Source: Elusimicrobiota bacterium (lineage in GTDB: Bacteria; Elusimicrobiota; Elusimicrobia; UBA1565). Taken from it: a stretch of 64,000 nt of DNA. The notes below the pieces were generated by a model, which ran no database searches, had not been told where the DNA came from, and saw nothing but the letters and a program-made list of their open reading frames with translations. Positions 1-64,000 of this stretch are shown here, one piece after another. The stretch's first letter is position 1. Every line of letters starts with the position of its first letter. The stretch is from the NCBI GenBank assembly GCA_043827405.1, contig JBDRPD010000060.1:1-64000 (forward strand). Direction: 5' to 3'. Made by a program: the position numbers and the translations under genes.

Positions 1-99
1 TTCGAATGCCCCAAGTCCGACCTCGACCGCTGGCGCCCCGTATTCCAGCACGTCATCGACACCTTCCGCCCCATCGACGCGAAGAAAAAGAGCGAATAG
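1..99 (+). CDS. 3' end of a PsbP-like protein (partial, runs off the window)
   Basis: Frame 1 reads FECPKSDLDRWRPVFQHVIDTFRPIDAKKKSE*, resembling the C-terminus of the next ORF (RWLPVFDKVLQSFRPAEEERKK). Confidence 0.7.
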   Translation, partial: FECPKSDLDRWRPVFQHVIDTFRPIDAKKKSE

Positions 100-258
100 G
101 CTCCCGGCGCGGGCAAAAACTCTGCGAATATCAAGAAAAAAGCGGTGAAAAAATATGGAAAATCAACTGGGCCCGGGCCTAGTTGACAAGGCAATTCAGC
201 GCGCGGCTTTTCGCATGCCTGCTGGGCGGGTCTGAATGCGCCGGCGACCTCGCACGCA

Positions 259-341
259 GAGTTGACAAAGCTCGCGCGGGAGCCGATAAGGCTCGTCGCG
301 CTCGGAGCTGACCAGGCCAGTGCCGGGACCGATAAGGCCCG
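259..341 (+). repeat. Diverged direct repeat (46-bp period) of short hairpins with GAYMA loops
   Basis: gagtt-gacaa-agctc, gagcc-gataa-ggctc, gct-gacca-ggc, gggacc-gataa-ggccc; loop starts at 264, 285, 310, 331. Confidence 0.55.
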
Positions 342-387
342 CTCAAGAATTGGCGCAAATGCGAACCGCATTTCCTATTCTATGGCA

Positions 388-1017
388 ATGACCACGCGCC
401 GCGCTCTGTTCGCCGCATTGCTGGCCCTCGCCGTCTGCGCCCAGAACGCGAGTGCCGGGAAGCGCGAGGAGCCCAAGGAAGACGACCACCTGCCCAAGGA
501 GTACATCTACGCCGGCTTCCAGGAGGCGCGCTTCTCCTGCCGCGTGCCCCGCGACTGGCGCAAGGTCCGCAGCGGCATATTCAACCCCACCGAAAAGGTC
601 TACGGCATCATCCTGCTTGGTCCCGCCGACCGCTACAAGCTGTCTCCCACCATCGCGATCTACTACTACGCGCCCGACAATCCCGATTTCGCGGACGCCG
701 GTGAGTACATCGCCATGCACCAGGAGGCCGCCATGTGGACCAAGGAAGGGAAGATCTTAAGCAAGCCGAAACAGGTCAAGATCGCCGGCAAACCCGCGAC
801 CTCGTTTTCACGCGACGCCTTCTCTTACGCCTCCGGCCGCTCCTCGGACGGCCGCGACATCAAGAAGCGCGACGACTTCGTGGTCCTGCCGCGCGACGAC
901 GGCAGCTTCTACGCGCTCACCTATTCCGCCTCCCACTATGAGCATCCGCGCTGGCTGCCGGTATTCGACAAGGTTCTGCAAAGCTTCCGCCCCGCCGAGG
1001 AAGAGAGGAAAAAATGA
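388..1017 (+). CDS. Secreted PsbP/Mog1-like domain protein
   Basis: Signal peptide (MTTRRALFAALLALAVCAQNASA); F-x-x-x-V-P-x-x-W motif and C-terminal F-D-K-V-L-Q-S-F-R pattern; start 382 or 388. Confidence 0.6.
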   Translation: MTTRRALFAALLALAVCAQNASAGKREEPKEDDHLPKEYIYAGFQEARFSCRVPRDWRKVRSGIFNPTEKVYGIILLGPADRYKLSPTIAIYYYAPDNPDFADAGEYIAMHQEAAMWTKEGKILSKPKQVKIAGKPATSFSRDAFSYASGRSSDGRDIKKRDDFVVLPRDDGSFYALTYSASHYEHPRWLPVFDKVLQSFRPAEEERKK

Positions 1018-1775
1018 AGATCATCGGCATATCCCTCCTCACGGACAATTATTCCTGGCTGCTCGCCGATGAGAAAAGCGGCGACTGCGCCGTGGTCGAC
1101 CCGGCCGAGAGCGGCCCGGTGCTGGCTTATATCGAGCGCGAGGAGCTGCGCTTGCGCTGGATACTGACCACCCACCACCACTACGACCACATCGGCGGCA
1201 TCCAGAGCCTGCGGCGCAAGTTCGACGCCGAGGTGCTGTGCTCGACGTACGACTACGCCGCCGGCCGGGTGCCCGGCGCGACGCGCGGCCTCGCCGACAA
1301 CGAAACATTCCAGGCCGCGGGGAGCGAAGCGGTGAGCCTGGCGGTGCCGGGACATACTTTGGGCGCGGCCGCCTTCCACTTCCCCCGGGAGCGGGCGGTA
1401 TTCACGGGCGACACCCTGTTTACCGCCGGCTGCGGGCGGCTCTTCGAGGGCACGCCGGAGCAGATGCATGCCTCGCTGACGCGCCTCAAGGCGCTCCCGC
1501 CCGAGACCATGGTCTACTGCGGCCACGAGTACACCGACAAGAACATCCGCTTCGCCCACGGCCTGCTGCCCGAGGATTCGGCGGTCGCCGCGCGCCTCGA
1601 ACGCGTGGAGAGCGAGATCAGCGCCGGACGGGCGACCGTGCCCGCGCCGCTGGCGGAAGAGCTTGCGACCAACCCCTTTCTGCGCGCCGAGGACGCGGCG
1701 CTGCAGGCGGCGACGGGAAAGAGCGGAGCGGTCGAGACTTTCACCGAGATTCGCCGGCGCCGCGACGGCTTCTAA
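1014..1775 (+). CDS. gloB: Hydroxyacylglutathione hydrolase (glyoxalase II)
   Basis: DNY, THHHYDHIGG, PGHT, FTGDTLF-x-AGCGR, CGHEYT, TNPFLR motifs. Confidence 0.93.
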   Translation: MKIIGISLLTDNYSWLLADEKSGDCAVVDPAESGPVLAYIEREELRLRWILTTHHHYDHIGGIQSLRRKFDAEVLCSTYDYAAGRVPGATRGLADNETFQAAGSEAVSLAVPGHTLGAAAFHFPRERAVFTGDTLFTAGCGRLFEGTPEQMHASLTRLKALPPETMVYCGHEYTDKNIRFAHGLLPEDSAVAARLERVESEISAGRATVPAPLAEELATNPFLRAEDAALQAATGKSGAVETFTEIRRRRDGF

Positions 1776-1787
1776 CGGCTCCCGGCC

Positions 1788-2903
1788 TCAGCCGAAGTCG
1801 ATAGGGGACGGCAGGCTGATCTGCTTCATGCTCTCGACGGCGTAAAGGTCGGTCATGCCCGCGATGAAGTCGGTTACAATGGTCTCCGGCATGGTCTTAA
1901 CCTTCCCGTAGACCACGTCCATATCGCGAATGTAGCGGCCGAAATTGCTGTCGAGCCGGATGCCGCTTTCCTCGTACTTGGGGAAATCGCAGCCGCAGCG
2001 CAGGTAAATAGCCAGCAGGTGGTCGAACAGGTTAGAGATGATGCGGTGACAGAACTTGCCCGTGATCAGCATCTTGTCGTGGAAGTAGATGCGCTTGTAG
2101 TTGAACCGCTTAAGTTCCTGCATAAGCCCGATGGTCTCGTCGGAGAAACGGACCATGTCGGAATCCTTGGTGTTCTCGATCATGTCCACCACGCAGGACT
2201 CAATGATCTCGGCGTTGGTGTTGCCCAAACCCTTGGCCACATCGGCCGGGATATCCCGGCGCTCGATCAGCTTGCCGACCAGGGCGTCTTCGATATCCCG
2301 TCCCAAATAGGCGATCTTGTCGGCGAAGCGCACCACGCAGCCCTCGTAGGAGCTGGCCATGCAGCGGCGGTCCACGATCTTTTCCAGATCATTCTCCTGC
2401 GCCGCAGGCAGCAGCTTGTTCTCAAAGCGCTCGCCGTTGTGGCAAATAATGCCGTCCTTGACGGCGTAAGTAAGGTTAAGGCCCTTGCCGCAGTGGGCGA
2501 GGTGCTCGACAACGCGGTAGCTGTGCACCTCATGGACGAAAGTGCGCTTGCCCACCAGCTTGTCGTTGAGAGCCTGCTCCCCGACATGGCCGAAGGGGCC
2601 ATGGCCGAGGTCGTGGCCCAGACCGATGGCATATGCGAGCTCCACATCGAGGTCCCAGCCCGCGGAGTTGAGCCCCTTGCAGATTGTCGCCGCGATAGTG
2701 GCCACATGCATGACATGCTCAATACGCGTGCAGACGTGATCGTTCTGCGGCGAGAAGAATACCTGGGTCTTGTGCTTGAGCCGGCGGAACGGATGGCTGT
2801 GGATGATGGCGGTCTGATCGCGGAAGTACGGACCGCGCACATCGCCCTTGCGCGGTGCCTGCCGCCGGACATAGACCTCGTTGGGCAGCGGATTCTTTGC
2901 CAT
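1788..2903 (-). CDS. dgt: dGTP triphosphohydrolase-like HD protein
   Basis: FRRLKHKTQVF, TRIEH, HDLGHGPFGHVGE, ADKIAY, DFIAGMTD. Confidence 0.9.
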   Translation of the reverse strand: MAKNPLPNEVYVRRQAPRKGDVRGPYFRDQTAIIHSHPFRRLKHKTQVFFSPQNDHVCTRIEHVMHVATIAATICKGLNSAGWDLDVELAYAIGLGHDLGHGPFGHVGEQALNDKLVGKRTFVHEVHSYRVVEHLAHCGKGLNLTYAVKDGIICHNGERFENKLLPAAQENDLEKIVDRRCMASSYEGCVVRFADKIAYLGRDIEDALVGKLIERRDIPADVAKGLGNTNAEIIESCVVDMIENTKDSDMVRFSDETIGLMQELKRFNYKRIYFHDKMLITGKFCHRIISNLFDHLLAIYLRCGCDFPKYEESGIRLDSNFGRYIRDMDVVYGKVKTMPETIVTDFIAGMTDLYAVESMKQISLPSPIDFG

Positions 2904-2956
2904 AAGGGCTTAAGTATAGTCAATTCTGCCGCATTTTTTTCGCCCGCCGGGCAGCA

Positions 2957-2985
2957 TTGACATTCCGCCAGGCCGGAGATACACT
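2957..2985 (+). promoter_or_regulatory. Sigma70-type promoter
   Basis: TTGACA-N17-TACACT upstream of ORF 3018. Confidence 0.7.
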
Positions 2986-3017
2986 GACAGCTGGAGCCCT
3001 TTCCCTTTAGTCAGTAT

Positions 3018-4430
3018 ATGGAGCAGCCACCAGACCCCCCGCGCCGCCCCTTCGGCGGCGTACCGGAACCGCAGAAAGACGAGGACCGTAAGGGCGGCGG
3101 CATAATCATCCCCGGCGGTCCCGGCGCCCAGCAGGGCGTCTTTGCCAAACTGTTTTCCGCCTTCGCCGCCCATAAGCTGGCCATCGGCGGCGCTGTTCTG
3201 GCCGCCGCCGTTGCCGGCGGCGCGGGCGTGATCCATATCCGCCAGCAGCAGATCGCGGCGCAAAAGAAAAAAAATATTGAATTCACCGAGCGGCGGGAGC
3301 GGCCGCATACGACGAGCGTCATGGACGCCCTGCGCACGCCCGCGCCCGAGGATATGAGCGGCCGGCGCTCATCGATCGGCTTCGCCGCGGCCGCGGAAGA
3401 CAAGGACGCCTATCTGCGAACACCGGGCGGTGCGGCGGGCCGGGCGCAGCCCGGCCCGGAAGAAGGCCCGGGCGCGTCCACCGGCGGGACCTCATTCTCC
3501 GGCGGCACGCAGGCCTCCGGTCGGCAGCCGCCGCGCGGCGGCCAGCTCAAAAGCAAGTTCTCCGGAGGACGCCAGTTCGGCGGCCTTACCGGCGGCAAGT
3601 TCAACGTCTTTCAGCGCCGCAATAAACGCCTAAAAAAAGACCGGCCGGGCTCCGGCGCTTACGGTAACGACGGAGCCGCCGAGCAGGATGCGGACGCCCG
3701 CCGCTTCATGGACGATCAGCTTGCCAAGACGAAATCCAAACTTGCCGGCAAGAACCTGGGCTCCAAGGTGAAGACCGCCAAGTCCATCGGCCAGCTGAAA
3801 TACGCGGACAGCCGCTCGCGCCGCGGCGACGAGCGCAGGAATATGACCGCCCAGGCGGCCTACAGCCGGCAGGCCTTCTCGCAAACCGCGGGCGACGCGG
3901 ACGATATCGAGCCCGCAGGGCCCGAGGAAGGGGGCTCGACCGGGGACGGCGGCGCGCCGAGCGGACCCGCCGTCGAGGAAGGCGCCTACTCCGTACAGAA
4001 AGGCAGGCACATCGACGGCCAGGGCGGCGACCGCCCCCTCTGCCCGCCGGGCATGGTCGCGGTGCGAAGCGGCGGCTGCGAACCGGTCAATACCGGCGGC
4101 GACGACGCCACCACCTATGACGCCCTAGTGCGAAAAGCCTGGAGCTATATCCGCAAAGCCCGCAGCGCGACGAAAATGCTCAACCTGATGAGGGCCTCGG
4201 ATTTGGCGGCCAAGGCGGAAGACCTGGGCCGGCGGATCAGGACAGAATACGGCCAGGACATGCAGGGAGACATCATCAAGTACTGGGCCGACCGCTCCAA
4301 CGAGCTCAACCACTATCACCTGGCCGAGAAGCGCGCCCGCAAAAAGAAGTCCGCTCAAATGGACCCCAAGCTCGACGAGGACGTCAATCGCGCCGCGCGC
4401 GAATCGCGCGACTCGGGCTACCAGGAATAG
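3018..4430 (+). CDS. Hypothetical single-pass membrane protein with long G/S/P-rich low-complexity region
   Basis: 470-aa ORF with its own promoter, one N-terminal hydrophobic segment and a helical C-terminus. Confidence 0.7.
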   Translation: MEQPPDPPRRPFGGVPEPQKDEDRKGGGIIIPGGPGAQQGVFAKLFSAFAAHKLAIGGAVLAAAVAGGAGVIHIRQQQIAAQKKKNIEFTERRERPHTTSVMDALRTPAPEDMSGRRSSIGFAAAAEDKDAYLRTPGGAAGRAQPGPEEGPGASTGGTSFSGGTQASGRQPPRGGQLKSKFSGGRQFGGLTGGKFNVFQRRNKRLKKDRPGSGAYGNDGAAEQDADARRFMDDQLAKTKSKLAGKNLGSKVKTAKSIGQLKYADSRSRRGDERRNMTAQAAYSRQAFSQTAGDADDIEPAGPEEGGSTGDGGAPSGPAVEEGAYSVQKGRHIDGQGGDRPLCPPGMVAVRSGGCEPVNTGGDDATTYDALVRKAWSYIRKARSATKMLNLMRASDLAAKAEDLGRRIRTEYGQDMQGDIIKYWADRSNELNHYHLAEKRARKKKSAQMDPKLDEDVNRAARESRDSGYQE

Positions 4431-4440
4431 CCGCGCCGTC

Positions 4441-5934
4441 TCAGACGACGGATGCGGCGGCGATAAATTCCGCGCCGCTGTGAAAGCGCTTCTGCGCATC
4501 GGGGTCGAGACAGCGCCGCACCACCGCGTCCGCCCCCGCGGGCAGTCCGGCGGCGGCCTTGCTCGGCGGCACGTAGTCCAGCTCCCGCTTCTGCTTCAAG
4601 AAGTCCGGTCCGGTGAACACCGGTTCGCCGGTAATCATCTCGTAGTACAAAGCCCCCAGCGAATAAATATCCGACTCGCGCGACACCGTCCCCAGCTCCT
4701 GCTCCGGCGACATATAGGGCGGCGTACCCCAGGCCGCCGCCTGCGTCATTTTGGCCACCGTCTTCTTGGCCTGATGCGCCAGGCCGAAGTCCATAATCTT
4801 GACCGCATCGTCTTCTCCGACCATGATATTGGCGGGCTTTAAGTCGCGGTGAATCACCTTCCTGGAATGCGCGTAGTCCAGGCCCTCGGCGACCTGGCGC
4901 AGCAGCTTCAGCGTCCGCTCATGGGACAGCCGCTCTTCGCGTTCAATGAGATGATGCAGGGGCCTGCCGTCGACATATTCGAACACCAAGTAGAGCTGGC
5001 CCTGCTCGCGGACGATGGAATGGATCTCGACGAGATTTGGGTGCTTAAGCGCCGCCACCAGCCGCGCCTCCTGCAGGAACATCTCAAGCTCGCGGCGGTT
5101 CTCGATGACCTCCTTCTTCATACGCTTGATTGCGACTTTACGCCGCAGCGTTTCGTCGACGGCCGCGAAGACCAGGCCCATACCGCCGCGGCCGATCTCG
5201 CGGCCGACGCGAAAATTGCCGTCCAGAAGCTCCGGCATAACCGAGGCGGACGGCGGCAGCGCCGGCGCGGCGGGCTGAGCCGGCGCGGGGGCCGGAACCG
5301 CCGCCGCGAGCTTTTCCGCCGCCCTCCGCTTCGACCGCCATAAAAACGCCAGCCCGGCCGCGATCGCGACGGCCAATCCGGCGATCAGCCGGCGGAGCAG
5401 CGCCTGCTTGCGCCGCCGCTTTACCGCTTCACTAAAGACGGCCTCTTCTTTGAAGAAAATGCCGGTAATCGTACCCGACTGAAAGCTATAGAGCTCTTTA
5501 CGCCGGTTCTCGAGATCAAGCAGGCTGCTCAGACCCAGCGGCACATCCGGCAGTTCGCCCGCGCTGAGTCCTGCCGTGGCTTGAAAGGTCGCCTCGGTCT
5601 TCATCCGGCGCTCGATCTCGCTAAACCGCTCCTTGATGCGAAAAAAATTCTGCACATGCGGGGCAACTTCAGCGCGCAGCTTATTGCGGCGGGCGGCCAG
5701 TTCGTCGGTAAGCCCCTTGGCCTCATACTCATCCTGAACCGTCCGCAGCTCGTCCGTATAGCCGCTGATAATCCTGGTGTTCGCGCGGTATTCCTTGAGG
5801 ATGCCCTGGTACTCCTCGTTGACCCGGCCGAAGGTCTCGGTCTCCACCAGACCCTCTTTGGACTTTTCCCGCGCCGCGGCCGTGCCGGCCGCCAACAGCG
5901 TCAGGAGGGCCGCCGCGAGCAGATGAAGACGCAT
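4441..5934 (-). CDS. Membrane Hanks-type Ser/Thr kinase (signal peptide, helical ectodomain, TM, C-terminal kinase)
   Basis: IGRGGMG, VAIK, HRDLKPAN, DFG, GTPPYMSPE. Confidence 0.93.
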   Translation of the reverse strand: MRLHLLAAALLTLLAAGTAAAREKSKEGLVETETFGRVNEEYQGILKEYRANTRIISGYTDELRTVQDEYEAKGLTDELAARRNKLRAEVAPHVQNFFRIKERFSEIERRMKTEATFQATAGLSAGELPDVPLGLSSLLDLENRRKELYSFQSGTITGIFFKEEAVFSEAVKRRRKQALLRRLIAGLAVAIAAGLAFLWRSKRRAAEKLAAAVPAPAPAQPAAPALPPSASVMPELLDGNFRVGREIGRGGMGLVFAAVDETLRRKVAIKRMKKEVIENRRELEMFLQEARLVAALKHPNLVEIHSIVREQGQLYLVFEYVDGRPLHHLIEREERLSHERTLKLLRQVAEGLDYAHSRKVIHRDLKPANIMVGEDDAVKIMDFGLAHQAKKTVAKMTQAAAWGTPPYMSPEQELGTVSRESDIYSLGALYYEMITGEPVFTGPDFLKQKRELDYVPPSKAAAGLPAGADAVVRRCLDPDAQKRFHSGAEFIAAASVV

Positions 5935-5941
5935 AAGCCCC

Positions 5942-7642
5942 CTAACCGGCCTTCAGGACGGCGTCGACCGCCGCGGCGAACTCGGCGCCGGTATGATAGC
6001 GCCGCTTGGGATCGGCCTGGAGCGCCTTCGCGATGACGGCATCGATCTGGGGCGCCAGCCCCGCCGCCCGCCGGGACGGCGGCGGGTACACCATTTCCCG
6101 CTTCTGCGCCAGATAGTTCGGCCCCTCGAACGGCGGCGCCCCCGTCACCATCTCGTAGTAGCAAACGCCGAGCGAATAGAGGTCGGATTCACGCGACACC
6201 GTCCCCAGCTCCTGCTCCGGAGCCATATAGGGCGGCGTGCCCCAGGCATCGGCCTTGGTCAGCTTGGCGACGGTCTTCTTGGCCTGATGCGCGATGCCGA
6301 AATCCATCAGCTTGACCAAGCCCTCCTCGGTAATCATGATATTGGACGGCTTGAGGTCCCGGTGGATCACTTTCTTCGAATGCGCGTAGTCGAGACCGGA
6401 GGCGGCTTGGCGCACCACGCTGGCCACGTTCTTGTAGGGCAGCTTTATCCCTTCGTCGGTCCAGTGCTGCAGCGGCCGGCCCGAAACGTATTCGAAGACC
6501 AGATAGAGCTGGCCCTGCTCGCGAACGATCGAGTGGATCTCCACCAGGTTCGGATGCTTAAGCGCGGCGACCAGCCGCGCTTCCTGCAGGAACATTTCCA
6601 GCTCTTTCGGGTCGGAGACGACCTCGCTCTTCATGCGCTTGATCGCGACCTTGCGCCGCAGCGTTAGATCGGTCGCCTCGTAGACAATCCCCATCCCGCC
6701 ATGACCGATTTCGCGCTCGATCTTGAAGTTATCGCCGAGAACTCCGCCCGGCCGGGGCGGCGGCGCCCCCTGGACCGGACCGGACATCGGGCCCGCCCCC
6801 CCGGCGGGACCGGAGACCGGACCGCTGACGGGCCCCGAAACGGGTCCGGTGCCCGCGATCGCCCCGGGCGGCGGCAGCAGCGCCGGGTCCGCGGGACCGG
6901 ACAGCGCTCCGGTCGGCGTCGCGGGATAAGCCGTGATCGGCCCGGTGGCGGGAGAGGCTTTTCGTCCATAAAAGAAGGCCGCAGCCAAGACCACGAGCAG
7001 CAGCACGACCACCAATACGGTGACCGTGATGATCATCCGTTTTTTGGCGATATCCTCACGGGTTTTTTCGAACGACGCGCCTTCCGTCAGCAGCGCGCCG
7101 TTGAGGTTTTTCTTATAAGCGCCCACCTCGCGGTAGTAGTTCTCCATCAGCATCACGTCCGCGATCTTCTGCCGCGCGTCCTTGGGCATGGAGTTGCTCT
7201 GGATGGCGGCAAAGCTGACCGCGGCCCGCTCCATATAAATCCGGCTTTTTACGTCTTTAAATTCACGCGCCACGCCATCAATGCGGCCGACCCCTTCCTT
7301 CAGCTCCTTAACAAGCTTCTCCCGGCGTTCGGCGACATCGCTGATCTTTCCGGTTTTGAGGTACTGCCTGATGATCCCATCGAGCTCATCAAGAACCGGA
7401 TCAACAGCGTCCATGGTCTCAGCGACCTCGTCCTGCAGGCGCTTGAGGTCGGCGGCGTTGGCCGGCGAGTCGAGGGTAAAGCTGACGAGCTTTTTCGCGG
7501 CTTCACGCACGTCGCGTCCCTGCTCCCGGACCTGGTTGACCGCAGTGATCGCTTCGGCCTCCATCGCGGCCGCACGGGGAAGCGCTCCCGGCAGCGCGAG
7601 AACAAAAAGGGCCGCTCCAAGAATGATTTTTTTTCGCGCCAT
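5942..7642 (-). CDS. Membrane Hanks-type Ser/Thr kinase, paralog of the neighbouring kinase
   Basis: IGHGGMG, VAIK, HRDLKPSN, DFG, GTPPYMAPE; signal peptide and TM helix. Confidence 0.93.
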   Translation of the reverse strand: MARKKIILGAALFVLALPGALPRAAAMEAEAITAVNQVREQGRDVREAAKKLVSFTLDSPANAADLKRLQDEVAETMDAVDPVLDELDGIIRQYLKTGKISDVAERREKLVKELKEGVGRIDGVAREFKDVKSRIYMERAAVSFAAIQSNSMPKDARQKIADVMLMENYYREVGAYKKNLNGALLTEGASFEKTREDIAKKRMIITVTVLVVVLLLVVLAAAFFYGRKASPATGPITAYPATPTGALSGPADPALLPPPGAIAGTGPVSGPVSGPVSGPAGGAGPMSGPVQGAPPPRPGGVLGDNFKIEREIGHGGMGIVYEATDLTLRRKVAIKRMKSEVVSDPKELEMFLQEARLVAALKHPNLVEIHSIVREQGQLYLVFEYVSGRPLQHWTDEGIKLPYKNVASVVRQAASGLDYAHSKKVIHRDLKPSNIMITEEGLVKLMDFGIAHQAKKTVAKLTKADAWGTPPYMAPEQELGTVSRESDLYSLGVCYYEMVTGAPPFEGPNYLAQKREMVYPPPSRRAAGLAPQIDAVIAKALQADPKRRYHTGAEFAAAVDAVLKAG

Positions 7643-7669
7643 GGGAGTACGCTAGAGTTTAAGGCGGAG

Positions 7670-9049
7670 CTATCCGGTTGTCAAGACGACCGGAAGAGTG
7701 AAGAAAAACACCGACCCCTCGCCGAGAACGCTCTCGACCCATATCCGTCCGCCGTGCTCTTCGACGATGCGCCGGCAGATGGCCAGGCCCATTCCCGTCC
7801 CGCGCTCCCGCGCCTGCGCCTTGGTTTCGTCGACCTGGTAAAAATCCTCGAAGACCTTGTCCGCCTTGTCGGCGGGGATTCCAGCACCGGTATCCCGCAC
7901 CGCGAAACGCACATAATCGCCGTCCCGCTCGGCATGCACCGTAATGCCGCCGCCTTTAGGCGTGAACTTGACGGCGTTGGCGATCAGATTGTCGAGCACG
8001 CGGCGGGCCAGCTCGCGGTCGGCCCGAACCGCGGGAATATCCGCCGGGATATCCGCCTCGAGCCTAAGCCCGCACTCTTTCGCCTTGGCCCGCTGGCCGT
8101 CAAGCGCCGGGTCGGCGAACTGCGCGACCTCCACCGGTTCGAGCTTCATGGGAAACTGCCCGGACTGCAGCCGCATGACGTCGAGGATATCATCGAGGTA
8201 GCCCCATAGGCGCTGCGCGCTGCTCAGCGAGGACTCCAAATACTTCCTTTGCTTCTCGGTCAGGGGACCAGCCTCGCCCGCCAGCATGGTCTCCACCGCC
8301 CCCTTGATGCCCGCCAGCGGATTCTTTAGGTCATGCGTCAGGCTGGAGACGACCTGCTCCTTCATTCGGCTGAGCTCGCCCAGGCGTTCCGCCATCTCGT
8401 TGAAGCGCCGCCCCAAAGTCCCCAGCTCGTCTTGGCGGCCCTCGTCGGCGAGCCGGTATTCCAAATTGCCGACGCTGATCTCCCGCGTCGCCTCGGCCAG
8501 CGCCTCGACCGGCCGGGTCAAGGTCAGCGCGACCAGGACGGCGGCCAGCAGGCCGAATAGCAGCGTAATCGAAGCCACCAGGGCCATGCGCCACAGCGTG
8601 CGCAGGAGACGCTCATTGATCCCCTCGTCGAGAACCGCGGTGTCGTAGCCGATGCGCGCAAGCCCGAACTTGCCGCCGGGGATGCGGATCGAATGCGATA
8701 CCTCCCAGACGCCGGCGAGAGCATGGGACATCGCCAGCTGCTGCACGACGCCGACCTGCCGCGGATCGCTGTGCGCGAGCGCCAGGCCCTTATTGTCCAG
8801 GCAATCGGCGTAACGAACGGCGGGGCTCTTTTGCAGAAATATAAAATGCCCTTTCGGCTGGTCCCAGTTGCCGGTGACCGCCGCCTCATGACACAGGGTC
8901 GCGGCCAGACGCACGCTCGCCCGGGCATCGCGGTACATGTCGGCCAGCGCCGACTGCCGCTCAAGATGGTAGTAGGTCCCGCTGTAGATTCCTTGGCCGA
9001 GGAGGATAAGGCCCAGGATGACCAGCGAGAATCGAATCCTCAGCTTCAC
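7670..9049 (-). CDS. HAMP-domain sensor histidine kinase
   Basis: Two TM helices, HAMP (DELGTL), H-box THDLKNPL, N-box NAVKF, G1 DTGAGI, G2 GTGMGL. Confidence 0.93.
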   Translation of the reverse strand: MKLRIRFSLVILGLILLGQGIYSGTYYHLERQSALADMYRDARASVRLAATLCHEAAVTGNWDQPKGHFIFLQKSPAVRYADCLDNKGLALAHSDPRQVGVVQQLAMSHALAGVWEVSHSIRIPGGKFGLARIGYDTAVLDEGINERLLRTLWRMALVASITLLFGLLAAVLVALTLTRPVEALAEATREISVGNLEYRLADEGRQDELGTLGRRFNEMAERLGELSRMKEQVVSSLTHDLKNPLAGIKGAVETMLAGEAGPLTEKQRKYLESSLSSAQRLWGYLDDILDVMRLQSGQFPMKLEPVEVAQFADPALDGQRAKAKECGLRLEADIPADIPAVRADRELARRVLDNLIANAVKFTPKGGGITVHAERDGDYVRFAVRDTGAGIPADKADKVFEDFYQVDETKAQARERGTGMGLAICRRIVEEHGGRIWVESVLGEGSVFFFTLPVVLTTG

Positions 9050-9122
9050 AGTCTATTACCGCCCCCTTCGCCGGATTCTAGCAGAATATTCTCAGCCGCA
9101 TACCGTCCGCCGCCCACCCATC

Positions 9123-9151
9123 TTGACTAACGGCGAATCTCGCACCATACT
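9123..9151 (+). promoter_or_regulatory. Sigma70-type promoter
   Basis: TTGACT-N17-CATACT, 10 nt before ATG 9162. Confidence 0.55.
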
Positions 9152-9161
9152 GGAACGAACG

Positions 9162-9680
9162 ATGCGCACGTCCCGGCCCGATATTTATCTCATCCTGCTG
9201 AGCGTCCTCTGGCTGGCGGCACCGGCCGGCGCCGCTTCCCGCACCGCCGGCGAGCTTAACCGGCAGGGCCGCCACGACGAGGCCGAAACAGCCGCGCACC
9301 GCGCGCTCCGGCAGAATCCCGACGACGGGCGAGCGCTGCTCGAGCTGGCCGTGGTCAACACCAGCCGCGCCATCGAGGCCGATCCGGACGCCGCCGACGC
9401 CTATGCCGTGCGGGCGATGGCCAACGACCTGCTGGGAAACCGCGACCGCGTGCTCCCCGACCTGCGCTCAGCAGCCTCCCGCAACCCCGACTACCGTCCC
9501 GCGCTCAACAGCATGGAGCGGGCGCTGGGCGCGGCCCCGGCGCGCAACGCGCCGGACACCGCCGCCCAGACCCCGGCCGCTCCGCCGGCCAATCAGTTCG
9601 TACTGCTGGGCGTGCTGCTGGTGGCGGTGGCGCTGGCGGGCGGGCTGATCGCCCTGATACTAAAGCTGTTCAAGCGCTAG
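9162..9680 (+). CDS. Membrane-anchored TPR protein (signal peptide, TPR, P/A linker, C-terminal TM)
   Basis: TPR-like A-L-x-x-N-P-D helices; C-terminal hydrophobic helix ending KLFKR. Confidence 0.7.
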   Translation: MRTSRPDIYLILLSVLWLAAPAGAASRTAGELNRQGRHDEAETAAHRALRQNPDDGRALLELAVVNTSRAIEADPDAADAYAVRAMANDLLGNRDRVLPDLRSAASRNPDYRPALNSMERALGAAPARNAPDTAAQTPAAPPANQFVLLGVLLVAVALAGGLIALILKLFKR

Positions 9681-11323
9681 GGAGACTCGGCGGGGCTGGA
9701 CTGGATACGTTCGCCGGTCGGCGAGTGGACTTTCAGCTTGCCGATGCCCTTGATTTCGCGCTCGCCCAGCTCCTCGAACTCGAACTTGGTCTCAGCGAGC
9801 CGGCGCGTCGCCTCGCTGACGGCGGCGCGGTTCGGCGCCGCTTCCTTCTCCATGCGCGAGGCGAGATTGACCACGTCGCCCAGCACGCTGTATTCGAGAC
9901 GCGAGGCGTAGCCGATATTGCCGACCACGGCGCGGCCGGAGTTGATGCCGATGCGCACGCGCGCCGCCGTAAGGTGCCGCTTCTCGGCCTCGCAGGCCCA
10001 AGTTTCTGGAATCGCGAGTGCGGCGCGCACGGCCTGGCAGGCGTAGAGCGCCGGGTCCGAGCGTCCCTCGCCCGGCTGCGCACCGAATATGCCCATAACC
10101 GCGTCGCCGATAAACTTGTTGACGTGCCCGCCCGCCTCCTGAATGCAGCGGGCCACCGTTTCGAGGTAGGGGTTGAGCGTCTCGCTGATCTCCTGCGGCG
10201 TCTTCTCGCGGCTGAGCGCGGTAAAGCCCTCCATGTCGACGAACAGGACCGTCACGTCCTTCTCCTGCACGTCCAGCCCGACGACGTCGTCGCGGGCGGA
10301 GGCCTCGACGATGCGCTGCACCACGTCCGGCGCGAAGTAGCGCGACATATTCTCCTCAACGCGGGCCAGGTCGGCCTGCCGCTTGAGCGTCAACTGCAGG
10401 CTGATGAGGCTGGCAAGAGCCGAGCCCAGATAAAGATCTTCATCCGTGAACGTCCCGCCGCGCCGCCGGTTGTCCATATAGAATACACCGAGACGGTCGC
10501 CCTTGCCCCACAGCGGCAGCAGCATGCCCGAGCTGATATCCTGAATGCTCTGGCTTTCGGAGCGGTCCCTGAGACGCGACTGGAGCAGAAACGTACGGTC
10601 CGGCGGCAGCGACCGCAGCAGCGCCGAGCTGAAGGAAAAATCGAGTATCTTGCCGAGGCTCTTGTCGCGCGCCATCCGCACCTCGAAGCCGCCGCCGGGC
10701 CGAACGAGCAGGATGGCCGCCACCTCGGCCCCCGCGATCTTGCTCGTCGCATAAGAAAGGAGCGTCGCCAAGGACTCCTCGACGTCCGGCATCTTGGCCA
10801 AACGCAAAACGAGCTCATGCAGCTGGCCGAAGTGCTCCTTGAGCTTGGGATCACCCGCGTCGACGAGCCGCGACTCTCCCTGCGCGATATCCTGGATAAT
10901 GCTTGACGGATCGGCCGCGGGAGCCGCGGCCGGCGCCTCCTCGGCCGCCTCGAGGCGCCACGAGCCGATGTCGATCCGATCGCCGGTCCGCAGCGTCACG
11001 GCGCTGGCGATCCGCGTACCGTTGATCTTCGTTCCGCTGATGCTGGGCTTGGGGCGGCCCGTTTCCGGCTGCGGGGCGACGCCGCCGTCTGTAATCGTCC
11101 AGACGCCGTCTTTCTCTACCAGATGGCAGTGCCAGCGACTGGTAAGCGCGCGCTGGCGCTCTCCGTCCGGAAGCACGAGCCGGCAGTCGCGCGATCGGCC
11201 GATCACAAAAGGAGAGCCCTCTAATTTGATCGCCGGGGCGCCGATCTGGGAATCTTCCCTTAAGAGCCAGCGGCCAAGACCGTTCTCAATAAATGAATGG
11301 GGGCCCACAATCATCAACTTCAT
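9677..11323 (-). CDS. FHA-GAF-class III adenylate cyclase
   Basis: FHA (IGRS, SRWH); GAF (LGVFYMDN, FTDEDL); cyclase LFVDMEGFT, KFIGDAVM, GDVVNLASRME. Confidence 0.9.
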   Translation of the reverse strand: MKLMIVGPHSFIENGLGRWLLREDSQIGAPAIKLEGSPFVIGRSRDCRLVLPDGERQRALTSRWHCHLVEKDGVWTITDGGVAPQPETGRPKPSISGTKINGTRIASAVTLRTGDRIDIGSWRLEAAEEAPAAAPAADPSSIIQDIAQGESRLVDAGDPKLKEHFGQLHELVLRLAKMPDVEESLATLLSYATSKIAGAEVAAILLVRPGGGFEVRMARDKSLGKILDFSFSSALLRSLPPDRTFLLQSRLRDRSESQSIQDISSGMLLPLWGKGDRLGVFYMDNRRRGGTFTDEDLYLGSALASLISLQLTLKRQADLARVEENMSRYFAPDVVQRIVEASARDDVVGLDVQEKDVTVLFVDMEGFTALSREKTPQEISETLNPYLETVARCIQEAGGHVNKFIGDAVMGIFGAQPGEGRSDPALYACQAVRAALAIPETWACEAEKRHLTAARVRIGINSGRAVVGNIGYASRLEYSVLGDVVNLASRMEKEAAPNRAAVSEATRRLAETKFEFEELGEREIKGIGKLKVHSPTGERIQSSPAESP

Positions 11324-11401
11324 ACTGCGAAAAGTTTAGCTGTAATCGAGCAAATCCGCAAGAATTACCCCCCGAACGAAACCGCGCCGCAAGAGCGGGA
11401 C

Positions 11402-11430
11402 TTGACAGCATCGGTACAGCCTGATATATA
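11402..11430 (+). promoter_or_regulatory. Sigma70-type promoter upstream of rnd
   Basis: TTGACA followed after 17 nt by TATATA. Confidence 0.5.
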
Positions 11431-11451
11431 TGTATGGACTTAGATGGATGC

Positions 11452-11490
11452 AGCCTGGAACGCCGACCGGGTTCCAGGCTATTTCTATTT
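11452..11490 (+). terminator. Terminator-like hairpin in the rnd leader
   Basis: AGCCTGGAAC-N9-GTTCCAGGCT perfect 10-bp stem followed by ATTTCTATTT. Confidence 0.55.
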
Positions 11491-11520
11491 ATACCCTGAA
11501 CAAATTCGGCACAACACTGA

Positions 11521-12738
11521 ATGAGCGATAAAGAACTTCCGCCCGCCCGCATGATCGCGACGCTCAAAGAGCTTGAGTCGTTCGCCAAAGAGCTCAAGAA
11601 CGAGAAGAGCATCGCGGTCGACATCGAATCGGACGGCTTCTACGTCTATCATGAGAAAGTCTGCCTGGTACAGTTGACGACCAGCCGCGGCGACTTCATC
11701 GTGGACCCCCTGGCGGTCAAGGACATGTCTCCCCTCGGCCCGATGTTTCGCAACGCCAAGATTCAGAAGCTGTTCCACGCCGGCGAATACGACATCGTCT
11801 GTCTTAAACGTGATTTCGGCTTTACTATCAAGAATATTTTCGACACCATGGTTGCCTCCCGCATACTCGGAGAAGACCGGCTGGGGCTGGCGCGGCTCAT
11901 TGAGAAGCACTTCCAGGTAAAGATTTCAAAAAAACTGCAGCGCGCAAATTGGGGAAAACGGCCGCTGACGCCGGAGCAGTGCAAATATGCCCGGCTCGAC
12001 ACCCACTACCTGCATGCCCTGCGCGACATCCTCACCGCGGAGCTCGAAGCGCGGGGACTGCTGCAGGACGCCATCGACGCCTTCGCGCACCAGGAGCTCG
12101 CCGAACCGCAGGAACGGAAGTTCAGCCCGGACGACTTCTGGCATATCCACGGCGCGCGCGAACTCCCGGCCCAGAAGCGCGCCGTTCTGCGGGCGCTGTA
12201 TCTCTTTCGCGAGAAGAAATCCGCGGCGCTGGACCGGGCGCCGTTTCGCGTGCTGTCTGAGCAGCTGCTCGTCATCATCGCGGAAAAATGTCCCAAGACG
12301 CTTGACGCGCTCAGGGATATGCGGGGGATGACGCCGTACCTTTTCAATCACTTCGGCAAGGACCTGCACAAGAACATCACGGCGGGCCTGGCTTCGCCCC
12401 CGATCGAAAAGCCCCCCGAACGCAACCATAAGAATCGCTGGGATTCCGATACCATGCGGCGCTACGAAGCCCTTCGCGCCTGGCGCAAGCAGCTGGCCGC
12501 CGAGCGCGGCGTCAACCCCGTAGTCATCCTCGCGACCGACGAACTCCGTGAGGTTTCACAAGCGCCAAAGAAGAACCCCTCCGCGGACCACTGGCTCGAC
12601 GGTCTCAGCGAACACAAGCAGCTCACTTACGGGAAAGCCCTTCTGGAAGTCCTGAACCGGCCGATACCCGTCAACAAAGGGCGGCGCCGGCGGCGCCGGT
12701 CAAAGCGCCAGGACGCGAAAAAGCCAGCGGACGAATAG
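11521..12738 (+). CDS. rnd: Ribonuclease D (DEDDy exonuclease with HRDC domains)
   Basis: AVDIESD, FHAGEYD, FDTMVA, NWGKRPL, YARLDTHYL; HRDC-like C-terminal domains. Confidence 0.88.
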   Translation: MSDKELPPARMIATLKELESFAKELKNEKSIAVDIESDGFYVYHEKVCLVQLTTSRGDFIVDPLAVKDMSPLGPMFRNAKIQKLFHAGEYDIVCLKRDFGFTIKNIFDTMVASRILGEDRLGLARLIEKHFQVKISKKLQRANWGKRPLTPEQCKYARLDTHYLHALRDILTAELEARGLLQDAIDAFAHQELAEPQERKFSPDDFWHIHGARELPAQKRAVLRALYLFREKKSAALDRAPFRVLSEQLLVIIAEKCPKTLDALRDMRGMTPYLFNHFGKDLHKNITAGLASPPIEKPPERNHKNRWDSDTMRRYEALRAWRKQLAAERGVNPVVILATDELREVSQAPKKNPSADHWLDGLSEHKQLTYGKALLEVLNRPIPVNKGRRRRRRSKRQDAKKPADE

Positions 12739-13140
12739 GACGACGATAACGGCTCCCGCAGGGATAATGATGCCCCACAGGGAGATCGCTTCAAGATTCA
12801 CCGAAAAACCGAAACCCAGCTTCTCGGCCAAGCTGATATCCGAATATTCGTCGTCTTTCTTGGGGGCGAAGCTGCGCCCCGCGGGGGTCATGGGCGGAAG
12901 GTCGTCGATTACGTCGTAGAGGACCTCCTCCGTCTCGGCGACGGGAAAACCCGCGGTGCGAAGATACTCGTAGGCATCCCGCACCTCAATAAAACGCTTG
13001 GTGAATGACTGCGCCTCGGCGGCGGAGCGGGCACGGTCGGGATGGCAGCGCATAGCCTGCCGGCGGTAGGCCTGCTGAACCTCCTTGGGAGACGCTCCGG
13101 CCTCCACGTCCAGAATTGAATAAGCCTCTTCCGTCGTCAT
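12700..13140 (-). CDS. J-domain protein with C-terminal TM helix
   Basis: AYSILDV, AYRRQAMRCHPDR (HPD motif), AYEYL; hydrophobic C-terminus. Confidence 0.85.
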   Translation of the reverse strand: MTTEEAYSILDVEAGASPKEVQQAYRRQAMRCHPDRARSAAEAQSFTKRFIEVRDAYEYLRTAGFPVAETEEVLYDVIDDLPPMTPAGRSFAPKKDDEYSDISLAEKLGFGFSVNLEAISLWGIIIPAGAVIVVLFVRWLFRVLAL

Positions 13141-13296
13141 ATGGACGCCGGCGATAGCTTAACATTTCGTTTACTTCGCCGTAATAAAACCGCCATGCCC
13201 ATCTGGTAGAGTGATGGCGGCGGACAACAACAGTCAAGGCGTACATTAGGGCGACAACAGAAAAACAACCGTAAAAGCGACAAAAAACCACCACCC

Positions 13297-13332
13297 AAAA
13301 AACGGCCGGAGGTTTACCTCCTGGCCGTTTTT
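13297..13332. terminator. Intrinsic terminator at the rlmN 3' end (potentially bidirectional)
   Basis: AAAAAA-CGGCCGGAGG-ttta-CCTCCTGGCCG-TTTTT. Confidence 0.75.
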
Positions 13333-14362
13333 ATTGCTCGGATATCAGCTGTCCGCAGGCGCCCCGGATATCCATGCCGAGGCTTTTGCGGATGGTCACC
13401 GTGGCGCCGCGGCCGCGCAGCCAGTCACGAAACTGCTGCGCGTTTTCTCTGGTCGGCGCTCGGAGCGGAGTATCGATGGGATTCCACGCGATCAGGTTGA
13501 CGTGTAGGAGATCCGCCCGGCCGGTCTTGTGCAGAAAACGAATAAGCTCCTGGGCATTCTTCTTGCCGTCGTTTTCTCCGGCGATAAGGACGTATTCCAG
13601 GAATATCTTGCGCCGCGTCTTGGCCAGCACTTCGCTTAAGGTCTCGGCCAGCTGCTCCAAAGGATAGGCCTTATTGACCGGAACCAGACGGCTGCGCAGC
13701 CGCTCGGTGGCGGCATGCAGGGACACCGCCAGGTTGACCTGCGGAAACGCTTCAATAAGGCGCTTCATCCCGGGCAGGATGCCGACCGTCGAAACCGAGA
13801 CATGCCGCGCCGCCAGACCCAAGCGCTCGGGATCGAGCAGTATCCGCAGGCTTGAGAGCACGTTGTCTATATTATGCAGCGGCTCTCCCATGCCCATATA
13901 GACGACGTTCGACAGCCGCCCCCCGAGCCGCTTGCGCCGCAGGTACTGGCGCCAGAACAGCACCTGGTCGGCGATCTCTTCGGCGCTGAGATTGCGGCGC
14001 AGGCCCATAACCCCGGTGGCGCAGAAAATGCAGCCCATCGCGCAGCCGACCTGCGAAGAGACGCAGGCCGACCAGTCGCCGGAAGGCTTGGGCCGCAGCA
14101 GCACGGACTCGACAAGCTTGCCGTCCGCCAGCCGCAGCAGCGCCTTGTACGCCCGACGGCTTGCCGATGCAAAGACCTTCTTGGGAGTGAAGCTCAGCAC
14201 CGGGGCGCGCTTGGCCAGGTCGGCGCGCAGCTGCTTGGGTAAAGCCGTGACTTCCTCGTAGGATGAGGCGCCGTCCTGGTAGACCGCGCGCAGTATCTGC
14301 GTCAGGCGGTAGGAGGGCTGCTTAAGGCGCTTGAGCGCTTCGCGGACCTTGATCGCGTCCAT
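13331..14362 (-). CDS. rlmN: 23S rRNA A2503/tRNA C2-methyltransferase (radical SAM)
   Basis: CVSSQVGCAMGCIFCATG, MGMGEP, SLHA, EYVLI, ACGQL. Confidence 0.93.
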   Translation of the reverse strand: MDAIKVREALKRLKQPSYRLTQILRAVYQDGASSYEEVTALPKQLRADLAKRAPVLSFTPKKVFASASRRAYKALLRLADGKLVESVLLRPKPSGDWSACVSSQVGCAMGCIFCATGVMGLRRNLSAEEIADQVLFWRQYLRRKRLGGRLSNVVYMGMGEPLHNIDNVLSSLRILLDPERLGLAARHVSVSTVGILPGMKRLIEAFPQVNLAVSLHAATERLRSRLVPVNKAYPLEQLAETLSEVLAKTRRKIFLEYVLIAGENDGKKNAQELIRFLHKTGRADLLHVNLIAWNPIDTPLRAPTRENAQQFRDWLRGRGATVTIRKSLGMDIRGACGQLISEQ

Positions 14363-14431
14363 GCGGCGATTGTAACAAATGCCCCCCTCCATCTTGCGGC
14401 ACCCCCCCGCGTCTGATAATATGGCAGCAGC

Positions 14432-15109
14432 ATGGTCGACGTACTCAAGCAGAACTTCGTGATCGCGCGGCTGGCGGACTACTGCAACTTCAGCCAGAGC
14501 TTCGAACGCGCCGGCACGCGCGACCCCATCGCCTACCTCTGGGGCAAGCTCCGCGAAATCGAACAGCCGCTCCTCGATCTCAAGCAGGAGCTGCTCGAGG
14601 ATTCCGTGCGCCGGTTCTTCACCGACCTAAACCGAGACAAGGCGAGCGAGAGCACGCTGGCCGACTTGCTGCAGCTGCTGGACAGCTATCTCTCGCGCGG
14701 CGACTTCGCGGATGCGGCCTTCCATCTCGACTGGGGCAGCCTGCAGGACCCGTCCCGCCGCCAGCATGCCTGGGATTTCATACAGCCGCTGCAGGCGCAC
14801 AGCCTGCTCGATGAAGACGACAAGCCCGCGGAGCAGCGCGGCAAGAACTGGGAGCGCATCGTCGGCGACATTCGCAAGCGGCTGGGCTACGACGTAATCG
14901 AGCGCTGCCACGCGCGCAAGCCGCTGACCGCCCGCCGTCTGCGCTTCTTCCTGCGCCGCGCGCGCTTCCAGTCCGCCGACTTCTGCGCGGTATTCCGCTT
15001 CCCGATTCACGAGGGAGACACCTTCACTCCCTTCATCCTGCCCCGGGTGGAAGGCCTGATCGCGGCCAACCGCCGCCTGCTGCAAATGCTAAGGAAGCGC
15101 CCGTCCTAA
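14432..15109 (+). CDS. Hypothetical protein
   Basis: 225-aa ORF divergent from rlmN with typical codon bias; no family recognised. Confidence 0.7.
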   Translation: MVDVLKQNFVIARLADYCNFSQSFERAGTRDPIAYLWGKLREIEQPLLDLKQELLEDSVRRFFTDLNRDKASESTLADLLQLLDSYLSRGDFADAAFHLDWGSLQDPSRRQHAWDFIQPLQAHSLLDEDDKPAEQRGKNWERIVGDIRKRLGYDVIERCHARKPLTARRLRFFLRRARFQSADFCAVFRFPIHEGDTFTPFILPRVEGLIAANRRLLQMLRKRPS

Positions 15110-15117
15110 AGGACGGG

Positions 15118-15306
15118 TTATTTCATCGGCGGGATGCCGAGCGCCTTACAGATCTTGCGCGCGGCGAAATCGGCAACCTCGGGGTGGCGAGTTACCGGCG
15201 TTTCGACCTCGGTCTTGGAATTGACGTAAATCGAGTACTTGCCGCCTTCGCGGTCGAGCTCGCAGCCGTGCTTGTTGAGATGTTTTAACAGGTCTCGCAG
15301 TTTCAT
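15118..15306 (-). CDS. hicA: HicA-family (dsRBD-like) toxin homolog, orphan
   Basis: MKLRDLLKHL-x-x-HGC-x-L-x-REGG...RHPEV...ARKICKALGIP pattern; GAGG-type SD upstream. Confidence 0.8.
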   Translation of the reverse strand: MKLRDLLKHLNKHGCELDREGGKYSIYVNSKTEVETPVTRHPEVADFAARKICKALGIPPMK

Positions 15307-15333
15307 ATCGCCTCCTCTCGGATGATACCAAAC

Positions 15334-16110
15334 TTAAAATCCAAGAACCAACTCGATCGGGCAGTGATCGGACCCCATGATCCCGTCGTGAATCGCCGCG
15401 CTCTGCAGGCGGCGCTTGAGCGGCGCGGAAACGAAGAAGTAATCGATGCGCCAGCCGACGTTGCGCTCGCGCGCGCGGCTCTTCATGTCCCACCAGGTAT
15501 AGCGATCCGGAGCTTCCTCGAAATGCCGGAAACTGTCGATGAACCCGGCCGCCAGCAGGCGGTCGATCCAGGCCCGCTCCTCCGGCAGAAAACCCGAGGA
15601 CTTGGCGTTCTCCTTCGGCCGCGCCAGGTCGATCTCCCGGTGCGCGGTATTGACGTCGCCGCAGACGACGATATTCCGACGTCCCCCGTCTTGGTACGTC
15701 TGCAGCGTCTCGAGAAAGGCGTCGTAGAACCGCAGCTTGTACTGCAGCCGTTCCGGCCCGGACGTGCCGTTGGGGAAGTAGACATTAAACAGCGAAAACT
15801 CCGGATAGTGATGAATTAGGACGCGTCCCTCACGGTCGAACTCAACTCGGCCCAGGCCGCGCTCGATCTTCTTCGGCTTGGGCCGGCTATAGGTCGAAAC
15901 GCCGCTGTAGCCCTTGCGCTCCGCCCAGCAAAACTCGGCGCCGTAGCCCGGGACCTCCAACAGCTCGGCCGTAAGCTGAGACGGCATCGCCTTGGTCTCC
16001 TGCAGACAGAGAATGTCCGGAGCCTCCGCCTTCAGCCAGGGGACAAGTCCCTTGCGCGCCGCGGCACGGATGCCGTTGACGTTCCAGGAAAGAAGGCGGT
16101 ACTCCTTCAC
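15334..16110 (-). CDS. xth: Exodeoxyribonuclease III / AP endonuclease
   Basis: SWNVNGIRA, LQETK, GYSGV, CGDVN, GWRIDY, GSDHCP; GTG start overlaps upstream TGA. Confidence 0.95.
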   Translation of the reverse strand: MKEYRLLSWNVNGIRAAARKGLVPWLKAEAPDILCLQETKAMPSQLTAELLEVPGYGAEFCWAERKGYSGVSTYSRPKPKKIERGLGRVEFDREGRVLIHHYPEFSLFNVYFPNGTSGPERLQYKLRFYDAFLETLQTYQDGGRRNIVVCGDVNTAHREIDLARPKENAKSSGFLPEERAWIDRLLAAGFIDSFRHFEEAPDRYTWWDMKSRARERNVGWRIDYFFVSAPLKRRLQSAAIHDGIMGSDHCPIELVLGF

Positions 16111-16577
16111 TCCTCTGCTTCCGCGGCGGCGGCGCCGGAGCGGCGGACCAGACTGCGCGCCGTGACCTCGACGCACAGTCGCTTGTAGATGCCGAGTATG
16201 CTGGTGGTGTGCTCGTCCACCCGGACGTCGTAAAGCCCGATAACATCCGGATGCTCGCGGCGGATATTCTCCACCGCCCGGCGGTAGCCGCCGTCGCCCA
16301 CGGCGCCCGAGATGCTCTGCGAACGCAGCGACGCCGAAATGGGAATCGACAGCCCATGCTGGCAGCTTTTGCCGAAAACCTCGGCGGCCGGCACCGCGTC
16401 CGGCGGCAGTTCGCGGCGCGTCATCAGCACCGAGGACAGCGGCCCCTGCGAGTTGTAAAAGACGATAAATCCCCCCATCCGGATAAGGCCCGGCCGCGCC
16501 TGGTAGCTTTCACGATCGGCCCGCGCCGAAGGCGCGGCACAGAGCAGCGTCAGGAGAAGGACCGCCGCGCTTCTCAC
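16107..16577 (-). CDS. TRL-like family exported protein
   Basis: GKSC...GDGGY..A...DVRVD...SILGIYKRLC.EV pattern; signal peptide; GTGA overlap. Confidence 0.6.
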   Translation of the reverse strand: MRSAAVLLLTLLCAAPSARADRESYQARPGLIRMGGFIVFYNSQGPLSSVLMTRRELPPDAVPAAEVFGKSCQHGLSIPISASLRSQSISGAVGDGGYRRAVENIRREHPDVIGLYDVRVDEHTTSILGIYKRLCVEVTARSLVRRSGAAAAEAEE

Positions 16578-16918
16578 GAACGGCCGACCCGTCCCGTGAC
16601 CACGGTACACATGCGGGAATAGATGCCGAACAGCACCGACTTCACCTTGACGTCGCTCTGCACATCATAGAGAACGGCGCCCGGATCGTCTTGCAGCGCG
16701 TCGCCGACCGCCGCCGCGTAGCCCGCGTCGCCCCAGGCGAACATCCAGAGCGCCGCCTGGTAGCAGGCGGTCCCGGAAACCCGCGCATCCGAGTGACTCG
16801 CCTTCACGTCGGAAGGCGTGGCCGACCGGTAGGCCCGCGGACCATGGATGTTGGTGTAGAGGCAGCCGCTCGACAGCACCGCCGACAGAACGACGACAAT
16901 AATCGGTATTCGTTTCAT
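16574..16918 (-). CDS. TRL-like family lipoprotein
   Basis: Lipobox SSGC; GTAC...FAWGDAG..AA...DV...SVLFGIYSRMCT.VTG. Confidence 0.7.
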   Translation of the reverse strand: MKRIPIIVVVLSAVLSSGCLYTNIHGPRAYRSATPSDVKASHSDARVSGTACYQAALWMFAWGDAGYAAAVGDALQDDPGAVLYDVQSDVKVKSVLFGIYSRMCTVVTGRVGRS

Positions 16919-16979
16919 GTCCCCATTTTACCAAAGTCCCCGCTTGCGGGCGGACACCGTCTCTGGTATGCTCACAGGC

Positions 16980-17894
16980 ATGAGCGACGCGGTTTTCCTG
17001 GACGGCGTCACCAAAAGCTTCGACGGGCATACCGCCGTCGAAGATCTTAATCTGCGCGTACCCGAAGGCTCGGTCTACGGCTTCATCGGCCCCAACGGCT
17101 CCGGCAAGACCACCACCCTGCGCATCATCATGCATATCCTGCTGGCCGACCGGGGCACGGTCGAGGTCCTGGGCCGCCCCAGCGTACGAGCGGCCAACGA
17201 CGCGGTCGGCTACCTGCCCGAAGAGCGCGGACTTTACCGAAAAATGAGCGTGAACAGAGTACTGCGCTACTTCGCGGCGCTCAAGGGCATGCCGCCGGTT
17301 CACGCGCGGACGGAGATCAAACGCTGGCTTAAGCGCATGGACCTCGCGGAATGGGGCGGCCGGAGCGTGGAATCCCTATCCAAGGGCATGTCCCAGAAGC
17401 TGCAGTTCATCGCCGCCGTAATTTCGCGGCCGCGGCTGGTGCTCCTCGACGAGCCCTTTTCGGGGCTCGACCCCATCAACCTGGAGGTGCTGCGCGAGGC
17501 CGTCCTCGAGCTGCGCGCCCAAGGCACTACCGTGATCCTGTCCACGCACGACATGACCCTCGCCGAGGAGATGTGCGACTTCATCTGCATGATCTTCCGG
17601 GGCGGCAAGGTGCTCGACGGTACGCTCGACGCCATCAAGGATCGTTACGGCACGGACACGGTTCGCCTGCGCCTGGAGGGCGGCGGCTCCCACCTTAAGG
17701 GCTTTCCCGGCCTGGAGTCGATACGGGACCTCGGACGCTTCCAGGAAGTACGGCTCACGACCGATCCCCAGGAGCTATTGACGCACTTGGCGTCGCGAAC
17801 CAAGGTGCGCCATTTCGAGGTGGTGCGTCCGTCCCTCAAAGACATCTTTATCCGCATCGCGGGCATCACGGACGGCGAGGACGGTCATGCGTAG
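16980..17894 (+). CDS. ABC-2 exporter ATP-binding protein (YhaQ/NatA-like)
   Basis: GPNGSGKTT, LSKGMSQK, LLDEPFSGLD, STH. Confidence 0.92.
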   Translation: MSDAVFLDGVTKSFDGHTAVEDLNLRVPEGSVYGFIGPNGSGKTTTLRIIMHILLADRGTVEVLGRPSVRAANDAVGYLPEERGLYRKMSVNRVLRYFAALKGMPPVHARTEIKRWLKRMDLAEWGGRSVESLSKGMSQKLQFIAAVISRPRLVLLDEPFSGLDPINLEVLREAVLELRAQGTTVILSTHDMTLAEEMCDFICMIFRGGKVLDGTLDAIKDRYGTDTVRLRLEGGGSHLKGFPGLESIRDLGRFQEVRLTTDPQELLTHLASRTKVRHFEVVRPSLKDIFIRIAGITDGEDGHA

Positions 17895-19152
17895 GATCTG
17901 GGCCGTCGCCGCGACCGAATTCATCAACACCCTGTTCTCCAAGGGCTTTCTGCTCGCGGTTACACTAACGCCCATGATCGTCGGCGCTTCGCTGCTGGCA
18001 CAGAAATACCTCCGCGAGCATGCGAGCGCCGACCAATGGCGCTTCGCGATCATAGACCCGTCCGGCCGGCTGGCCCCCGCCATCATGGAAAGAGCGCGGC
18101 AACGCAACGCCGAGAAAGGCTTCCGGGAAGTCGACGGGAAGCGGCGTCAGGTCAAGACCTTGTTCGCCCCCTACCGGGCGGACTCGGCCGCCGGGCTCGC
18201 GGAAAAAATCCGCCGCGAGGAGCTCTTCGCCTACGTGCTCATCGCCCCCGACATCCTTGAACGCGAAACCGCGGACGCGCTGGTCTATCACACCGGCACC
18301 CCGACCAATATTACCCTGCCGCTGTGGCTCGAGCAGACGATGAATGAAGAACTGCGGCGCCTGCGCGTGGACGCGGCCGCGGTGGATCAGAACCTTTTTA
18401 AAAGCCTGATCCGTTTCGTCCCCATGGCGCGCAAAGACATCCACCGCGCCGGCGGCCCGAGCATCCACCTGGGCGCGACCTTCGGCGTTCCGGCGGCGGC
18501 GATGTTCCTCCTCTTCATCCTGGTCTTTATCAGCGCGCCGATGCTGCTGCACAGCATCCTGGAAGAAAAGCAGCAGCGCATCTGGGAGGTGCTGGTCTCC
18601 TCGGTGAGCCCGTTCGATCTCCTCCTGGGCAAACTGCTGGGCGCGGTCATGGTCTCCATGGTGCTGTCGGTCTTCTACCTGGGGGGCGCGGCCTTGTTCG
18701 CGCACCTGTTCGGCATCGCCCACGCCGTGCCGGCCTCGCTCTACGCCTGGTTTCTGTTCTACCAGCTCTTGGCCATGCTCATCTACGGATCGATGTTCTC
18801 CGCCATCGGCGCCGCCTGCTCCGAAATCCGCGACGCCCAAAGCCTGATGATGCCGGCGATGCTGCTGATCGTCCTGCCGATGTTCGGCTGGGTAACCATC
18901 CTGCGCGCGCCGACCAGCGCCTTCGCCAGCGCGCTGTCCCTGTTTCCGCCGGCGACGCCGATGCTGATGCTGCTGCGCATCGCGCTCCCCCCCGGACCCG
19001 CCGCCTGGGAGATCGCGCTGAGCATTCTCCTGACCTCGGCCTTCTCGCTGGCCTGCATCTGGGTCGCGGGCAAGATCTTCCGCGTCGGCATCCTGGCGCA
19101 AGGTCAGTCGCCGACCATCGGCCGGCTGATCTCCTGGATATCCACCCAATAA
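17887..19152 (+). CDS. ABC-2 exporter permease (YhaP/NatB-like)
   Basis: EEK-x-x-R-x-x-EVL-x-SS...LLLGKL motif; N-terminal TM, extracellular loop, several C-terminal TMs. Confidence 0.88.
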   Translation: MRRIWAVAATEFINTLFSKGFLLAVTLTPMIVGASLLAQKYLREHASADQWRFAIIDPSGRLAPAIMERARQRNAEKGFREVDGKRRQVKTLFAPYRADSAAGLAEKIRREELFAYVLIAPDILERETADALVYHTGTPTNITLPLWLEQTMNEELRRLRVDAAAVDQNLFKSLIRFVPMARKDIHRAGGPSIHLGATFGVPAAAMFLLFILVFISAPMLLHSILEEKQQRIWEVLVSSVSPFDLLLGKLLGAVMVSMVLSVFYLGGAALFAHLFGIAHAVPASLYAWFLFYQLLAMLIYGSMFSAIGAACSEIRDAQSLMMPAMLLIVLPMFGWVTILRAPTSAFASALSLFPPATPMLMLLRIALPPGPAAWEIALSILLTSAFSLACIWVAGKIFRVGILAQGQSPTIGRLISWISTQ

Positions 19153-19182
19153 AAAACGCGGCCGCGTCATCTGCGGCCGCGT
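19151..19182 (-). terminator. Intrinsic terminator after the histone gene
   Basis: ACGCGGCCGC-N7-GCGGCCGCGT stem with a T-run on the minus strand. Confidence 0.7.
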
Positions 19183-19207
19183 CATTTAGCTTCTCGTCAG
19201 GAACCGA

Positions 19208-19402
19208 TCAGCCGATGCAGAAGTCGTGTCCCCGCACGGTCTTGCGGCCGTTGGCCTTCGCGCGCTTGGTCGCCTGATCCACGTACCAGTACACCATCTC
19301 GTTGAGACCCTCGAGCGCGTCACCGGCGGTATTGCAGTTGGCGGCCTTGATCGCGGCCTTAACCTTGCTGCCTACGAGCAGAATTTCCTTCTTCTTAGCC
19401 AT
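19208..19402 (-). CDS. Bacterial histone-fold protein
   Basis: 64 aa: LLVGSKVKAAIK...NTAGDALEGLNE...ATKRAKANGRKTVRGHDF with the histone RKTV-x-x-x-D signature; SD AAGGAGG 9 nt before ATG 19402. Confidence 0.88.
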   Translation of the reverse strand: MAKKKEILLVGSKVKAAIKAANCNTAGDALEGLNEMVYWYVDQATKRAKANGRKTVRGHDFCIG

Positions 19403-19437
19403 TGGGTACATCCTCCTTTAAATTTGGCAACCGGGCC

Positions 19438-19443
19438 ATTATA
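19438..19443 (-). promoter_or_regulatory. -10 box of the histone promoter
   Basis: Perfect TATAAT about 35 nt upstream of the start codon. Confidence 0.6.
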
Positions 19444-19474
19444 GCGCATTCCTCTTCCCTGAACGCAAGCCCGC

Positions 19475-22381
19475 TCAATAGGGGAATAGATCGTCGACCT
19501 TCTTTTCCACCAGCTCGCCCAGCTTTTTCAGTTCCTCAAGATCGACCCGTTCGCGGCTGCCAAGGATGTAATAGGTCAGCGGGACATCGCTAAAGCGCGC
19601 GGCGAAGCGGCTGAGATCCGCCAGCGTATAGGCCTGCGCCCGCTCCATACGCCGCGGGCGGGGATCGAAGACGAGGCCGTGGTCCCGCCAGCTCATAACG
19701 GTCTGGGGCACCGCCCGGAACTTGACGGGATTGGTGCGATACTCCTCCACGATTGATTTCTGCGCCTCCGTGAAGCGTTCCTCCGATGCGGGAAAGTCGC
19801 GCAGCAGCTGCGCCAGCAGGACGGTGGCGCCGACCGTCTTGTCGGCCTGGGTGCCGAGACGGCCGAGCAGCCGGTTCTCATCGCCTTCACGCGCTCCGTA
19901 AACGTAGCCGCCCCAGGCCGAATAGGCGAGCGCGCGGGCCTCGCGCACTTCCTGGAACACGACCGAGCTCATCCCGCCGCCCATATACATCCGGTAGAAG
20001 GCGTAGTCGACGAACTCCTCCGCATTGAAGACCGTATCCGCCGCGTACATCCCGATCTGCGACTGCACCATGTCCCGGTGGACAAAAACGACTTTCGGCC
20101 GCTCGGTCCGCAGGTACTTTCGCGGCGTCCACGGCGGCGCGGGCTGATACGTACGGTCCGGCACCTGCAGGCTCTTGAGGACGCCCTGCGCCCGGCGCAC
20201 CCCCACATAGCCTACGTAGCGCCCATAATCAAAGACCGAGCCGAGCACTTCCACCAGCTCTTCGCGCGTCAGCCGGCCGAGAGCCTCGTCGGAGAGCTCG
20301 CTGAGCACCTCGCTGTCCTCCCCCCGCTGCGCGAACTCCGAGAGCGCGGTGGCGAGATATCGCGGGTCGACCTTATTATCCTTATGCTCGCCGGCCTTGA
20401 TCTCGACCATTTTGGCCAAGGTCCCCGCGGCGATATTGGGCTGCGCGAAGCGCAGGCGCATGAGCCGCAGCGCCTCGTCGTAGTGCTCCTCCAGGCCGCT
20501 CAAGACGATGAGCGACGTATCCTGGCCGCAATGCGTCGCGAACGTCAAGCCGCGGCGAAACAGCTCCTTCTTGAACTCCTCGGCCGGCATATCCCCGGCG
20601 CCCGCCAAATCCCACAACGACAGCGCCGCGCACAGCCGCGGCTCGTGCCGGCGTCCGCGGTAGAAGCGGAAACGGATTTCAAAAAGATCATTGACGGGGT
20701 TGTTCGCGTGAAACAGCTTGCCGAACGGCCGCGATATGATCTTATAGTCCTTGCCCGCCCGCAGCCATTTGGGCTCAATCTCGCCGGCGGGTGTGGCGAG
20801 GATCTCGCGCAGAAAGGCCGACTCGCGGGAGGCGTCGAGCTGGATCTTGGTAAAATCCGGCTTCTCGATGCCCGGGATTTCCGCCTTACCCTTCTCGCGA
20901 TAAGCCACGACGCGCCCGCCGCGCAGGTACTCCTTGGCGACACGGATCACGTCCTCCTTGGTTACCTTGCGAATGCGGTCGAGCCGGTCTACTTCGTCGG
21001 GCCATTCCCGGTAATGGATGAACGCCTCCATAATCCGGCTCACGCGGGAACGGTTTTCTTCGAGCTCCCGCTTGTAATGGATCTCGTAGTTGGTCACGAT
21101 GGCGCGCAGATCCTCGGCGGAGAAATCGCCCTCCTTGACGGCATCGGCCGTCTCCAGCAAGAGCTTTTCCGCTTCCTTAAGCGTCTGCCCCTGCTTGGGG
21201 ACAGCGTACATCTGCATGACCCCGGCCTCATTGAGCGCGTAGCCGAAAGCCCCCGCCTTTTTGACTTTCTGCGCCTGATTGAGGCGCAGATTGATCAAGC
21301 CGGACTCGCCGTTATCAAAGATCAGGCTCATAACCTGCAGGGCATCCGCGTCCGGATGATTGGCGCTAACCGTATGCCAGCCGATATAAAGCTTCTCCTC
21401 CGCCTCGTACTGCGCCTTAACATGCTTGGCGAAGCGCGGCTTCTTGATCTTGCGCTTCGACGGCTCCGGCAGGTCTTTCGGCTGCCAGCGCGCAAAGTAA
21501 TTCTGGATAATCTTAAGAGCTTCCTCGCGCTCGAAATCGCCCGACAGGATGATCGCCATATTATTGGGCACGTAGTAGCGGTGATAAAAGGCGTACATCT
21601 TGGCCATGGACGGATTCTTCAAATGCTCAATGGAGCCGAGCGTAGTACGTCCATAAGGATGCTCCTGGAAAAGCGCCCGGTCGAAGACTTCCCACAGGAT
21701 ACGATCCGGATCATCCTGTGAGCGGTTCTTTTCCTCATAAACGGTTTCAATCTCGGTTTGAAACAGCCGGAATACCGGCGCCGCGAAGCGATCCGACTCC
21801 AGCTTGGCCCAGGCTTCCAAGCGGTTTTTCGGCAGATCGCAGACATAAGCGGTGCGCTCGTTGCCGGTAAAGGCGTTGATGCTCCGGATGCCGAGTCTTT
21901 TATAAGCCTTGCTCAGTTCTTTGGTCGCCGCGTAGCGGCTGGCCTTCTGGTTTTCCTCGTCGATCGCCTTGTAGATCTCCGCGCGCTTGCCGGGGTCCTG
22001 CGCATCGAACAGGGTCTCGTAGAGCTCGGAGACCCGATCCAAATGGGGCTTCTCCTTGTCGTAGTCGATGGTTCCCAGTCGGCGGCTGCCCTTGAACATC
22101 ATATGTTCCAGGTAATGCGCCATGCCGGTGCTGTCCTCCGCATCCTGCGCCGAACCGGCGCGCACCGCAATCCACGCGGTAATGCGCGGCTCCAAGGGAT
22201 TCGGACTAAGGTAAACGGTCAACCCGTTCTTGAGCCGGTGCACCGTCACGTTCATCGGATCGCGCTCCAACGGGCGCTTAAGCTCCTGCGGCAGGCGGGA
22301 GGTCTTCTCCCAACGGGACCCCGCCGCCGCGCCGGCGCCCAACGACAACGCGCAGATCATCAACAGTATCCTTCGCAACAT
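19475..22381 (-). CDS. Exported M16-family zinc protease (PqqL-like)
   Basis: GMAHYLEHMMFKG (HxxEH), NAFT, four-domain length, signal peptide. Confidence 0.92.
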   Translation of the reverse strand: MLRRILLMICALSLGAGAAAGSRWEKTSRLPQELKRPLERDPMNVTVHRLKNGLTVYLSPNPLEPRITAWIAVRAGSAQDAEDSTGMAHYLEHMMFKGSRRLGTIDYDKEKPHLDRVSELYETLFDAQDPGKRAEIYKAIDEENQKASRYAATKELSKAYKRLGIRSINAFTGNERTAYVCDLPKNRLEAWAKLESDRFAAPVFRLFQTEIETVYEEKNRSQDDPDRILWEVFDRALFQEHPYGRTTLGSIEHLKNPSMAKMYAFYHRYYVPNNMAIILSGDFEREEALKIIQNYFARWQPKDLPEPSKRKIKKPRFAKHVKAQYEAEEKLYIGWHTVSANHPDADALQVMSLIFDNGESGLINLRLNQAQKVKKAGAFGYALNEAGVMQMYAVPKQGQTLKEAEKLLLETADAVKEGDFSAEDLRAIVTNYEIHYKRELEENRSRVSRIMEAFIHYREWPDEVDRLDRIRKVTKEDVIRVAKEYLRGGRVVAYREKGKAEIPGIEKPDFTKIQLDASRESAFLREILATPAGEIEPKWLRAGKDYKIISRPFGKLFHANNPVNDLFEIRFRFYRGRRHEPRLCAALSLWDLAGAGDMPAEEFKKELFRRGLTFATHCGQDTSLIVLSGLEEHYDEALRLMRLRFAQPNIAAGTLAKMVEIKAGEHKDNKVDPRYLATALSEFAQRGEDSEVLSELSDEALGRLTREELVEVLGSVFDYGRYVGYVGVRRAQGVLKSLQVPDRTYQPAPPWTPRKYLRTERPKVVFVHRDMVQSQIGMYAADTVFNAEEFVDYAFYRMYMGGGMSSVVFQEVREARALAYSAWGGYVYGAREGDENRLLGRLGTQADKTVGATVLLAQLLRDFPASEERFTEAQKSIVEEYRTNPVKFRAVPQTVMSWRDHGLVFDPRPRRMERAQAYTLADLSRFAARFSDVPLTYYILGSRERVDLEELKKLGELVEKKVDDLFPY

Positions 22382-22405
22382 AACAGCACCTTCCTTGTCT
22401 GCATT

Positions 22406-23821
22406 TTAAAATACGGCGCCGGGCGGAACACCTTCATTCTCGTTAAGCCAGCGCGCGGCGCAACGGCCGGACCGCACGCAGTCGGGGATGCCCACTCCCC
22501 GATAGGCCGCGCCCGCCAGAGCGAAGCCCGGCAGGCCGTCCACGCGCGCCTCAAGTCGCCGGATGCGCGCGGCATGACCGACATTGTACTGCGGATTAGC
22601 ATCGCGCCAGCGCGAGGTCCAGGTCGCCAGCGGCTCGACATCAAGCCCCAGCATGGACCGCAAATCCTCACGAACCGCGCGCACCAAAGCCGCGTCGCTG
22701 CCGTCGGCCGCCGACTCGCGGCCGGCGCCGCCCAAAAAGCAGCGGATCAGCGCCTTATCGGGGGGGACTCGCCCCGGAAACTTGGTAGAGGAGTAGGTCG
22801 CGGCCATGACGCGCGTCGGCTCGCGCCGGTCTACAACGAAGCCGAAGCCCGCCAGCGGGCCGGGCAGATCCTTCGCGCGATAGGATAGACTCACCGTCGC
22901 GGTGGTGCTGTAGGGAATGCCGCCGACTTCACCGCCGAGCTCCGCGTCCAGCGGGCGCAGAGCGGCGGCGATATGATTGGCCGGGGCGGCGGCGATGACG
23001 CGTTCCGCCGCATAAACCTGCCCCCCGGCCGTCGTAATCCGGTAGTTCCCGTCCGCGGCGCGCTCGATCTTTTCGGCCGCGGAATCCAGCTTAATCGCGC
23101 CTTCCGGCAGGCGTGCCGCGAGCTCTTCCGCCAGTCGCGACAGACCGCCGCGCAGAGCGACAAACATGGTCCATGCCTTGCCGTCCTTTTTCGGCGCCGG
23201 CCGCGCGGCGGCCGCGCGCATGCCGCGGATAATGCTGCCGTGCCTGCGCTCCAGGTCCACAAACTGCGGGAAGGTGCTCGCCATGCTCAGGCGGTCCGGG
23301 TCGCCGGCGAAGATGCCGGCGAGAATCGGCCCCACAATGACCTCCAGCGCCTCGCCGCCGAACCGCCGGCGCGCGAACCCCCCCATGGACTCATCGTCAT
23401 TCTCGGTCCGCGCCGGCACAAAATACTCCCAGCCCATCCGCAGCTTGGCGCCCCACCCGACGAGGTCGGAGGCCAGAAACGGCAGCACCTTGGTCGGCGC
23501 CATCAGCATCAGCCCTTCCGGCAGGCGGCGCAGCCGCTTGCGGGTATAGACGTAGACCTCCTTGCTCTCGCTGTTGGTCGGGATAAGGTCGGCTTCCAAA
23601 CCGAGCTCCCGCACCAGCTCGAGCGCCCAGGGCTTGGCGGTAATAAATGAATCGGGGCCGCCCTCAATGACCATATCGTCGGCCTGGTGGCTGAGGATCT
23701 TGCCGCCCAGGCGCGACGAGGACTCCAGCACCGTCACCGCGAAACGCCCGCCGCATGCCAGCTCGTAGGCGGCGGAGAGGCCGCTGATGCCCGCCCCGAT
23801 CACGACCGCCTTGGGCTTCAT
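22406..23821 (-). CDS. hemY: Proto/coproporphyrinogen oxidase (HemY/CgoX type)
   Basis: GAGISGL, EGGPDSF, GFGF, PQYNVGH, GVGIPDC. Confidence 0.92.
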   Translation of the reverse strand: MKPKAVVIGAGISGLSAAYELACGGRFAVTVLESSSRLGGKILSHQADDMVIEGGPDSFITAKPWALELVRELGLEADLIPTNSESKEVYVYTRKRLRRLPEGLMLMAPTKVLPFLASDLVGWGAKLRMGWEYFVPARTENDDESMGGFARRRFGGEALEVIVGPILAGIFAGDPDRLSMASTFPQFVDLERRHGSIIRGMRAAAARPAPKKDGKAWTMFVALRGGLSRLAEELAARLPEGAIKLDSAAEKIERAADGNYRITTAGGQVYAAERVIAAAPANHIAAALRPLDAELGGEVGGIPYSTTATVSLSYRAKDLPGPLAGFGFVVDRREPTRVMAATYSSTKFPGRVPPDKALIRCFLGGAGRESAADGSDAALVRAVREDLRSMLGLDVEPLATWTSRWRDANPQYNVGHAARIRRLEARVDGLPGFALAGAAYRGVGIPDCVRSGRCAARWLNENEGVPPGAVF

Positions 23822-24753
23822 GCGGCCGCCAGCTTTCCGCGCACAATATCCGCCAGCGCGGCGATAAGCCGCGGATGGTCATTAAGCGCCGCGGCGCGCT
23901 CAAAGCGCATCCCCGCTTTCTCGGCGGCGGCACGGTACAGAATATCGTCGTCGTATAACGTTTCCAGGTTCTCCGCGAGATAGCCGATCGGCGACAGAAT
24001 AACACTGCGGATCCCATCACGGGCCAACTGTTCAAGAACCTCGCCCGCATCGGGGCCAAGCCAGGCCTCCTTACCACTGCCGCCCCGGCTTTGATAGGCG
24101 AAAGACCAGCGGGTAAAACCCGTTTTTCGCGCCACCGCTTCGGCGGTGGCCCGCAGCGACTCCGGATAGGGGTCTCCCGCTGGAGCGGCGCGCTCCGGCA
24201 GACTGTGCGCGGTCATCAGGAGCGCCGTCTCCGGCCGCAGCCCCGCCGGCACGCGCGCTCCGGCTTCGCGTACCCTGTCGGCCAGGGCTTCAATCAACTG
24301 CGGGTGATCATGCCAGCTTTCGACGCCGAGCGTCCGCAGGCCGCCGCCGCAGGCGGCGGCCGCGCCGTCCGCGGCGTGCAGATACGCGCCGACGCTCAAT
24401 TTGGAATAATACGGGGACATGGCGAGGACGACGAGGGTCCGGCATCCGTCCGCGGCGGCCGCCTCGACCGCGGAGCGAATTGTCGGCGCCGAATGCTTCA
24501 TGCCGATGCGGACGCGAAGCCCCGCGCCCAGCTCCGCCTCAAGAGCGCCGGCCTGCGCGCGCGTAATATCGACCAGCGGCGAGCGGCCGCCGATAGCGCG
24601 GTAGCGCTCGCGAACATCGCTTACCAGGCGCTCGGGAACCTCGCGCCCGCCGAGCACATGCCGCAGGTAGCCGGGAACCTCGTCAAGATTTTCGGCCGCA
24701 CCGTAGGCCGCAAGGAGCACGGCGGCCGAGCCGTTTATTAAGACGCCGTCCAT
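23818..24753 (-). CDS. hemH: Ferrochelatase
   Basis: Y-x-x-IGGRSPL, AHSLPER, YQS, WLGP, LETLYD. Confidence 0.92.
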   Translation of the reverse strand: MDGVLINGSAAVLLAAYGAAENLDEVPGYLRHVLGGREVPERLVSDVRERYRAIGGRSPLVDITRAQAGALEAELGAGLRVRIGMKHSAPTIRSAVEAAAADGCRTLVVLAMSPYYSKLSVGAYLHAADGAAAACGGGLRTLGVESWHDHPQLIEALADRVREAGARVPAGLRPETALLMTAHSLPERAAPAGDPYPESLRATAEAVARKTGFTRWSFAYQSRGGSGKEAWLGPDAGEVLEQLARDGIRSVILSPIGYLAENLETLYDDDILYRAAAEKAGMRFERAAALNDHPRLIAALADIVRGKLAAA

Positions 24754-25760
24754 TCGTGGACCCAGTCCACCACGGCGCGGACATTGTCGGGCGGGGTCAT
24801 GGGCAGCACGCCGTGACCGAGGTTGAAGATGTGCCCGCGGCGGCCGGCGGCCTGCCGCAGCACCTCACGCACGCTCTTTTTCAGCTCATTTCTCGGCAGC
24901 AGAAGATGCACCGGGTCGAGGTTTCCCTGCACCGCACGGCCGCGGCCGATCCGCCGCCAAGCCTCGTCGAGCGGCAGCCGCCAATCCACACCGACGATAT
25001 CGCCCCCCGCATCGCGAAAGCTCTCGAGAAAATGCGCCGTCCCGGTCGCAAAATGCGCGACGGGCACGCCGGTGCGCGCCGCGGCGCTCAGCACGCGCCG
25101 GGAATACGGCAGCACATAGCGCTCGTACTCCGCACGGGTAAGCGCTCCGGCCCAGGAGTCAAACAGCTGCACCGCCTGCGCGCCGGCACGAACCTGAGCC
25201 TTAAGATAGGCGGCCGTCATGCGCGTCAGCTTATCCATAAGCTTGCGCCAAGAGGCCGGCGCCGCGCGCATCAACAGCTTGGTGCGGCGAAAATCCTTGG
25301 AGGGTCCGCCCTCGATCATATAGCTGGCAAGCGTAAAAGGAGCGCCCGCGAAGCCGATCAGTGCGACCTTGCCGTCCAGTTCGCGCCGCACCCGGCGGAT
25401 AGTCTCCAGGACAAACCCCAGCCCTTCTTCCGGATCGAACGCGCGCAGACGATCGATATCCCGCGCGCTGCGAACCGGCGGCGTGACGCGCGGACCTTCG
25501 CCGCTGAGAAACTGCAGCCGCAGCCCCAGCGGACGCACCGGCAGCAGGATGTCAGCGAACAGGATGGCGGCATCCACTTTAAGCCGGCGCACGGGCTGCA
25601 GCGTAACCTCCGCCGCCGCCTCGGGGTGCTCGCACAGCTCCAGGATGGAGTAGCGCCGGCGCAGCCGCCGGTACTCCGGCAGATAGCGGCCGGCCTGGCG
25701 CATAAACCAGACCGGCGTAGCGTCAGCTTTCTCTCGACGAGCGGCGCGGAGAAATCTCAT
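24738..25760 (-). CDS. hemE: Uroporphyrinogen decarboxylase
   Basis: PVWFMRQAGRYLPEY, FADIL, GAPFTLASY, QGNLDP, FNLGHG. Confidence 0.96.
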   Translation of the reverse strand: MRFLRAARREKADATPVWFMRQAGRYLPEYRRLRRRYSILELCEHPEAAAEVTLQPVRRLKVDAAILFADILLPVRPLGLRLQFLSGEGPRVTPPVRSARDIDRLRAFDPEEGLGFVLETIRRVRRELDGKVALIGFAGAPFTLASYMIEGGPSKDFRRTKLLMRAAPASWRKLMDKLTRMTAAYLKAQVRAGAQAVQLFDSWAGALTRAEYERYVLPYSRRVLSAAARTGVPVAHFATGTAHFLESFRDAGGDIVGVDWRLPLDEAWRRIGRGRAVQGNLDPVHLLLPRNELKKSVREVLRQAAGRRGHIFNLGHGVLPMTPPDNVRAVVDWVHEWTAS

Positions 25761-25953
25761 ATCCTTATCGTAACATTTTATACCGGGCCCAATGGGGAAG
25801 ACGCGGGGGAGTCTTTTAACGGGATTATATTACCCCAAAGCCCCAAGCGTTTTCTCCCCGCCGCGGGTACAATATCGACAGCATACGACGCACCGATTTC
25901 AGGGCCTCTCACCACCTCCGGGAGGCTCTGTTTTTTTGTACCATGGCGGCAGA

Positions 25954-26427
25954 ATGGCGGAAGCCAAAGAATTTAAACCGCTCAAGGAATTCGGCTCAAT
26001 CGAACTGGCCGAGAGTTCCCGGGTCCGATTTTACGTCGACGAGTATAAAGGGCATCCCTATGCCTCCATCCGCACCTTCGTCGACAGCGACTCCTACTCG
26101 GGTCCGACGAAGTCCGGCGTAACCCTGAATCCGAACCTGCTGACTTTGGTCATCGCGGAGCTCGAGAAGCTTCCCAAGGAGCCGCAGACGACCACCGACA
26201 TCGAGCTGGCACGGTTTCCCAAACGCACCGGGCTTGAGATCGTCCTGCGCATCACCATCTACCGCGACACGACAGGCATCGATATGCGCGAGTGGGTCGA
26301 CGACGGAACGTATAAGGGTTGGTCCAAGCGCGGCATCCGGATAGGCTACGAGGAGCTCGAGAGCATCATCCGCCACCTTAAGGAGATGCTCGCCTTCCTG
26401 CGGGACCGGCAGAAGAAGAAGTCCTGA
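25954..26427 (+). CDS. Tandem PC4/YdbC-like ssDNA-binding domain protein
   Basis: Two repeats: EYKG..YASIRTF...PTKSGVTL and YR....IDMREW...WSKRGIRI. Confidence 0.7.
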   Translation: MAEAKEFKPLKEFGSIELAESSRVRFYVDEYKGHPYASIRTFVDSDSYSGPTKSGVTLNPNLLTLVIAELEKLPKEPQTTTDIELARFPKRTGLEIVLRITIYRDTTGIDMREWVDDGTYKGWSKRGIRIGYEELESIIRHLKEMLAFLRDRQKKKS

Positions 26428-27229
26428 CCAGCCGGTCGATCCGGCGCATCAGCTCGCCGAAAAACTCCTGATTTCCCGCCCCCTCGAGCAGGCCCACGCC
26501 ATGGCCGCTGCGTGCGCTCAGCAGCGCGCTCTGACGGCCGCGCGCCCAGTCATGCAGCAAAAACAGGGTCTTGTACGCATAGGGATCGTCGCGTGCCGCG
26601 GCGGCGACAATCGGCCGCCGGAACTTCCGCGCGGACGGCTCGAGATAAACGCCCTGATAGTTTATGCCGGGCGACAGCAGTATCACGAATGGAACGACGG
26701 CGCGGCGCGCCGCGGCATGCAGGCAAAGGTTGGCGCCGATACTGGCGCCGGCCAGCACTATGCGCTCTTCCGTCACCCCCCGGCGCGCGAGAAAACCCAC
26801 TGCCGCGTCCAAATCCTTCTCGATGGCGATCCAGGCCGCGGAGCTCGCGAACGTGCGGTAGGACGCCCCTCCGGATTCGCCGTGGCCGCGGGCGTCCAAC
26901 GCCAGGCTGCCATAGCCTCTCGCCGCGAGCGTCGCCTGGAAAACCCGCCATTCCCCGCGCCCGGCGCCCAAGCCATGGAGCAGAATAAATACCGGCCCGC
27001 GCCGCGTTCCCGCCGCCGTATAATCAGCGGCGATGCGAATACCGTCCGTGGACTCAAAATGAACCGGCACGGCCAGCGCGCGCGAGGCCGCCGCTATAAA
27101 AAATAAAGCCAAAACAAGGATAAAACGAAAGGCCCAGCGACCATTGGGCCAAAATGCGCCGCCCCGCTGGGACCAAGGTCTCATGCCCGCCGAGCAATCT
27201 GGAGCTAACCTATAGCGATGCCGGATCAT
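26378..27229 (-). CDS. Alpha/beta hydrolase (start uncertain)
   Basis: LLHGLG, DARGHGES, GASIG nucleophile elbow, Asp (DDPY) and His (GHG). Confidence 0.85.
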   Translation of the reverse strand: MIRHRYRLAPDCSAGMRPWSQRGGAFWPNGRWAFRFILVLALFFIAAASRALAVPVHFESTDGIRIAADYTAAGTRRGPVFILLHGLGAGRGEWRVFQATLAARGYGSLALDARGHGESGGASYRTFASSAAWIAIEKDLDAAVGFLARRGVTEERIVLAGASIGANLCLHAAARRAVVPFVILLSPGINYQGVYLEPSARKFRRPIVAAAARDDPYAYKTLFLLHDWARGRQSALLSARSGHGVGLLEGAGNQEFFGELMRRIDRLVRTSSSAGPAGRRASP

Positions 27230-27715
27230 CGATTATGCTGGCTGCTGTCCGCCGCCGTGCTGCTCATGCTGCCGAGCGGCCGCGCGCAGTGCAATCCGCG
27301 CACCGACGCCGCGATCGCCCGCCTTCTTAATCCCAAGGTAGTTCGCGCTGAAGCGCTCCGTGACGCCGCGCACTCCGCCATCGCCCTGCGCGCATCTTCC
27401 ACTATCGAAGGCGATCAGGCCGCCCTGTCCAAAGTTTTCGACGGCACGCGCGCAACCGCGGCGGCGGCGGCCTCCCGCGGCCGCTATAATCGCCGCAACC
27501 GACTGCCGCTCGATTATTCTCAACTGCTCGAACATACCATGTCCCCATCCGGACCCGCTCAGCTGCGGGCGGCGGCCGCGCAGCCCTCCGTCCCCGAGCG
27601 CATCCAGGCATCCGTCAGCACCGCCTTCGGACCATTCCGCGCCCTCCTGGAGTATGCCTGGGGCGGGCAATGGACGGGAGCGGCTCTCCTGCACAGCGTA
27701 GACGGCAGCGGCTAA
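27218..27715 (+). CDS. Hypothetical secreted protein
   Basis: Signal-peptide-like N-terminus; fills the gap between flanking genes. Confidence 0.55.
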   Translation: MPDHRLCWLLSAAVLLMLPSGRAQCNPRTDAAIARLLNPKVVRAEALRDAAHSAIALRASSTIEGDQAALSKVFDGTRATAAAAASRGRYNRRNRLPLDYSQLLEHTMSPSGPAQLRAAAAQPSVPERIQASVSTAFGPFRALLEYAWGGQWTGAALLHSVDGSG

Positions 27716-27721
27716 GAGACG

Positions 27722-28861
27722 CTACTTCGCCCGCAGACGCAGGCGGTCAAAGCGGAAGCGCTGCAGGTTGAAGTCGGGTTTCTCGCCGCCGACCAGCTGC
27801 GCGACGGTTTGCCCGATCATGGGAGCGAGCATCGGCCCATGCCCGGAAAAGCCGACGGCCACCCAGGCATTGGGCAGGCCGCCCAAGCGGTCGAGCAGGA
27901 AGTTGCCGTCCGGCATCCGCGTATAGTAATAGACCTTGCCCTCGATGTCGACGAAATCGCACAGATCGGGGATGATGGTCTTGAGAAAGCTGCGAGTCTT
28001 GCGCACAAAATTCTTATCGGGCTCAATCGGCGTTACCACGCCGCGAACGATCGGGCCCTTCTTGTAGCTCCCAATCTTCATGAAGCCGTGAATATGGACC
28101 GGCACACCATAGAAACCCTTTGACGAGACGGTAAACACCGGGAAATGCGCCGGCCGGTAGCGCCCCTGATTGCGCGGAGGGCGGATATACAGCGCCTCCT
28201 GCCGAGTAACGTAGACCGGCAGACGGAATTCCTTGAGGACCTCATTGGTCCACGCGCCGGACGCGAAAACATAGTTCTTGGCCTTCCACGTCTTGCCGTG
28301 CCCGTCCTTGAGCCCCTGCACTCCGCTCTTGTTCTTCATGACGCGGACGATCTTGGCTCCGGACTCGGCGTGCATGCCGTGGCGCACCCCCAGCCGGATA
28401 AAGGCCGCGATCGCCTTTTTCGCCCAGACCATCCCCGCGCCTGAATGATACAGCGCATACTTAAACGACCGCTGCTTTATCATGCGGTAGCGGTCACAGA
28501 CGACCTTGCTTTTCATCTTCTGATGCGGGATGTTGAGCTCTTCGAGGACGCGCGCGCTCTGATCCTCATAGGTCGTCTTGCCGACGGCCAGCTCCAGCAT
28601 CCCGATCTGCTGCAGCAGCTCCTCGCGAGCCTCCTGCTGGAATTCATTCCAGATCGGCAGGGCCTTGCGCGCGAGCTCGGTATAAAAGGAATCCTTGCCG
28701 TGGGTCAAGCGGAAGATGCGGACATGATCGCAGGAAGAAGCCGCCGGGTTGGCGAGAGCGCCCTGATCGAGCAACGCGACCTTGTAGTCCTTCTTCGCCA
28801 GATAATACGCCGAAGAGGCGCCAATGATGCCGCCGCCCACGACGATCGCGTCGTAAACCAT
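27722..28861 (-). CDS. FAD-dependent oxidoreductase, sarcosine oxidase/SolA-like
   Basis: VGGGIIG, ASSCDHVRIFR, GAW, YTRMPDGNF, GFSGHG. Confidence 0.85.
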   Translation of the reverse strand: MVYDAIVVGGGIIGASSAYYLAKKDYKVALLDQGALANPAASSCDHVRIFRLTHGKDSFYTELARKALPIWNEFQQEAREELLQQIGMLELAVGKTTYEDQSARVLEELNIPHQKMKSKVVCDRYRMIKQRSFKYALYHSGAGMVWAKKAIAAFIRLGVRHGMHAESGAKIVRVMKNKSGVQGLKDGHGKTWKAKNYVFASGAWTNEVLKEFRLPVYVTRQEALYIRPPRNQGRYRPAHFPVFTVSSKGFYGVPVHIHGFMKIGSYKKGPIVRGVVTPIEPDKNFVRKTRSFLKTIIPDLCDFVDIEGKVYYYTRMPDGNFLLDRLGGLPNAWVAVGFSGHGPMLAPMIGQTVAQLVGGEKPDFNLQRFRFDRLRLRAK

Positions 28862-28921
28862 AGAACATGAAATCCTAACTAATTTGGAAGCACAAAGGGA
28901 GCAAATAATCGCGGCGGGAGC

Positions 28922-29371
28922 TCAGCTGTAGCGCTGCCACAGCGCCGCGAGGCGGCGGCGCCAATACGTCGCGGTCGGCGGCGGCGATTCCTGACGGCGT
29001 CCGCGAAAAGAATAGCGCGTCCGGCGGCCGTCGGCGCGGGTTAGGAGCACCGTCCCCTTCATCCGATCGCCGCGGACCTCGCCCGACCAGTCGAGCACGT
29101 TGCCGTCGCCGCGGAGCAAAGAGGAAGAGAAGCTGCGGCGATCGCCGGCTTGATCCAGCGCGGCATAGCCCGCGGGCAGATAGCCGGACGACAGGTGGCG
29201 TGTCGAGGTAAAGCGCCCCCGGTCGAACACCAGCGTATCCTTCTTGGGCAGCGCAAACACCGCTTTCGCCCGCATGCGGACCCCCCACACCGAACCATCC
29301 AGTGCCGCCGAGGTCAGCGCGCGATACCCAAAAAACAGCGCGGCAAGAAGCGCCGCCAGGATGACCCGCAT
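28922..29371 (-). CDS. Hypothetical exported beta-rich protein
   Basis: N-terminal hydrophobic segment; DTLVFDRGRF, WSGEVRGDRMKG strands. Confidence 0.6.
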   Translation of the reverse strand: MRVILAALLAALFFGYRALTSAALDGSVWGVRMRAKAVFALPKKDTLVFDRGRFTSTRHLSSGYLPAGYAALDQAGDRRSFSSSLLRGDGNVLDWSGEVRGDRMKGTVLLTRADGRRTRYSFRGRRQESPPPTATYWRRRLAALWQRYS

Positions 29372-29442
29372 ACCCTTGGATGTAACAGGTTTCCTGGAAC
29401 TTTCAAGTACCTATTTGTTACATTTGAGTTAAGAGCAAAATA

Positions 29443-30984
29443 ATGTTCATACGGATTATGGCGGCGCTGCTGCTGCTTACCACCACGGCTGAAGCGAAAT
29501 CTCTTCGCGTCATGGCGTTCGGGCCGAAAGGTCAACTGCTCAACACCGCTGAGTTTCTGCGCCATATCGCCCCCCAGGCACACAAGGACAACGGCATCCC
29601 GGTCGCCCTCAGCGGGCTCCACCTGATGGACATGGACGGTCGGCCGGTCCCGGAGCGGCCGTGGTGGAAACCGGACGCCGACAAGCCGGTCTGGGAGTGG
29701 GAAGGCGCCGAACGGGTTATGATCTCTCTGCCTTGGCCCATCGTCAAGGACGGCTTCTCCACGGTACTGCTCGACGGCAAGGGCAAGGGTTATTTTGACG
29801 GCCAGGCGATACTGCTCAACGAGGAGATCGCGGTCACGGCCTACCGCCGGATGCAGGAAGCCCTGAAAGCCCGCAAGGCCGGCCAGCCCTCCTACACGCC
29901 GAGCAAGCGGGTTGAAAAGATGATCAGCCAAGCCCAAAAGACCCTGTCCAAGGCGCACGCCGCCAAGGAGCCGCGTAAGAAAGCCCGCATCTGCGACCAG
30001 GCGCTGACGCAGACCTCCTACGCCTGGCAGCAGGTCCTCTATGAGCACGGACAGCAGGTGATCCACGACCCCAAGGCCGGACCGCAACAGCGCTTCGGCG
30101 TCTCTCTAGACGAGACCCTGATCGACCGCATCCATGACTTCGAAACAATCGCGGACGCGATCGACCGCCTGGGCGCGAGCTGGGTGCGGCTGGTCTTTAG
30201 CCTCAACCGCCGCGACTTCATTTACGCCAAGGAAAACTCCTTCGCACCCTACGACAAATTCGTCGAAATGCTCGCGGCGCGCAAGATCCGCGTCATGGGC
30301 TCGGTCCTTGACAGCATGCTGTGGCCCAAAGACCTGACGCCGCAGGCGTATCAGGACCGTACCCGCAACCTGGCGGCTCACTTCCAGGATAAAATCCGCA
30401 GCTGGGAGATCGCCAGCGAGCCCAATGCGGACTGGCTCGGCGGCACGCAGCGGCCCTTGGCGCGGGAGGACATCCTGCTCTGCGTGCAGAAGGCCGTGGT
30501 TGCGGTCAAAAAAGTGGACGCCTCGCTGGAAACGGTGGCCACCCTCCATTGGTGGGAAGGCACGTCCAGGCGGATCGACAACGCCCTCTTTCCCTGGCTC
30601 GATTGGGCCGTTGCGCGCGGCTTCGGCCGCGGCGTCGATGTCCTGGCGCTGAGCGTCTACCCCCACCGGCACCCATTAGGCATAGCCTTCGACCCGGTAT
30701 TCTCGGAGCTGCATCGGCGGTTTCCAGATAAGCCTTTAATGCTCGGCGGATTCAGCTATGTCGACGGCGCGAAATTAAACGGGTATTGGTGGCTCGAAGC
30801 GACCAATATCCGGGACGCCCGCAAGGACCTCCTAGTCCTATATACGGGAACGGCCGCCGCCGTCCCCCATGGCATCGGCGGAGGCTTCTACTGGCCTACT
30901 TTGACCCAAATGCTCCCCCCGGGACGCAAACCCACCTCGATCTACGCCCTCTACCAGCGCACCCTCAAGCGTCTGCGCCGCTAG
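29443..30984 (+). CDS. Secreted protein with a glycoside hydrolase clan A-like TIM barrel
   Basis: LGASWVRL, SWEIASEPN, DVLALSVYPH, KPLMLG, GGGFYW; signal peptide. Confidence 0.55.
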   Translation: MFIRIMAALLLLTTTAEAKSLRVMAFGPKGQLLNTAEFLRHIAPQAHKDNGIPVALSGLHLMDMDGRPVPERPWWKPDADKPVWEWEGAERVMISLPWPIVKDGFSTVLLDGKGKGYFDGQAILLNEEIAVTAYRRMQEALKARKAGQPSYTPSKRVEKMISQAQKTLSKAHAAKEPRKKARICDQALTQTSYAWQQVLYEHGQQVIHDPKAGPQQRFGVSLDETLIDRIHDFETIADAIDRLGASWVRLVFSLNRRDFIYAKENSFAPYDKFVEMLAARKIRVMGSVLDSMLWPKDLTPQAYQDRTRNLAAHFQDKIRSWEIASEPNADWLGGTQRPLAREDILLCVQKAVVAVKKVDASLETVATLHWWEGTSRRIDNALFPWLDWAVARGFGRGVDVLALSVYPHRHPLGIAFDPVFSELHRRFPDKPLMLGGFSYVDGAKLNGYWWLEATNIRDARKDLLVLYTGTAAAVPHGIGGGFYWPTLTQMLPPGRKPTSIYALYQRTLKRLRR

Positions 30985-31012
30985 CGCCTCTTGACAGCGC
31001 AAATATGGTCCC

Positions 31013-31041
31013 TTGACAAGATGAGGCCCCGGCATTACACT
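31013..31041 (+). promoter_or_regulatory. Sigma70-type promoter
   Basis: TTGACA-N17-TACACT. Confidence 0.7.
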
Positions 31042-31073
31042 CAAAATAGAGGAAAAATATCCGTTTTTCGTTC

Positions 31074-33527
31074 ATGACCATGGGAAACCCCTTGAAACCC
31101 GCCCTTTGGGTCGCGCTGTCGGCTCTGCTCATCCTGCCGCGAAACGCCCAAGGATCAACCGGCACCGTAAAAGTCGAACAGCCCCCACCGGAGGAAAAGG
31201 CGGTCGTCTTCCTGCCCGTGCCCAAAGTTGATGCCGAAGGCAGCGCCACGCTGGGCAACGTCTTCGCGCTTATCGGGGATAATAAGCAGACGGAAACTCT
31301 GAGGCAGAACCTCACCAGCGGTCTGAAGGAAAAGGGACTGCCGCTGGACGCCTTCGACTTAAACACCTCCGCGCCCCAACCCGGCAGCAAGGCGGCGAAA
31401 TTTGAAAGCGAATTCCTGGCGGAGAACAAGGGGGAGCTTCTAGCCATCTCCCGGCAGATAAACAAGACCGCCGACACGCCCCAAGAAAAGGCGCAAGCCC
31501 GGGAAGTTACCACCTACCTCGCCGACGTCTACGTAAGGACCGCGACGGAAACCCGGCCTGATAATTACCGCACCGCCATCCAATTCACCGACACCGTCGT
31601 CGAAAACTACCCGGACGACACGCGAGCGCGCACGGTGCGCGCGCAAGCCAATCTGGGACTCGGACGGCATGAGGCCGCAATCGAAGACACCTCCTTCGCC
31701 GTCGAGCGCAACGAGAACGACGAGCGCGCCTATATGCTGCGCGCCCTCGCCTATTACCAGATGAAGAACTACACCCAGGCGATGGAGGACGCCAAGCGAA
31801 CGTTGGCAATCAATCCCAACAATCAGACCGCGTTCCGCATCGCCAAACTCTCTCATGGACGCATCACCAAGGCCGAGGACCTCGGCATTACCGCGATGCA
31901 GAAGGCGGCCTCCAAGCAGATCGAGCGCGAATACAAGAGCATGCTGCAGCAGCGCAATCAGGTCGAAACCCAAGCTCCAACGGTCAACCCGAAGGAAATG
32001 CAAGCCCGGGCCCCCGGGCATGAGCGCGACCAGATCGTCGACTCCCTCAACGTGCGCGCGCAGAGCAAGATCAAAATGGGGGATCCGCACGCCGCGATTA
32101 AGCTTTCCAATAAGGTCCTGCAGCACGCGCCCGAGAACCCGGACGCCCTCTATGCGCGCGCCGCCGCCGAGAATCTCATGGGCCAATACGAAAACGCGGT
32201 TGAGGATGCCACCGCAATCCTGCACCGCGACCCGAACCACCACCAGGCCCTGGACGCCCGCTCCCTGGCGCTGATCAACCTGGGGCGCTTTCACGAAGCC
32301 ATGGTGGACGCCGACAAGTCGATGTCGCTGAAGCCGGAGAGCGCCTATTCCTACAAGAACCGGGCGATGGCCAAAGAAGGCCTGGGCGATATCGCCGGCA
32401 TGATCGCTGATTACAAGGCGGCGGCCCGGCTGAGCCCGCAGTTCGAAACAGACCTGAAAGATGTCGCCGATAAATATCAGATCGCTTTAGACCCCGCGAT
32501 CCTCAACGAGCGGGCGGTACCCGGCGAACCCGCGCCCAAGGCCGCCAAGAGCGGCCGCAACCGCCGCTTCGTCGTCGTGCTGGCCAGTTCCATCACCGGC
32601 GGACTCCTCATCGCGATCGGGCTCGTGCACATTCTGCTTGGCGGGAAGAAGGACAAACGCGTCGCAATCACCGGAGCGGGCACCGCGACCGCGAAAACTC
32701 TCGGCGGTTCGGGCCTCGACGCGGGTTTTACCATCCTCAAAGAGGTCGGCCACGGCGGCATGGGCATCGTTTATGAAGCCATGGATAAGGCGCTCGACCG
32801 CAAGGTCGCCATCAAGAAGATGCGCGATGAAATCCATGACGACGCGCGCCAGCGCGAACGCTTCCTGGAAGAGGCCCGCATCGTCGCCCGCCTCCACCAC
32901 CCAAACATCGTAGACATCCACAACATCATCGAGGAAGACGGCGACCTGTACATGATATTTGAGTATGTAGAGGGATCGACGATCGACCAGATTCTGGCCA
33001 AGAAGCGGCGCCTGACCATCTCGGAGGCGCAGTTCATCGTCCACGGCGTCACCAATGCCTTATCCTACGCCCATACCAAGGGCGTAATTCATCGCGATCT
33101 CAAGCCCTCCAACATCATGATCACCAAGGAGGGCGTGGTGAAGGTCATGGATTTCGGAATCGCCCGCCAGGCCCAGGATGCCATGGCGGCCTCCACCAAA
33201 ACCAATACCGTGGCGGGCACGCCGCATTACATGGCGCCCGAGCAGGAACAGGGCATCGTCCGCAAGGAGTCCGATATCTTCGCGCTCGGCGCCTGTCTCT
33301 ACGAAATGCTGACCGGCGAGCGCCCTTATGCCTCACCCGCAACCACGGACTCGAAGATCAATAAGCGCTACCAGAAAGCGTCGCGTGTGGCCGCCAATCT
33401 CCCGCCCGAGCTCGACGCCCTAATCGACGCGGCCTTGGAGCCGGACCCCGAGAAGCGCATCCAGACGGCCTCCGAGTTCCGCAGCCGCCTGGACGAGATC
33501 AAGTCGTCCGACGAGCTGCTGGCCTGA
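31074..33527 (+). CDS. TPR-ectodomain membrane Ser/Thr kinase
   Basis: Signal peptide, two TPR blocks, TM, then VGHGGMG, VAIK, HRDLKPSN, DFG, GTPHYMAPE. Confidence 0.93.
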   Translation: MTMGNPLKPALWVALSALLILPRNAQGSTGTVKVEQPPPEEKAVVFLPVPKVDAEGSATLGNVFALIGDNKQTETLRQNLTSGLKEKGLPLDAFDLNTSAPQPGSKAAKFESEFLAENKGELLAISRQINKTADTPQEKAQAREVTTYLADVYVRTATETRPDNYRTAIQFTDTVVENYPDDTRARTVRAQANLGLGRHEAAIEDTSFAVERNENDERAYMLRALAYYQMKNYTQAMEDAKRTLAINPNNQTAFRIAKLSHGRITKAEDLGITAMQKAASKQIEREYKSMLQQRNQVETQAPTVNPKEMQARAPGHERDQIVDSLNVRAQSKIKMGDPHAAIKLSNKVLQHAPENPDALYARAAAENLMGQYENAVEDATAILHRDPNHHQALDARSLALINLGRFHEAMVDADKSMSLKPESAYSYKNRAMAKEGLGDIAGMIADYKAAARLSPQFETDLKDVADKYQIALDPAILNERAVPGEPAPKAAKSGRNRRFVVVLASSITGGLLIAIGLVHILLGGKKDKRVAITGAGTATAKTLGGSGLDAGFTILKEVGHGGMGIVYEAMDKALDRKVAIKKMRDEIHDDARQRERFLEEARIVARLHHPNIVDIHNIIEEDGDLYMIFEYVEGSTIDQILAKKRRLTISEAQFIVHGVTNALSYAHTKGVIHRDLKPSNIMITKEGVVKVMDFGIARQAQDAMAASTKTNTVAGTPHYMAPEQEQGIVRKESDIFALGACLYEMLTGERPYASPATTDSKINKRYQKASRVAANLPPELDALIDAALEPDPEKRIQTASEFRSRLDEIKSSDELLA

Positions 33528-33593
33528 TCCCCCCCCCTGCGTCCAAGCAAAAAGTCTTTGTAATTTATAAATATTCAACAGAATGGCCCCCAT

Positions 33594-33613
33594 AAGCCGC
33601 AGCGGGCTTTTTT
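33594..33613 (+). terminator. Short intrinsic terminator
   Basis: AAGCC-gcagcg-GGCTT-TTTT between the kinase and mutS. Confidence 0.5.
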
Positions 33614-33626
33614 GTATACTCTACAG

Positions 33627-36263
33627 ATGCCTTCCGTCGAGGACAAGCGCGGGGCCGGCAAAGGGGGCCCCACCCCGGTCATGAAGCAGTACCATGCCCT
33701 CAAGGCGGCATATCCGCATGCCGTCATGTTTTTCCGCCTCGGCGATTTCTATGAGCTTTTCGAAGAAGATGCCAAAATCGCGGCTCCCGTCATGGGAGTG
33801 GTGCTGACCCAGCGCGCCGGACTGCCGATGTGCGGCGTCCCCTATCACTCCTACACCAATTATCTGCGCAAACTGCTCGCGGCGGGCTTCAAGGTCGCGA
33901 TGGCTGAGCAGATGGAGGACCCGGCGAAAACCAAGGGTCTGGTCAAGCGGGCCGTTACGCGCGTTGTGACCCCGGGGACTTTGGTCGAAGACGAACTGCT
34001 CCAGGGATCCGCGACCAATTACCTGGTAGCCCTCGAGATAGACACCATCGGCTGGGGCATCGCCTGCGCCGAGGTCTCCACCGGCGAATTCTGGGCGACC
34101 CAGGCGCTCGACGACCACAACCATCTGCGGCTGTATTCCCTGCTGGCCAAGATCGATCCGGCCGAGCTTATTGCCCCGCGACGCGCGGTGGAGGAACTGC
34201 GGCTGAAGAATCTGCTCAAGTCTGGAACCGCGATCTCGGAATGGAAGCGGACGTCCTCGGAAACGCAGGTCCCGGAGCACTGGGACAGCCGGTCCATCTG
34301 GCGCAACCGCCAGCTCGCGCTCAAAGCCGCGCTGACCGCGCGCAGCTACATCGAGAGCACCCAGTCGCACCTCAAGGAAGTGCTTAAGCCAAGCTACCGG
34401 GAAGCGCGGCCGGAGATGCAGCTCAATGAGGCCGCCATTCGCACCCTCGAGCTCGTCGATTCGCAGACCGGCGGCCGCAAGCTGACACTGTGGGGCATCC
34501 TGGACCGCACGCTCACGCCGATGGGCAGCCGCCGGCTCAAACAGTGGATACTGCATCCGTCCACGGAGCTGCCCGAAATCGAGCGCCGCCTGCACTGCGT
34601 CGAAGAGCTGGCCGACAAGACCGACACCCGCGACAGCCTGGGCGGCCTGCTGGATGAAATCTCGGACCTGGAACGCGTAATCAACCGTATGGCAACGCGC
34701 TCGGCGGCACCGCGCGACCTGGCCGCCCTGCGCGACTCCCTGCTGCAGATCCACTCGCTGGAAAAGTGGCTGAAAGACGGTCAGTTCTTCTCCGGGCTCG
34801 CCGCAGTGACGGATGCGCTCAAGGAAGTAGCGGATCCTATTCGCAAAACACAATCCTTGCTCGATCGCTCCCTCGTCGACAACCCGCCCGCCAAGCTGTC
34901 CGATGGCGGCCTCTTCGCCGCCGGCTACGATCAGCGGCTGGATGAACTCCGCGCGATCAAAACGGACAGCCGGAGCGTGCTCAAGGAGCTCGAGACGCGG
35001 GAGCGGAAAGAAAGCGGCATCGCGTCGCTGCGCGTCGGATACAATTCCGTTTTCGGCTACTATATCGAAGTTACCAAGACCCATTCAGCCAAGGTCCCCG
35101 CCCGCTACACGCGCAAGCAGACGCTGACCAACGCCGAGCGCTATATCACCCCCGAGCTCAAGGAGCTCGAAACGCGCGTCCTCGGAGCCGAAGACAAGTT
35201 CCTGCGCCTCGAAGCGGAACTATTTGAGGACTTGCGCTCCAAGATTCTCGAGCATAACGGCGAGATCCGCCGCTTCGCGGAGATCGTTTCCGAGCTCGAT
35301 GTGATGCGCTCGCTCGCGGATGTCGCCGTCCACAACAACTACGTTAAGCCCGTGGTGGACCTTTCACACTGCTTTGAGATCGACGAGGGGCGCCATCCCG
35401 TCGTGGAGACCGTGCTGCCGGCCGGCACATTCGTCTCCAACGATCTGTCGGTCGACAGCGACGACTCACAGACCCTGATCCTCACCGGCCCCAACATGGG
35501 CGGGAAATCGGTCTTTCTCCGGCAGAACGCGCTGATAGCGATCATGGCGCAGATGGGAAGTTTTGTCCCCGCCAAGTCCGCGCGCATCGGCGTTGTCGAC
35601 AAGGTCCTTACCCGCATAGGCTCCCAGGATCAGCTGACCCGCGGCGAATCCACCTTTATGGTGGAGATGAAGGAGACCTCGCATATCCTCCAGGCGGCGA
35701 CCCTGCGCAGCCTGATCCTGCTCGACGAGGTCGGACGCGGCACTTCCACCTACGACGGCATCTCCATCGCCTGGGCGGTTATCGAGCACCTCAACCGGCT
35801 CGGCCTCGGCGGCGAGCGGGCCGAAAAAGCCGCGGGCCGCGGACCACGGACCCTGTTCGCCACCCATTACTTCGAGCTTACCGAACTTGCGGATCTCCTC
35901 AACGGCGTCAAGAACATCAGCGTCGAGGCGCGGGAATGGACCAACGCCGCCGGACGCACCGAGGTAATCTTTCTGCATAAGATATCGAAGGGCCCGGCCG
36001 ATCGGTCTTTCGGCATCCATGTGGCCGAGCTCGCGGGACTGCCGGAAGGGTGCCTGCGGCGCGCCCAGGAAATTCTGCACGGCCTGGAGAACGAATCCCG
36101 CACCGCATCACCAACCTCCGCGGCCAAGCCCGAATCACCGCAGCAGGACCTGCCGTTTTTCGACGAGCATCCGGTCCTGCATGATCTGCGGCTGCTGGAC
36201 GCCGACGCCCTCACCCCCATCGAAGCGCTTAAAAAGCTCTCCGGTTGGAAAAAGCAGCTTTAA
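33627..36263 (+). CDS. mutS: DNA mismatch repair protein MutS
   Basis: TPVMKQY, GDFYELF, TGPNMGGKS, STFMVEM, DEVGRG, ATHY. Confidence 0.97.
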   Translation: MPSVEDKRGAGKGGPTPVMKQYHALKAAYPHAVMFFRLGDFYELFEEDAKIAAPVMGVVLTQRAGLPMCGVPYHSYTNYLRKLLAAGFKVAMAEQMEDPAKTKGLVKRAVTRVVTPGTLVEDELLQGSATNYLVALEIDTIGWGIACAEVSTGEFWATQALDDHNHLRLYSLLAKIDPAELIAPRRAVEELRLKNLLKSGTAISEWKRTSSETQVPEHWDSRSIWRNRQLALKAALTARSYIESTQSHLKEVLKPSYREARPEMQLNEAAIRTLELVDSQTGGRKLTLWGILDRTLTPMGSRRLKQWILHPSTELPEIERRLHCVEELADKTDTRDSLGGLLDEISDLERVINRMATRSAAPRDLAALRDSLLQIHSLEKWLKDGQFFSGLAAVTDALKEVADPIRKTQSLLDRSLVDNPPAKLSDGGLFAAGYDQRLDELRAIKTDSRSVLKELETRERKESGIASLRVGYNSVFGYYIEVTKTHSAKVPARYTRKQTLTNAERYITPELKELETRVLGAEDKFLRLEAELFEDLRSKILEHNGEIRRFAEIVSELDVMRSLADVAVHNNYVKPVVDLSHCFEIDEGRHPVVETVLPAGTFVSNDLSVDSDDSQTLILTGPNMGGKSVFLRQNALIAIMAQMGSFVPAKSARIGVVDKVLTRIGSQDQLTRGESTFMVEMKETSHILQAATLRSLILLDEVGRGTSTYDGISIAWAVIEHLNRLGLGGERAEKAAGRGPRTLFATHYFELTELADLLNGVKNISVEAREWTNAAGRTEVIFLHKISKGPADRSFGIHVAELAGLPEGCLRRAQEILHGLENESRTASPTSAAKPESPQQDLPFFDEHPVLHDLRLLDADALTPIEALKKLSGWKKQL

Positions 36264-38041
36264 TGCCGTCGCGGCTCCAGCCCCTGCCCGAAGACGTGGC
36301 CAGCCGCATTGCGGCCGGCGAAGTAATAGAACGGCCGGCCTCGGTTCTCAAAGAGCTTGTTGAAAACTCGCTCGACGCCGGCGCCAGCAAGATCGAAATC
36401 GAAATCAAGGGCGCGGGGTGCAAGCTCATCCGCGTCGCCGACGACGGCGACGGCGTGCCGCCGGAGGACTGCGCCCGGGCATTCGAGCGCCATACCACCA
36501 GCAAGATCCGCGCGCTCCAGGATCTGGAGAAGCTCTCCACCTTCGGCTTCCGCGGCGAAGCGCTGTTCTCCATCGCCGCGGTTTCCAAGACCACGCTCGC
36601 CAGCCGCGCCAAAGGAGAGCGCCGGGCCTGGCGCGTCGAATTCCGCGGCGGCAGGCTCCATAAAGAGCACGAGGCTCCCCCGGCCGCCGGCACGGCGATC
36701 GAGGTCCGCGACTTATTTTTCAACACTCCCGCCCGCGCCAAGTTTTTAAAATCCGACGCCACTGAGCGCAGCCACCTGGCACGCGTCGTTGAGGAGGCGG
36801 CGCTGGCCAATCCCGCCGTCGCCTTCACCTACTGCGCGGAAGGCAAGATAAAACTGCGCTGCGCGGCGCAAAAAAACGACGGCCGGAAGGCGCAGCAGCG
36901 CCGCGTCGCGGAAGTGCTCGGAGAGGAGTATGGCCGAGAGCTGCTGTGCGCCGAAGGCGGCGCCGGAGGCCTCACCGTCCGCGGGCTTTTTTCGCCGCCG
37001 GAGACCCTGCACGCCACCCGCGGCTTCCAGTACGTATTCGTCAATCGCCGGCCGGTGACCAACCGCACCGTCCAGCAGGCGCTGTACCGCGCCTATGAGC
37101 CGTTCCGCGGCCGGAATCGTCACCCGGCGGCGGTCTTGTTCATCGACGTCCCCTCCGCCGAGCTCGACGTCAACGTCCACCCGACAAAGCGGGAAGTCCG
37201 CTTCCGGCCCGCCGCCGCCGTCTACCAGGCCGTCACGCAGACGCTGTCGAAAGCGCTGCTGGAAGCGAGATCGATCCCGACCATCCAGACGGCCGCGGAA
37301 AATATCCGGTCAGCTTATCACGCCGCCGGCGAAGCCGGACGCTCGCGCGCCGAACGGCCGGTCGCCGAACAATCCTCATTCGTCCTGGAGGCACCCGCCG
37401 GCTACCCCGCCGCCAGGCCCCTGGGCCGGGAGCGCGTTTGGTACTCCGATGACATGCGCTACCTCGGCCAGATCGAACGCACCTATCTGCTCTTTGAGAC
37501 GGGAGGCGGACTGCTCATCATGGACCAGCACGCGGCCCAGGAGAAGGTGCTTTTCGAGCGCTACATCGCCGAGGTGGATTCCGGCAAGCTGCACGTGCAG
37601 GAACTTATGCTCCCGCTGGCCCTGGATCTCCCGGCCTCCGGCATCGAGAAAATCCTCGCCAAGAAGAAGCGCCTGCTCCGCGCCGGCTTCACGGTAGAGG
37701 CGCTGGGCAAGACGACGCTGCACATCACCAGCACGCCGGCGCTCTTCGCCAAAGCGCACGACATCAAGGAGATGGTCCAGCGGCTCCTCGACAGCCTGCT
37801 TTCGCCCTCCTCGGCGGCGGCCGACGTGCGCTACGACGCCACGGCGACCATCGCCTGCAAAGCGGCGGTCAAAGCGCACGACGCCCTGTCGGAACGAGAA
37901 GCACGCGCGCTGGTCAAGGACCTGCGCGCATGCGCGGACGGGACCTGCTGTCCGCACGGCCGCCCGACCATGCTCCACCTCGACCGCTTCGAACTGGCGC
38001 GTCGTTTCGGCCGCTCCGGCGCGCCGCCGCTGGACGCCTAG
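36263..38041 (+). CDS. mutL: DNA mismatch repair endonuclease MutL
   Basis: IAAGEVIERP, GFRGEAL, DVNVHPTK, DQHAAQEK, ACKAA, CPHGRP. Confidence 0.97.
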   Translation: MPSRLQPLPEDVASRIAAGEVIERPASVLKELVENSLDAGASKIEIEIKGAGCKLIRVADDGDGVPPEDCARAFERHTTSKIRALQDLEKLSTFGFRGEALFSIAAVSKTTLASRAKGERRAWRVEFRGGRLHKEHEAPPAAGTAIEVRDLFFNTPARAKFLKSDATERSHLARVVEEAALANPAVAFTYCAEGKIKLRCAAQKNDGRKAQQRRVAEVLGEEYGRELLCAEGGAGGLTVRGLFSPPETLHATRGFQYVFVNRRPVTNRTVQQALYRAYEPFRGRNRHPAAVLFIDVPSAELDVNVHPTKREVRFRPAAAVYQAVTQTLSKALLEARSIPTIQTAAENIRSAYHAAGEAGRSRAERPVAEQSSFVLEAPAGYPAARPLGRERVWYSDDMRYLGQIERTYLLFETGGGLLIMDQHAAQEKVLFERYIAEVDSGKLHVQELMLPLALDLPASGIEKILAKKKRLLRAGFTVEALGKTTLHITSTPALFAKAHDIKEMVQRLLDSLLSPSSAAADVRYDATATIACKAAVKAHDALSEREARALVKDLRACADGTCCPHGRPTMLHLDRFELARRFGRSGAPPLDA

Positions 38042-38092
38042 CTTTCTCCCGCCGCGACGGACAAGCGGAAAATTTTTTGTAAAAAATAGGTC

Positions 38093-38120
38093 TTGACGTC
38101 CGGGGTTTTGGGGCTATACT
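38093..38120 (+). promoter_or_regulatory. Sigma70-type promoter with no downstream ORF
   Basis: TTGACG-N16-TATACT with an AT-rich UP-like tract at 38069-38088. Confidence 0.7.
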
Positions 38121-38125
38121 AAGAG

Positions 38126-38226
38126 TACCGCCGAGTAGGTGCCTGCAGTAAACATTCGGCGGTGGACTTGAGGGCGGGACAACGGTCGATATAAAACGAC
38201 GCCTGTTGTCACGCCCTCAACTTTTT
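38126..38226 (+). ncRNA. Candidate small RNA A (~100 nt, two hairpins)
   Basis: Promoter; stem 38127-38136/38154-38163; long stem 38168-38220; then CTTTTT; no ORF. Confidence 0.6.
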
Positions 38227-38236
38227 GCGGCAGAAA

Positions 38237-38713
38237 TTACGGGCCGAAGAAGAAGCCGGCGACCGCGCCGAGCACGCCGCCGATAGCAGCGCCTACCGGT
38301 CCGCCGAGAAGAAAGCCCAGACCGGCCCCGGCCAGAGCGCCGCCGGCCGCCCACCATAATCTCTTACCGCTCTTCTGCGTCTTGAGCTTATTATCCTTGG
38401 TCAGCGGATTGGGCGGTTCCTTAATGTTGCCCTTGTCGGGATCCCCGATAAAGAGGTCCGCCGTTGGGGTCTCCTGCGTACCCTTCACGGGCACAGATAC
38501 CAGCGGCGGCGACACCAAGGTACTGCCCTTGAGCCCCGCGGTATCCCAGCCTTCTCCTGACCGGCCACGAGCCTGGCTGTCGTCGGCCGCACGGGCTCCA
38601 TACCAGCTTTGGTCGGCGATACGCTGCAGATCGCTGCGCAGATTCGCCGTGGAGGCATGTCCCCATACAGCCGCTACGATAAGAATGAGCGCCGCGTGTT
38701 TCAACGCTTTCAT
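38237..38713 (-). CDS. Secreted/membrane protein with C-terminal glycine zipper
   Basis: Signal peptide; GGALAGAGLGFLLGGPVGAAIGGVLGAVAGFFFGP. Confidence 0.75.
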   Translation of the reverse strand: MKALKHAALILIVAAVWGHASTANLRSDLQRIADQSWYGARAADDSQARGRSGEGWDTAGLKGSTLVSPPLVSVPVKGTQETPTADLFIGDPDKGNIKEPPNPLTKDNKLKTQKSGKRLWWAAGGALAGAGLGFLLGGPVGAAIGGVLGAVAGFFFGP

Positions 38714-38835
38714 TACAAAAATTATACCGGGAGACCACCGAATGGATGGGGGACCATGGACCTAAAAAACCGGCGTAATCCGGCCTATGCGCAAAGGGCC
38801 GGAGGTCCCGCGCAGAAACATCTATTTTTTAAGGG

Positions 38836-38880
38836 AAAATTAAGAGGGCACCAGAGCTTTCCTCTTTAGCTCTCGTGCCC
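38836..38880 (-). terminator. Terminator of candidate RNA B
   Basis: Minus strand GGGCAC-g-AGAGCT-N9-AGCTCT-g-GTGCCC-TCTTAATTTT. Confidence 0.65.
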
Positions 38881-38975
38881 CCAGTACGGCGAACGACCGC
38901 GACGTACGATGAACAGTCACCGACGGGTACAAACCTCCCGCCGGGCCCTCGGCGGGTACGTCGAACGACAACGAA

Positions 38976-39116
38976 ACGAACGGCCACGCACGGCCACAAC
39001 CCGGCAAAGGCCACAAACGACCACGACCTGGCAACGGCCACGAACGGCCACAACCACGACCCGGCAACGACCACGAACGGCCACGACCCGGCAACAACCA
39101 CGAACAGCCACGACCC
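38976..39116. repeat. About five tandem 27-33 bp repeats built from 10-nt subunits
   Basis: GGCAA anchors at 39003, 39030, 39063, 39090; consensus ggcaacggccacgaacggccacgaccc. Confidence 0.9.
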
Positions 39117-39155
39117 ACGACGGAGACGACGAAGAACACGACGACCTACGGTGTT

Positions 39156-39183
39156 AGTATAAGCCGGTAACAGGATATGTCAA
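39156..39183 (-). promoter_or_regulatory. Near-consensus sigma70 promoter facing the repeat region
   Basis: Minus strand TTGACA (39183-39178)-N16-TATACT (39161-39156). Confidence 0.75.
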
Positions 39184-39197
39184 GGCCCAAAAACGAC

Positions 39198-39917
39198 TCA
39201 TTTCAGCCGCCAAACCGTATGCCATTGCGGGATGAGCCGAGCATGCTTGAGCCGCGCGCGTGCCTGAACGAGAAACTTGACGGCACGCTCCGGCTCGACG
39301 GGCAGACAGCGCTTTCCGGGAAATCTTGCGCTGACAACAGGCGTCGCCGGCTGCAAAACCAGCGGCATGGACGGCGCATTCGCCTCCATTAAGCGAATCA
39401 CCTTCAGCCATTCCGCGTCTGTCGTGCTCCGCGTCAGCACGACCTTGGCGAAGGCGCGCCGACCGGCCGCGCGCAGGAATTCCGCATGCGCTTTCCACAG
39501 GCTTTTACCGACGGCGGAGGGCAGCTTCAAGTCGACCGCGATCATGTCGAGCCACGGCAGCAGCCTCCGCAAAACGCCGACATGCACGCCGTTGGTCTCC
39601 AAGTAGTTCTTGAGCCCAAGCCGCCGCACCCGCGGCAAAACGGAATGGAGAAAATCCCCGCAGCGCAGCGGCTCCCCGCCCGTCCAGGCGACCGCCGCAT
39701 GCCGCCGCCGGCGATTATGGTCCTCCAGCACCGCGCACAGGCGCCGTGCGTCCCATTCTTCGCCGGAGTCCGCCGGCAGCGCCTTTGCCTCATCGCAGTA
39801 GTCGCAGCGCAGACCGCAGCCGCCGAAGCGAACAAATATCTGCCGCTCGCCAAGCCGCAATCCCTCGCCTTGCAGCGATGAAAATATCTCGCAGATCCGG
39901 GCGTGATCGCGCCTCAT
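39198..39917 (-). CDS. queE: 7-carboxy-7-deazaguanine synthase
   Basis: EIFSSLQGEG, FVRFGGCGLRCDYCD, TGGEP, LETNG, IPQWH; ATGA overlap with queC. Confidence 0.9.
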   Translation of the reverse strand: MRRDHARICEIFSSLQGEGLRLGERQIFVRFGGCGLRCDYCDEAKALPADSGEEWDARRLCAVLEDHNRRRRHAAVAWTGGEPLRCGDFLHSVLPRVRRLGLKNYLETNGVHVGVLRRLLPWLDMIAVDLKLPSAVGKSLWKAHAEFLRAAGRRAFAKVVLTRSTTDAEWLKVIRLMEANAPSMPLVLQPATPVVSARFPGKRCLPVEPERAVKFLVQARARLKHARLIPQWHTVWRLK

Positions 39918-40642
39918 CGCGCCGGGTCCAGCGCGCCGGCTTTCTCGAAGCCCTTCACGCGCAGCTTGCAGGAATCGCAGCGGCCGCATGGCCGTCGACC
40001 TCCGCGGTAGCATGACCAGGTGAGCTCCAGCGGCACCCGAAGCCTAAGCGCCAAACGGACGATGGCGGCCTTATCCTTGTGAATGAGAGGCGTCGCAATG
40101 CGAATACGTTTGCCCTGCGCGCCGCGCCGCGTACCCGTCCGCGCCACGCTTTGAAAAGCTTGGTAAAACGCCGGCCGGCAGTCCGGGTAGCCGCTGTAGT
40201 CGAGGCTATTGGCGCCGACCACGACCATCTCCGCGCCCACGGCATCGGCGAGCGACAAGCCCAACGCCGTGAAGACGGCATTGCGGCCCGGGACATAGGT
40301 CGCGGGAATGCCGCCGCGCCCGATGCGCGACAGCGGGACATCGGGCAGCGGCCGCCGCGTATCGGTAAGCATATTGCCGCGCAGCCAAGGCAGACGCAGA
40401 CGCAGCGTCGTAAACCGCGCGCCGGCCGCCGTCGCGACGCGGCGAGCGGAACGCAGCTCGCGGCTGTGCCGCTGCCCATAGTCGACCGCCAGGGCCTCCA
40501 GACGGCAGCCCCGCTCCTTCGCCCAATAAAGGCAGGTCGCGGAATCCAGGCCGCCCGAAAGAAGGACCACGGCGCGCTTGCCTTTCTCCTTTCGCGCCGC
40601 CCCCGAGGGGATAAGCGCTGAGGGGGCGGCACGGCGGCTCAC
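39914..40642 (-). CDS. queC: 7-cyano-7-deazaguanine synthase
   Basis: SGGLDS, YGQRH, TYVPGRN, YPDCR, SCY...CGRCDSC. Confidence 0.95.
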   Translation of the reverse strand: MSRRAAPSALIPSGAARKEKGKRAVVLLSGGLDSATCLYWAKERGCRLEALAVDYGQRHSRELRSARRVATAAGARFTTLRLRLPWLRGNMLTDTRRPLPDVPLSRIGRGGIPATYVPGRNAVFTALGLSLADAVGAEMVVVGANSLDYSGYPDCRPAFYQAFQSVARTGTRRGAQGKRIRIATPLIHKDKAAIVRLALRLRVPLELTWSCYRGGRRPCGRCDSCKLRVKGFEKAGALDPAR

Positions 40643-41082
40643 CGCAGAACCTCGATCAATAAAGCGCATGTTATTTTCTGCGCCCCCGGTTGGGACGACT
40701 CCCGCGGCCCGGCGACATTGAGCACCGCCGGCCGCTCCCGCTCCAGAAAGGTTCGGACTTTCTGCGCGGCCTGCGCCTCCCGCGGATCAACGACGCAGAA
40801 AGGCCGGCCGTGACGCTTGGCTAATTCCAGCGTCAGCAGGGTACCGCCCGAGGGCTCGCCGGCGGAGAGGATTAGAGTGGCGTCGGCGTCCACGACATTG
40901 CGCTCCGTGCGTTCCGGATACTGCGCGGATACGCCTTCCGTGACCGGATAACGCTCCGGCACGCGCCCATCCTCGGCGCGACGCCCGCGCGGCACGGTTC
41001 CGCCGCAGGACAAACCCAACTCCAGCGCCGCATCCAAAGCCCCGCGATCCACGCCGGTCTGCGCGCCGGAGATAATCTTCAT
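40639..41082 (-). CDS. SLOG-family putative molybdenum carrier (cpYpsA-like) protein
   Basis: KIISGAQTGVDRGALD, RTERNV-x-DADATL, GGT, LNVAGPRES. Confidence 0.85.
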   Translation of the reverse strand: MKIISGAQTGVDRGALDAALELGLSCGGTVPRGRRAEDGRVPERYPVTEGVSAQYPERTERNVVDADATLILSAGEPSGGTLLTLELAKRHGRPFCVVDPREAQAAQKVRTFLERERPAVLNVAGPRESSQPGAQKITCALLIEVLR

Positions 41083-41098
41083 GGAGGGCCTCCGCCGA

Positions 41099-41488
41099 TC
41101 AGGCGCCGGGATCCCGGGCAACGGCGTCGATCTCGACCAGCGCATCCTTCGGCAGCGCGCTGACCTCCACCGCGGCGCGCGCCGGCGCAGGCGCGGGAAA
41201 CGCCGACGCGTATACCTCGTTCATCCGGGCGAACTCTCCCAAATCCCGCATATAAACCGTAGTCTTGACGACATCCCCCATCCCGGCGCCGGCGGCGCGC
41301 AGCACGGCCTCGATATTGCGCAGGACCTGCCGCGTCTGCTCCGGCACGCCGCCGTCGACCATTTGCCCCGTCTCCGGCGCCAGCGGGAGCTGCCCGGAAA
41401 GGAATATCCAGCCGCCGGCGCGCACCGCCTGCGAATACGGCCCGATCGCCGCCGGTGCGTCCTGGGTCTCAATCATATCCTTGGCCAT
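41099..41488 (-). CDS. ridA: RidA/YjgF enamine-imine deaminase
   Basis: APAAIGPYSQA, SGQ, VVKTTV, NEVY, PAR, LP...VEI. Confidence 0.93.
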   Translation of the reverse strand: MAKDMIETQDAPAAIGPYSQAVRAGGWIFLSGQLPLAPETGQMVDGGVPEQTRQVLRNIEAVLRAAGAGMGDVVKTTVYMRDLGEFARMNEVYASAFPAPAPARAAVEVSALPKDALVEIDAVARDPGA

Positions 41489-42888
41489 CACAGCTCCCCC
41501 CATTCGTCGACGTCCGCGTTCTCGGCGTCACGGTAAAAACGCGCGGTGCAGATTCCTTTCAGCCCCTGGACGACCGCGAACAGCACTCCCGTCAGAACAG
41601 CCCACGACCATAGACCGCAGCCAAACAGCACGACCGCCAGCGGCGCCGTCCATTGAACCGGCTGACCCCGGGCAATCAGCGAACAGAAAAAAGCCAGGAC
41701 CGGCGCCGCGCATAAAAGCGCGAAGCGCAGATCAAACACTCCCAATCCCAAATGCGTGCGTTCCGCTTGCGCCGTCCCCAGCAAGTCGACGCTTCTCCTC
41801 AATGCCGGCACTACGCCCATATCCTCACAGGCCATGACGCTGGCAGCGAGATAGCCGCTGCGGAAAACTCCGCTCTCGAAGATGCGCTGAAACAGGCCCC
41901 CGGCTCGCCCCGCCCTGCCGCGCCGCAGGATGAGCCGGTAGACAAGACCCAGCGGCAGGAGCGCCGCGAACACAACAAACCATAACGCTATGACGCCCGG
42001 CACGAACGGCAGGCAAGCCGCCGCCGCATTGGCCTCCGGACGCCGCGCCAATGCCGCGGCGAGAAGCGCTCCCGGCAGGAAGGAACAGATGCCCACCACG
42101 AAGTAGGCTTTCACCCAGCCGCCGGAGACGTCGTAGAGCGGGCGGCCGAGCGTCAACGCGAGAATATCAAAGCCGTAGCCCGCGATGACCGCCGCACAGC
42201 ACAGCCACACAAACACGGTGACGGAAAAAAACAGTTTATGCCGCAGCAAAACTTCCCACGCGGCGCGCGCCCGCGCGCCCGCGCCGCCCTGCAGGTCAAA
42301 AACCGGCAGTCCCAGGACCGCCCAAGCCGTCACGACCGCCGGCAGGATTAAGAGCCATAGCCAGCGCGCCGTTCGTGCGAGGCGCCCGAAGAGCTTCGTT
42401 CGCGCCATTTTCACTCCGGAGGGCGGCGACGGAGGGCGGCTCGCCGGATTATGCTGTCGCTGCAAAGAGCGCTTGAGCGTCTCCGCCCCCTCCTTCACCG
42501 CCGGACTCGGCGCGAGAATGCCTCTTGCGGCCAAAGCATCCAGCCGGGCGAGCAGCTGATCAGGGACATCGCGCTGCCCCCAGGAGAAATAATCCGCCAG
42601 CGCGCGCATGGCGGGCGCCCGCACCCCGCCGTTCTCTTCCTCCTGGGCAACCGCGATCAAAGCGTCCAGCGCCGCGCCGTCGTCATGCTCGTTAAGCCGC
42701 ACGCCCAGGGCATGCACGATCCAGAAGCGCTGATCCGAATCCCGCGTCCGGCTGTAGAGCTCGGCGAGCTTCGCGGAAGCCGCGACCGATGGGTCGTCCT
42801 CCAGGCGGCGCAGCCCGTCAGCGCGCGCCGCGGGAACAGCGCTCAGCCAGAAGCCCAGGCCGAACAGCAGAAAGACGAGTCGGCTCAC
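41488..42888 (-). CDS. Hypothetical membrane protein (helical HEAT-like N-terminus, multi-TM C-terminus)
   Basis: Signal peptide; coupled by overlaps to rho and ridA. Confidence 0.7.
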   Translation of the reverse strand: MSRLVFLLFGLGFWLSAVPAARADGLRRLEDDPSVAASAKLAELYSRTRDSDQRFWIVHALGVRLNEHDDGAALDALIAVAQEEENGGVRAPAMRALADYFSWGQRDVPDQLLARLDALAARGILAPSPAVKEGAETLKRSLQRQHNPASRPPSPPSGVKMARTKLFGRLARTARWLWLLILPAVVTAWAVLGLPVFDLQGGAGARARAAWEVLLRHKLFFSVTVFVWLCCAAVIAGYGFDILALTLGRPLYDVSGGWVKAYFVVGICSFLPGALLAAALARRPEANAAAACLPFVPGVIALWFVVFAALLPLGLVYRLILRRGRAGRAGGLFQRIFESGVFRSGYLAASVMACEDMGVVPALRRSVDLLGTAQAERTHLGLGVFDLRFALLCAAPVLAFFCSLIARGQPVQWTAPLAVVLFGCGLWSWAVLTGVLFAVVQGLKGICTARFYRDAENADVDEWGEL

Positions 42889-44033
42889 ATCCCCCCTTGA
42901 ATCGCGTCCAACAGCAGCTCGTTAGTTGAGTATTTCCGCACCATCTCCACCACCACCTTGGTGGCTTCCAGGTCTGAAAGGCTCGCAAGTTTGCGCCGCA
43001 GCTTCCATACGCCGTCGAGCGTCTTCTCCGGCAGGAGCAGTTCTTCCCTGCGCGTTCCGGAACTTTTGACGTGTATCGCAGGAAACACCCGCTGCTCCGC
43101 CGCCGGCCGCGAGAGCACCAGCTCCATATTGCCGGTCCCTTTAAACTCCTGAAAGATCACTTCATCCATGCGGCTGTTGGTATCGATAAGGATCGTGGCC
43201 ATAATCGTAATCGATCCCCCCTCCTCCAGCTTGCGCGCACAGCCGAAAAAGCGCCGGGGCAGCTCCATCGCGCGCGAATCCAAACCGCCGGACAGCGTGC
43301 GCGTGCCTCCCGTCGCGGTATTATGCGCCCGCGCCAGACGCGTAAGCGAATCCAGCACAATAAGGACATCAACCCCGGCGACGGACTGTTCGACCGCCAG
43401 CTGATATACTTTATCCGCGGTGCTGATATGGGATTCGAAACCCTGGTCGCTTGAGGACGCGTGCACTTCGGCCTGGACCGCGCGACGGAAGTCGGTGACC
43501 TCTTCCGGCCGCTCATCGACCAGCAGGCAGTAGACTTTCATCTTCGGCTCGGCGCCGGTGACGGCGTTGCATATCTCTTTGAGGATCGTCGTCTTGCCGG
43601 CCTTGGGCGGCGATACGATCAATCCGCGCTGCCCCTTGCCCACCGGGGAGAGCAGATCCACCACCCTCATCGCCGCAGACGTCGGGCCGTTTTCCATGCG
43701 AATCCACTCAAACGGCGCGACCGGCGTCCTATCCAAAAACTGCTTCTCTGCCTCCGTGCGCTTCAGCGGCGCGATCTGCCGGTCGCCGCGGCCTTGGCCG
43801 CCGCGCCGCGGATATCCGCCGCGCCCGCCGTACCCGCCGCGCCCGCCCGAGCCACCGCGCCCGCCGGAACCACCGCGCCCGCCCTGGCCGCCATGTCCGC
43901 CCTGACCGCCTGGACCGCCGCGCTCCCGCTGTCCTCCGCCGCCTTGTCCGGAAAGTGATCCCTGGTCGTTATTTCCGTGGGCCGGTCCTCGGGAACCCGA
44001 GCGGCGCCGACGGCGCCTTGGTTTATTTCTCAT
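42885..44033 (-). CDS. rho: Atypical transcription termination factor Rho (ATPase domain plus RGG-rich N-terminus)
   Basis: [55 protein letters not shown]. Confidence 0.92.
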
Positions 44034-44034
44034 A

Positions 44035-45855
44035 TTACTCTCCTGTTAGCGTCCACTTCGGACGTCTCCAACTCCGTCTAAAATCCTCGAGCGTGGAAGC
44101 GGCCGCCTCTTGCCTGCCGTCCATCTTGTCGTAAAACAGTATCCAATCCAACTGCTGATTTTTCGTGCCGAAATCGGAATCGTACTTTCGCGCCAGCGCA
44201 TTGGAGGAAAAAGACCAGCGCCCGTTTATGTCGGACAAGGGAAAAACGAGCCCTTTCGCCCCGCGACCGGAATAGTACGCCGTATAGACCAGCTCGGCGC
44301 CGGAAACGGCCGCAGCGGACTCTACATCGTACTGAAAATCATATGGCTTGCGCAGGAGCGGCAGCGCCCTCGCCAGCGCCTCTCCCTTAACGTCGGTGCC
44401 GGCCCTCGGCCGCAGGACCGCGAACGCATCCGCAGCGGCGAAGCGCGCGAGCGTTTCCAGGCGGACTCCGTCCTCATCGGCGTGCAACACGGAAAGAGGA
44501 TCCGGCGGGGGCGCCTTCTTCTCGACTATCACCGGCTCGGTACTCTCCGCTATTTTCCACGGATTTAAATTACTGAACAGCTTCCCCGCCTGTTTCCGCC
44601 AACTGCGCAGCCGCTGGGGAGCTTCCGGCGCGGGGCCCGCCGCCTGCGCATAGGCTTTCTCCACTTCTTCACGCGTGCGCTTGGAGTGGAAAAAAGCGGC
44701 CTGCTGTTGGCGCGTTCCGACGTATATCCCGGCATGATGCCAGTAGCCGGCCAGCCCGATCTCCCCGAGGAATCTGTCCCGCCGAACGAGCAGTATATCC
44801 CCGGGCTGCAGGAGTGGCTCCATCTCCCGCACCTGGGATTGCGTGATCCAGACCTCCGGGCGGGCCTGCGTCGACGCGTCAACCCGAAACCAATGCCGCA
44901 GCGTATCCACCGCGTACGCCGCCCGCGTACTAATCGTCGCTGTCGACCAATCCGGCTGCGGCGGCAAAAACGGCAGCCGCTCGGGATTCGGCGCATCGAA
45001 TTCCGCCGTCCAGGCGCGGGCGATGGAGCGAACGGGGAAAAAATCGCGGCGCTCGCTGCGGCGCAGCATATCCAGAGCGCGTTGGCGCGAATGCGGGCGG
45101 AAGCTCCCGGATATCGGCAGTTGACGCAGATCGCTGCTGCGCAGCCGCGCCCATTCACCGCGGCTGGAGCCCAAGACCATTTCCAAAGCCTGCGATTTAC
45201 CCACCTGTACGTAGTAGGAATGCATTGCGGAGAGCTCGGAGCGGAAGCTTGCCCCCCGGAAGCGCTGCTCGACGGCGCTGTAGCCGCCCGCGCGCACCCC
45301 CAAAGACGGAATCTCCTCATCAAAAAGACGCACCAACGCGGAATCATTCGCGCACAAGGCGCTCCATTCACGGCTAAAGCGCGCCTGGGCCAAAAAGGCG
45401 GCGTATGCTACCAGAAAAGCGACCCGCTGGGTACGCGGTTCCGACAACGCATGGAACTCGCGGTAGCGGTCGGACAACGCATCCAGCGCCAGCATATAGT
45501 CGACTCCCCGATGCCAGCTGTTAAGCGCCGTGTCGCGATATTCCTCGTACAATACCCCCCCCTCCCTCGGCTGCGGGGGAAAGATCTGCGGTCGTCCCCG
45601 GGCGAAGCGCAGCGTGTCGAGCAGGCCTTCACGCCAGCGGTCCACGGCGATTAAGTCATCCTCCACCCGATCCCAAAACCGTACCTCCAGCGGGTGCAGC
45701 TCCTTGACGCTGCTGGCGCGCGAACCCGCCGCAGCATCGGCGTCCGACGCCCCCTGCCAGGAAACCCCCTCAGGGATGCCGAGATCATTCGTTTCCTGCC
45801 GCGCGTAGGCGGCGGGTAAAGCGAAGATTCCGAGCATGATCAGGAGCTTTCCCAC
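44035..45855 (-). CDS. YiiX/YaeF-like permuted papain-fold (NlpC/P60) protein
   Basis: LQPGDILL, GYWHHAGIYVG, KPYDF, ELVY. Confidence 0.75.
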   Translation of the reverse strand: MGKLLIMLGIFALPAAYARQETNDLGIPEGVSWQGASDADAAAGSRASSVKELHPLEVRFWDRVEDDLIAVDRWREGLLDTLRFARGRPQIFPPQPREGGVLYEEYRDTALNSWHRGVDYMLALDALSDRYREFHALSEPRTQRVAFLVAYAAFLAQARFSREWSALCANDSALVRLFDEEIPSLGVRAGGYSAVEQRFRGASFRSELSAMHSYYVQVGKSQALEMVLGSSRGEWARLRSSDLRQLPISGSFRPHSRQRALDMLRRSERRDFFPVRSIARAWTAEFDAPNPERLPFLPPQPDWSTATISTRAAYAVDTLRHWFRVDASTQARPEVWITQSQVREMEPLLQPGDILLVRRDRFLGEIGLAGYWHHAGIYVGTRQQQAAFFHSKRTREEVEKAYAQAAGPAPEAPQRLRSWRKQAGKLFSNLNPWKIAESTEPVIVEKKAPPPDPLSVLHADEDGVRLETLARFAAADAFAVLRPRAGTDVKGEALARALPLLRKPYDFQYDVESAAAVSGAELVYTAYYSGRGAKGLVFPLSDINGRWSFSSNALARKYDSDFGTKNQQLDWILFYDKMDGRQEAAASTLEDFRRSWRRPKWTLTGE

Positions 45856-46433
45856 ATCGCCTCCGCTCCGGGAAAGTCACCGGCCCATTTCACATCCATG
45901 GCGCGGAGGACATGCCCCATCATGCGCACGGCGGCAGCCAGCACGGCCTGCGGATCCGCCGCGGGCCGCTGGTTTTCAGTGAAAATATGGCTCCACGGTG
46001 CGCCGGTACTATTACCCACAACAAAGTCGACGCTTCCCTCCAGCACAACGCCCAGGTCCTGCTGCGAAATGCCGGCTTGCGCGGCTCGCTCGCTGACGCG
46101 CTCCGCGGGCCATAACGTATCCCAGCGTGCGGCCGCCATTTCTTTCAGCGCGGTTTTCGCTCTTTCCTCGGCATCGTCTCCTGCCGCGGCCCAGCGCAGC
46201 ACGACCGCCACCTCAGTAAGCTGCCGCAGCAGAGGGAGCGCCTCGGTAGAGTGGTCGTGCCGGCACAACCTGACGACGGCATCGGAAAGCGCCAACGCCC
46301 GGCTGGCGCCGCCCGCCAGCAGCGCTTCCAGTTTGTGTCCCGGTTTCAGTTTCGGACCGACACGGCAGAGACCGTTGTCAATAAAGGCTTTCGCCTGGCC
46401 CACCCGCTGAATCAAATCTTCCACATCCTGCAT
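45840..46433 (-). CDS. Hypothetical helical protein (possibly DUF5677/HEPN-like)
   Basis: EALPLLRQLTEVAVVLRW helix pattern; family call tentative. Confidence 0.6.
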   Translation of the reverse strand: MQDVEDLIQRVGQAKAFIDNGLCRVGPKLKPGHKLEALLAGGASRALALSDAVVRLCRHDHSTEALPLLRQLTEVAVVLRWAAAGDDAEERAKTALKEMAAARWDTLWPAERVSERAAQAGISQQDLGVVLEGSVDFVVGNSTGAPWSHIFTENQRPAADPQAVLAAAVRMMGHVLRAMDVKWAGDFPGAEAMWESS

Positions 46434-46483
46434 AAAATTACCCCTTGCAGACCACCCGGAGTTCTCCTATCATTAACAAAGCT

Positions 46484-46861
46484 ATGGCACGCGTACTTAT
46501 GATCGACGACGATGACGATCTGGTCCAGCTGCTGACCATCCTATTGAAAGAGGCCCAGTACGAGGTGGCGTCGGCGGGCAATGCCGTTGAGGGCCTCGAA
46601 GTATGCCGCCAGTTCCACCCGGATGTCATCATCCTGGACTACCATCTTCCGGGGAGCACCGGCGCGCACCTGTTCGAAACCTTCCGCCGCAACAAGGCGA
46701 CGGCCCTCACTCCCATACTATTCATGAGCGCCGTCGCCTCCTCCGACGAAATTCTCGCCGAGATCGACGAACCGGACATCTCCCGCTTTATGGCCAAACC
46801 CGTCAATACCAAAGCGTTCCTTGGCACCCTGAAGGAGATGCTCTCCGCGGCATCGACTTAG
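46484..46861 (+). CDS. Single-domain response regulator (CheY-like receiver)
   Basis: LMIDDD, PDVIILDYHLP, FMSA, KP. Confidence 0.9.
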   Translation: MARVLMIDDDDDLVQLLTILLKEAQYEVASAGNAVEGLEVCRQFHPDVIILDYHLPGSTGAHLFETFRRNKATALTPILFMSAVASSDEILAEIDEPDISRFMAKPVNTKAFLGTLKEMLSAAST

Positions 46862-46882
46862 GCCGCGACCTCCCCGCCGTTC

Positions 46883-47692
46883 CTAGAAAGGGAAACGAAC
46901 GACGTGTACGCGGCGCCTCCGGCCTCCCAGGATGCGCTGTGCCAGCCGGCGAAAGCGCTCCGCACCGTCGGTTACGTAAAAGCTCTCTGTGCCGCGCCCC
47001 CGCAGCCGCCGCAGTTTCCGCGCCCGCAGCAGCTCATCCGCGTCCCGCGCGACCTCTTCACCCGAATCGATCAGGCGCGTCCCCGTTCTCAGCTCCGCGC
47101 GCAAGAGAGGCTTGAGCAGCGGATAATGCGTGCATCCGAGAATCAAGGCCTCCAGCCGGACGCGGCCAAACGATTTTAGGTACTCCCGCAGGACCTGGCG
47201 CGTAATGGGATGTCTGAACCACCCCTCCTCGACCAGGGGGACGAGCAGGGGGCAGGCCTTGGCCAAAATCCGGCGCCCTCCCAGCGCCTTCTTCAGCGCC
47301 CGCTGAGAGGCGCCGCTCTGCACCGTCGCCGCCGTGCCGATCACGCCGACCGCGCCGCGGCCGCGGACGGCGGCCGCGGTGCGCACCGCCGGACCGATAA
47401 CGTCGAGAACCGGAACGCGCAGCGTCTTGCGCAGGGCCTTAAACGCCAGCGCCGAGGCGCTGTTGCACGCGATCACAAAAAGCTTAATCTTCTTGCGCGC
47501 CAAATAGCGCGCGATCTCGACGGAAAACCGCTGCACGACCTCGGGTGACTTTGTGCCGTAGGGCAGCCGGGCGGTGTCGCCGAAATAGATCAGCTTCTCC
47601 GACGGCATCGCCCGCCGCAGAGCTTTAAACACCGTCAACCCTCCGACGCCCGAGTCGAACACGGCGATCGCTTTCTCCGCGGCGGCGCTCAT
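46883..47692 (-). CDS. murI: Glutamate racemase
   Basis: FDSGVGGL, PYG, ACNSA, LGCTHY. Confidence 0.96.
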   Translation of the reverse strand: MSAAAEKAIAVFDSGVGGLTVFKALRRAMPSEKLIYFGDTARLPYGTKSPEVVQRFSVEIARYLARKKIKLFVIACNSASALAFKALRKTLRVPVLDVIGPAVRTAAAVRGRGAVGVIGTAATVQSGASQRALKKALGGRRILAKACPLLVPLVEEGWFRHPITRQVLREYLKSFGRVRLEALILGCTHYPLLKPLLRAELRTGTRLIDSGEEVARDADELLRARKLRRLRGRGTESFYVTDGAERFRRLAQRILGGRRRRVHVVRFPF

Positions 47693-49398
47693 TTATCATC
47701 TCCGGCCTGCCGACTATTCTGCCGCACGTGCTCAACGATGCCGGCATATAGCCCCTCAACGATCTTGCGGCGGTATTTCTGCGACTGCAGCTTGGCCTCA
47801 TCTTTAGCATTGGATAGAAACGCCGTCTCCACCAACACGGCCGGGGCGTTCGCCCCGCGCAGCACATAGAAGGAAGCCTGCTTCACCCCGCGGTTGGGAA
47901 GATCAACGCGCTGCGTCAGCGACTGCGCCATGCGGCCGGCGAGCTCGGCGGCGTCGTTGACGTCTTCATGCTTGGCCAGGCGGTAGAGCACGCTCGCGGC
48001 GCGATCTTCGACCGCATCCTCGACCTCGAGCGCCAGCACCGAGTTCTCGAACTCCGCCAGCCGCTCGGCTTCCGGATCCGAGGCTCGCTCCGAAAGGAAA
48101 TATATCTCATAGCCGGACTCCGCCCGGCTCGCATGCGCGTTGCAGTGCAGCGAGATGAAAAGATCGGCGCTGTGCTTGTTGGCGAAGCTCGAGCGATCGC
48201 CCAGCCGCACGAAGACGTCTTTCTCACGCGTCAGCATGACGTCGAACATCCCCTCCTCGCGCAGCAGGCTCGCGAGCTCCTGCGCCGTCAGCAGATTAAT
48301 TTCCTTTTCCAGGGTGCCGCGGCGGCCGACCGCCCCGCCGTCGCGGCCGCCGTGTCCGGCGTCAATTACTATACGGTAAACTCCCGGCGCTTTTACCGGC
48401 GGCGGAACCAGCGCCGGCTTTTCGCTCGACGCCGGGGGTGACGGCTCCGACGGCTCAGACGGCTTATCCGCCAAGGCATTTTTAACGAGCCGAATGGCGC
48501 CGGCCCCCATCGCGGCGCCAAGACCCGCCCCCGCATCTCCGCCCGCCGCGCTCTCCGCCCGCCCGCCGGGCTCCCCCCCATGCGGCTCGGGGGCCTCAAC
48601 GGCGACGCGGCTGCGCCGCGCCTCGACGACGCTGTCCTGGGCCCGGTCGACGTCAATAACGATCCGGCGCGGCTGCTTGAACTCGCGGACCCGCATGCCG
48701 GCGGCGGCCGCCTGCTGCTTTAAAACCAGCCGCGCCTGCCGGGAATCCTGGTACAGGTGCAGATACTCCACCACCCCGTCATTGATGTCGGTCTTCTCGG
48801 ACCAGTCTATCGTGCCGTTGGGAATATCGATCTCAAAGCCGTAGCGGCCGCGCTTTGTTGAGTGAAAGCGCAGGTCCTCGGCAATCTCCAACACGATCCG
48901 CGTATGATCGGCGTAGGTAAACCACCGCAGGGGGCCGACATTGCTGCGCTGGTCCACCAACAGCAGGCGGGTACTGGGGTTGAACTTGGAATCGACGCCG
49001 GCGACGTCAGAAAACGCCTTAACGGCGAAGAACTCGATCGGGATAAAGGCCTGGCTGGCGCGCACGATCATCGGCCGGGGCAGCGCCATCGGCTTGCCCA
49101 TTATCTCGACGGTTTCAGAGTCCGTCTTGAACCAGATCTGCTGGCCGCGCAGCGATAACCGCACCTCTCCCCGCACCGAGTACCAATACAGCTGGCCGCC
49201 GTATATCCGCGCCGCCTCCTTCGCGGCGAGATAGAAATTACCGCCGACCTGATAGGACTGTACGGCGCCCAAGTACTTGCCGGACTTGACGACCTGGATA
49301 TCCTCCGCGGCGGCGGGAGCGGCCCAAACCGCCGCCGCCAACAGGACCGCGCCGCGTGCCGCCCAGGCCCTATTCCAGAATGATGCGATAGTCTTCAT
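47689..49398 (-). CDS. N-acetylmuramoyl-L-alanine amidase (Amidase_3) with AMIN-like domain
   Basis: IDAGHGGRD, EKEINL, FISLHCNA, AVLVETAFLSN. Confidence 0.92.
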   Translation of the reverse strand: MKTIASFWNRAWAARGAVLLAAAVWAAPAAAEDIQVVKSGKYLGAVQSYQVGGNFYLAAKEAARIYGGQLYWYSVRGEVRLSLRGQQIWFKTDSETVEIMGKPMALPRPMIVRASQAFIPIEFFAVKAFSDVAGVDSKFNPSTRLLLVDQRSNVGPLRWFTYADHTRIVLEIAEDLRFHSTKRGRYGFEIDIPNGTIDWSEKTDINDGVVEYLHLYQDSRQARLVLKQQAAAAGMRVREFKQPRRIVIDVDRAQDSVVEARRSRVAVEAPEPHGGEPGGRAESAAGGDAGAGLGAAMGAGAIRLVKNALADKPSEPSEPSPPASSEKPALVPPPVKAPGVYRIVIDAGHGGRDGGAVGRRGTLEKEINLLTAQELASLLREEGMFDVMLTREKDVFVRLGDRSSFANKHSADLFISLHCNAHASRAESGYEIYFLSERASDPEAERLAEFENSVLALEVEDAVEDRAASVLYRLAKHEDVNDAAELAGRMAQSLTQRVDLPNRGVKQASFYVLRGANAPAVLVETAFLSNAKDEAKLQSQKYRRKIVEGLYAGIVEHVRQNSRQAGDDK

Positions 49399-51109
49399 AC
49401 TGCAGGTTCGCGTCTCCACTAATCTTAATATCCCGGTGGACATTCTTTTCGATAAGCGCCTGCTTCGAGGTGAATGCCTCCGCCAACACCGGATGCAGCA
49501 CCAGACGAATACTGCCCCCCGGACGCCCCTGCGTCAGCTCATGGATCTCCCGCTGCACGCGAATGCGGACGCTTTCCGACGACAGCACGCGGCCGGAGCC
49601 GAAACAGCCCGGGCACTCATCGGTCATCAAGCTGATCGTGGACTCCCGCCGGCGCTCCCGCGTCATCTCAATAAGACCCAGCCGGGTGATCGGCAATACA
49701 CGGATTTTTGCGCGATCTCTTTTGACCGCCCGGGCGAAGGTTTCCATAACCTTCTGCCGGTTCGACGCTTTTTTCATATCAATAAAATCGACGACGATAA
49801 TGCCGCCGATATTCCGCAAGCGCAGCTGGTGAGCCACCTCCTGGGCGGCTTCAATATTGTTCATGGTAACGGTCTCTTCCTGCGTCTTGGAGCCGGTGAA
49901 GCGCCCGGTATTGACGTCGATCGCGCACAACGACTCCGCCTCCTGGATAACGATCGTGCCCCCGCTGGGCAGCGACACCTTAATTTGGCGCAGCTTTTCA
50001 ATCTCGGACTCAATATTAAAGGCGGTAAAGATCGGAGTCTTGGCCTCATAAAGCCGAACCCGGTTCTTCAGCTCAGGAGAGAGCTTCGCCACATACTCCA
50101 TAACGGCCTCGTAGTCCTCGCGCTTATCCATCAGATAGACATAGACGGAGTCGCTTAGCAGGTCTCGTGCGATCTGCACCGGCAAATCGTGATCGCGGTG
50201 CAGCAGCGCCGGCGCCTGCTCGCTCTTAAACTTCCGCTCGATCTCCTCCCAAGCCTGCAGCAGAAACGCCGCCTCGCGGCGCAGATCCTCCTCGCTCGCG
50301 CCTGCGGCTTCCGTCCGCACCACGACGCCTAAACCCTTCAGCGTATCCTCCATAAGCTTGCTCATGATCTCCGATATGCGCTTGCGCTCCACCGGATCGG
50401 TAATGTGTTTGGATATCCCGACCGACTGCTGGGCCGGAGTAAAAACGAGATAGCGTCCCGGAAGGGATGCCTCCATCGTCACCTTCATGCCCTTGGTTCC
50501 GATCGCTTCCTTGGCGACCTGTATCATCACCTCCTGCCCCTTTTTCAGGATATGGTCGATCGGCTTGCGGGTATCGCCGATAACGTCCGATATATAAAGG
50601 TACGCGTTCTTCTCGAAACCGATATCGATGAAGGCGGAGGAAATTCCCGGCAGAACGTTCTCCACGCGGCCCTTGTAGATATTGCCGACAATACTTCGTG
50701 AAGTTTTCCTTTCCCACAGCAGTTCGACCAGGCGGTCATTCTCAAGTATGGCGACGCGTGTCTCCTCGAACGATGTATTCGTCAAAATTTCGCGTTTAAG
50801 CTCGCCGCTGCTTTCCACACGATCCTCGCCGCGCGGACGGCGATACGGCTCACGGTCGCCGCGCTGCCGCCCCTCATCGCGCGGCCGCTGCTCATCGCGC
50901 GGCCGCTGCTCGCTGCGCGGGGGTCCGGAACGCCGCCCGTCGCGACCGCGGCGGCCGCGCTCACTGCGGCGCCGGCGTGTACCGCCGCGCGATCCTCGTC
51001 CATCCCGTCCTCCCCGGGCTCTCTCGACCCGCGGCTCCTGCGGATTTCCGGCGGATTGATCCGCGCCGGCGGGTACGGGTCCTACTTCCGACTTCTTGTT
51101 ATCTTCCAT
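49370..51109 (-). CDS. rng: Ribonuclease E/G family
   Basis: GNIYKG (S1), IDVNTG, LRLRNIGGIIVVDFIDM, CPGC Zn-link; R-rich N-terminal extension. Confidence 0.93.
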   Translation of the reverse strand: MEDNKKSEVGPVPAGADQSAGNPQEPRVERARGGRDGRGSRGGTRRRRSERGRRGRDGRRSGPPRSEQRPRDEQRPRDEGRQRGDREPYRRPRGEDRVESSGELKREILTNTSFEETRVAILENDRLVELLWERKTSRSIVGNIYKGRVENVLPGISSAFIDIGFEKNAYLYISDVIGDTRKPIDHILKKGQEVMIQVAKEAIGTKGMKVTMEASLPGRYLVFTPAQQSVGISKHITDPVERKRISEIMSKLMEDTLKGLGVVVRTEAAGASEEDLRREAAFLLQAWEEIERKFKSEQAPALLHRDHDLPVQIARDLLSDSVYVYLMDKREDYEAVMEYVAKLSPELKNRVRLYEAKTPIFTAFNIESEIEKLRQIKVSLPSGGTIVIQEAESLCAIDVNTGRFTGSKTQEETVTMNNIEAAQEVAHQLRLRNIGGIIVVDFIDMKKASNRQKVMETFARAVKRDRAKIRVLPITRLGLIEMTRERRRESTISLMTDECPGCFGSGRVLSSESVRIRVQREIHELTQGRPGGSIRLVLHPVLAEAFTSKQALIEKNVHRDIKISGDANLQYEDYRIILE

Positions 51110-51119
51110 AAATTCTCCT

Positions 51120-51827
51120 TCACGGGGCGATCAGCTCGCCGCGTGCTGTTTCCGACAAAAGCTCCTTCCGCAAAATCGCACAATGCCCCTGAACGCCAAA
51201 GCCATTCTCCAGCAGCCATGCGCGCAGCAGCGCTTCCGGCTTTACCGTCCGCTTCGGTCCAAAACGCATACTAAGACGCAGGGCGGACGTCGAATCCTGA
51301 ACCATCTCAATAATGAGCGGGCGAGCGTCAACGCGCTCCACCCGGGCGCCCCCGTCCTTCAGCTTCTCAATAACAATCTCTCGGCGCGACAAAAACCGCG
51401 CCAAGGATTCTCCGCCGTCGTCAGGAAAGGCTCCCTGGATCGCATAGCGAACGACGTTGATGCTGGCGTCCAGCGAGGGGAAGTACTTGGGTATTCGGCG
51501 CGCGCTCACGACGGCGTAGCCGTCTTCCAGGGCGGCGCTCAGGGCCGCGACGATTTTTTCCGCGGGCACGCGCGACGCAAGCTCGAGGTCGAAGTATTCC
51601 GCCAGGCTCTCATAGCCTTTCGCGATCGCCGGACCGAAAGCCAGCCGGGGACGGGGCTTCTTGCGGCGCCGGTCCAAGACGGCGGGCAGCGCGGAAACCA
51701 GAACCGCGCGCCGCAGCAGCTCGATCTGCGCCAAATGCGTCAACTCGCGCGCCGGTCCCAAACGCGAAACACAAACGCGGTAGCGCGCGGAGCCGTCCAA
51801 GTTTGGTCTCTGGTTAATAGAAAGCAT
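51120..51827 (-). CDS. DUF2344 radical-SAM-associated protein
   Basis: PRPRLAFGPA..G.ES.AEYFD, VDARPLI, VKPE; position between rodA and rng. Confidence 0.8.
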   Translation of the reverse strand: MLSINQRPNLDGSARYRVCVSRLGPARELTHLAQIELLRRAVLVSALPAVLDRRRKKPRPRLAFGPAIAKGYESLAEYFDLELASRVPAEKIVAALSAALEDGYAVVSARRIPKYFPSLDASINVVRYAIQGAFPDDGGESLARFLSRREIVIEKLKDGGARVERVDARPLIIEMVQDSTSALRLSMRFGPKRTVKPEALLRAWLLENGFGVQGHCAILRKELLSETARGELIAP

Positions 51828-53145
51828 GCCGTTTAGAATAAATATTCATAACAATACCCATCGCCAGCAGGGTCGCCACAAGGTTGGACCCCCCATAGGA
51901 CAGCAACGGCAGCTGAATCCCCGCGACCGGAACCAGCCCCAGACACATGCCGACATTCACCATAAAATAGAAGCCGTATATCGCCGTAAAGCCGCAGCAG
52001 ACAAGATAGCCGTAACGGTCACGAGCCAGCCGCGCCGTATTGACGATGCGCCAAAGAAGAAGCATATAGAGCGCAAGCACCGCTGCCGATCCGAGAAAAC
52101 CCATTTCCTCGCCGACTACGGCAAAAATAAAGTCCGTATGACGCTCCGGTACGAAACCCAGCTGTGACTGCGTCCCCGCAAAGATGCCCTTTCCGGTCAG
52201 GCCGCCGGAGCCGATCGCGATCTGCGCCTGCGCGACATTGTACGCGGAGCCGCGCGGATCCTTATCCGGCACGAGAAACGCCACAAACCGGTCTCTTTGA
52301 TAGCCCTTGATCTGATGATCGAGCAGCGCACCCCCGCACAGACCTGCCGATAAAATAAGCGCCAAAATGACGAAATAGGGAGCGGGAGCGTTAAAGCGCA
52401 TCCAGACGGTCATCTTCCAGGCGCAGAACACCAGCAGGGATATTCCGACGACCGCCAAAGCCAGCGGCATGCCGAACTGACGGACGCTGAGAAAAGCCGA
52501 CAGAAACCAGCCGTTCTGAGTCCACTCCGGACGCAGGGCCAGCATGGTCCAGATCAGCGGCATGGCGAGAGTGACCGCGCCGAAACCGGTCAGCGCGAGC
52601 AGCGGAGCGACGCTCGCGCCGGCGCAGAACAGCATCCCGAACAGCAGGGGGAAGAAGCTCAAAGTCGATGAAAAATCAGGCTCCAGCAGGATAAGGCACA
52701 TGATCGGCGCGGCGACGGCGAAAGCCCCCGCGAGATAACCGATCTCCTGGCTCTTGCTCCCCCGACGATCAAGATAGCTGGCGAGAATGAGCACGGTCAG
52801 GATGCGGGCCAGCTCGGACGGCTGAAAAGAAAAAAACGGGAAGCGTATCCAGGCACGCGTACCCCGCATATCTTCGCCCACGAAAAGGACCAAAAGCATC
52901 ATCGCCACCGTCAGCACATAGATAATCCTGCTCTGGTCCTGGAACACATGGTAGTTGAAGCCAAACGCGGCGAAAAACACCACAATACCGATTCCCAAAG
53001 CGAGGAAGTGCTTCAGACGAATCGAGTCATAATACGGCAGCAGCGAGGCGGCGGAAAGGATCGCTATCGAGCCGATTGCCAGCAGGCCCAGCAGGGAAAT
53101 GACCAGCGCCCAGTCCATACGGCCGCGCAGGGTCCCGGACTCCAT
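51814..53145 (-). CDS. rodA: Rod shape-determining SEDS glycosyltransferase
   Basis: QPSE, IGSGG, PERHTDFIF, GEEMG, SYGGS. Confidence 0.95.
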   Translation of the reverse strand: MESGTLRGRMDWALVISLLGLLAIGSIAILSAASLLPYYDSIRLKHFLALGIGIVVFFAAFGFNYHVFQDQSRIIYVLTVAMMLLVLFVGEDMRGTRAWIRFPFFSFQPSELARILTVLILASYLDRRGSKSQEIGYLAGAFAVAAPIMCLILLEPDFSSTLSFFPLLFGMLFCAGASVAPLLALTGFGAVTLAMPLIWTMLALRPEWTQNGWFLSAFLSVRQFGMPLALAVVGISLLVFCAWKMTVWMRFNAPAPYFVILALILSAGLCGGALLDHQIKGYQRDRFVAFLVPDKDPRGSAYNVAQAQIAIGSGGLTGKGIFAGTQSQLGFVPERHTDFIFAVVGEEMGFLGSAAVLALYMLLLWRIVNTARLARDRYGYLVCCGFTAIYGFYFMVNVGMCLGLVPVAGIQLPLLSYGGSNLVATLLAMGIVMNIYSKRHAFY

Positions 53146-53147
53146 CC

Positions 53148-55061
53148 TCACAGATCCGCCTCTGGGAACAGCGCTTCCTCGAGCTCTTCCAGCTCGGCGT
53201 CCGCGTCCGCCGCTGGCGGCGGCCGCTGCGGCCGCCCGACGGGCGGGGCGCTGACGGCCGGATGAACCGGCGCCGCCGCGGGCGCAAGCGCCGCGGGCTT
53301 CTCGGATGCGATATCAAAAGCCGCCTCGATGGCCTTGCGGGCGACAGGCCCCGCGGCCGAAGAGCCGTGCCCCCCATGCTCAACGAGCACGCTGACGGCG
53401 ATCTCCGGCTCTTCGCCCTCTCGTCCCGCGAAGGCGACAAACCACGCATGGTCCTCGCCCCGCGGGTTCTGCGATGTGCCGGTCTTGCCGCCGACGACCA
53501 GGCCGGGGATATCGACCCGCCGTCCGGTACCGTTTTTGACGACACTAATGAGCCCCTGGTGCAGCAGCTTCCAGGTCTCCGGCTTAAGCTCGACGCGTCC
53601 CAGCTCTTGGGGCTTCTGCTGGTACAGAACGCGGCCGTCGGAACTCTCGATCCGCTGGGTAAGATGCGGACGCCATAAGGTCCCCTTATTGGCGACGGCG
53701 GACATGACCACCGCCATCTGCACCGGCGTCGCCAAGAGCTCGCCCTGCCCGATCGAGAGATTGACCGTATCGCCGTCGTACCAGCTGCGCTTGCGTTCGC
53801 GGCGCGCCTGCGGCCCGAAAAGATTGCCGGCGTTCTCGCCGCTCAGGATCACTCCGGTTTTCTGTCCGAGGTGGAAGCGCCGGGAATACTCCTCTATCAG
53901 CGCGCCCCCCGTGCGCAGTCCGGATTTATAGAAATAGACGTCGCAGGAGTTGGTCAGCCCGGCGATCCAATCCATCCGGCGATGTCCCTTTTTCTCCCAG
54001 CAGCGGAACGTACGTCCTCCCAAACTAAAGCTTCCCGGACAGAAAACGGTGTCCTGGGGAGAGACCTTGCCCTCCTCCAGCATCGCCGCGCCGACGATGA
54101 TCTTGAAAGTCGAGCCCGGCGCATAGGTGCCGGAGATGGCCCGGTTAAACTCCGGAAAATCCTTCAGCGCGGTCTTGGCTTCATCCCAATCGGGCAGCAG
54201 GAATAGGTTCGGATCGTAGTCGGGGATCGATGCCATCGCCAGGATCGCGCCGCTGCGCGGATCAAGCACCACCGCCCCCCCCATCCCTGACGGCGACAAA
54301 CGCAGAGCTTCTTCCACCGCCTTCTGGATGCGCGAATCCAGCGCCAGAGTAAGATTGCTGCCCTGCTTCCACGGCACCTCGCCGATCTTCCGTTTAAGGC
54401 TGCCCTGAGCGTTGATCTCCATTCGAGTTTCACCGTCGACGCCGCGCAGGACATTCTCGAAGTGTTTTTCCAGGCCGGAGCGGCCGATCCAGGAATCAAT
54501 CCGGTAATCCTTGCTCTTGAGCTTGCGCCAGCTCCGCTTATCCATTTTGCCCATATAGCCCAAGAGATGTCCGCCATGGGCGCCCTCAGGATAGTAGCGG
54601 CGCGCTTCAACGACAAGGTCCACTCCCGGATAGAGAGTTTTTAATTCGGAGAGCCGGAACATGGGCTTAAGCTGCAGGTTCTCCGCCAAATGGATCGCGG
54701 ATTCCATGCGCTGGGCCTGCCGCAGCAGGGCGAGTAGGTGCTCTTTTTTACGATGCAGCTCATTGGCGAGGCTGCCCGCCAGCCGCTCAAGGTATTCCGG
54801 AGCTTTTTCCGCGCCCGGCAGATAGATCAACGAAAAAGTGGGACGGCTGGTCGCGATAACCCGGCCATTGCGGTCGTAGATTCGGCCGCGCGGCGCCGCC
54901 TGATGGATGATCTGCGTCCGGTTGGACTCCGCCACACGCGCATAATAGACATTGCGGATCACCTGCATATGGAGGAGGCGCGCGCCGAAAAGCGCCCCGC
55001 CGCCATAGAAGGCGAGCAGCAGCATATTCAGACGCTCATAGCGCACGCCAGGCTGACGCAT
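53148..55061 (-). CDS. mrdA: Penicillin-binding protein 2
   Basis: APRGRIYDRNG, PGSTFK, SCD, KTGT. Confidence 0.95.
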   Translation of the reverse strand: MRQPGVRYERLNMLLLAFYGGGALFGARLLHMQVIRNVYYARVAESNRTQIIHQAAPRGRIYDRNGRVIATSRPTFSLIYLPGAEKAPEYLERLAGSLANELHRKKEHLLALLRQAQRMESAIHLAENLQLKPMFRLSELKTLYPGVDLVVEARRYYPEGAHGGHLLGYMGKMDKRSWRKLKSKDYRIDSWIGRSGLEKHFENVLRGVDGETRMEINAQGSLKRKIGEVPWKQGSNLTLALDSRIQKAVEEALRLSPSGMGGAVVLDPRSGAILAMASIPDYDPNLFLLPDWDEAKTALKDFPEFNRAISGTYAPGSTFKIIVGAAMLEEGKVSPQDTVFCPGSFSLGGRTFRCWEKKGHRRMDWIAGLTNSCDVYFYKSGLRTGGALIEEYSRRFHLGQKTGVILSGENAGNLFGPQARRERKRSWYDGDTVNLSIGQGELLATPVQMAVVMSAVANKGTLWRPHLTQRIESSDGRVLYQQKPQELGRVELKPETWKLLHQGLISVVKNGTGRRVDIPGLVVGGKTGTSQNPRGEDHAWFVAFAGREGEEPEIAVSVLVEHGGHGSSAAGPVARKAIEAAFDIASEKPAALAPAAAPVHPAVSAPPVGRPQRPPPAADADAELEELEEALFPEADL

Positions 55062-55086
55062 TTAGTTAAATCCTGATGCTCCCCGT

Positions 55087-55557
55087 CTAGAAATCCACAA
55101 ACCGACGGACAAACGCGAATCCCAAGGGGGCCAAGACGCAGTTGTACACAGGTTCGAGTAAAACTTTTACCCACCCGGCCCAGAGAAAATTATGCTCAAA
55201 GATCAGGCCGGTAACGCCGAAAAAAACAAAATAGACGGGCGTCAGCATGATAACGAACAGTATCTGCGGCGCCAGGCTCTCGACGTCCATCTGCCGGCGC
55301 AGAACGCCGATAACGTAGCCGACCACGGTCAGGGCCAGGGCATTGGCGCCAAAAACGTGTGCCGATGAAACATCCAGGAACAGCCCCCAGGCGAATCCAT
55401 AGCACTGGCCAGCGACGGGACCGCTGCGCGCCGCGACGGCAACCGTAAGAATCAGCAGCACCTGGGGCGACAGCCCCCAGGCCGTAAAATGCGTACTCCA
55501 CAGCCACTGCACGAGCACTCCGACGAAAAAGACGAAAACGCCCGCCAGGTACCTCAT
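55087..55557 (-). CDS. mreD: Rod shape-determining protein MreD
   Basis: Hydrophobic; GF..GLFLD...FG.NAL motif; synteny. Confidence 0.88.
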   Translation of the reverse strand: MRYLAGVFVFFVGVLVQWLWSTHFTAWGLSPQVLLILTVAVAARSGPVAGQCYGFAWGLFLDVSSAHVFGANALALTVVGYVIGVLRRQMDVESLAPQILFVIMLTPVYFVFFGVTGLIFEHNFLWAGWVKVLLEPVYNCVLAPLGFAFVRRFVDF

Positions 55558-56387
55558 GTTCCGCCTTCCTTCTCCGGCAGGAGTATCAGCACTTCTTTAA
55601 GCGAGGCCGCCGTTACCGCGGGGGTGACCTCCACCGACTGAAACGCCAGAAATGGGTCGCGCTCGAACTTCCGGGTAATCGTTCCTATCAGCAAATCGGG
55701 TCCAAACGTCGCGCTGGTCGGCGACGTGTACACTTTCTCCCCGACCGGGATATCGGCGCCGAGCGGCAGATAGTTCATGCGCAGCCAATGCGTGCCCCGC
55801 CCTTGAATCAGCCCCTCAAGATCATTCGCCGGCAGATAGGCCGCCGCCGCCGACAGGTCGTCGGTCAGCAGCAGAACGATCGACGTCTTGGGTCTCACCC
55901 CCGTCACGCGTCCGACGACCCCCAGTACGCCGTCCTTTAGGCCCAGGACCGGGGCATTAACCACCATCCCGTCATCGGCTCCCGCGGACACCGTCAGTGA
56001 GCGATGCCAGTTCATGGAGTCGCGCTGCATCACCCGCGCCCAACGCAGAACGCGCCGCTCCTCCGGGGTAATTCCCAACGCTTCACTCAAACGCCGATTC
56101 TCGCGCCTGAGCGACTCATTTTCCGACTGCAAATGCGTCGCCTCCCTGAGCCTGCGCCGCGCCCGCAGCAGCTCGATATCGCCGGAGATGAGCCGCACGG
56201 CGTCGGTCGGGATATTGGCGAACCGGTCGAAGGCCCGGCTGCCATAGAACGGGACCGGGTCAAGGAGGTAGGACGCATAGGCGCGAAAGGCGCCGACTTT
56301 CCCGGTTAAGGGAAGGCTCAGCAGCACCATGGAAATAATGCCGAACAGCAGCAGCAAATAATTCGCCGCACGCAAGTCTCGATTCAT
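55554..56387 (-). CDS. mreC: Rod shape-determining protein MreC
   Basis: TM, coiled coil ENRRL, GVVGRV, LLTD; synteny. Confidence 0.9.
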   Translation of the reverse strand: MNRDLRAANYLLLLFGIISMVLLSLPLTGKVGAFRAYASYLLDPVPFYGSRAFDRFANIPTDAVRLISGDIELLRARRRLREATHLQSENESLRRENRRLSEALGITPEERRVLRWARVMQRDSMNWHRSLTVSAGADDGMVVNAPVLGLKDGVLGVVGRVTGVRPKTSIVLLLTDDLSAAAAYLPANDLEGLIQGRGTHWLRMNYLPLGADIPVGEKVYTSPTSATFGPDLLIGTITRKFERDPFLAFQSVEVTPAVTAASLKEVLILLPEKEGGT

Positions 56388-56429
56388 ACTTTGCCCGGCG
56401 GGGCCATGAGAACGCGGCGGCGGCAGTGC

Positions 56430-57482
56430 TTATTCTACGAAGCGATCAGACGTCCCGATCAGGTCGGGTCTCTTGTGCTTAATGCTGTCCAGGACTTCGA
56501 GGAACTTCCCCGTCCCGATCGCTACGCAGCTGAGGGGATCCGCAGCGCGATGCACCGGCAGCTCGGTTTCTTGCCGGATCAAATCCGGCAACCCCCGCAG
56601 CAGCGTGCCTCCGCCCGCCAGAACCATCCCTCTATCTACCAAATCCGCGGCCAACTCCGCCGGTGTCTCCTCCAAACAATTCTTGATCACATCGAGGATA
56701 AGCTGCACCGGTTCCATCAGCGCCTGGCGCACCTCCTCGGACGTAATGAGCACCGTCTTAGGAAGGCCGGTGGCCTGATCCCGGCCCTTCACTTCCATCG
56801 TCTTCTCTTCCTTTAGTGGAAAAACGGAACCAATCTGGATTTTGACGTCCTCGGCCGTTGTCTCGCCGATAAGCAGATTGTACTTGCGGCGAAAATGCTG
56901 CAACACCGCCTCATCCATCTCATCGCCGGCGACATCGATAGACTTGGAAACGACCATGCCGCCGAGAGAAATGACGGCCGCCTCCGTAGTCCCGCCTCCG
57001 ACATCAATGATCATGCTCGCATACGGCTCCGATATCGGCATATCCGCCCCGATCGCGGCGGCCATAGGCTCTTCGATCAAGTGCACGGAACGGGCCCCCG
57101 CCTGCTCGGCCGATTCCTGAACGGCGCGACGCTCGACTTCAGTAATACCGGAAGGGATGCCGATTACGATGCGCGGATGCAGCAGACTGCGCCGGTTATG
57201 CACCTTCTGGATAAAGAACTTGATCATCTCCTGCGTCACTTCGAAGTCGGCGATAACGCCGTTTTTCAAAGGACGGACCGCGATGATCGAGGAAGGCGTC
57301 CGTCCCAGCATCCTCTTCGCTTCGGCGCCGATGGCGATCACGCGGCGCGTCTCCTTGTCGATAGCCACCACGGAAGGCTCACGCAGCACAATGCCGTGGT
57401 TCTTGACATAGACCAGGGTATTGGCCGTACCCAGATCGATGCCCATATCGTTGGAGAACAGGCTGAAGAGATAGTCGAACAT
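56430..57482 (-). CDS. mreB: Actin-like MreB
   Basis: [31 protein letters not shown]. Confidence 0.97.
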
Positions 57483-57498
57483 GCCGTATTAGACTATT

Positions 57499-57843
57499 CT
57501 ATTGCACAAGACGAATCAAGCCCTGCAAAGCGCCGTCGCCCGTGCGGCGGCCAAGACGCAGCACCTGCGTATACCCGCCCGGCCGATCCTGATAGCGCTG
57601 GGCCAGCACATCGAACAGCTTCTTGACGGCGACCCGGTCGCTTATGTCGCGGCGCACCCGCAGGTGCTGGCCGCGCTTCGCGCAGGTAATGAGGCGCTCC
57701 GCGAACGACCGCAGGGCTTTCGCCCGGGTCAGCGACGTCTGCACCCGCTCATGCAGGAACAGGCTCGTGGCCATGTTGCGCAGCGTCGCTTTACGATGCG
57801 AGCTCGTTCTACAGAGCTTGTTTTTTCCGTAATTCTTAATCAT
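57499..57843 (-). CDS. rplQ: 50S ribosomal protein L17
   Basis: HRKATLRN, RPGGYT, GDGA. Confidence 0.96.
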   Translation of the reverse strand: MIKNYGKNKLCRTSSHRKATLRNMATSLFLHERVQTSLTRAKALRSFAERLITCAKRGQHLRVRRDISDRVAVKKLFDVLAQRYQDRPGGYTQVLRLGRRTGDGALQGLIRLVQ

Positions 57844-57860
57844 GCTGCTCCCTCTAAATG

Positions 57861-58859
57861 CTAAACCTGCATGCCCAGAGAAAGGCCCATATCCTTCAAG
57901 CGGTCCTTGATCTCATCGAGCGACTTCTTGCCGAAGTTTTTAACCGCGAGAAGCTCCTCTTCACGCCGGCTGACCAGCTCCCGAATGGTCTTTATCCGGG
58001 CGACCTTCAGGCAGTTCGAAGCCCGGCTCGACAGCTCGATCATATCGACCGGCTGGGTCAACACTTCCCGCAGACGGGCGTCCACGCCGACGCCGCCTTC
58101 GCCGCCGGCCATCACATCCTGGCCGTCTTCGTAAGTTCCCGCCGGAGGCTGCTCGAGAATCTCCTCTTCCGGAATAAAGATATTCAGGGACTCCCGCATC
58201 AGCTTGGAGGAGCGGATCAGGGCATCCATCGGCGAAACAGAGCCGTCCGTCCAAATCTCCAGAATCAAGCGGTCATAGTCCGTCACCTGGCCGACGCGGG
58301 CATTCTCAACGTCGTAATGGATCTTCATCACGGGCGAGAACAGGGCGTCCACCGGCAGGAATCCGGCCGGCCAGTTGGCCTGCGCCTGAATTTCCTCTCC
58401 CGGGACATAGCCGCGGCCGCGCGACACCTCGATCTCCATGTCGATCTTACCGCCCGACTCCAGGTGGCAGATATGAAGATCGCCATTGACGATCTCGACG
58501 TTGGAGTTCTCCTGGATCATCTTCGCCGTGACCGCGCCCTCTTTCTTGGTGGCCAAGTAGATCGTTTCCGGGCCGTTCGAGAACAGCTTAACGCGCAGCT
58601 TCTTTAGATTCAGCAGGATATTCATGACATCCTCGCGGATGCCGTTGAGCGCCTGATACTCGTGCCTCGCCCCATCGATCCGAACGCCGGTTACCGCGGC
58701 CCCTTCCAGACTGGAAAGAAGTACCCGCCGCAACGAGTTGCCGACCGTATGCCCGTAGCCGCGCTCGTACGGCTCGGCCACGAATTTTGCGTAGCTATCC
58801 GAAAGGGTCTTTTCGTCGACAGCGAGTTTTTGCGGAAGAATTAGCTCTTTATAGATCAC
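57861..58859 (-). CDS. rpoA: RNA polymerase alpha subunit
   Basis: EPYERGYGHTVGNSLRRVLLSS, RGRGY, NCL, NFGKKSL. Confidence 0.98.
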   Translation of the reverse strand: MIYKELILPQKLAVDEKTLSDSYAKFVAEPYERGYGHTVGNSLRRVLLSSLEGAAVTGVRIDGARHEYQALNGIREDVMNILLNLKKLRVKLFSNGPETIYLATKKEGAVTAKMIQENSNVEIVNGDLHICHLESGGKIDMEIEVSRGRGYVPGEEIQAQANWPAGFLPVDALFSPVMKIHYDVENARVGQVTDYDRLILEIWTDGSVSPMDALIRSSKLMRESLNIFIPEEEILEQPPAGTYEDGQDVMAGGEGGVGVDARLREVLTQPVDMIELSSRASNCLKVARIKTIRELVSRREEELLAVKNFGKKSLDEIKDRLKDMGLSLGMQV

Positions 58860-58888
58860 GGCGGTTTGCCTCCTGAATCGGCTTAAAA

Positions 58889-59515
58889 CTACCTTGAATA
58901 GTACTCGACGATCAGCTGATCGTTGACGGCGAAAGACGTCTCCTCCCGGGTCGGCCGGCGCACAACCTTGGCCGCGCGGTTCTCTTCACTATACTCCAAA
59001 TACGAAGGCCGAACGGCCTTCTTTTCGACAAACTCCAGCGCCAGCTTCACGCCGGGGTTGGCCTTCATGCGCTGATCCAGAGAAACAACATCTCCAACAT
59101 GCACGTGATAGGACGGAATATTAACCCGGTTCCCATTGACCCGGACCATCCGGTGCTGGACCAGCTGCCGCGCGGTGCTAAGGCTGGTCGCGAAGCCGGC
59201 GCGCCGGACGATATTGTCCAGCCGCGTTTCCAGTCCGATCATCAGCTCCGCCGCGGCATTGCCGCGGGAGTGCGACGCCTTCTTCATCATCGTCTTGAAC
59301 GGGGTCTCCGTCATTGAGATCATCCGGCGCAGCTTCTGCTTCTCGCGCAGACGAATCTTATACTCGGACGGCTTCCCCCGCTGCGGCTTGGCGTTGCCGG
59401 GCGGCATCGGCCGATTATCCAGCACGCACTTGGTATGGCACTTTTCGCCCTTGAGGAAGAGTTTAGTCTGCTCTCTCCGGCACATCCGGCAGACGGGACC
59501 TGTATACCTGGCCAT
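58889..59515 (-). CDS. rpsD: 30S ribosomal protein S4 (Cys/zinc-binding type)
   Basis: MARYTGPVCRMCRRE, LREKQK, LETRLDN, IVEYYSR. Confidence 0.97.
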   Translation of the reverse strand: MARYTGPVCRMCRREQTKLFLKGEKCHTKCVLDNRPMPPGNAKPQRGKPSEYKIRLREKQKLRRMISMTETPFKTMMKKASHSRGNAAAELMIGLETRLDNIVRRAGFATSLSTARQLVQHRMVRVNGNRVNIPSYHVHVGDVVSLDQRMKANPGVKLALEFVEKKAVRPSYLEYSEENRAAKVVRRPTREETSFAVNDQLIVEYYSR

Positions 59516-59516
59516 C

Positions 59517-60047
59517 TTACACCCTCCTCGGCTTCGGCGGACGGCAGCCGTTATGCGGAATCGGCGACACGTCTTTAAGAGACACCACGTGCAGGCCGGA
59601 CGACTGCAGCGCCCGGATCGACGTCTCCCGGCCGGGGCCAGGCCCCTTAACAAATACCGAGACCTGCCTTACGCCCAGCTCCACCGCGCGCTTGGCCGCC
59701 TTGGTTGCCGTGACCTGCGCCGCGAAGGGCGTGCCCTTCTTGGTGCCCTTAAATCCCGCGCCGCCCGCGGACGCCCAGCAAAGCACGTTGCCGCGATCGT
59801 CCGTGATGCTCACAAGCGTATTATTGAAGGAGCACTGGATAAAGACTTTGGCGTGCGAAAAAGTACGACCGCCCTTTCGGCGCACGACCGGACGAGGCGC
59901 AGAAGCGTCCTCCGTCGCGAAGATGTCTTTCTCCGCCGCCGGAACCTCCGGCGCGGGCGCGCGCTCCTTCGCGGGAGTTTTCTTTTCCGTCGCCGGAACC
60001 GTCTCGTCGGCGGCCGGCTCTATTGGTTTTTCCTGCTCTTCAGTCAT
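59517..60047 (-). CDS. rpsK: 30S ribosomal protein S11 with N-terminal extension
   Basis: [33 protein letters not shown]. Confidence 0.97.
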
Positions 60048-60065
60048 AAAAACTTCCTCCGAAAT

Positions 60066-60461
60066 CTATCCCTTCTTCCCGGGCGCGGGCTTCGCTCCGG
60101 CGCCGACGGTCTTACGCCGGCCCCGACGAGTCCGGCTGTTAGTCTTGGTCCGCTGGCCGCGCACCGGAAGGTTGCGCCGATGGCGCACGCCCCGGTAACA
60201 GCCGATCTCAACGAACCGGTGGATATTCTGCTGCACTTCGCGCCGCAGCTCGCCTTCCACGCGATACTCCTTCGCGATCAGGGAGCTTATCAGACCAACC
60301 TGGCTCTCCGTTAGATCGCGCACCCGCGCCGCCGGATCGACGGCACCGTTAAGTTTGCTCAAGATCTCTTTCGCGATCATGGGCCCGATCCCGAACAGAC
60401 GCGTAAGCGCGACGTCCACCCGCTTATCCTTCGGAAGGTCTACTCCCGATATACGTGCCAT
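60066..60461 (-). CDS. rpsM: 30S ribosomal protein S13
   Basis: [30 protein letters not shown]. Confidence 0.98.
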
Positions 60462-60471
60462 AACGTTTCTC

Positions 60472-60585
60472 CTAACCCTGCCTTTGCTTATGGCGAGGAT
60501 TCGTGCAGATTACGCGCACGACACGTCCCCGCTTAATAACCTTGCACTTCTGGCAAATTGGTTTCACACTTGCACGAACCTTCAT
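60472..60585 (-). CDS. rpmJ: 50S ribosomal protein L36 (zinc-ribbon form); below the ORF-track cutoff
   Basis: Manual translation: [37 protein letters not shown]. Confidence 0.97.
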
Positions 60586-60589
60586 ACAA

Positions 60590-60808
60590 TCACCTTTCCC
60601 GATAAACAATCCGACCTCGGCTGAGGTCATAAGGAGACAACTCGACTTTGACGGTATCTCCCGGCATAATCTTTATGTAATGCACGCGCATTTTCCCTGA
60701 TATGTGCGCGATGATCTCTTTCTTTCCCGCTATCGTCACTCGAAACATCGCGTTTCCCAGGGACTCCACGATCTTCCCGTCAACTTCAATCTTGTCTTCT
60801 TTAACCAA
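60590..60808 (-). CDS. infA: Translation initiation factor IF-1 (TTG start)
   Basis: [36 protein letters not shown] upstream. Confidence 0.97.
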
Positions 60809-60830
60809 GAATTCTCTCCTTTTGTATGCG

Positions 60831-61598
60831 CTATGACAGCAACGTCAAAATCTCCGGCCCATTCTCGGTCACCGCAATCGTGTGCTCGAAATGAGCAGAC
60901 AGCCTGCCGTCCGCCGTGACCGCCGTCCATTTATCATCAAGTACTTTAACGTCCGCCGCACCCTCGTTGACCATCGGCTCGATCGCCAGCACCATGCCCG
61001 GTCGCAGGCGCAAACCGGTGTCCGCTGTGCCGTAGTTCGGCACGGCGGGGTCTTCATGCAGGGCGCGGCCGATGCCGTGCCCGACGAACTCGCGAACCAC
61101 GCTGTAGCCGGCGCCTTCAGCGCAGGCCTGTACTGCGGCGCTGACATCGCCCAAGCGCCGGTCCGGCCGCATCTGCTCGATCGCCTTATCGAGCGCCGAC
61201 CGCGTAACCCTCAGCAGCCGCTCGGCGTCTTCGGATATGCGGCCGATCGGCACCGTAATCGCCGCGTCGCCGAAAAATCCGTCAATGACGCAGCCGATAT
61301 CCATGCTCAAGATGTCGCCTTCCTGCAGAATCCGTGACTTGCTCGGTATCCCGTGCACAACTTCGCAGTTGATCGAGGCGCATAAAGTGTGCGGAAAACC
61401 CCGGTAGCCCAAAAAGGCCGGTATGGCCCCATGCCCGCGAAGCGTCTTCTCGGCCAGCGCATCCAGCTCCAGCGTCGACACGCCGGGCTCGGCGCGACGC
61501 TCAAGAGCCGCCAACGCTTGCGCGACGACGGCGCCCGCCCGGCGCATCAGCGCAATCTCCTTGGCGCTCTTTAAATCGACGGCAGCGGATTTAAACAT
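60831..61598 (-). CDS. map: Type I methionine aminopeptidase
   Basis: EVVHGIP, GHGIG, AIEPM, SAHFEHT. Confidence 0.97.
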
Positions 61599-61600
61599 GC

Positions 61601-62260
61601 TTACAAGCCGCTCCCGGCCGCAGCCTTGTCGATGCTTTCATATAGAGCTCGCGCCACTTCCGGGAAATCACCGGCGCCATCCACCTCGGCGAAATCGCTG
61701 TTCTCCCGGTAATAGGCCGCCAGCGGCGCCGTTTGCTCCTCGTAGACCTGGAGGCGGTTCTTGATCGTCTCTTCCATGTCATCTTCGCGCTGGACCAAAG
61801 CCTTGCCGCACTTATCGCACTTCCCTTCAACCTGTGGCGGACGGCTGATTAGGTTATAAACATCTCCGCAGCCGGAGCAGGTTCGGCGGCCGGACAGCCT
61901 CTCGACCACTTCGGCGAGCTCCAGGGAGAGATATAAAACAGCGTTAAGCTTCTGCCCTTTCGCCTGCAGATACTTATCCAGCTCCCGCGCCTGGCCGAGA
62001 GTGCGCGGGAAGCCGTCCAACAGCCATTCGCCGGAACCGGAATCGAGATGGGCGGCGACCATCTTCACCACCAGATCATCGGGGACCAGCTCGCCGCGCT
62101 TAACGTAGTCCGCGACCTTTTTGCCGACAGCGCTCTCCTTGCCCATCTCTTCGCGGAAGATATCGCCGGTAGAAACATGCTCCAGGCCGTACTTGCGGCA
62201 TAGAAACATCGACTGCGTTCCTTTTCCCGCTCCCGGACAGCCCAACAGCACGATCTTCAT
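61601..62260 (-). CDS. adk: Adenylate kinase (zinc LID)
   Basis: GCPGAGKGT, LDGFPRT, CSGC...CDKC, QREDD. Confidence 0.97.
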   Translation of the reverse strand: MKIVLLGCPGAGKGTQSMFLCRKYGLEHVSTGDIFREEMGKESAVGKKVADYVKRGELVPDDLVVKMVAAHLDSGSGEWLLDGFPRTLGQARELDKYLQAKGQKLNAVLYLSLELAEVVERLSGRRTCSGCGDVYNLISRPPQVEGKCDKCGKALVQREDDMEETIKNRLQVYEEQTAPLAAYYRENSDFAEVDGAGDFPEVARALYESIDKAAAGSGL

Positions 62261-62263
62261 TAC

Positions 62264-63595
62264 TCAGCTCCCCACGTTAAACCAGCGCTGCTTTACCCGG
62301 CCCTTCTTCAAAAAACCGTCGTAGTGCCGCATGATTAGATGCGACTCCAGTTGGCCCATGGTATCGAGCGCGACGCCCACGACGATCAACAGCGCCGTAC
62401 CGCCGAAGTAGAAGGGGATATTGTACTGCTGGCGCGCGATATCAGGGAGGACGGCGATGGCCGCCACAAAGAGGGCGCCGCCGAGCGTGATCCGCTCCAG
62501 CACCCATTCGATGTAGGCCGCTGTCGGCCCGCCCGGCCGAATGCCGGGGACAAAGCCGCCGGACTTTTTCATATTGTCCGCGAGGTCGACGGGGTTAATA
62601 CTCACCGAGTTATAGAAATAGCAGAAGAAGATGATCATCACCGCGTAGAAAATCTGGTAGATCCAGCCGCCGGCGTTCATGAATCCCACGACTTTCTGCG
62701 CCACCGCCGAATTCGGCATAAACTGCGCGAAGGTCATCGGCACGGCCATTAAGCTGATAGCGAAGATCACAGCGATGACGCCGCTCTGATCCACCTTGAG
62801 CGGCAGGAAACTGGAAGCCCCCCCGTACATCTTTCGACCAACGACGCGCTTGGCGTACTGCACCGGGATCTTGCGCTGAGCGGTCTCGACCCAAACAACC
62901 GCCATAATAACGCCCACCAAGGAACCCGCGAGCAGCAGCGCCCGCACCAGGCCGATTTCTTCGGCCTGCACCAACTGGATCAGCGACACCAGGCCGCCCG
63001 GCAGGGCGTTGACGATGCCCGCGAAGATGATCAGCGAGATGCCGTTGCCGACGCCGTTCTCCGTCATCTGCTCGCCCAGCCACATAATAAAAATTGTGCC
63101 GGTGGTCAGCGTCAGCACCGTGATGATATAGAATGCCGCCGATGGATCAGAGACCACGGGCACTCCGCTCGGGGAAGGCATCTTCGTAATCATGATCGTC
63201 AAGCCGAAAGACTGAAATGACGCCAAAAAGAGGGTTAGATAGCGCGTAATCTGATTGAGCTTGCGCCGACCCAGCTCCCCTTCCTTATGCAGCCGGTCCA
63301 GATAGGGGATAACATGCGCCCCCTGCAGCAGGCTCATGATAATAGAGGCGTTGATGTAGGGCATGACGCCCATGGAAAAGATCGCGAACTGCCCGAGCGC
63401 ACCGCCCGAGAAGATGTTGAGGATACCCAGCAAGGAACCGGACTGCGCCTGAAAGATCGAGCGCAGCGCCTCGCCGTTGATGCCGGGAATCGGAATCGCC
63501 GCGCCCAGGCGGTACACCGCCAGACAGACCAACGTATAGATAATACGTTTGCGCAGGTCCGGCACCTCGAACATCTCCACGATCTTTTGGATCAT
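62264..63595 (-). CDS. secY: Preprotein translocase SecY
   Basis: GVMPYINASII, GNGISL, FVPGIRPG, GGTALLIVVGV. Confidence 0.98.
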   Translation of the reverse strand: MIQKIVEMFEVPDLRKRIIYTLVCLAVYRLGAAIPIPGINGEALRSIFQAQSGSLLGILNIFSGGALGQFAIFSMGVMPYINASIIMSLLQGAHVIPYLDRLHKEGELGRRKLNQITRYLTLFLASFQSFGLTIMITKMPSPSGVPVVSDPSAAFYIITVLTLTTGTIFIMWLGEQMTENGVGNGISLIIFAGIVNALPGGLVSLIQLVQAEEIGLVRALLLAGSLVGVIMAVVWVETAQRKIPVQYAKRVVGRKMYGGASSFLPLKVDQSGVIAVIFAISLMAVPMTFAQFMPNSAVAQKVVGFMNAGGWIYQIFYAVMIIFFCYFYNSVSINPVDLADNMKKSGGFVPGIRPGGPTAAYIEWVLERITLGGALFVAAIAVLPDIARQQYNIPFYFGGTALLIVVGVALDTMGQLESHLIMRHYDGFLKKGRVKQRWFNVGS

Positions 63596-64000
63596 CCCGC
63601 GGCCGCCTTCCCGATCACCTCGATCGTGCCGCCGGCTTGCTGAATTTTCTCCTGCGCACTCTTGGAGAACGCATGCGCCTTGATCTTCAGCGGCTTGGCC
63701 AGCTCGCCGTCGCCGAGTATCTTAACCTGCCGTCGCCCCTTGATCAGGCCGTGCACCTTAAGCGCTTCAAGATCCACCTCGTTCTGATTCTTAAACACCG
63801 CAGACAGCTTCGCCAGGCTCACGACCTGATAGATGGTCCGGAACTGCGTATTACGAAAGCCGCGCTTCGGCAGGCGTCGAATGAGCGGCGTCTGCCCGCC
63901 TTCGAAACCCGACAATGCGATGCCCGAACGGCTTTTCTGCCCCTTGGTTCCCTTGCCGCATGTTTTGCCTTTGCCGGAACCGAGCCCTTTGCCCAAACGC
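63592..64000 (-). CDS. rplO: 50S ribosomal protein L15 (5' end outside window)
   Basis: GSGKGKT, KGQKSRSG, FEGGQTPL-x-RRLPKRGF. Confidence 0.96.
   Translation of the reverse strand, partial: RLGKGLGSGKGKTCGKGTKGQKSRSGIALSGFEGGQTPLIRRLPKRGFRNTQFRTIYQVVSLAKLSAVFKNQNEVDLEALKVHGLIKGRRQVKILGDGELAKPLKIKAHAFSKSAQEKIQQAGGTIEVIGKAAAG

Follow-up and report, generated by a model that had tools for sequence, protein, structure and literature searches.

Does the stretch between mutL and the gene that converges on it encode a small RNA of its own, and if so, what would that RNA do? The question arises in the window, that is, the whole stretch of 64,000 nucleotides of an Elusimicrobiota bacterium that was analyzed, where a first-pass annotation made from the sequence alone had proposed an independent sRNA of about 100 nt with two hairpins. 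The genome to which the window belongs (G000) measures 4.3 Mb and is 98% complete, and we refer to the candidate sRNA as RNA-A. The features of the locus are as follows.

36245..38041, plus strand: mutL, the neighbor upstream of RNA-A
38088..38120, plus strand: sigma70-type promoter with an RGGYC extension (-35 TTGACG at 38093, -10 TATACT at 38115-38120)
38124..38226, plus strand: RNA-A, about 100 nt, its start probably within 38124-38127
38127..38163, plus strand: hairpin 1 (strands 38127-38136/38154-38163, 17-nt loop), which varies among relatives
38128..38143, plus strand: 5' seed of 16 nt, the exact complement of G000:C24:35743-35758 (hairpin behind rsmH-ORF X)
38168..38220, plus strand: hairpin 2 (outer stem, 1x4 internal loop, 4-bp inner stem, AUA-led loop)
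38221..38226, plus strand: U-tract CTTTTT, the likely 3' end; homologs are also U-rich at the tail
38237..38713, minus strand: convergent gene encoding 158 aa, whose N-terminus, judged from the sequence, resembles a signal peptide and whose C-terminal part is a glycine zipper

All the elements from which the annotation had argued are present. Behind an AT-rich tract, the promoter TTGACG-N16-TATACT (38093-38120) agrees with the consensus at 10 of 12 positions, in a region of 1.5 kb where 2 promoter-like sites were observed against 0.2 expected, and it is followed by both hairpins, the second with its inner GTCG/CGAC stem, and by CTTTTT. In hairpin 1 a UUCGGCGG strand is the pairing partner of the seed's first half, and the internal loop of hairpin 2 sets a G opposite GCCW. 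None of 200 shuffles folded as well as RNA-A (z = -4.59); since the opposite strand folds comparably (z = -4.63), folding alone gives no strand, and the assignment to the plus strand is based on the promoter, which is conserved and stands at a fixed distance. We infer that RNA-A is transcribed from it. On the plus strand, hairpin 2 was not among the calls of a simple scan for terminators. The region had also been described as free of ORFs, and none of at least 60 aa lies between the end of mutL (38041) and that of the glycine-zipper gene (38237), whose stop codon is 10 nt away from the U-tract. The RGGYC that abuts the -35 box (38088-38098) is a possible regulator site, and so are the RGGYC-like pentamers seen by eye at ~21-nt spacing upstream of the glycine-zipper gene (38714-38830).

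A second copy of RNA-A was identified in G000 on contig C25, with its own promoter and in another gene context, convergent to an hcp gene; this copy carries, at G000:C25:61480-61495 (minus strand), an SD octamer that is perfectly complementary to the 16S tail and is not followed by a start codon. Homologs with a promoter are present in 16 of the 17 family genomes, and none was found in G004, which is 84% complete. The 17 RNA-A copies each fold with z between -2.0 and -7.8. Wherever a family genome has a clear ortholog of the glycine-zipper gene (15 genomes), a promoter and a structured RNA face its 3' end, one of these RNAs ~165 nt from it behind inserted sequence; the G008 copy is located elsewhere, without this neighbor. 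G006 and G015 keep the seed and have no hairpin 2, and G007 has no 5' domain. DNA matches in G018:C20 and G014:C32 were set aside as chance or as promoter only. RNA-A is thus a gene family and not a terminator, and the proposal of an independent sRNA is supported by the second promoter-bearing copy, by the family homologs and by the strong covariation described below.

As checks, the annotation had named an Rfam scan and a homolog search with covariation analysis, both of which were carried out. Rfam 15 gave no match at the gathering threshold in the window, and relaxed thresholds yielded a chance miRNA match only (E 2.3); on 7 + 10 related loci it returned one flanking tRNA and otherwise chance matches, and no family for the RNA or for the hairpin array considered below. 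Several known classes were rejected one after another. A riboswitch or 5' leader, which the annotation had already discounted, does not fit, as it would need a same-strand gene downstream and the next gene is convergent at both G000 copies. RNA-A forms two separate hairpins and not the long rod with a central bubble of 6S RNA, for which (RF00013) no match was found in G000. A Y RNA was rejected because no TROVE domain (Ro60/Rsr) was found in G000, and SRP RNA because RF00169 had no match in G000 among the 150 of 368 candidates scored and because, where full Ffh or FtsY was looked for, PF00448 turned up in fragments of 35 aa and no more; G000 may have lost the SRP pathway. In the same genome tmRNA, RNase P RNA, a KhpA/B-type KH protein and RNase III are present, and Hfq, CsrA, ProQ and Ro60 were not found.

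The material of two of four RNA runs contributed one contig of 211 nt spanning 38157-38367, across hairpin 2 and the stop codon of the glycine-zipper gene; it is unstranded, has a depth of 2.6 and 3 differences, and may be DNA or the neighboring mRNA. Otherwise only short, unlike pieces matched, and the uncovered parts are uninformative. The same neighborhood holds a second promoter-driven, ORF-poor RNA candidate.

38830..39183, minus strand: RNA-B, between queE and the glycine-zipper gene

RNA-B consists of G/U-rich repeats of variable length, and its overall fold is no better than that of shuffles (z -1.0). It contains a conserved hairpin (38937-38956) in which 9 nt are complementary to the dcw loop treated below, and a terminal hairpin (38844-38882) with a GAGGA loop. 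Of 15 family loci, 6 gave RNA-B under a strict pattern, which failed on copies that the eye can make out, among them that of G000.

Judged by comparison of the sequences, the most conserved part of RNA-A is hairpin 2, which recurs across the order on RNAs with quite different 5' parts. We built a covariance model on 4 sequences and then widened it to a 31-sequence alignment, in which pairing holds for 94% of the cells and double changes occur at 22 of 25 pairs, values that none of the shuffles or slid controls approached and that are overstated insofar as the alignment was fitted to the model and the sequences are related by kinship. Two C-G pairs around the 1x4 internal loop are invariant in all 31 sequences. 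A model restricted to hairpin 2 matched in 71 of the 101 genomes of the order (E <= 0.05, nearly all far below 1e-7) and in none of 144 genomes outside it; a sample of 150 from the phylum gave 5 matches, all within the order. Matches of the first model in G019 and G006:C40 were dropped as located in coding sequence. In the 40 matches read out, a promoter was recognized by pattern in 37, and RGGYC precedes the -35 box in 36 of these 37 promoters of the RNA family vs 5 of 55 strong G000 promoters. When the 40 loci were oriented, mutL lay within 1.5 kb upstream in 14. The promoter-driven RNAs that end in hairpin 2 range from 60 nt, which is hairpin 2 alone, to ~330 nt, and the 5' domain is therefore exchangeable. 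Hairpin 2 probably marks the transcription end and would in addition serve as a handle for a protein. One variant deserves separate mention: at loci of genus g17 (L004, L346 and others), a conserved RNA of ~250 nt shares both the promoter and the 3' hairpin. It is in many cases convergent with queE, has CGCCGAG inside a stem and gave no Rfam match.

What the 5' part could recognize is indicated by the seed. The 16-mer at 38128-38143 has exactly one other exact copy in G000, antisense to the mraZ-rsmH-ftsL-ftsI transcript, where G000:C24:35743-35758 forms the loop and the 5' stem strand of a hairpin 3' of rsmH-ORF X. The annotation had singled out the 17-nt loop of hairpin 1 as the pairing element; the likely element is the 5' stem strand together with the first bases of this loop. 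A 13-nt pattern on the 16-mer core had matches in 16 of 16 family relatives, several of them due to chance in coding DNA, and most of the family loci read out were a dcw junction or RNA-A. Set against the hairpin of its own genome, RNA-A offers 12-20 contiguous paired nt in 10 of 16 copies, a count that includes G003 with one G-U, leaves out G015, where no junction was recovered, and draws on kin genomes that are not independent; the match is shorter than 12 nt in the other six (G000 copy 2, G001, G002, G007, G011, and G016), so that the long match was lost in five genomes. It reaches 20 nt in G010 along a local stem variant, and in G012 both the hairpin stem and RNA-A are altered with the pairing kept, which is the only compensatory change seen. 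Among the RNAs scored outside the family, the match is mostly at most 8 nt (one RNA has 10) or absent. An inverted duplication, and thus a shared origin, could be the source of part of the match. In G000 hairpin 1 sequesters half of the seed, leaving a net predicted ddG of -3.2 kcal/mol, and the second copy has -1.7 kcal/mol; the other seed-bearing homologs are predicted at -5.5 to -21 kcal/mol, and the seed is open in those of G010 and G014. An altered anti-SD as the source of the motif was rejected, the 16S tail being the usual CACCUCC.

Hairpins like this partner, often in arrays, extend well beyond the family. We recovered 69 rsmH 3' regions from 98 genomes with a match, and hairpins with the loop (A/U)CUCGGCG are found in 58 of these 69 junctions, 125 distinct hairpins with variable stems, occurring 1-8 per junction, often as arrays, 3' of ORF X. 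Their stems contain 45 G-U against 15 A-C and 28 other mismatches; the structure is therefore that of the mRNA strand. The loop includes a YUNR motif (CUCG), known from the recognition loops of antisense RNAs, whose pairing often begins on such a scaffold (PMC3834814). The array occurs throughout the order and is most amplified where RNA-A has no long seed; since it persists unchanged in genomes whose RNA-A lost the seed, it is the more basic of the two partners. At the G012 rsmH junction (L106), repeated inserts flank a single loop hairpin, which is still kept.

The small ORF that separates rsmH from the array is the following.

G000:C24:35774-35920, minus strand (also L045:2272-2424): ORF X, 49 aa, between rsmH and the hairpin array

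ORF X, with its terminal YVWRRVFLK-like motif, follows rsmH in 65 of the 69 junctions, and the first array hairpin usually starts ~7-10 nt after its stop codon. It is conserved across the order. Searches returned one close homolog, no Pfam match at E 0.1 and no Atlas match, and outside the order only weak matches (E 0.005 or worse), several with stops. ORF X is a candidate RNA-binding protein or leader peptide.

A second RNA is complementary to the same hairpin. On C13 of G000, the 5' leader of a gene for a secreted FlgD-Ig protein is complementary to the array loop and the other stem strand, with a predicted ddG of -16.2 kcal/mol. The complementarity amounts to 14-18 nt in 12 of 12 family orthologs (the G015 leader was scored against the G000 hairpin), and two f3 orthologs keep a 7-8-nt core; none of 16 orthologs in family f2 showed its own promoter and leader by pattern, and these are apparently operon-internal genes. 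In G007 and G013 the leader has lost the motif at one end but acquired pairing at the opposite end, and this shift of register favors pairing over a fixed protein site. RNA-A and the leader share 12 nt of the dcw hairpin and, since both cover these same nucleotides, would compete for it.

The evidence for a broad regulon of the array loop is suggestive only and comes from motif counts. A promoter followed by CGCCGA gave 151 matches vs 52 for the reverse complement in the 101 genomes, and CGCCGAG occurs 10 times in the 1425 G000 leaders vs 3 for the reverse complement, where similar hexamers have a general sense bias of ~1.5; reading out 40 leaders gave a mixed set, and a looser pattern was too noisy. 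CGCCGAG is also seen in leaders L255-L260 (genus g17) and in L276 and L278, where it overlaps the SD region. Their genes we take, from the sequence, to be cold-shock-like and lexA-like, respectively; these leaders are possible further targets of the array.

These observations can be joined in a single account, to which we assign an even chance: RNA-A would be a sponge, that is, a decoy target, for a hairpin-array RNA resembling the cuckoo/CcsR RNAs. RNA-A would be a stand-alone modular sRNA whose 5' end imitates an mRNA target. The array at the end of the mraZ-rsmH-ORF X unit would be released from the transcript as a regulatory RNA of the cuckoo/CcsR kind, with the leader of the secreted FlgD-Ig protein as its clearest mRNA target. 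RNA-A would pair with the conserved ACUCGGCG loops of the array, contact starting between loop and single strand, and by covering the leader's 12-nt site on the hairpin it would titrate the array RNA; pairing in vivo, the direction of control and its effect are what we infer here. A wider version is doubtful in our estimation. According to it, an order-wide, Hfq-independent circuit would have the array RNA signal dcw transcription to mRNAs of envelope and secreted proteins, modular RNAs bound by a protein at hairpin 2 as their 3' handle, with exchangeable 5' domains of 0-280 nt, would act on the array and on other RNAs, and some self-locked seeds would be opened by strand displacement.

A serious rival to the sponge reading holds that the main function lies in hairpin 2, that the RNAs are protein-binding decoys or scaffolds, and that the seed is lineage-specific and weak or vestigial in G000. 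The retention of hairpin 2 in 71 of 101 genomes, its invariant C-G pairs and 1x4 loop, which a terminator does not need, the 60-nt RNAs that are hairpin 2 alone, and the sequestration or loss of the seed in several genomes all agree with it. Nevertheless, it leaves unexplained the 12-20 nt of complementarity in 10 of 16 copies, the change in G012 and the retention of the seed without hairpin 2 in G006 and G015, and the partner proteins looked for (Hfq, CsrA, ProQ, and Ro60) were not found. We therefore consider it rather unlikely as the main function, yet compatible with a sponge role.

The direction of control could also be the reverse, with RNA-A regulating the dcw transcript through the stability of the mraZ-rsmH-ORF X mRNA or through read-through into ftsL-ftsI. 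The strong promoter of RNA-A with the seed at the 5' end, the YUNR loop on the mRNA side and the presence of RNase III would suit this arrangement. It is made distinctly unlikely by three points. First, the terminator-like hairpin behind the array, where present, stays folded when the seed-bound stretch is forced open, for which reason attenuation of ftsL by RNA-A was rejected. Second, the order-wide array is most amplified where RNA-A has no long seed. Third, the leader of the FlgD-Ig mRNA bears the same complement as RNA-A.

A cis-antisense role against the 3' UTR of the glycine-zipper gene, in the manner of type I toxin-antitoxin pairs like bsrG/SR4, would account for the convergent arrangement in 15 of 15 family genomes where this gene has a clear ortholog and for the 211-nt contig that crosses the stop codon and hairpin 2, which has no strand and may be DNA. 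In type I toxin-antitoxin systems, however, the toxin is short and hydrophobic and the linkage obligatory, whereas here the protein has 158 aa and a signal-peptide-like start, unlike the short toxins. The copies on C25 of G000 and in G008, as well as all the f2 and f3 RNAs examined, have no such neighbor, and the conserved seed and internal loop are not needed for cis-antisense action. We find the cis-antisense role, and with it RNA-A as a type I antitoxin, very improbable. A still smaller chance is given to the shared motif being a DNA operator of a transcription factor placed behind several promoters and repeated before ftsL. The motif does follow -10 boxes at a distance of 4-15 nt and recurs before ftsL, but within the arrays it always occupies the loop, on a stem that varies yet stays paired and whose wobbles are strand-biased, and the G007 and G013 leaders change register with complementarity retained. 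Hardly any credit is left to the hairpins being mere terminators of mutL and the convergent gene, which the U-tract behind hairpin 2 and the location between converging genes might suggest, given the conserved promoter between mutL and the hairpins, the upstream gene that points away in many relatives, and a conservation of sequence and loop beyond what a terminator needs.

If the sponge reading is true, an sRNA and its sponge would link the expression of cell-division genes to that of a secreted protein. If the order-wide circuit exists, it would constitute a new class of regulatory RNAs made of a handle and a guide, possibly with ORF X as the protein partner. Apart from function, the analysis adds two RNA motifs that had not been described, together with a small ORF that had not been annotated, inside one of the most conserved bacterial operons. 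The lineage belongs to a little-studied bacterial group, and neither Hfq nor ProQ nor CsrA was found in it. Comparative sequence alone would here suffice to read an RNA-RNA interaction in trans, through a compensatory change and a shift of register. The three RNAs are short enough for tests of pairing and competition in vitro and in a laboratory reporter strain, with no need to culture the organism.

It is important to place these elements among known systems. Our search of the full-text literature found no description of the RNA-A family or of the array, and supplementary motif lists could hold them. The mraW RNA motif (RF01746), a hairpin upstream of mraW, is like the dcw array a conserved RNA element associated with the mraW/rsmH operon, but the array differs in its repetition and in its place downstream of rsmH, and RF01746 had no match in G000 among the 150 of 517 candidates scored. 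An SR4-type convergent antitoxin RNA lies tail-to-tail with a gene whose protein has a hydrophobic end (PMC3834814); RNA-A lies likewise beside such a gene, but its partner has 158 aa, the two are not obligatorily linked, and it is to a different locus that the conserved seed points. The 6C RNA of Actinobacteria (PMC5014011) is like RNA-A in its ~100 nt and its two hairpins, and 6C RNAs pair through their loops without RNA chaperones in high-GC bacteria, as the title of a further paper has it (PMC6486639); RNA-A has no C-rich loops and no Rfam match.

The dcw array is closest to the cuckoo RNAs, or CcsR1-4, of Alphaproteobacteria, which are adjacent hairpins directly behind the gene of a small protein, CcaF1 (PMC4615179, PMC8034643). 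Both systems consist of adjacent hairpins with variable stems and one loop motif, with a small ORF upstream. They differ in the loop, which is the anti-SD CCUCCUCCC in cuckoo/CcsR and (A/U)CUCGGCG in the array; in the upstream protein, DUF1127 in the former, while ORF X has no Pfam match and G000 no Hfq; and in location, the 1-8 hairpins of the array lying, unlike cuckoo/CcsR, inside the mraZ-rsmH-ftsL cluster. The nearest parallel to RNA-A is SprY of Staphylococcus aureus, an independently transcribed sRNA that binds the target-recognition stem-loop of RNAIII and relieves its mRNA targets (PMC8501977). The likeness is that of an sRNA complementary to the target loop of a multi-hairpin regulator, overlapping the mRNA site. 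The two are not related in sequence, the putative regulator of RNA-A lies inside the dcw operon and its binding is predicted, and RNA-A, unlike SprY as described there, is chromosomal and carries an order-wide 3' module. RNA-A is a real new sRNA family, one that works like known base-pairing or sponge RNAs and stands outside any described family.

Follow-up and report, generated by a model that had tools for sequence, protein, structure and literature searches.

A GU-rich repeat RNA of Elusimicrobiota with a CsrB-like layout, a member of a probably undescribed RNA family

Repeat-bearing decoy RNAs have led to global regulators before, CsrB to CsrA and CrcZ to Hfq. CsrB, CsrC and RsmX, Y and Z titrate CsrA and share a layout in which an own promoter is followed by a variable number of short sites and a terminator, with paralogs in one genome; their sites are many GGA motifs held in loops or single strands. 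CrcZ and CrcY, which titrate Hfq/Crc, are long and weakly structured and carry repeated A-rich short words. 6S RNA (~180-200 nt, with paired ends and a central bubble) binds the sigma-70 holoenzyme and templates a product RNA, while Y RNA goes with the Ro60/TROVE protein. To our knowledge, almost no regulatory RNA has been described in the phylum Elusimicrobiota.

Three further systems are relevant here. GcvB has an unstructured, GU-rich region, R1, whose targets are CA-rich repeats (PMC3879156). Bacteroides, which has no Hfq, ProQ or CsrA, makes multicopy sRNAs that associate with an RRM protein and act by pairing (PMC11697453, PMC13370968). In OLE RNA, a loop marked by a switch from GGCC to GAUC forms a symmetric kissing interaction seen by cryo-EM (PMC12286853).

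The window, a 64,000-nt stretch of an Elusimicrobiota genome, carries on its minus strand a real ncRNA unit of about 314 nt, a GU-repeat RNA that has the stand-alone promoter, repeated sites and terminator of the Csr/Rsm layout. Like those RNAs it has short sites in varying number and paralogs; unlike them, it uses a CGU-based word rather than GGA, the sole conserved GGA lies in its end loop, and CsrA was found in none of the 23 genomes of the two RNA-bearing families (0/1 own, 0/16 in the same family, f1, and 0/6 in the sister family, f3) and in 1/78 genomes of family f2, or 1/101 in the order. With CrcZ/CrcY it shares a long, weakly structured RNA and repeated short words, but it is A-poor where they are A-rich, and Hfq was over the cut-off in 0/101 genomes of the order, with two weak sub-threshold matches. 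The unstructured GU-rich region resembles that of GcvB, yet it exceeds the GcvB region several-fold in length, consists of repeats and varies in size; Hfq is absent and the complement is not enriched in leaders predicted from a rough gene set (PMC3879156). FopS/GibS with RbpB in Bacteroides are likewise multicopy, with a single-stranded 5' part, a terminator, an RRM protein and no Hfq, CsrA or ProQ; FopS, however, is 65-70 nt long and has one conserved seed and no array, whereas here there is no Rfam match and RRM does not track the RNA (PMC11697453). A palindromic loop with GGCC to GAUC covariation recalls OLE, ROOL and GOLLD, from which our RNA differs in being much shorter, without a large ornate conserved structure and without an Rfam match (PMC12286853). 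Searches for 6S (RF00013) found it in 0/101 genomes of the order, and Ro60/TROVE and ProQ were absent from a search of the own genome (98% complete). Membership of the Csr, CrcZ, 6S or Y RNA families was thus rejected on GGA, CsrA, Hfq, paired ends and bubble, and Ro60.

The first-pass annotation could name no family for this RNA, and Rfam 15 bears this out: there was no match at the gathering threshold over the whole window, three chance-level matches at E 10 over 38050-39220, and only a tRNA and one chance match over 14 homolog loci. A housekeeping RNA in disguise was rejected, since the genome has its tmRNA, its RNase P and a weak SRP candidate at other loci. In the literature surveyed, mostly open-access main texts, no such RNA is described in Elusimicrobiota; a large motif catalogue may nonetheless list it. 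Overall, this is a real, conserved and probably undescribed RNA family. The features of the unit and its neighbours are as follows.

39198-39917, minus strand: queE-like radical SAM gene, last in the upstream run; its stop lies 15 nt before the RNA promoter
39156-39183, minus strand: sigma-70-type promoter, -35 TTGACA at 39183-39178 and -10 TATACT at 39161-39156
38836-39149, minus strand: predicted non-coding transcript of ~314 nt, with the start placed from the -10 box and RNA contigs over 38864-39088
38962-39146, minus strand: GU-rich tract with one A, 27/33-nt repeats and 16 G(A/C/U)CGU words in 38964-39149 (from composition, TRF and fold)
38982-39109, minus strand: five 14-nt units GGYYG-UNYG-UGGYY (at 39109, 39082, 39049, 39022 and 38995) with UUGCCRGG linkers
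38900-38963, minus strand: 3' domain closed by CGACGUAC/GUACGUCG in the predicted fold, lineage-local
38937-38956, minus strand: middle hairpin CCCGCCG/CGGCGGG with the palindrome GGGCCC (38948-38943), a candidate symmetric kissing loop
38908-38921, minus strand: GGUGA/UCAUC hairpin of the predicted fold; three changes, one of them pair-breaking, in a relative's RNA contigs
38844-38882, minus strand: end hairpin 'type A', 7-8 bp, a G.G mismatch (38874/38852), 6 bp and a 9-nt loop with GAGGA (38864-38860)
38836-38843, minus strand: U-rich tail UUAAUUUU, a weak terminator run; homologs also have U-rich tails
38237-38713, minus strand: gene for a 158-aa protein with a signal-like N terminus and a glycine-zipper-like C terminus, with its own TATAAT before the ATG

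The unit sits between the queC-queE run and the 158-aa gene, the latter facing mutL. The near-consensus promoter that had been proposed for it (TTGACA-16-TATACT, 39183-39156) scores 11/12 in a promoter scan; the surrounding 3-kb region holds 3 promoter-like sites against 0.5 in shuffles, and there are 20 sites of the TTGAC-TATACT form genome-wide. A like promoter lies upstream of each intact homolog hairpin. These observations, together with the covarying 3' hairpin described below, support an independent transcription unit as the first-pass annotation had it. A role as leader or attenuator of the downstream 158-aa gene was rejected, because the RNA is inverted or placed elsewhere in relatives and the gene has its own -10 box; with a TATAAT just before its ATG, the gene is independent of the RNA. 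This glycine-zipper-like gene (38237-38726, minus strand) has the TATAAT 8 nt before the ATG and is apparently leaderless; it is flanked by both RNAs of the region (the second is described below), and a like arrangement is found downstream of several homologs.

RNA libraries contain the unit. Five RNA runs from two sediment studies matched 14-15% of the sampled words of the stretch. Contigs from three of these runs (one study; 283, 292, 185 and 105 nt, ~95% alike) lie within 38864-39086 and have extra repeat copies, and no other contig of these three runs falls on the 2.1-kb stretch around the unit. A fourth run yielded pieces over 38918-39088, plus two short error-free queE pieces, and the lone A of the tract is G in all four runs. 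The runs were selected using the same stretch, so that contig cover there is partly by choice; the contigs leave the sister RNA and the RNA's first 60 nt uncovered, which is no evidence of absence. A metatranscriptome had been named as the place to look for a minus-strand transcript, and contigs of two studies now cover 38864-39088, but they speak to presence and carry no strand, ends or level. They do settle the concern that the repeats might be an assembly artefact: the relative's RNA differs in repeat copy number, which rules this out.

The same repeats could also be read as a low-complexity peptide gene on either strand (PGRGRSW or HDPATTTNG repeats). Both strands hold open frames of 64-99 aa, and periods of 27/33 nt do not shift the frame, so that the earlier argument for a non-coding RNA, a subunit that is not a multiple of three, fails here when this genome is taken alone. 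However, five frames of the locus have no Pfam match, this RNA has no SD plus start, no start or peptide is common to 24 homologs, stops interrupt all three sense frames in several homologs, and homolog periods of 28, 34, 25, 32, 41 and 50 break the frame, from which it follows that the RNA is non-coding. The peptide-gene reading is largely refuted and is now extremely improbable, and we hold with high confidence that the 38836-39149 unit is a non-coding RNA.

The claim of a single A in about 185 nt agrees with the base count (G75 U65 C44 A1 on the minus strand of 38962-39146, the lone plus-strand T being 39029). Only one other 185-nt stretch with at most one A on a strand exists in the 4.33-Mb genome, and no window of the genome is richer in CGT than the tract (26 per 200 nt vs a mean of 3.2 and a next best of 17). 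TRF recovers periods of 27 (4.8 copies), 33 (3.2), 60 and, weakly, 10. The described 27/33-nt repeats are therefore present, but their proposed 10-nt subunit is not the motif of the family, in which periods differ and the common word is 5-7 nt long. Nor is freedom from adenine a defining trait: homolog bodies are 4-18% A, so this genome is the extreme and not the rule.

What homologs have in common is a repeated G(U/C)NGU(U/C)G word. The de-duplicated set holds 21 RNAs, to which three with diverged hairpins were added (24) for period and loop counts. CGU occurs 386 times in the bodies against 118 expected from base shuffling, in the contexts GUCGU, GCCGU, GACGU and UUCGU, and CU is strongly avoided (98 observed vs 302 expected). 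Relative to dinucleotide shuffles, G(A/C/U)CGU is 2.5-fold enriched, in 21/21 bodies, and GYNGUYG is enriched 2.4-fold in type A bodies and 2.8-fold in the long RNAs of the type B family introduced below. G recurs at lags 3 and 6 in type A bodies and the signal is lost by lag 9-12, which points to a local 6-7-nt word and not to a reading frame. Arrays expand and contract freely, with tandem periods of 27/33, 21, 28/34/68, 25/54, 32, 41 and 50 across homologs and of 14 and 13/26 in type B; these are independent expansions of one vocabulary. Some homologs have very few words, the 98-nt and the 124-nt RNA having four CGU. Neither the tract (z -0.6; whole RNA z -1.2) nor the bodies (median z +0.6) fold better than shuffles, as expected for single-stranded sites. 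Of the five 14-nt units, four could fold into weak 4-bp hairpins that tolerate C/U swaps, since either base pairs with G. The bodies of the f3-type homologs L007, L011 and L088 contain another repeated hairpin, GCUGCCAAGCGGUGCAGC-like, in 1-3 copies beside or replacing the CGU array.

The 3' end is structured, as had been proposed. The predicted fold of the last 130 nt (z -3.4) shows the CGACGUAC/GUACGUCG helix, CCGCCG/CGGCGG, GGUGA/UCAUC and the end hairpin, and a C-to-U change in the closing helix of the relative leaves a G.U pair. Part of the proposal does not extend to relatives: the GGUGA/UCAUC hairpin loses one pair in the 95%-identical relative and is probably not conserved. The middle hairpin (CCCGCY/GGCGGG) is found in 16/24 homologs, with the loops GGGCCC in 4, AGGCCU in 2, GGAUCC in 1, GGGCCU in 2, a GGCC core in 2 and non-palindromic sequences in 5. 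A 6-nt palindrome thus occurs in 7 of the 16 loops (three variants) and a palindromic core in 11. When 8-nt loops of such make-up are drawn at random, 33% contain a 4-nt palindrome and 7% one of 6 nt; these figures are for independent draws, and the rows here are related. Given this chance of ~7% per draw, the palindromic loop is taken as a hint of dimerisation only.

The end hairpin is conserved. In 16 aligned rows (alignment A4), 6/13 pairs show compensatory change and 0/500 shuffles reach the score, which related rows inflate; all 12 non-mismatch pairs form in 16/16 rows, against 42-61% paired in slid controls. The sole unpaired position is the G.G mismatch, seen in 15/16 rows and replaced by C-G in one. 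The GAGGA loop is invariant in the 16 rows, which were chosen partly by the GAGGA word, and copies in the g2 genomes, located by position, keep GGA independently of that selection. Stem covariation had been suggested as a check; the 3' hairpin is real and covaries, but the terminator scan missed it (9-nt loop, G.G mismatch, weak U run). The first-pass annotation overlooked three features: the GAGGA loop and its invariance, the palindromic loop, and the family of the sister RNA.

The full cassette is present in 14/16 genomes of f1 and in 2/6 of f3. A blastn search over 41 genomes gave matches in 13, and inspection of 14 distinct relative loci found the full cassette in 8, the other 6 being promoter-only or chance-like matches. 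Model R1, a covariance model of the type A end hairpin, matched 11/16 f1 and 2/6 f3 genomes and, weakly, 13/78 f2 genomes; the f2 matches (at most 29 bits) were rejected as type A and are other hairpins or type B. Among the five f1 genomes missed by R1, three, all of genus g2, have the RNA in inverted orientation downstream of queE; its stem is rewritten there, and its loop reads GAGGA (two) or CGGA (one, where the contig stops inside the RNA). In the other two the contig stops at queE. An exact-pattern scan with one genome per species gave 29 loci, and 11/11 of those in Elusimicrobia/Elusimicrobiota have a clean hairpin and an upstream promoter; no promoter lay within 800 nt in the 16 listed of the remaining 18. 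A loose pattern matched 15 of 401 genomes of the phylum, and the matches listed from outside the family have neither promoter nor hairpin. In metagenomes 32 loci were found, and 13 of the 29 listed have hairpin and promoter, with one more starting inside the tract. Viral contigs held 0 exact pattern matches, and the own genome has no second type A copy.

Homologs are 98-390 nt long, plus one gapped copy of ~550 nt, and the end hairpin persists in the shortest, preceded by only 61-87 nt. Their neighbours vary: queE is frequent, sometimes with a small Cys-rich gene between, and genes for SAM hydroxide adenosyltransferase, Sir2, MFS, ECF sigma, cyclophilin and phosphate acetyltransferase also occur, which indicates that the RNA unit moves independently of flanking genes. 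The Cys-rich protein between queE and the RNA is ~100 aa long in several relatives (for example L071:2675-2977, minus strand) and has no Pfam or NCBIfam match; in the own genome it is located elsewhere (G000:C50:87103-87381).

A second RNA, 'type B', lies 600 nt from the type A RNA on the opposite strand.

38093-38120, plus strand: sister RNA promoter TTGACG-16-TATACT, from the promoter scan
38127-38228, plus strand: sister RNA 'type B', ~102 nt, with a 5' hairpin, a long terminal hairpin with a GUCG/CGAC apical stem, and a U run

This RNA folds well (z -4.6 over 102 nt), and has a paralog in the own genome (G000:C25:61395-61459, in the locus G000:C25:61395-61533, minus strand, which has its own promoter) and several copies in genus g11. 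In its end hairpin 11/17 pairs covary, and type B RNAs have no Rfam match. Model R2 at E <=0.001 matched 73/101 genomes of the order, one of them through a type A hairpin only and two weakly, i.e. ~70/101; among 150 phylum genomes, weak matches (at most 23 bits) occurred in 2 genomes outside the order. Type B hairpins of f2 end RNAs of ~180-340 nt, many of them next to queE or mutL. The long bodies of these RNAs have a long closing stem and form a predicted rod (median z -2.9), and one f2 RNA shows a 14-nt expansion of GCCGUUCGU peculiar to it. Other type B RNAs consist of a bare hairpin of 62 nt without an array. The lower stems of types A and B can be nearly identical, and R2 gives two type A hairpins 32 bits; a profile of long type B bodies scores at most 11 bits on type A bodies, with no match for this RNA, so that body homology is not established and a common origin of the two types is inferred rather than proven. 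In one case, the sole one seen, an RRM gene and a long type B RNA are divergently arranged (L247:1164-1993, G039:C63).

With moderate confidence we favour a multivalent protein-titrating RNA, CsrB-like in its working and not a CsrB member; the sponge or scaffold reading of the first-pass annotation thus remains the best model. A strongly promoted, stand-alone RNA would present many single-stranded words with a CGU core (consensus ~G-Y-N-G-U-Y-G), each a putative docking point for a single RNA-binding protein or domain, which the RNA would titrate or scaffold as CsrB does CsrA. Word copy number may tune capacity, and low A would be a by-product of tandem copying of an A-poor word. The end hairpin may both terminate and protect the RNA and, through the GAGGA loop, offer a second docking site, while the palindromic middle loop may dimerise two molecules. 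First partner candidates are the cold-shock, RRM and KhpA/B proteins, for which the own genome has 5 matches, 3 matches, and 1 match over the cut-off plus 1 below it, respectively. RRM genes were not found in 5/14 RNA-bearing relatives, two of these 97-100% complete, which argues against RRM as an obligatory partner; RRM was accordingly rejected in that role, since it does not track the RNA and the G039 neighbour is a single case. A broader proposal is tentative and on balance doubtful: that modular RNAs, each a CGU-word array with one of two related end hairpins, in up to several copies per genome and some dimerising, titrate a new class of RNA-binding regulator, and so constitute a global layer of post-transcriptional control, so far undescribed, in one Elusimicrobiota order where CsrA, Hfq and 6S are essentially not found.

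Several other explanations bear on the same observations. An unstructured GU-rich tract might pair with C/A-rich mRNA elements, making this a multi-target base-pairing sRNA like GcvB R1, which is unstructured, GU-rich and aimed at CA-rich repeats (PMC3879156). Copies that differ by C/U swaps would still pair with a G in the partner, and FopS, Hfq-independent and multicopy with a single-stranded 5' part and a terminator, is comparable (PMC11697453). This is nonetheless unlikely in view of the missing Hfq, the lack of a conserved long seed, an array size that varies several-fold and the outcome of the pairing tests. In predicted leaders, taken from a rough set of 3516 genes with starts from a rough gene caller, the word's complement is not enriched (ratio 0.7-1.3); pairing of the body with the sister RNA shows no excess in 7/7 genome pairs (z -1.5 to +1.5), and the GAGGA loop pairs with the body no better than with shuffles. 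The word itself is 1.4-1.7-fold enriched in leaders and 1.3-1.6-fold downstream of genes. This leader enrichment was rejected as evidence, because regions downstream of genes show it equally and part of it falls in frame 0; no set of mRNA targets of the partner is visible. The RNA might instead act through its hairpins (the GAGGA and palindromic loops), with the GU array a tolerated, slippage-grown spacer. The shortest homologs retain the end hairpin behind so little sequence, the RNA contigs reveal copy-number change at strain level, and the few words of the 98- and 124-nt RNAs, with the array-less 62-nt type B hairpins, suggest that the hairpin may be the main function. To this reading too we give a low probability, because the word is enriched in distant lineages and with both hairpin types, even where no tandem repeat is detectable, and because slippage alone does not predict the avoidance of CU.

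The loop variants are what a purely RNA-based multimer or condensate scaffold would build on, kissing loops and degenerate G-C/G.U pairing between arrays joining the molecules; OLE makes the same GGCC-to-GAUC switch in its symmetric kissing loop (PMC12286853). It is very unlikely here, where the hairpin is missing from 8/24 homologs and non-palindromic in 5/16, random loops can be palindromic by chance and the rows are related, and no ornate conserved fold is seen. Even less credence is due to a divergent 6S stand-in that binds RNA polymerase: the order's lack of 6S and the rod-like f2 type B RNAs with their long closing stem would suit it, but the ends of the type A RNA are unpaired, it lacks a central bubble flanked by two helices, its length varies four-fold, and there is no 6S score even at E 10.

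Under the favoured protein-titrating model, a conserved transcribed family with a different word is a bait, and a pull-down with the array could name the substitute RNA-binding regulator. The type A and type B hairpins give two new covariance models, natural variants from 62 to ~400 nt separate array function from hairpin function, and the rod-like long type B RNAs of f2 are worth testing as a 6S stand-in.

Some further features of the genome were seen along the way. The tRNA set called by ARAGORN in the own genome has tRNA-Arg with the anticodons GCG and UCG and none with ACG, which is either real or an assembly gap. A second rho gene lies in the window (42885-44033, minus strand), its primary RNA-binding domain replaced by a Gly/Arg-rich repeat tail, and the canonical rho is at G000:C3:42277-43728. 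Strong promoters at G000:C63:14958 (minus strand) and G000:C10:14190 (plus strand) lead into GC-rich leaders without an obvious start, which are possible further small RNAs or riboswitches.
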